A DNA stretch of 10,411 bases from Promethearchaeota archaeon (GTDB taxonomy: Archaea > Asgardarchaeota > Lokiarchaeia > Sigyniarchaeales > SOKP01). The position numbers and the translations under genes were made by a program. Position 1 is the stretch's first letter; every line of letters begins with the position of its first letter. Shown piece after piece: positions 1 through 10,411 of this stretch. The stretch lies in assembly GCA_016840165.1 (NCBI GenBank), contig JAEOSU010000098.1, positions 1 through 10,411 on the forward strand, written 5' to 3'. Below the pieces are notes generated by a model. That model ran no database searches. It was given only the letters and a program-made list of their open reading frames with translations, and was not told where the DNA came from.

Positions 1-403
1 AATAGAAGTATATGACACAAGTCATATTGCAAATATTATGGATTTAGTTGACATGAGTGTTTTTGAGCCGAACGAAAAACTTCACTTTAGTATAGTGTTA
101 GGCATTAAAGGTGGTGCACCTGCAACAGTTAGAAACCTGTTAAATATGGTTGATCTTCTCCCTGAGGGCTCTACATGGCAAGTAGTAACTATTGGCAGGT
201 ATAATCTCAGAACAACCATGATAGCTATGTGCATGGGGGGCAATATTAGAACAGGTCTTGAAGATACTGTTTATTACCGTAAAGGCGAACTTGTAGAAAA
301 TAATGCGCAATTAGTAAAAAGAATGGTAAGATTAGCAAAAGAAATGGGAAGAGAGCCAGCTACTCTGGATGAAGCAAAAGAAATTTTAGGTTTAAAAAGA
401 TAA
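1..403 (+). CDS. Beta-keto acid cleavage enzyme (BKACE/DUF849; 3-keto-5-aminohexanoate cleavage enzyme-like), 5' end outside window
   Basis: Frame is open from position 2 (IEVYDTSHIANIM...), so the ATG at 38 is internal. Family motifs EVYDxxH, FSIVLGIKGG, GGNIRTGLEDT and NAQLVKRMVRLAKEMGREPATLDEAKEILGL are present. TAA at 401-403. Confidence 0.88.
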   Translation, partial: IEVYDTSHIANIMDLVDMSVFEPNEKLHFSIVLGIKGGAPATVRNLLNMVDLLPEGSTWQVVTIGRYNLRTTMIAMCMGGNIRTGLEDTVYYRKGELVENNAQLVKRMVRLAKEMGREPATLDEAKEILGLKR

Positions 404-411
404 TAAATACG

Positions 412-418
412 TTTTTTT
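412..418 (+). terminator. Possible archaeal oligo-T terminator
   Basis: T7 run 8 nt after the BKACE stop codon, in a convergent intergenic region. Confidence 0.35.
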
Positions 419-464
419 ATTCGAATTCAAAGTCAAAACATATTATTCTCGGGAATAATTTTAT

Positions 465-1451
465 TTACCAGATATGATGAACTGTTTTTTTAATATATTT
501 TTCATAGATTTCTTGAATTTGAACCATTTGATCATTTGATAAAGGCTCTAAATCTGAAGCTTGAATGTTTGATTCAACATGGGATGCCCGACTTGCACCA
601 GGAATGATTGAAGAAACAGCATTAAACATTAAAATCCACCGTAATGCATAAGGAGCAAGATTTTCAGGATTTCCAAAAACTTTCTTTATTTCTTCAACAG
701 CTTTTAATCCTATTTCATAATCCACTCCCGAAAATGTTTCACCTTTATCAAATACTTGTCCATTCCTGTTAAAAGATCTATGATCTCCCTCTTTAAATAT
801 AGTATTCTTAGTAAATTTTCCCGTAAGTAATCCACTTGCTAATGGAACACGAACAATAATGCCGATGTTTTTCTTTTTAGCTTGCTCAAAAAATAATTCG
901 CTTGGTCTTTGTCGAAACACATTAAAAATAATTTGTACAGTTGATAAATTTGGAAATTCAATAGCTTTTAATGCCTCTTCAACTTTTTCCACACTTACAC
1001 CATAATTTTGAATTTTCCCTTCATCTTTCAAGGAATCCAAAATATCAAAGACCATTGGCCTATAATATACTGCTGTTGGAGGACAGTGAAGTTGAAGTAA
1101 ATCAATTGTCTCAATTTCCATATTCTTTAAACTATCATCAACAAATTTTCTAATATTTTCCTCATTATATCCTTCAGTATTATGAGGATTTAATCGTCTA
1201 CCACATTTGGTTGCAACATAGACTTTTTCATTACTAGATTTTGAGAAATTACCACAAAAGTGTTCGCTTTGGCCTTCCTTATACACATCAGCAGTATCAA
1301 AGAAATTGATTCCATTGGAAACTGCTGTAGATAGTGTATTTTGAGCTATAGTTTTATCAAATGGTTCTCCCCATTTACCTCCTAATTGCCATGTTCCAAT
1401 TGATACCTCTGAAACTTTATATCCTGTTTTTCCTAAAACTCTATATTTCAT
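465..1451 (-). CDS. Aldo/keto reductase (NAD(P)H-dependent, about 328 aa)
   Basis: The typical N-terminus MKYRVLGKTGYKVSEVSIGTWQLGG begins at ATG 1451, preferred over the GTG at 1478. Catalytic tetrad contexts are FDTADVY, VATKCG and LQLHCP. Also has PLASGLLTGK and IIPGAS motifs. Confidence 0.93.
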   Translation of the reverse strand: MKYRVLGKTGYKVSEVSIGTWQLGGKWGEPFDKTIAQNTLSTAVSNGINFFDTADVYKEGQSEHFCGNFSKSSNEKVYVATKCGRRLNPHNTEGYNEENIRKFVDDSLKNMEIETIDLLQLHCPPTAVYYRPMVFDILDSLKDEGKIQNYGVSVEKVEEALKAIEFPNLSTVQIIFNVFRQRPSELFFEQAKKKNIGIIVRVPLASGLLTGKFTKNTIFKEGDHRSFNRNGQVFDKGETFSGVDYEIGLKAVEEIKKVFGNPENLAPYALRWILMFNAVSSIIPGASRASHVESNIQASDLEPLSNDQMVQIQEIYEKYIKKTVHHIW

Positions 1452-1753
1452 AATATTAATCTTGAGATATTGAAACACTTAATAAAATGAATATCGAATA
1501 TTAAAAAATTATATAATAATTGTTAGAATAATAATTTTTTGATAAATTTGTCTATTCATAATTGAAAACTTACATACAATTTAATAAAATGTTTATATAC
1601 AATTTCTAAATAATTGCATTTACGATTGCTTATTTTCTTGATGAGGATATGTATAAATTTCTAACAATCCTTACTTTTATTATATTACAATTTATTTTTG
1701 ATATTTTAATAATATTTTTTGGACGAATAGCAGAAAGTGGGGATTAGACTGGA

Positions 1754-1996
1754 ATGTATGACATTTTTTTCGCTATTGGTGAAAAATTGTGCGATTTCAT
1801 CAAATATGTAATCCTAATTGGAAGCTTTCCAAGTCCTTTTGTAGCGTTAATTTGTAGCGTAATTGGATTTAAAAAGGATGATTCACCTGGTTTAGCAAAA
1901 GCAGGTTTCGCGCTTGGAATTCCAGAAGCCACAATAGTTATAATTATATTTTTAATTTACATTTTATCATTGATGCTTCAATTTCTTTCTTTCTAA
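1754..1996 (+). CDS. Small hypothetical membrane protein (80 aa, about 2 hydrophobic segments); may be the 3' part of a longer interrupted gene starting at 1649
   Basis: Hydrophobic stretches YVILIGSFPSPFVALICSVIGF and AGFALGIPEATIVIIIFLIYILSLML. An in-frame hydrophobic ORF upstream (1649-1747) is separated only by TAG 1745-1747. Confidence 0.55.
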   Translation: MYDIFFAIGEKLCDFIKYVILIGSFPSPFVALICSVIGFKKDDSPGLAKAGFALGIPEATIVIIIFLIYILSLMLQFLSF

Positions 1997-2061
1997 TTCC
2001 TTATCCTTTCGAGGGTAATCCATTGCAAAAGAAATTTTGGGTTTAAAAAGATAAAAAATTC

Positions 2062-2472
2062 ATATTTCTGTAGAAAAGTTGTTAAAGGTGTTGTTCAAGC
2101 TAAATCCTCGCGTAGAATGGCACATCTAAGAGTTGTTGCCCCATAGGTTGTGTTTAAATAATCTTCAAGGTTTAGGTAGTAGGATAACAATTCTATTGCC
2201 AATACTGTACTATTAAGTGGCATAATCCTAAAGAAATATTTGTATCTATTGTGCCAGACACGAACATTATCGGTAAAAACTCCAGTGGATACTCCAGTAC
2301 TTATAAGAGGTATTTGGGCATCCATTATAATTTCTTGGTAAGCTAGTAAAGCTTCAGCGCGAAAGCCTCCAGTGACAAAATGAAGGTTATGAATGTTAAT
2401 CATTCTATTAGCAGCTTCGACCCCTTTAGATACAATAAGAATGGGATCTGATTCTTCAGTATCTTCAGATAC
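2062..2472 (-). pseudogene. Internal fragment of a paralog of the adjacent ABC-type substrate-binding protein
   Basis: Translation VSEDTEESDPILIVSKGVEAANRMINIHNLHFVTGGF...IMDAQIP...RYKYFFRIMPLN...CAILREDLA*TTPLTTFLQKY aligns by eye with VAENTNEVYGTVTKGIEAAENIINNHHPHFITGGY...VMDNKIP...RYKYFFRVMPIN...TAIIRDENFAFDGIANAIKSF of the 2544-4736 protein. Similarity starts upstream of the ATG at 2403 and appears to continue past TGA 2095-2097. No signal peptide or C-terminal half. Confidence 0.8.
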
Positions 2473-2543
2473 TTCATATTTTTCTTTAGTAATTTCCTCA
2501 TATGGAGCTTATTTGTACCCGTGTTCCTTTATTAGTAAGAATC

Positions 2544-4736
2544 TCACTTTTTAAGTTTATGTTCATTTTTTCTCTTTTCAAGTTTATGCTCATTTTTTCT
2601 CTTTTTAAGTTTACTCTTAAGTTTAGGATATTTTTTAACTAAAACAATAGATGCTACGCCGACAACAGAACTAATCGATACTATAAATATAACAGTCATG
2701 TCAAAAGGTAATTGAACAACTATACACACATTGTTAGATAAGGTATATCCCATTTCATTATATGCTGCCACCGCAAAATAATATTTTCCATTGGTTAATC
2801 CAGTAAGAGAAAATGGCGACTGTGCAGTTTGATTAGCAAATAATGTAAGACTATCATTTATAGTTGTAATTTTACTAATATGCCTATATACAGAATAATT
2901 ATTAGCTCTCAAAGAATCAGTCCAAATTAGATCAAAATTACCATCAGTATCTGTTGGTTTAACAGCATTATCAGTTAAAAGAAAAGGCCCCGGTCCTGGG
3001 ATATTTACGTGAAAATCATTCGAAGACATTGTTTCACCGGTTTCATTATATGCGACGACCCGAAAATAATAATCTCCTTTTTTCAAAGACATTTGAAACG
3101 GGGGTGATGCAGTTTGATAGGCAAGTAAGTCAAATTTCTTACTTATATAGGTAAAGGGATTATCAGACATGTATATAGAATAATTATCTGCGCCCTCAGA
3201 GTCTGTCCAAGTTAGATTAAATTTACCATCATAATCAGGAGTCCCAGCAGTACTACTCATTGTGAAGTTTCTTGGTGGTTGGGGTGGATTAGTAAGAAGA
3301 CCATTAAGCCCCCAATACGGAAGTCTTAACGAGCCTGTTGCGATTGAATCGGGATAACCCGCAGGGGCGACGGGTAAAAATGTTTTATGTGGAACAACTT
3401 CCTTAGTTCCATCGATATATTTAAATTGACAGAATAAGCTATACCCAAAAGGCCAACCATATTTCAAATCATGAGAGGGTGTAAAAGCGCCATAACCACC
3501 AGCCCCAGCATAAGGATTTGTACTATTGATTTTTTCCAAAGCTGATACTGTTACATCAGGATCAAATGTTTGGGTCTTATTAACCGTTTGTACTAATAAT
3601 TTAACGGCATCATAAGATCCTGCACCCGTATATAATGGTTCAATATCGTATTCATTGACATAACGAGTAAAGAAGGGAATTGTCAATGGAGTTTTTGATG
3701 TATTATAGATACCTTGTAATACAATCTCAAACTGACACGCTCCTTCAACATAATCCCAATCTGTATTTAATTGTCCAAAATGACTGTAACTGACAATTAA
3801 GCACTGAGGTTGCAATTGTTTATATGTTTGAGCCATTAATTTTCCGAAATGAGGAGAATCTCCAAACATCGAACAGACTACTTGAACTCCCGTAGATTCA
3901 ATTTGATTCCAATAATTGATGAAATCTGTTGCTGTAGCATCAAACGGAACTATAGTGTCATTTAAAACTGATATACCAAATGTAGGAAGAAAACTTTTGA
4001 TTGCATTAGCAATCCCATCAAAAGCGAAATTTTCATCGCGGATTATGGCGGTCTTGTTTACTATTCCAGCATCTATACTGTTTAGATAATAACCAAGGTA
4101 AATAAGGTAACTTACTAAATCAGTTACTAAAGAGCCGAAATTTATGGGCATGACTCTAAAAAAATACTTATATCGTTCATAATCATCTAGTACATTTTGA
4201 CAAAGTTCCATTCCGGCTGCTGCAGTTCCAAGAAATGGAATTTTATTATCCATCACTACGTCTAAATACTGATAGAGAAAATCTGAATATCCTCCAGTGA
4301 TGAAATGAGGGTGGTGATTATTAATTATATTTTCAGCAGCTTCAATTCCTTTAGTTACCGTTCCATACACTTCGTTGGTATTTTCTGCAACAAGCCCTAC
4401 ATAATAATTATTTCCATTTATTAAGATACCCCCTTCCTCATTAACTTCTCTTGCTGCGAGTAATGCTCCCTTCCAGGCATGGTCTCCTGTAAAATGATTC
4501 ATGTCATCTAATAACCCAATTTTCACTATCCGGTCTACGGGTACGGATTCTGAAATACCAGGAACAGTGTATGACCCTACAATGATATCAGATAAAAAAG
4601 GTTCACTATTGCCCATAAATTTCTTATTATAATCGTTAGAATAACCAATATTTCCTTGTAAAAAGGAAGTAGATAATAAAATCGCAAGAAAAGATAAAAT
4701 TAACCATTTTTTTTTAATTATCATCGCATATTCCAT
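2544..4736 (-). CDS. Branched-chain amino-acid-type (LivJ/PBP type 1) substrate-binding protein with two FN3-like repeats and a C-terminal TM anchor
   Basis: N-terminal signal (KKKWLILSFLAILLSTSFL). PBP1 motifs VKIGLL, GALLAAREVNEEGGI, YKYFFRVMP and SYDAVKLL. Two ~95-aa repeats, then TM VIFIVSISSVVGVASIVLV and a lysine-rich tail. Many NxS/T sequons. Confidence 0.85.
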   Translation of the reverse strand: MEYAMIIKKKWLILSFLAILLSTSFLQGNIGYSNDYNKKFMGNSEPFLSDIIVGSYTVPGISESVPVDRIVKIGLLDDMNHFTGDHAWKGALLAAREVNEEGGILINGNNYYVGLVAENTNEVYGTVTKGIEAAENIINNHHPHFITGGYSDFLYQYLDVVMDNKIPFLGTAAAGMELCQNVLDDYERYKYFFRVMPINFGSLVTDLVSYLIYLGYYLNSIDAGIVNKTAIIRDENFAFDGIANAIKSFLPTFGISVLNDTIVPFDATATDFINYWNQIESTGVQVVCSMFGDSPHFGKLMAQTYKQLQPQCLIVSYSHFGQLNTDWDYVEGACQFEIVLQGIYNTSKTPLTIPFFTRYVNEYDIEPLYTGAGSYDAVKLLVQTVNKTQTFDPDVTVSALEKINSTNPYAGAGGYGAFTPSHDLKYGWPFGYSLFCQFKYIDGTKEVVPHKTFLPVAPAGYPDSIATGSLRLPYWGLNGLLTNPPQPPRNFTMSSTAGTPDYDGKFNLTWTDSEGADNYSIYMSDNPFTYISKKFDLLAYQTASPPFQMSLKKGDYYFRVVAYNETGETMSSNDFHVNIPGPGPFLLTDNAVKPTDTDGNFDLIWTDSLRANNYSVYRHISKITTINDSLTLFANQTAQSPFSLTGLTNGKYYFAVAAYNEMGYTLSNNVCIVVQLPFDMTVIFIVSISSVVGVASIVLVKKYPKLKSKLKKRKNEHKLEKRKNEHKLKK
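2553..2606. repeat. 27-bp tandem duplication (2 copies) encoding (K/E)KRKNEHKL twice
   Basis: aagtttatgttcattttttctcttttc followed by aagtttatgctcattttttctcttttt, with 2 mismatches. Confidence 0.9.
2715..3287 (-). repeat. Two tandem fibronectin type III-like domains (about 3000-3287 and 2715-2999)
   Basis: DGKFNLTWTDSEGADNYSIY...YYFRVVAYNETG..MSSN versus DGNFDLIWTDSLRANNYSVY...YYFAVAAYNEMG..LSN. Both show the FN3-type Trp and YxFxVxAxN pattern. Confidence 0.8.
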
Positions 4737-4904
4737 AGATATATTTTGGTTTCGCTAATAATAGTTAAGATGATTTAAGATAATTTAAAATATAATTATT
4801 TTGCTAATATATAAATATTGATTAAGCTTGTTAAACTTAGATTAAAAGTAAGATAACTATAATTTAATTTAGATGAATTTATAGGTCATTGGTGCTATTT
4901 ATTT

Positions 4905-6437
4905 TTAGAGTTCAATTTTATTATGGCATGCCCAGCATGTTTCGCCTTTTTTCTTCAAAACAGTAGCACATTTCATGCAATAATAAGTCTCACATTCAGG
5001 ACATATATATACAGCACCTACGATTTTACCTCTATGAACGACACAAAAATGTTTCTCTTTTTCTACGCTGACCTCTGCTTCAGTTCTTTGTAATTCTCTT
5101 GTCTCTTGAGCAATTTTCGGAAAAAATTTTCTTTTAAAAAACAATATCCCAAAGGAAATTATTAGGATGAGAAAAGCTATTAATGCAATGACGATGGTCT
5201 CAAAAGGAAATCTATCAGGAGGATCTAATGTGTCAGGAATCCCTACATTATCCTTAAAATAATTTCCATTACAATTTAATTCATAACATAAATTATAGGT
5301 AAGATTATTTCCAATGATATTATTATGATTAGATTCATTAAGAAATAAGCCAATAGTGTTATTAAAAATGTTATTATCTGATATATCTGTGTTATTAGTA
5401 TTTTCCAAATAGATTCCGATTTCATTATTATTTACATTATTATTAGCGATATTATTATTTACAGAGTCTAATAAAACGATTCCAGTATTAATATTGTAAG
5501 TCGCATTATTTCCAAAGATTACATTATCCATTCCACCCTCTAAATGAATTCCGTATTCATTAGAATTAATTTCATTCATTGAGGTTGTAATACTCTCACT
5601 ATTATCTATTTCTATCCCCGAGTAATCGTTATTATATATTTCATTATTACTAATAACATTATGATGGCAATCAACGTCATATATTCCAGAATTATTATTG
5701 CTATAAATTTTATTATCTAAAATGTTGTTTCCACGGCTCACGTATAGATGTATACCATTATTATAATTATTATTTACTATATTATGGGAAATATTATTAC
5801 CTGGTGGATCATTATTAGCTAAAAAAATACCATCATTATTATGGCTAATATTATTTAAGGTAATTATATTACTCGCGCTTAATGACGTCCTTAACCCATA
5901 TTGGTCATTGTTATTAACAATGTTTCCAGAAATGCTGTTATCATTACTCCATTTTAAAGATATCCCGTTGGCATTATTGTATGAGCAGTTGTTATCAAAT
6001 ACTTTTCCATTGTTAACAAACATTAAGTTGATTCCTCCATCTTCATCCGAAGAAGATCCAGAACGATATAATGTACAATTTCTAATTATAAAATATTTAT
6101 TGGATCTTCTAATCTCGATACAACTCCCCGAACCTTGGCCATCAATCGTAATATTTTCAATGATAAAAGGATTAATCTGAGACCCATTACCTCTACACCA
6201 ATCGTTATCAGCGGCGGTTTTACTCCAATTATAATTTGGGTCAGAATCATCTATATAAATTGGAGATCCCGTAAGATCCCAATAATTTGCAGAATTTGGG
6301 TTCTTTTCTATTTGATTCTCTGGTTTGAAAAACATTTCTACACTAGTTGAGCGAGAGTATGAATTAACTGAATTTATTAAAAGTGAAACTTGAATTAAAG
6401 TAGTAATTATAATAGCAATTCTTTTAGTTGATTTCAT
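4905..6437 (-). CDS. Single-pass surface protein: NosD/CASH right-handed parallel beta-helix, TM helix and cytoplasmic 8-ligand zinc finger
   Basis: Signal-like N-terminus. About 22-aa Asn-rich PbH1 repeats (GIxLxxSxxNxIxxNxIxNN). TM IVIALIAFLILIISFGILFF (about 5136-5195) followed by KRK. C-terminal CVVH-x10-CPEC-x4-CMKC-x10-CWAC. Confidence 0.88.
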   Translation of the reverse strand: MKSTKRIAIIITTLIQVSLLINSVNSYSRSTSVEMFFKPENQIEKNPNSANYWDLTGSPIYIDDSDPNYNWSKTAADNDWCRGNGSQINPFIIENITIDGQGSGSCIEIRRSNKYFIIRNCTLYRSGSSSDEDGGINLMFVNNGKVFDNNCSYNNANGISLKWSNDNSISGNIVNNNDQYGLRTSLSASNIITLNNISHNNDGIFLANNDPPGNNISHNIVNNNYNNGIHLYVSRGNNILDNKIYSNNNSGIYDVDCHHNVISNNEIYNNDYSGIEIDNSESITTSMNEINSNEYGIHLEGGMDNVIFGNNATYNINTGIVLLDSVNNNIANNNVNNNEIGIYLENTNNTDISDNNIFNNTIGLFLNESNHNNIIGNNLTYNLCYELNCNGNYFKDNVGIPDTLDPPDRFPFETIVIALIAFLILIISFGILFFKRKFFPKIAQETRELQRTEAEVSVEKEKHFCVVHRGKIVGAVYICPECETYYCMKCATVLKKKGETCWACHNKIEL

Positions 6438-6592
6438 GAAAATCTCAATTTATCAATACAATAGTTTTACGAGTTTTTTGACGTATTTGTAATTTCTTAA
6501 GATTATCTTATTACTATTAATTTTAAAAATTTAACGAAAATAAAACTACTTTAGTAGATTCAATACTTCTTTACTATTTAGAATAAAAAATT

Positions 6593-6604
6593 AAAAAAAA
6601 AAAA
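6593..6604 (-). terminator. Oligo-T (T12 on - strand) terminator-like tract after the MFS gene
   Basis: A12 on the + strand, starting 5 nt downstream of the MFS TAA (6609-6611). Confidence 0.5.
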
Positions 6605-6608
6605 GTAA

Positions 6609-8066
6609 TTACTTTAATTCAGGATGCTTTTCTAATTCCTGTCTCATTTTTTCGAGTTTTTCACCATGCAAATCATAAACTTTGAAGAAGAGAATTGATC
6701 CAATAAGAGCTATTGAAGGAAAGAGAAACATCAAAGCTTTTATACCAATTTCTCTTAAAGCTGGATCAGCAACAACAGGTACATATTTACTCCATCCAGT
6801 TCCTGAAAATATGATATAAATAGTTGTAATTCCAAGTATCATTGAAAAACGATGAATAAAAGCATTTACACCATAATAACTAGCGGCTCTTTTCACACCA
6901 AACTTAAGTGCATCTTGATCAATTACATCACCATGAATTATATCTATAAAAAATAACGCAGCTGATAATCCAAATCCTATTGTTATAAAGACAATAAATG
7001 ATAATGTTCTACTAATTTCATTATTTGATAAAAGAATCAAAGGAAATAAGGTGATTATCCATATTCCTAAGCCAAGCATTAAACCTTTACGAGTGCCATA
7101 TTTTTTCCTAATCCTTGCTTGAAGAGGCATAAAGAATGCAGCAGATAAGAGTGCTAACATCAATGTAATTCCAATTAACATCGATCCTTCAGTTCTTCCA
7201 AGGACATAGACAGCATAGAGAGGAAATATTGTTAATAACACATTAAAACAATACCAAACAAGCATATTTCCAAGCGTGAATTTTATAAAGGTTCGATTTG
7301 AAAATGTTATTTTCAATGATTTGAAAAATCCCGGTCTCTTTTCAAAATCACTTGTTTGCTCTTCTTTTTCCTTTACTCCAAAGAAAATGAATAATATTGC
7401 CATGACCAATATTATTACAGCTAGAACTATACCTGAAATAATATATTTAGTGTTAATACTAGCAACTTCTGCAGCATATTCTACTGGATAAATAATTGGA
7501 TCAATTGTTGGAATTAAAGAAGGATAAACAATGAAAGTTGGAATTAATGAAGCAAGGATTACTGCAATCATAGTAAAGGCCTTTATAAATACATTTACAT
7601 CTCCTCTTTGTTTCTCTGTTGGAAACATTTCGGGGAATACAGCATTAGTATTTACTGAAAACATTGTATAGAAGAATTCAAAGGTAAAAATTATGAAAAT
7701 AAAATACCAAAACTTAAAATTGGCAGGTACTGTAAAAAGGAAAATCATTATCAACGCTAAAGGAACAAAGGATATAATTAAATACAATTTTCTTTTTCCT
7801 AATTTCCCTTTCTGTTTAGTTTTCTCACTTAATGCCCCCAGTAAAGGGTCATTAAACATGTTCCAAATACCCCACAAAACGAATCCAATCCACATTTCAA
7901 GCATTGTAAGACCTACTACTGCAAAATAAAAAGTAAAAACATAAATTGTAAACGCTTGATATGTTATTTGATCTTTGGTGACTTTTTGATTCACTCAAAT
8001 TTGATCTGGAAAAGCGTTTGTCCCAAATAGTATTTTTTCTTTTAAAGATACTTTTCTTTCACTCAT
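6609..8066 (-). CDS. MFS transporter, glycoside-pentoside-hexuronide (MelB/MFS_2) type, interrupted by a 33-nt insert; join(8001..8066, 6609..7967) gives 474 aa
   Basis: ATG 8066 is preceded by AGGGA and is in frame with the 7994 ORF. Translation is MSERKVSLKEKILFGTNAFPDQI*VNQKVTKDQITYQAF. The SLKEKILFG start is typical of GPH transporters. Motifs WNMFNDPLLGALSE..GKRK and DVID are present, with about 12 hydrophobic segments. Confidence 0.88.
7966..8007. repeat. 9-bp direct repeat (atttgatct at 7966-7974 and 7999-8007) flanking a 24-bp imperfect palindrome
   Basis: Read directly from sequence. The spacer is ttggtgactttttgattcactcaa. Confidence 0.92.
7968..8000 (-). other. Candidate 33-nt bulge-helix-bulge (BHB) intron in the MFS mRNA
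   Basis: mRNA reads CCA-GAUC-AA^A-UUUG-A-GUGA-AUCAAAAAG-UCAC-CAAA-GAUC-AA^A-UAACA. GAUC/GAUC forms a 4-bp central helix with a 3-nt AAA bulge 3' of it on each strand, plus an 8-bp intron stem with one bulged A. It contains in-frame UGA 7995-7997. Excision gives CCA GAU CAA AUA ACA (PDQIT). Confidence 0.7.
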
Positions 8067-8250
8067 ATGATATCCCTAATTTATGATTAAATTTGTATTA
8101 AATTATAATTAAATGTATTTAGATTTTGATCTTTTTAAAACTATATCAAAAGAAATAGAAAAAAATCTATCTCAAAAAAATTCATTAAAATAGAATCATA
8201 TTCTAATTTAACATTAAATTACTATTAATAATCAAGAAATTTGATATAAT

Positions 8251-8835
8251 ATGACAGATTTAAGTGTTGAAGCTACTTATTTTGAGAAGGGGGGCCCGCA
8301 AAATACAGATAAAGCTTTAGAGATCGCTAAAAAATATGCTAAAAAATTTGGGATAAATGATATCATTATTGCAAGTACTACAGGAATGACAGCAGAGAAA
8401 GCAGCAGAGATTTTTGATTCTGAAAAGTTCAATATAATTATTGTGACCCACGCGTATTACTTTGTAAATAATACAATTAGACAAGAATTTCCCGAGGATA
8501 AATTAGAATTTTTAAAAAAGAAAGGGTTAAAGTTTCATATTGGAACCCATTCCATGAGTGGGATTGAAAGAGGTTTAAGAATAGGGAAAGAAGCTTGGAT
8601 GTTTGTGGATTTATTAGCAAAACTTTTAGGATGGCATTTTAGTCAGGGAATAAAAGTATGTATAGAAATTTCAGCAACGATTTGTGATGCCGGGTTAATA
8701 CCAGATTTAAACAGAGATATCATTGCTATCGCTGGAATGGGAAAGGGTGCCGATACAGTATGCTTGATTAAACCTGCACCCACTAGTGAATTTAAAAACT
8801 TACGAGTAAAAGCAATACTATGCAAACCCTTATAA
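8251..8835 (+). CDS. Pyruvate kinase C-terminal alpha/beta-domain-like protein (MTH1675/DUF1867-type)
   Basis: Motifs TYFEKGGPQNTDKALEIA, IIIASTTGMTA, IVTH, THSMSGIERG, FSQGIKVCIEI..CDAGLIP, IAIAGMGKGADT and ILCKP match this archaeal family as I recognise it. Confidence 0.85.
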   Translation: MTDLSVEATYFEKGGPQNTDKALEIAKKYAKKFGINDIIIASTTGMTAEKAAEIFDSEKFNIIIVTHAYYFVNNTIRQEFPEDKLEFLKKKGLKFHIGTHSMSGIERGLRIGKEAWMFVDLLAKLLGWHFSQGIKVCIEISATICDAGLIPDLNRDIIAIAGMGKGADTVCLIKPAPTSEFKNLRVKAILCKPL

Positions 8836-8851
8836 AATACCCTTATAAAAT
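8826..8851. repeat. Perfect 13-bp tandem duplication (acccttataaaat x2) spanning the stop codon
   Basis: Copies at 8826-8838 and 8839-8851. Confidence 0.9.
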
Positions 8852-8883
8852 AATTAAAAAAAGAATTTGAATAAAAAAGATAT

Positions 8884-10071
8884 TTAAATTATATTTAATT
8901 TTTTTCCGACTTTTTCGATTGCCTTAAGTGCATAATCTAAATCATCTTTAGTTAACAGAGCATTCATTTGAACTCTAATTCTGGATAATTCTCTAGCTAC
9001 CATAGGAAAGACAATGGGAGTACCATAGACGTTTTCTTCTTCAAATAGAATTCTTGCTAGTTCTTGTGCTTTACCTGGATCACCAATTATTAAAGGGATA
9101 ATCGGGGTTTCTGAATTTCCAGTATTATATCCCATATCTTGAACTTCTTTCTTGAAATAATTGGTATTCTCCCATACATTCTTCACATGCTGCGGTTCAC
9201 TTTCAACTACTTCTATTGAGGCTATGTTAGCAGCAACAACACCAGGTGGATGTGCTGTACTGAGTAAATATGTTCTACTTTTATTCGCGCAAAATTCTAT
9301 TAGATCTTTTGAACCTGCCACTGTGCCTCCAAATACCCCAAAACCTTTACTCATTGAACCTCCCTCTACATGAACCTTACCTTGTAAGTTAAAGTGAGCT
9401 ACAATACCTCTCCCTTCTCCTAGAACACCTTCACCATGGCAATCATCGACAAATATCATTGCACCAAAATCTTCTGCTACTCTTGCAACTTCAGCTAAAG
9501 GAGCTATATCCCCATCCATTGAAAATACACCATCAGTAATGATACAAATTCTTCTTGCGCCTTCTTTTTCTGCTTCTTTGAGTTGATTTTCTAAATCTCC
9601 TATATCTCTATGTTTATAAATGATACGTTTTGCTCCTGCTAATCTTACTCCGTCAATGATAGACCCATGATTTAATTCATCAGAGACTACGATGTCTGGT
9701 TTTCCCACTAACATTGGGATTAATCCAGAATTAACTGCAAAACCAGTTTGGCATAAAAGAGATGCTTCTACTTCTTTAAATTCTGCAAATTTAGCTTGAA
9801 ATTCCTTTGTTAAATCAAAAGAACCGGCGATTACAGGGACTGCCCCTGCACCAGCGCCATATTTTTTTGTTGCTTCTATAGTGGCTTGTATTACTTTCGG
9901 ATGGGTTGCTAATCCTAAATAATTATTAGTATTGAGCATTAATACATCTTTTCCATCAACTGTAGAATGTGGTTTTGACCCTTCTTCAAGATATCGGATT
10001 ATCCATTCTAAATTATTGTTTCTTAATTCAGTCATATCTTCCTTAAGAAAAGCAATAGGATCTCTCTTCAC
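8884..10071 (-). CDS. kbl: Glycine C-acetyltransferase (2-amino-3-ketobutyrate CoA ligase), PLP-dependent class II
   Basis: Motifs NNYLGLATHP, SDELNHGSIIDG, ITDGVFSMDGDIAPL, VDDCHGEG and GSMSKGFG (PLP lysine). Adjacent to a threonine dehydrogenase-like gene. GTG 10071 is preferred as start because AGGTGA lies just upstream; TTG 10086 is the alternative. Confidence 0.85.
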   Translation of the reverse strand: MKRDPIAFLKEDMTELRNNNLEWIIRYLEEGSKPHSTVDGKDVLMLNTNNYLGLATHPKVIQATIEATKKYGAGAGAVPVIAGSFDLTKEFQAKFAEFKEVEASLLCQTGFAVNSGLIPMLVGKPDIVVSDELNHGSIIDGVRLAGAKRIIYKHRDIGDLENQLKEAEKEGARRICIITDGVFSMDGDIAPLAEVARVAEDFGAMIFVDDCHGEGVLGEGRGIVAHFNLQGKVHVEGGSMSKGFGVFGGTVAGSKDLIEFCANKSRTYLLSTAHPPGVVAANIASIEVVESEPQHVKNVWENTNYFKKEVQDMGYNTGNSETPIIPLIIGDPGKAQELARILFEEENVYGTPIVFPMVARELSRIRVQMNALLTKDDLDYALKAIEKVGKKLNII

Positions 10072-10075
10072 ATAA

Positions 10076-10081
10076 TCACCT
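10076..10081 (-). promoter_or_regulatory. Shine-Dalgarno-like AGGTGA upstream of kbl GTG
   Basis: Minus strand reads ATAGGTGATTATGTGAAG. GGTGA is the typical archaeal ribosome-binding motif. Confidence 0.55.
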
Positions 10082-10252
10082 ATCAAAATTAGATTTTTTT
10101 GAAAAAATTAATATTTTAAAGGTATTTAAAAAAGTATATTAGTTTTACCCAAATTAAAAGAACATTCAAAATCAAAAGGAAAGGCATAAACCTTTTTTAA
10201 TTGAGTATATTAAGAATAATACTAAATTTTGTGAAATAAAAAGTTGATATAA

Positions 10253-10411
10253 ATGAGAAAAATTTTAGTAATAGGAGCTGCTGGTCAAATTGGAAGTGAA
10301 CTTGTCCCAGCTTTAAGAGAGAAATATGGAAATGACAATGTTATAGCAACTGGAAGAAAAACACCATTACCTGAGATAATAACTGAAAATGGTCCAGTTA
10401 TTTATTTAGAT
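10253..10411 (+). CDS. NAD-dependent epimerase/dehydratase (extended SDR), probably L-threonine 3-dehydrogenase; runs off window end
   Basis: Not in the ORF track. [53 protein letters not shown] has a GxxGxxG Rossmann motif and the LRxxYGxxNVIA signature of SDR-type TDH. Divergent from kbl. Confidence 0.82.

What the first reader, a model, noticed from the sequence alone, without database searches (positions are those of the whole stretch)
7968..8000. Candidate BHB (splicing-endonuclease-type) intron inside a protein-coding MFS transporter gene
Seen in sequence: the ORF track starts this gene at GTG 7994, but an in-frame ATG at 8066 gives a normal GPH-transporter N-terminus, blocked only by TGA 7995-7997. 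The peptide DQI occurs twice, 11 codons apart. On the mRNA the two GAUC tetramers (8006-8003 and 7973-7970) can pair as a 4-bp helix, each followed 3' by a 3-nt AAA bulge. The intron side is closed by UUUG/CAAA plus GUGA/UCAC with a 9-nt loop, and the exon side by an A-U pair. Established: archaeal EndA cuts BHB motifs after the second nucleotide of each bulge and RtcB ligates the exons. Such introns are common in tRNA/rRNA, while the well-characterised mRNA case is crenarchaeal cbf5. Applying the rule removes exactly 33 nt including the stop and yields ...FPDQITYQAF... (474 aa). Inference: a spliced mRNA intron in an ordinary transporter gene of a probable Asgard archaeon, which would make full-length expression depend on splicing. 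Caveats: the exon-side helix is only 1 bp at the junction, and because of the direct repeat, frame restoration is also expected from a plain insertion with duplication.
Basis: partly seen in the sequence, partly recalled or inferred. Interest (0 to 1): 0.93.

Follow-up and report, generated by a model that had tools for sequence, protein, structure and literature searches.

The report
tRNA-type mini-intron in Asgard transporter gene
A 33-base insert with a stop codon interrupts a sugar-transporter gene of an Asgard archaeon; it has the shape that the tRNA-splicing enzyme cuts, and comparison of related genomes indicates it must be removed from the mRNA, something the papers I could search document in archaea only for the cbf5 gene.

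Summary
A GPH/MFS_2 transporter gene on the minus strand (ATG 8066, stop 6609) carries a 33-nt insert (8000..7968) with an in-frame TGA. [quoted passage not shown]

The motif alone is not significant: minimal BHB geometry occurs about once per 1.5 kb in this 32% GC genome. The case is comparative.
- At least 9 species-level Promethearchaeota sequences carry the insert at the same site. About 35 orthologs lack it exactly.
- Four carriers have extra TAA stops inside the insert, which excludes TGA read-through; in three of them the TAA also closes the GTG-7994 reading frame.
- Exon 2 is intact in the eight carriers whose whole gene was read, with dN/dS about 0.11, the same as in intron-less relatives.
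- Exon 1 and the first 20 codons of exon 2 evolve as coding sequence.
- Every stem substitution keeps pairing, but only through wobble changes.

The genome encodes an (alpha-beta)2 EndA with the broad-specificity loop, and RtcB. The same cut rule exactly repairs its EF-2 and mevalonate kinase genes.

The insert is patchy in the gene tree (AU p = 0.0008), implying repeated precise loss or lateral spread.

No RNA data were available. This scan has already reported similar introns elsewhere in this genome, so this is one more member, notable for its gain/loss record.

The parts
8001..8066 (-). Exon 1: ATG 8066 plus 21 further codons (MSERKVSLKEKILFGTNAFPDQ). It encodes MFS_2 profile positions 2-10.
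   Evidence: An intron-less ortholog matches Pfam MFS_2 from profile position 2 at residue 14, whereas the GTG-started ORF matches only from position 11. Mean pairwise divergence among carriers is 4.3%, against 11% for the insert and about 38% upstream.
8003..8006 (-). H: the 5' strand of the central 4-bp helix (GAUC), in exon 1.
   Evidence: Invariant in all carriers.
8000..8002 (-). Bulge 1 (AAA). The predicted 5' cut lies between 8001 and 8000.
   Evidence: Fold. The cut rule was checked on the EF-2 and mevalonate kinase introns of the same genome.
7968..8000 (-). Predicted BHB intron, 33 nt, containing the in-frame TGA at 7997-7995.
   Evidence: Absent from about 35 orthologs and present in at least 9 species. 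Extra TAA stops occur inside it in L026, L034, L053 and L116.
7974..7999 (-). Intron-side helix h': UUUG/CAAA, a 1-nt A bulge, GUGA/UCAC, and a 9-nt loop at 7990-7982.
   Evidence: All 8 pairs are standard in every sequence. The only stem change is G-C to G-U. Four of the 9 loop positions vary.
7970..7973 (-). H': the 3' strand of the central helix (GAUC), in the intron.
   Evidence: The variants GGUC, GAUU and GGUU all still pair with GAUC through G-U.
7967..7969 (-). Bulge 2 (AAA). The predicted 3' cut lies between 7968 and 7967. The third nucleotide is the first base of exon 2.
   Evidence: The codon formed after splicing is AUA, UUA or AUU (Ile or Leu), as in the intron-less orthologs (I, L or M).
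6609..7967 (-). Exon 2: 452 codons plus the stop at 6611-6609.
   Evidence: Pfam MFS_2, E = 3e-44. Intact in all eight carriers whose whole gene was read. Pairwise dN/dS is 0.07-0.15 at dS 0.18-0.75.
8012..8019 (-). 5' strand of a distal exon-exon helix (AAACGCUU). It is separated from H by UUCC and one A-U pair.
   Evidence: 91-nt fold. No synonymous change in the six helix codons of any carrier, whereas 5 of the 6 vary among intron-less clade members. Suggestive only.
7950..7957 (-). 3' strand of the distal exon-exon helix (AAGCGUUU).

Best explanation
The 33 nt at 8000..7968 form a bulge-helix-bulge (BHB) mini-intron in the pre-mRNA of a GPH/MFS_2 transporter gene.

Proposed mechanism:
- The transcript folds so that GAUC of exon 1 pairs with GAUC near the 3' end of the intron, giving the 4-bp helix H.
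- Each H strand is followed by a 3-nt A-rich bulge. The intron closes into a 4+4-bp hairpin (h').
- The heterotetrameric (alpha-beta)2 splicing endonuclease EndA cuts after the second nucleotide of each bulge.
- RtcB joins the exons, and probably circularises the intron.
- The result is ...CCA GAU CAA|AUA ACA..., read as a 474-aa transporter.
- Unspliced mRNA yields only a 23-aa peptide.

The motif is of the relaxed HBh' kind. The exon-side helix next to the bulges is a single pair, with an 8-bp exon-exon helix further out.

Shown here: the insert, its structure and its conservation; that removal is needed to explain the selection on both exons; and that the machinery is present.

Inferred: that EndA and RtcB are the agents, and the exact cut sites. 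The direct repeat leaves several equivalent registers in this genome.

The intron was probably gained once at the base of a 17-sequence clade. It was then lost precisely several times or spread between alleles.
For: 1. The insert is defined independently of the fold. About 35 orthologs read PDQ[I/L/M]|TYQ without interruption. G000, L023, L026, L028, L029, L030, L034, L053 and L116 carry 33 nt at exactly this site. Protein-database N-termini show at least 6 further variants.

2. The insert is not translated. Extra in-frame TAA stops occur in L026, L034 and L116 (downstream of the GTG) and in L053 (in the loop). Codon changes inside the insert are mostly non-synonymous.

3. The gene is alive. 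Exon 2 is intact in all eight carriers whose whole gene was read. Median omega is 0.107 in carriers and 0.118 in intron-less clade members. Thirteen of the 20 codons between the intron and the first internal ATG vary, seven of them only synonymously; the amino-acid changes are mostly conservative and mostly confined to L053. Exon 1 stays open and diverges by only 4.3%.

4. The structure is conserved. All 91 pair cells are standard pairs. The four paired columns that vary change only A-U to G-U or G-C to G-U, while the loop varies freely.

5. The machinery is present. There are two EndA paralogs. The 201-aa alpha carries the Tyr/His/Lys triad and aligns without gaps to Aeropyrum pernix 3P1Z_B, including the Crenarchaea-specific loop lysine (NKPR). 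The 205-aa beta lacks the His. RtcB is present. Asgard EndA is reported to be (alpha-beta)2 with the L1 loop that confers relaxed-BHB cleavage (PMC5829648).

6. The same rule works elsewhere in this genome. A 30-nt insert in EF-2 (C1:7920-7949) and a 31-nt insert in mevalonate kinase (C87:6225-6255) have a 4-bp H, 3-nt bulges, a 5-bp h' and a 1-bp h. Cutting after the second bulge nucleotide restores DSD|DEEQERGITI and ILFGE|HFVVYG. A tRNA at C49:42942-43046 carries a 32-nt BHB intron of the same geometry.
Against: There are no RNA data of any kind.

No pair shows a compensatory change on both sides; support comes only from one-sided wobble changes in a small, related set.

The fold is only marginally more stable than shuffled sequence (z = -1.9). 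Minimal BHB geometry is common by chance.

The central helix and the identical bulges are an automatic by-product of the GATCAAAT direct repeat.

The exon-side helix next to the bulges is a single pair, so strict-type EndA would not cut it.

My de novo scans for BHB-bounded ORF-merging inserts showed no excess over decoy geometries. I therefore cannot give a genome-wide count of my own.
Confidence: 0.75

Rival explanations
1. Programmed translational bypass (a ribosome hop, as in phage T4 gene 60 or the byp elements of Magnusiomyces mitochondria). The ribosome would stall at UGA with peptidyl-tRNA on AUU, slide over the hairpin, and land just before ACA.
For: A stop codon follows the would-be take-off codon directly, and a hairpin starts at the stop. 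The insert is in frame and short.
Against: Bypass needs matching take-off and landing codons. Take-off would be AUU in all carriers, but the codon before ACA is AUA in 4, UUA in 4 and AUU in only 1. For the EF-2 and mevalonate kinase inserts of the same genome, no matched-codon hop gives the right frame, whereas the BHB rule does (reasoning from the sequence).
Confidence: 0.04
2. The insert is not removed. The gene is a decaying pseudogene, or it makes an N-terminally truncated transporter from GTG 7994 or from the first internal ATG (TMLEMW).
For: Gene callers annotate exactly such ORFs: 459-462 aa from the GTG and 429-431 aa from the ATG. The transporter has about 11 paralogs in this genome, so loss would be tolerable.
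Against: Omega is about 0.1 over dS up to 0.75, with no relaxation relative to intron-less relatives. The GTG frame is closed by a TAA in L026, L034, L053 and L116. The 20 codons upstream of the internal ATG evolve as coding sequence. Exon 1, which a truncated product would not need, stays open and conserved in every carrier for which it could be read. Truncation would also remove half of TM1.
Confidence: 0.08
3. The insert is removed from the RNA, but by something other than EndA and RtcB, for example another structure-specific nuclease and ligase pair acting on small hairpin inserts.
For: The exon-side helix is nearly absent. By hand I could not fit the RNase HII insert of this genome (C100, two TAA stops) to a clean 4-bp H with 3-nt bulges that gives a 30-nt excision.
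Against: The H, bulge and h' geometry is exact and conserved here, and also in EF-2, mevalonate kinase and a tRNA of the same genome. The EndA present is of the relaxed-specificity type. No other archaeal system that removes about 30 nt precisely is known to me (own knowledge).
Confidence: 0.08
4. Stop-codon recoding (TGA read as Sec or Trp, or read through), adding 11 residues to TM1. Alternatively, an assembly artefact.
For: The insert is in frame, and in G000 it has a single TGA.
Against: TAA stops occur in the insert of four carriers. The inserted residues are charged, are not conserved, and lie inside TM1. The same insert is present in MAGs from many independent studies, which rules out an artefact.
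Confidence: 0.01

Closest known systems
BHB intron in the cbf5 (pseudouridine synthase) pre-mRNA of Crenarchaeota (Desulfurococcales and Sulfolobales; PMC2738675 and the work it cites)
   Same: It is a BHB-type intron inside a protein-coding sequence. The host has a heteromeric, broad-specificity EndA. The intron shows lineage-specific presence and secondary precise loss, and it misleads gene prediction.
   Different: The phylum differs (Asgard / Promethearchaeota) and so does the gene (a non-essential GPH/MFS transporter). The intron sits 22 codons from the start. It is one of several such introns in one genome rather than a single case. Splicing here is inferred, not demonstrated.
BHB introns of Asgard tRNA genes (bioRxiv 10.64898/2026.10.13.758758; PMC5829648)
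   Same: The motif geometry and the size range are the same; a 32-nt tRNA intron in this genome is shown. Both show repeated gain and loss, with no identified route of arrival. The presumed enzymes are the same.
   Different: The substrate is an mRNA. The flanking exon helix is not a tRNA stem. The consequence is a change of reading frame or stop rather than maturation of a tRNA.
Unconventional cytoplasmic splicing of HAC1 / XBP1 mRNA (IRE1 cleavage, ligation by Trl1 or RtcB)
   Same: A short intron is removed from an mRNA by a structure-specific endonuclease and the tRNA ligase. The full-length protein depends on that step.
   Different: A different nuclease recognises twin stem-loops. That system is regulated by stress; no regulation is shown here. 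This comparison rests on my own knowledge, not on a test.
Translational bypass elements (T4 gene 60; mitochondrial byps)
   Same: A short, stop-containing, hairpin-forming insert sits in a coding sequence that still yields one protein.
   Different: The defining matched take-off and landing codons are not conserved here (tested, not met).

Membership tests
Archaeal BHB intron (EndA/RtcB substrate) | A central 4-bp helix flanked by two 3-nt bulges on opposite strands, each bulge 3' of its helix strand. | tested here: met
   GAUC (8006-8003) pairs with GAUC (7973-7970), with AAA bulges. This is the minimum-energy fold and is kept in all 9 carrier sequences read as DNA.
Archaeal BHB intron (EndA/RtcB substrate) | An intron-side helix h' directly adjoining the bulges. 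| tested here: met
   UUUG/CAAA plus GUGA/UCAC. All 8 pairs are standard in every sequence.
Archaeal BHB intron (EndA/RtcB substrate) | An exon-side helix h adjoining the bulges (required for the strict hBHBh' form). | tested here: not met
   Only one A-U or G-U pair adjoins the bulges. An 8-bp exon-exon helix lies beyond a 4 x 8 nt internal loop. The motif is therefore the relaxed HBh' form, as are the EF-2 and mevalonate kinase introns of this genome.
Archaeal BHB intron (EndA/RtcB substrate) | Cutting after the second nucleotide of each bulge restores the functional product. | tested here: met
   It gives PDQ|ITYQ, identical to the intron-less orthologs, and restores MFS_2 profile positions 2-10. 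The direct repeat weakens this test for this gene.
Archaeal BHB intron (EndA/RtcB substrate) | The host encodes an EndA able to cut relaxed motifs, and an RtcB ligase. | tested here: met
   Alpha and beta EndA paralogs are present. Alpha aligns to A. pernix 3P1Z_B with the specific-loop Lys. RtcB scores 556 bits (PMC5829648).
Archaeal BHB intron (EndA/RtcB substrate) | Covariation that supports the helices. | tested here: inconclusive
   100% of cells are paired. Four pairs vary on one side only, and none varies on both sides.
Archaeal BHB intron (EndA/RtcB substrate) | A spliced junction and a circular intron observed in RNA, or cleavage in vitro. | not testable with these tools
Programmed translational bypass | Matching take-off and landing codons flanking the gap. 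| tested here: not met
   Take-off would be AUU. The landing codon is AUA, UUA or AUU depending on the species.
Stop-codon recoding / read-through | A single recoded stop type, with the inserted residues under protein-level constraint. | tested here: not met
   TAA stops occur as well as TGA in four carriers. The inserted codons change non-synonymously.

The most novel reading that the evidence does not exclude
In this Loki-type Asgard lineage the tRNA-splicing machinery routinely processes messenger RNAs. Roughly 30-nt BHB mini-introns are scattered through ordinary and essential protein genes. They are gained at sites that can fold into the motif and lost precisely, so intron presence or absence is polymorphic between closely related species. 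That would be a working intron-exon system, with its own turnover, in the closest prokaryotic relatives of eukaryotes. This transporter gene would be its best natural gain/loss series.
Probability: 0.6. Interest if true: 0.85.

Novelty: new member of a known kind. Interest (0 to 1): 0.66.

Why it matters
In the papers I could search, splicing of an archaeal protein-coding mRNA by the tRNA endonuclease is documented only for cbf5 in Crenarchaeota (PMC2738675). Four searches found no report of such introns in Asgard protein genes.

If this reading is right, three things follow.
- Gene callers systematically truncate such genes. Every database entry for the carriers starts at the GTG or at an internal ATG.
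- Expression of an ordinary membrane transporter depends on EndA and RtcB.
- This locus offers a natural series of closely related alleles with and without the intron. That series can be used to study how BHB introns arrive and leave, a question the recent census of Asgard tRNA introns left open.

The finding also bears on how RNA-level gene interruption looked in the archaeal relatives of eukaryotes.

Tried and rejected
1. De novo genome scans for BHB-bounded inserts whose removal merges open frames. I tried four versions, with stricter stems and a codon-usage filter. None showed an excess over decoy bulge sizes: 242-387 loci against 207-419 (two runs hit the time limit). They are uninformative, not negative.

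2. Other copies of the intron sequence. The pattern TTTGAGTGAATN6GTCAC was searched in 135 genomes of the family. Among the matches listed, the five exact ones lie in four genomes (G074, G096, G099, G111) whose loop sequences equal those of the transporter-gene carriers L053, L026/L028 and L034; only the two G074 places were tied to the gene by coordinates. 72 further matches were not listed. Hits with 1-2 mismatches equal the reversed-pattern control. I saw no sign of a repeated mobile element.

3. Origin by tandem duplication. Outside the 8-nt repeat, the 25 nt match the upstream exon at 7 of 25 positions (by eye). That is the chance level.

4. The paralog at C36 flagged as having a TGA inside. 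This is simply its natural stop codon.

6. Rfam. No family matches anywhere in the window at E <= 1.

7. The RNase HII insert. By hand I could not fit it to a clean BHB that gives a 30-nt excision. I left it open.

8. A spliced transcript hidden among database proteins. No 474-aa protein is more than 89% identical to G000.

Full report
**What is in the sequence**

The window is a whole contig (C90) of a 3.6-Mb, 99.7%-complete MAG with 31.6% G+C. On the minus strand a GPH/MFS_2 transporter gene runs from ATG 8066 to the stop at 6609.

- After 23 codons the frame meets TGA at 7997-7995.
- The annotated-style ORF starts at GTG 7994. It matches Pfam MFS_2 only from profile position 11.
- An intron-less ortholog matches from profile position 2, using residues that exon 1 encodes.
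This covers the two GAUC tetramers, the AAA bulges, the UUUG/CAAA and GUGA/UCAC stems, the 9-nt loop and the 8-nt direct repeat GATCAAAT.
- The minimum-energy fold of 61-nt and 91-nt segments is exactly the proposed structure. The 91-nt fold adds an outer 8-bp exon-exon helix, 8019-8012 with 7957-7950.

**Is the structure more than chance?**

Taken alone, it is not.

- The fold z-scores are -1.9 and -1.0.
- A 4-bp H plus a 4-bp h' plus at least 1 bp of h, with 3-nt bulges, occurs 4,902 times in this AT-rich genome.
- The full architecture occurs 52 times.
- H and the identical bulges follow automatically from a direct repeat that contains the palindrome GATC.

The case has to be made by comparison with other genomes.

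**Comparative evidence that the insert must be removed**

Titles of related records place the organism in Promethearchaeota / Promethearchaeia, that is, Asgard of the Loki type.

- Among about 45 orthologs, some 35 read ...FPDQ[I/L/M]|TYQAF... without interruption.
- Eight species-level genomes, plus one metagenome contig, carry 33 nt at exactly this site: G000, L023, L026, L028, L029, L030, L034, L053 and L116.
- N-termini of database proteins reveal at least six more variants.
- Independent assemblies from many studies exclude an artefact.

The insert is not translated. L026, L034 and L116 have a TAA downstream of the GTG, and L053 has one in the loop. That rules out TGA read-through in those four species. 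In L026, L034 and L053 the TAA also closes the GTG-started reading frame; the GTG itself is conserved in every carrier.

The gene is nonetheless alive.

- Exon 2 is intact in all eight carriers whose whole gene was read.
- Pairwise dN/dS is 0.07-0.15 at dS 0.18-0.75.
- Median omega is 0.107 in carriers and 0.118 in the nine intron-less members of the same clade, so selection is not relaxed.
- Of the 20 codons between the insert and the first internal ATG, 13 vary: seven only synonymously, six with amino-acid changes that are mostly conservative and mostly confined to L053.
- Exon 1 stays open, with 4.3% mean divergence. The insert shows 11% and the upstream spacer about 38%.

Translation must therefore start at ATG 8066 and cross the site of the insert.

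**Evidence that removal follows the BHB rule**

*Structure.* Across the eight aligned carriers, all 91 pair cells of the 13 proposed pairs are standard pairs.

- The four paired columns that vary change only A-U to G-U or G-C to G-U. These include a synonymous CCA to CCG change in exon 1.
- Four of the nine loop positions vary freely.
- L116 carries GGUU as H', which still pairs with GAUC.
- No pair changes on both sides, so this is support, not proof.

*Outer helix.* Its six codons show no synonymous variation in any carrier, whereas five of the six vary among the intron-less clade members. This is suggestive only. Exon 1 has low synonymous variation throughout.

*Machinery.* The genome has two EndA paralogs.

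- One, of 201 aa, carries the catalytic Tyr/His/Lys. It aligns without gaps to the Aeropyrum pernix catalytic subunit 3P1Z_B through the Crenarchaea-specific loop, including the Lys44 equivalent.
- The other, of 205 aa, lacks the His.
- This is the (alpha-beta)2 type with the L1 loop that PMC5829648 reports for Asgard archaea and links to cleavage of relaxed BHB motifs.
- RtcB is present.

*Other genes of the same genome.* Leads from earlier notes of this scan were tested here.

- The single EF-2 gene carries a 30-nt insert with a TAA stop (C1:7920-7949).
- The mevalonate kinase gene carries a 31-nt insert (C87:6225-6255).
- Both have a 4-bp H, 3-nt bulges, a 5-bp h' and only 1 bp of h.
- Cutting after the second bulge nucleotide restores DSD|DEEQERGITI and ILFGE|HFVVYG exactly.
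- A tRNA at C49:42942-43046 has a 32-nt intron of the same geometry.

The transporter intron thus belongs to a class of relaxed HBh' mini-introns in this organism.

**Rivals**

- *Ribosomal bypass* requires matching take-off and landing codons. Take-off would always be AUU, yet the landing codon is AUA, UUA or AUU depending on the species. No matched-codon hop repairs EF-2 or mevalonate kinase.
- *A truncated or dead gene* is contradicted by the selection data and by the stops after the GTG.
- *Recoding* is contradicted by the TAA stops.
- *A removal system other than EndA* cannot be excluded without biochemistry. I could not fit the RNase HII insert to a clean BHB by hand.

**History of the insert**

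In both the protein tree and the codon tree, the carriers fall inside one well-supported clade of 17 sequences. They are interleaved there with nine intron-less sequences.

- Well-supported branches force at least three changes of state.
- The AU test rejects carrier monophyly (p = 0.00085).
- The simplest reading is one gain, followed by at least two further changes of state: precise losses or lateral spread of the allele.
- Carriers also occur in two GTDB genera.
- Losses could come from slippage between the direct repeats or from recombination with cDNA of the spliced mRNA. Either would give the observed junctions.
- I saw no sign of a mobile repeat, and outside the direct repeat the insert matches the upstream exon no better than chance.

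**Literature**

The searchable library documents splicing of an archaeal mRNA BHB intron only for cbf5, including its lineage-specific loss (PMC2738675). A 2026 preprint shows that Asgard tRNA genes are heavily and repeatedly interrupted by BHB introns, but it does not treat mRNAs (10.64898/2026.10.13.758758). No paper on Asgard protein-gene BHB introns was found.

**Limits and verdict**

- No RNA data were available.
- My motif-based genome scans had too much background to count such introns.

This is a new member of the cbf5-type class. The scan has already reported the same phenomenon on other contigs of this genome. What this locus adds is the clearest presence/absence series.

Noticed in passing
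G000:C1:7920-7949 (EF-2 gene, C1:7785-9965, + strand): The only aEF-2 gene has a 30-nt insert containing a TAA stop. It has H UCAG/CUGA, bulges AUU and AAG, and h' UAGAA/UUCUA. The BHB cut rule restores ...MTDSD|DEEQERGITI.
   Followed up: partly
G000:C87:6225-6255 (mevalonate kinase gene): A 31-nt frame-breaking insert has H GGCG/CGUC and bulges AAA and AAC. The cut rule restores the ILFGE|HFVVYG motif.
   Followed up: partly
G000:C100:6666-7295 (RNase HII gene): An insert of about 30 nt with two TAA stops splits GIDEAGR|GPVIGP. It contains a 6-bp hairpin, but I could not fit a clean 4-bp H with 3-nt bulges by hand.
   Followed up: partly
Whole genome G000: ARAGORN finds only 13 tRNAs, 8 of them with introns. 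Rfam RF00005 finds 20, and 11 of those span 84-132 nt. The genome is 99.7% complete, so most tRNA genes are probably too interrupted to detect.
   Followed up: partly
G000:C49:42942-43046 (- strand): ARAGORN calls this tRNA Glu(ttc). After BHB-rule removal of a 32-nt intron at position 32/33, with identical ACU bulges, it reads as anticodon UGC (Ala).
   Followed up: no
L053 and L111 (G074:C393 and G074:C330): In this carrier genome the assembly breaks near the intron. Two contig ends overlap across it. This may reflect strain heterogeneity for intron presence.
   Followed up: no
L030:2896-2901: In this carrier exon 1 begins GTG ATT instead of ATG AGT. This is a start-codon change that leaves the rest of exon 1 intact.
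   Followed up: no
Gene tree of the transporter: Carriers that are 88-95% identical to G000 lie in two GTDB genera (g1 and g22). Same-genus orthologs such as G018 and G024 are only 77-83% identical. The gene tree therefore disagrees with the taxonomy, which points to gene or allele exchange.
   Followed up: no

Follow-up and report, generated by a model that had tools for sequence, protein, structure and literature searches.

A predicted 33-nt BHB-type mini-intron in the mRNA of a GPH/MFS_2 transporter of an Asgard archaeon, with both splice sites in a perfect 9-nt direct repeat

The analysed stretch of DNA (the window, 10,411 nt) is the entire contig C90 of a Promethearchaeota archaeon genome of 3.6 Mb with 31.6% G+C. 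Its minus strand encodes a GPH/MFS_2 (sugar) transporter, which starts with ATG at 8066, meets an in-frame TGA at 7997-7995 followed directly by GTG at 7994, and ends with the stop codon at 6609. The interruption affects codons 21-36 and falls in the part of the protein that forms transmembrane helix 1; the sequence behind it matches the Pfam family MFS_2 from profile position 11 onward (E 3e-44). The source annotations of the closest protein homologs are Promethearchaeia, Lokiarchaeota and Hermodarchaeota. The window gave zero family matches in an Rfam search, and no transposase gene was found in it. The parts of the interrupted gene, all on the minus strand, are as follows.

8001-8066, minus strand: exon 1 of the GPH/MFS_2 transporter, from ATG to CAA, 22 codons, translation MSERKVSLKEKILFGTNAFPDQ
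7968-8000, minus strand: predicted 33-nt BHB-type mini-intron, phase 0, with cleavage assumed behind the second nucleotide in both bulges
7995-7997, minus strand: in-frame TGA in the insert, which closes the unspliced frame after 23 codons
6609-7967, minus strand: exon 2 of the GPH/MFS_2 transporter, from ITYQAFT... to the stop codon
7999-8007, minus strand: direct repeat copy 1, AGATCAAAT, consisting of 7 exon bases and the first 2 intron bases
7966-7974, minus strand: direct repeat copy 2, AGATCAAAT, consisting of the last 7 intron bases and the first 2 bases of exon 2
7975-7998, minus strand: 24-nt core hairpin, with an inner helix h' of 8 bp including U9-A34, one bulged A and a 9-nt loop

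The initial annotation of this DNA had pointed to a perfect duplication of AGATCAAAT around the 24-nt core, and this description is accurate (8007-7999 and 7974-7966, minus strand). The repeat is exactly 9 nt long, and the adjoining bases differ on both sides. The imperfect inverted repeats ascribed to the core ends are likewise present: TTGAGTGA and TCACCAA form 7 bp around a 9-nt loop, leaving a single A bulged out.

Deleting 33 nt, that is one repeat copy and the core, restores the sequence ...NAFPDQ/ITYQAFT... (the slash marks the junction). About 33 uninterrupted orthologs from species-representative genomes show the uninterrupted series CCN GAY CAR NTN ACN TAY CAR here, and removal of the insert gives PDQ/ITYQ or PDQ/LTYQ in all nine insert copies, in agreement with these intronless orthologs. 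Exon 1 is identical in 20 of 22 positions to the N-terminus of the uninterrupted ortholog P0015, which in turn aligns to the solved MFSD2A structure without a gap through the junction. The continuity of about 33 orthologs at this codon bears out the view that the extra sequence is an insertion and not ancestral coding sequence.

The same 33-nt insert was found at the same codon in seven species-representative genomes (L003, L004, L006, L007, L008, L011 and L032) and in the metagenome contig L048, the single additional copy given by a metagenome pattern scan for any insert at the site. The public gene calls of 11 of the 13 best protein matches start at M or V just behind the stop, and these homologs must therefore carry the insert too. 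Further homologs taken to bear the insert are P0001, P0003, P0007, P0009, P0012 and P0013. Among the insert-bearers, both exons are under purifying selection (exon 1: pS 0.11, pN 0.014, pN/pS 0.13, intact in all; exon 2: pS 0.38, pN 0.058, pN/pS 0.15, with no stops or frameshifts in about 450 codons). The insert itself behaves differently: four of the nine copies contain a second in-frame stop (GAT TAA in L004, L011 and L048; AAT TAA in L032), these extra stops are confined to the insert, and its remaining changes are almost all non-synonymous. Its divergence, 0.084 per site, is nevertheless far below the synonymous rate, and the loop is the most variable part, with a mean pairwise difference of 0.148 versus 0.06 for the rest of the intron. 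Low divergence combined with mostly non-synonymous and nonsense changes indicates that the insert is constrained as nucleic acid, at the RNA level, and not as protein. Decoding of TGA as an amino acid, or its readthrough, is ruled out by the TAA stops added in the four copies.

The RNA of the repeat and core, a 42-mer numbered here from A1 to U42, was analysed together with its exon context for elements of a BHB fold. The predicted elements are given below.

8003-8006, minus strand: central helix H, 5' strand GAUC, pairing with 7970-7973
7970-7973, minus strand: 3' strand GAUC of the central helix (H'); where relatives have GGUC, GAUU or GGUU instead, G-U pairing preserves all four pairs
8000-8002, minus strand: 5' splice-site bulge AAA in the predicted fold
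7967-7969, minus strand: 3' splice-site bulge AAA, lying within a larger internal loop in the minimum-free-energy fold
8012-8019, minus strand: distal exon-exon helix, 5' strand AAACGCUU, pairing with 7950-7957
7950-7957, minus strand: distal exon-exon helix, 3' strand AAGCGUUU, pairing with 8012-8019

The 42-mer folds with -7.7 kcal/mol (z = -3.5), and only 1 of 200 shuffled sequences folds as well; within a 76-nt context this fold again has the minimum free energy and is less exceptional (z = -1.86, 9 of 200 shuffles). The core pairing is two-fold symmetric: A1-U42 is followed by G2AUC5 paired with G35AUC38, by the bulges A6-8 and A39-41, and by U9-A34. The result is a 4-bp central helix and, on either strand, a 3-nt bulge located 3' of the helix. 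The geometry of tRNA 37/38 introns, as derived from standard tRNA numbering, places each bulge in the same way; a register with the bulges 5' of the central helix does not fit the sequence, whereas the 3' register does. The inner helix is formed by U9UUG(A)GUGA and UCACCAAA. Central helix, 5' bulge, hairpin and the distal 8-bp helix were all recovered by RNAfold and RNAalifold. A1 is able to pair with U42, and without this single pair the 3' AAA would not be a clean bulge; RNAfold places the 3' site in a 5x12 internal loop. Helix h is 1 bp long, followed by a 4x8 loop and then by the invariant 8-bp exon-exon helix. The original proposal that the duplicated unit itself builds a symmetric BHB thus holds for the core, while the outer exon-exon helix adjoining it is reduced to one A-U pair. 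Because of this single pair next to the 3' bulge, the modelled motif is to be classed as relaxed (HBh'-like) and not as a strict hBHBh'.

Across the nine copies, all 21 pairs of the BHB, the hairpin and the distal helix are retained in 100% of cells. Four variable pairs (A1>G, C31>U, A36>G, C38>U) change to G-U only, and no double compensatory change occurs among the 21 pairs in the nine copies, which are close kin and not independent. A shuffle control on pair retention was uninformative. Pair retention is consistent with the structure and is not proof of it. The distal helix is paired in 8 of 8 positions and invariant in all nine insert-bearers; the median for intronless orthologs is 6 of 8.

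The relatives also narrow down the position of the junction. Copy 2 of the repeat reads GGU in L003, L007, L008 and L048 and ...UAA in L004, L011 and L048; its decayed forms (AGGTCAATT, AGATTAAAT and similar ones) are always pair-compatible. Use of copy 2 in the product would put Gly in place of an ortholog-invariant Asp, or a stop, and therefore the 5' exon must reach at least C5. Judged from these variants, a splice junction must lie within C5/A/A/A/U9, which is the 5' bulge. The usual cut in a BHB is made after the second bulge nucleotide, and this rule predicts the cut CAA/AUA and a phase-0 intron from 8000 to 7968.

The 42-nt stretch probably represents the splice signal of a 33-nt archaeal BHB mini-intron in the transporter mRNA. 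Removal at the RNA level, one of the options raised at the outset, best explains the restored reading frame, the selection on both exons and the restriction of extra stops to the insert. The length of the insert could be held against an intron, as 33 nt is a multiple of three; this is not a requirement for introns. The genome encodes two EndA paralogs (PF01974, 102 and 72 bits) and one RtcB (PF01139, 556 bits). Asgard EndA belongs to the (alpha-beta)2 class with an L1 loop, which is associated with broad substrate specificity, and relaxed HBh'-like motifs are cleavable by such enzymes (PMC5829648). In the transcript, the two A-GAUC-AAA-U copies would pair with each other, so that the palindromic GAUC would form the 4-bp central helix and each AAA a 3-nt bulge; A1-U42 and U9-A34 would close the motif on both sides, and the 24-nt core would provide the inner helix. 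A heterotetramer-type splicing endonuclease composed of the two EndA paralogs is predicted to cut in both bulges, presumably at the positions given above. RtcB would then ligate CAA to AUA to give ...FPDQ/ITYQ..., and the excised 33-nt intron would probably be circular.

Other explanations of an in-frame insert with a stop must be weighed against splicing. Programmed translational bypass is known from T4 gene 60 and the mitochondrial byps, which are in-frame inserts with a stop, a hairpin and matching ends. The transporter insert resembles them, being in-frame with a stop directly after a potential take-off codon, then a hairpin, and with a repeated sequence at both ends; a ribosome would take off at the AUU before UGA and the hairpin and land 33 nt downstream. 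This is very improbable, since unlike in those elements the codons mismatch in eight of nine copies: the landing triplet is AUU only in L004, AUA in four copies and UUA in another four. The alternative take-off codon CAA is not followed by a stop. It is somewhat less far-fetched, and still improbable, that the gene is broken or that its protein restarts at the GTG/ATG just after TGA with the new N-terminus MNYKVTKGQL..., as gene callers have it; of the 13 closest homologs, 11 have a public gene call that begins there. In four of nine copies, stops downstream of that start would push it into transmembrane helix 1, and the ortholog-invariant Asp would be lost or changed to Gly. Moreover, exon 1 is still under purifying selection and a promoter block lies upstream of it, and the strong selection over about 450 codons in eight lineages speaks against a pseudogene.

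The initial annotation had also considered a collapsed IS scar or the footprint of a minimal mobile element. The insert would then be what an IS or MITE left behind on excision, or else a minimal non-autonomous element, bounded by terminal inverted repeats and flanked by a target-site duplication of 9 bp. The form alone, with a 9-nt direct repeat and 7-bp imperfect terminal inverted repeats, would fit such an element, but it is equally explained by the BHB. Genomic searches turned out against this suggestion. The core occurs once per genome, in 8 of the 154 genomes of the order and in this gene only, and these eight genomes belong to two genera (two core matches in G049 represent overlapping contig ends and were counted as one). 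Neither the core nor the 33-mer has a second copy in the genome when up to 4-6 mismatches are allowed, and across the 154 genomes core matches with two mismatches are as frequent as those of a reversed control pattern. Matches to termini of IS/MITEs had been suggested as a check; the end motifs are not enriched, and nothing in the genome combines ends of this kind with a duplication of 7-9 bp. The suggested comparison with tRNA introns also came out negative, the insert having no similarity to them or to other sequence of the genome. We consider it highly unlikely that the insert is such an element or its remnant. Origin of the intron body by tandem duplication of exon sequence was tried as well: likeness of the core, by best local alignment, to 150-400 nt of flanks on both strands is at shuffle level (p = 0.16-0.41), and the 8-mer TGAGTGAA, which also occurs at the start of the gene, does not exceed chance expectation in the same test. 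Neither tandem duplication nor template switching is therefore supported. Splicing of a BHB mini-intron remains our preferred explanation of the insert.

The same genome contains further short inserts in protein-coding genes. That in the EF-2 gene is 30 nt long (H strands UCAG and CUGA) and that in the mevalonate kinase gene 31 nt (H strands CGUA and UAUG); both share the BHB architecture of the transporter insert, including a 1-bp outer helix, which speaks for the intron reading, and both have a non-palindromic central helix with junction repeats of 0-1 nt. An insert of 30-31 nt in the RNase HII gene has a junction repeat of about 1 nt in a weak, hand-placed register, and it failed the BHB scan. 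The tRNA introns predicted by ARAGORN in this genome have junction repeats of 0-5 nt. A genome-wide search for further mRNA mini-introns that combined BHB motifs with ORF joining gave 29,915 hits on the real sequence versus 29,004 on the decoy, and the BHB motif without homology is too weak for searches on this scale. A junction-repeat filter left 72 hits with a few ORF-joining candidates; those inspected, C27, C9, C48 and C64, proved to be either false or not convincing.

Where the perfect repeat comes from is a separate question. A DNA insertion that duplicated a 9-bp target could have left it as a scar; structural constraint and chance could also account for it. In the former case, a 24-nt hairpin-forming DNA would have been inserted at a staggered break in AGATCAAAT and fill-in would have duplicated 9 bp; given a target of the form N-palindrome-NNN-N', the duplication would at once have produced a cleavable BHB, and the insertion would have been tolerated from the start. 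Such an origin, which is compatible with the intron reading and concerns only how the intron arose, is put forward tentatively. It is favoured by the position of the perfect 9-nt repeat exactly at the predicted splice sites, and by the distribution of its variants: the repeat is perfect in W and L032, the other variants are one or two steps away, and by parsimony the perfect form is most likely ancestral. Additionally, AGATCAAAT occurs just once at the site in each of the intronless orthologs L042, L001, L002 and L021. A junction repeat of at least 9 nt was present in only 12 of 11,524 (~0.1%) BHB-like ORF-joining candidates of this genome, nearly all of them noise, and the repeat is therefore unusual for a single site, albeit one chosen post hoc from a very large scan. 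On the other hand, the palindrome by itself accounts for four of the nine matches, A-rich bulges are common, a donor or sister copy is absent from the 154 genomes, and no enzyme making 9-bp staggered cuts is implicated. The EF-2, mevalonate kinase and RNase HII inserts and the ARAGORN-predicted tRNA introns show repeats of only 0-5 nt, which means that duplication is not the general route to such inserts and at most one among several.

The initial annotation had inferred a link between transposition-like insertion and intron gain; the evidence for it is the repeat itself, and the link is unproven. In its strongest form, insertion of a hairpin with duplication of a 9-bp N-(4-bp palindrome)-NNN-N' target would create, in one step, a symmetric BHB excisable by the broad-specificity EndA from the first transcript, and this we regard as rather unlikely. 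In a possible variant, an intron circle would enter by reverse splicing, its junction pairing with a target of the same sequence; this requires a donor, and none was found. Whatever its origin, the repeat would allow precise deletion of the intron by slippage between the 9-bp copies.

The insert-bearers do not form one clade in the tree of exon 2 sequences. They lie within a well-supported group of 17 sequences, in which nine intronless genes are nested among or beside them, and at least three changes are needed to account for the pattern. In L032, exon 1 is nearest to the insert-bearers (5-6 differences per 66 nt versus 12-14 to L002 and L005), whereas exon 2 is nearest to L002 and L005, which are intronless (Fisher p 0.004-0.02). 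These data are suggestive of a mosaic gene; extra constraint on exon 1 could mimic the pattern. If the mosaic is real, homologous recombination is what spreads the intron or its absence, and the patchy distribution together with the mosaic allele of G049 suggests movement by recombination.

In the literature searched, cbf5 was the only archaeal coding sequence with endonuclease-type introns, and for Asgard archaea only tRNA introns came up. The cbf5 pre-mRNA of Crenarchaeota contains a BHB intron (Watanabe 2002; Yoshinari 2006; Yokobori 2009, PMC2738675), which shares with the transporter intron its shortness, a protein-coding archaeal host gene, a BHB-type motif and a hetero-oligomeric EndA in the host. 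Some cbf5 introns of 33, 36 or 39 bp keep the frame, as does the 33-nt transporter intron, and in both cases the distribution is patchy, with lineage-specific loss (PMC2738675). The transporter intron differs in its occurrence in Asgard/Promethearchaeia and in a membrane transporter gene, in that its splicing is predicted, and in a splice motif built from two identical 9-nt copies whose central helix is palindromic; the words 'repeat' and 'duplication' are absent from the cbf5 paper PMC2738675. In Asgard and TACK archaea, non-canonical tRNA introns with the relaxed HBh'/hBH motif are cut by (alpha-beta)2 EndA with an L1 loop (PMC5829648; bioRxiv 10.64898/2026.10.13.758758). The transporter intron resembles them in its presumed enzymes, size class, weak outer helix and occurrence in a lineage with heavily interrupted tRNA genes, and differs in that its host RNA is an mRNA and the exon half of its motif is coding sequence, not a tRNA stem.

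Gain of BHB introns by insertion of a pre-existing intron sequence is reported to have been proposed for the transposing tRNA introns of Thermoproteales (Fujishima 2010). Those introns form many-copy families, whereas the transporter intron has no relative at other loci in the 154 genomes. New spliceosomal introns flanked by short direct repeats are read as scars of double-strand-break repair (PMC3020277), and direct repeats at intron borders have been advanced as a general claim (Rogers and Bendich 2025, PMC11782384) in a survey that includes four archaeal introns and accepts repeats anywhere up to 40 bp from the borders. The transporter intron shares with such introns a short direct repeat at both borders that is taken as an insertion trace, and it differs from the repeat-flanked spliceosomal introns in its splicing machinery and in that the splice signal is made up of the repeat itself.

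No prokaryotes are more closely related to eukaryotes than the Asgard archaea, and how their genes become interrupted is therefore of wide interest. The transporter gene adds another well-supported mRNA mini-intron, within which the public gene calls start. If one-step creation were true, it would represent a general, enzyme-independent way for archaeal protein genes to gain tRNA-type introns, and the same repeat would later permit their precise loss. As one of the few cases in which both halves of the splice motif are the same nine bases, this intron offers a testable model for the harmless birth and precise loss of an intron.

Besides the transporter gene with its 33-nt predicted mini-intron, other protein genes of the source genome (G000) carry inserts or candidate interruptions:

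Contig C1, 7920-7949, forward strand: insert in the EF-2 gene, BHB-like register
Contig C87, 6243-6273, forward strand: insert in the mevalonate kinase gene, BHB-like register
Contig C100, about 6690-6720, forward strand: insert in the RNase HII gene, with just a weak register, placed by hand
Contig C9, 107522-107546, reverse strand: 25-nt BHB-like insert candidate in an AOR-like gene, with TTGTAAA on its flanks
Contig C27, 29202-29242, reverse strand: candidate interruption in a GH57-like gene

The first three genes contain one 30-31-nt insert apiece, which brings stop codons or a frameshift. In EF-2 and mevalonate kinase, the BHB-like register has an outer helix of 1 bp and lacks a junction repeat. 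The AOR-like and GH57-like genes, the latter with its ETYIPML motif out of frame with the upstream ORF, may be further interruptions, the candidate boundaries at both being probably wrong.

The insert-bearing ortholog in genome G049 (L032/L053/L065) is spread across two contigs, the ends of which overlap by 144 nt, and this overlap takes in the intron. Exon 1 of L032 clusters with the insert-bearers, while its exon 2 clusters with L002 and L005, two intronless orthologs (Fisher p 0.004-0.02). Such discordance between the exons hints at recombination with its breakpoint at the intron.

The surroundings of the transporter gene in the window include the following:

About 8111-8145, reverse strand: conserved promoter-like block TTTTAAAAAGATCAAAATCTAAATACATTT, 45-80 nt upstream of the transporter ATG
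4905-6437, reverse strand: beta-helix (NosD-like) protein, from Pfam
2544-4736: periplasmic-binding/FN3 protein, 730 aa
2095-2472, reverse strand: adjoining paralogous fragment of ~120 aa

The intergenic DNA around the promoter-like block otherwise shows 30-48% divergence among relatives. The block contains a third copy of the 8-mer AGATCAAA, probably by coincidence. The beta-helix protein has a transmembrane segment at its C-terminal end, along with a Cys-rich tail resembling a zinc ribbon. The ~120-aa fragment shares 38-39% identity with residues 116-235 of the periplasmic-binding/FN3 protein (E 1e-21), no more pieces were found downstream of it, and it is probably the remnant of a truncated gene.

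Only 24 tRNA genes were detected by ARAGORN in the whole source genome, rated 99.7% complete, and 13 of them contain introns. This agrees with reports that tRNA genes in Asgard archaea are heavily interrupted.
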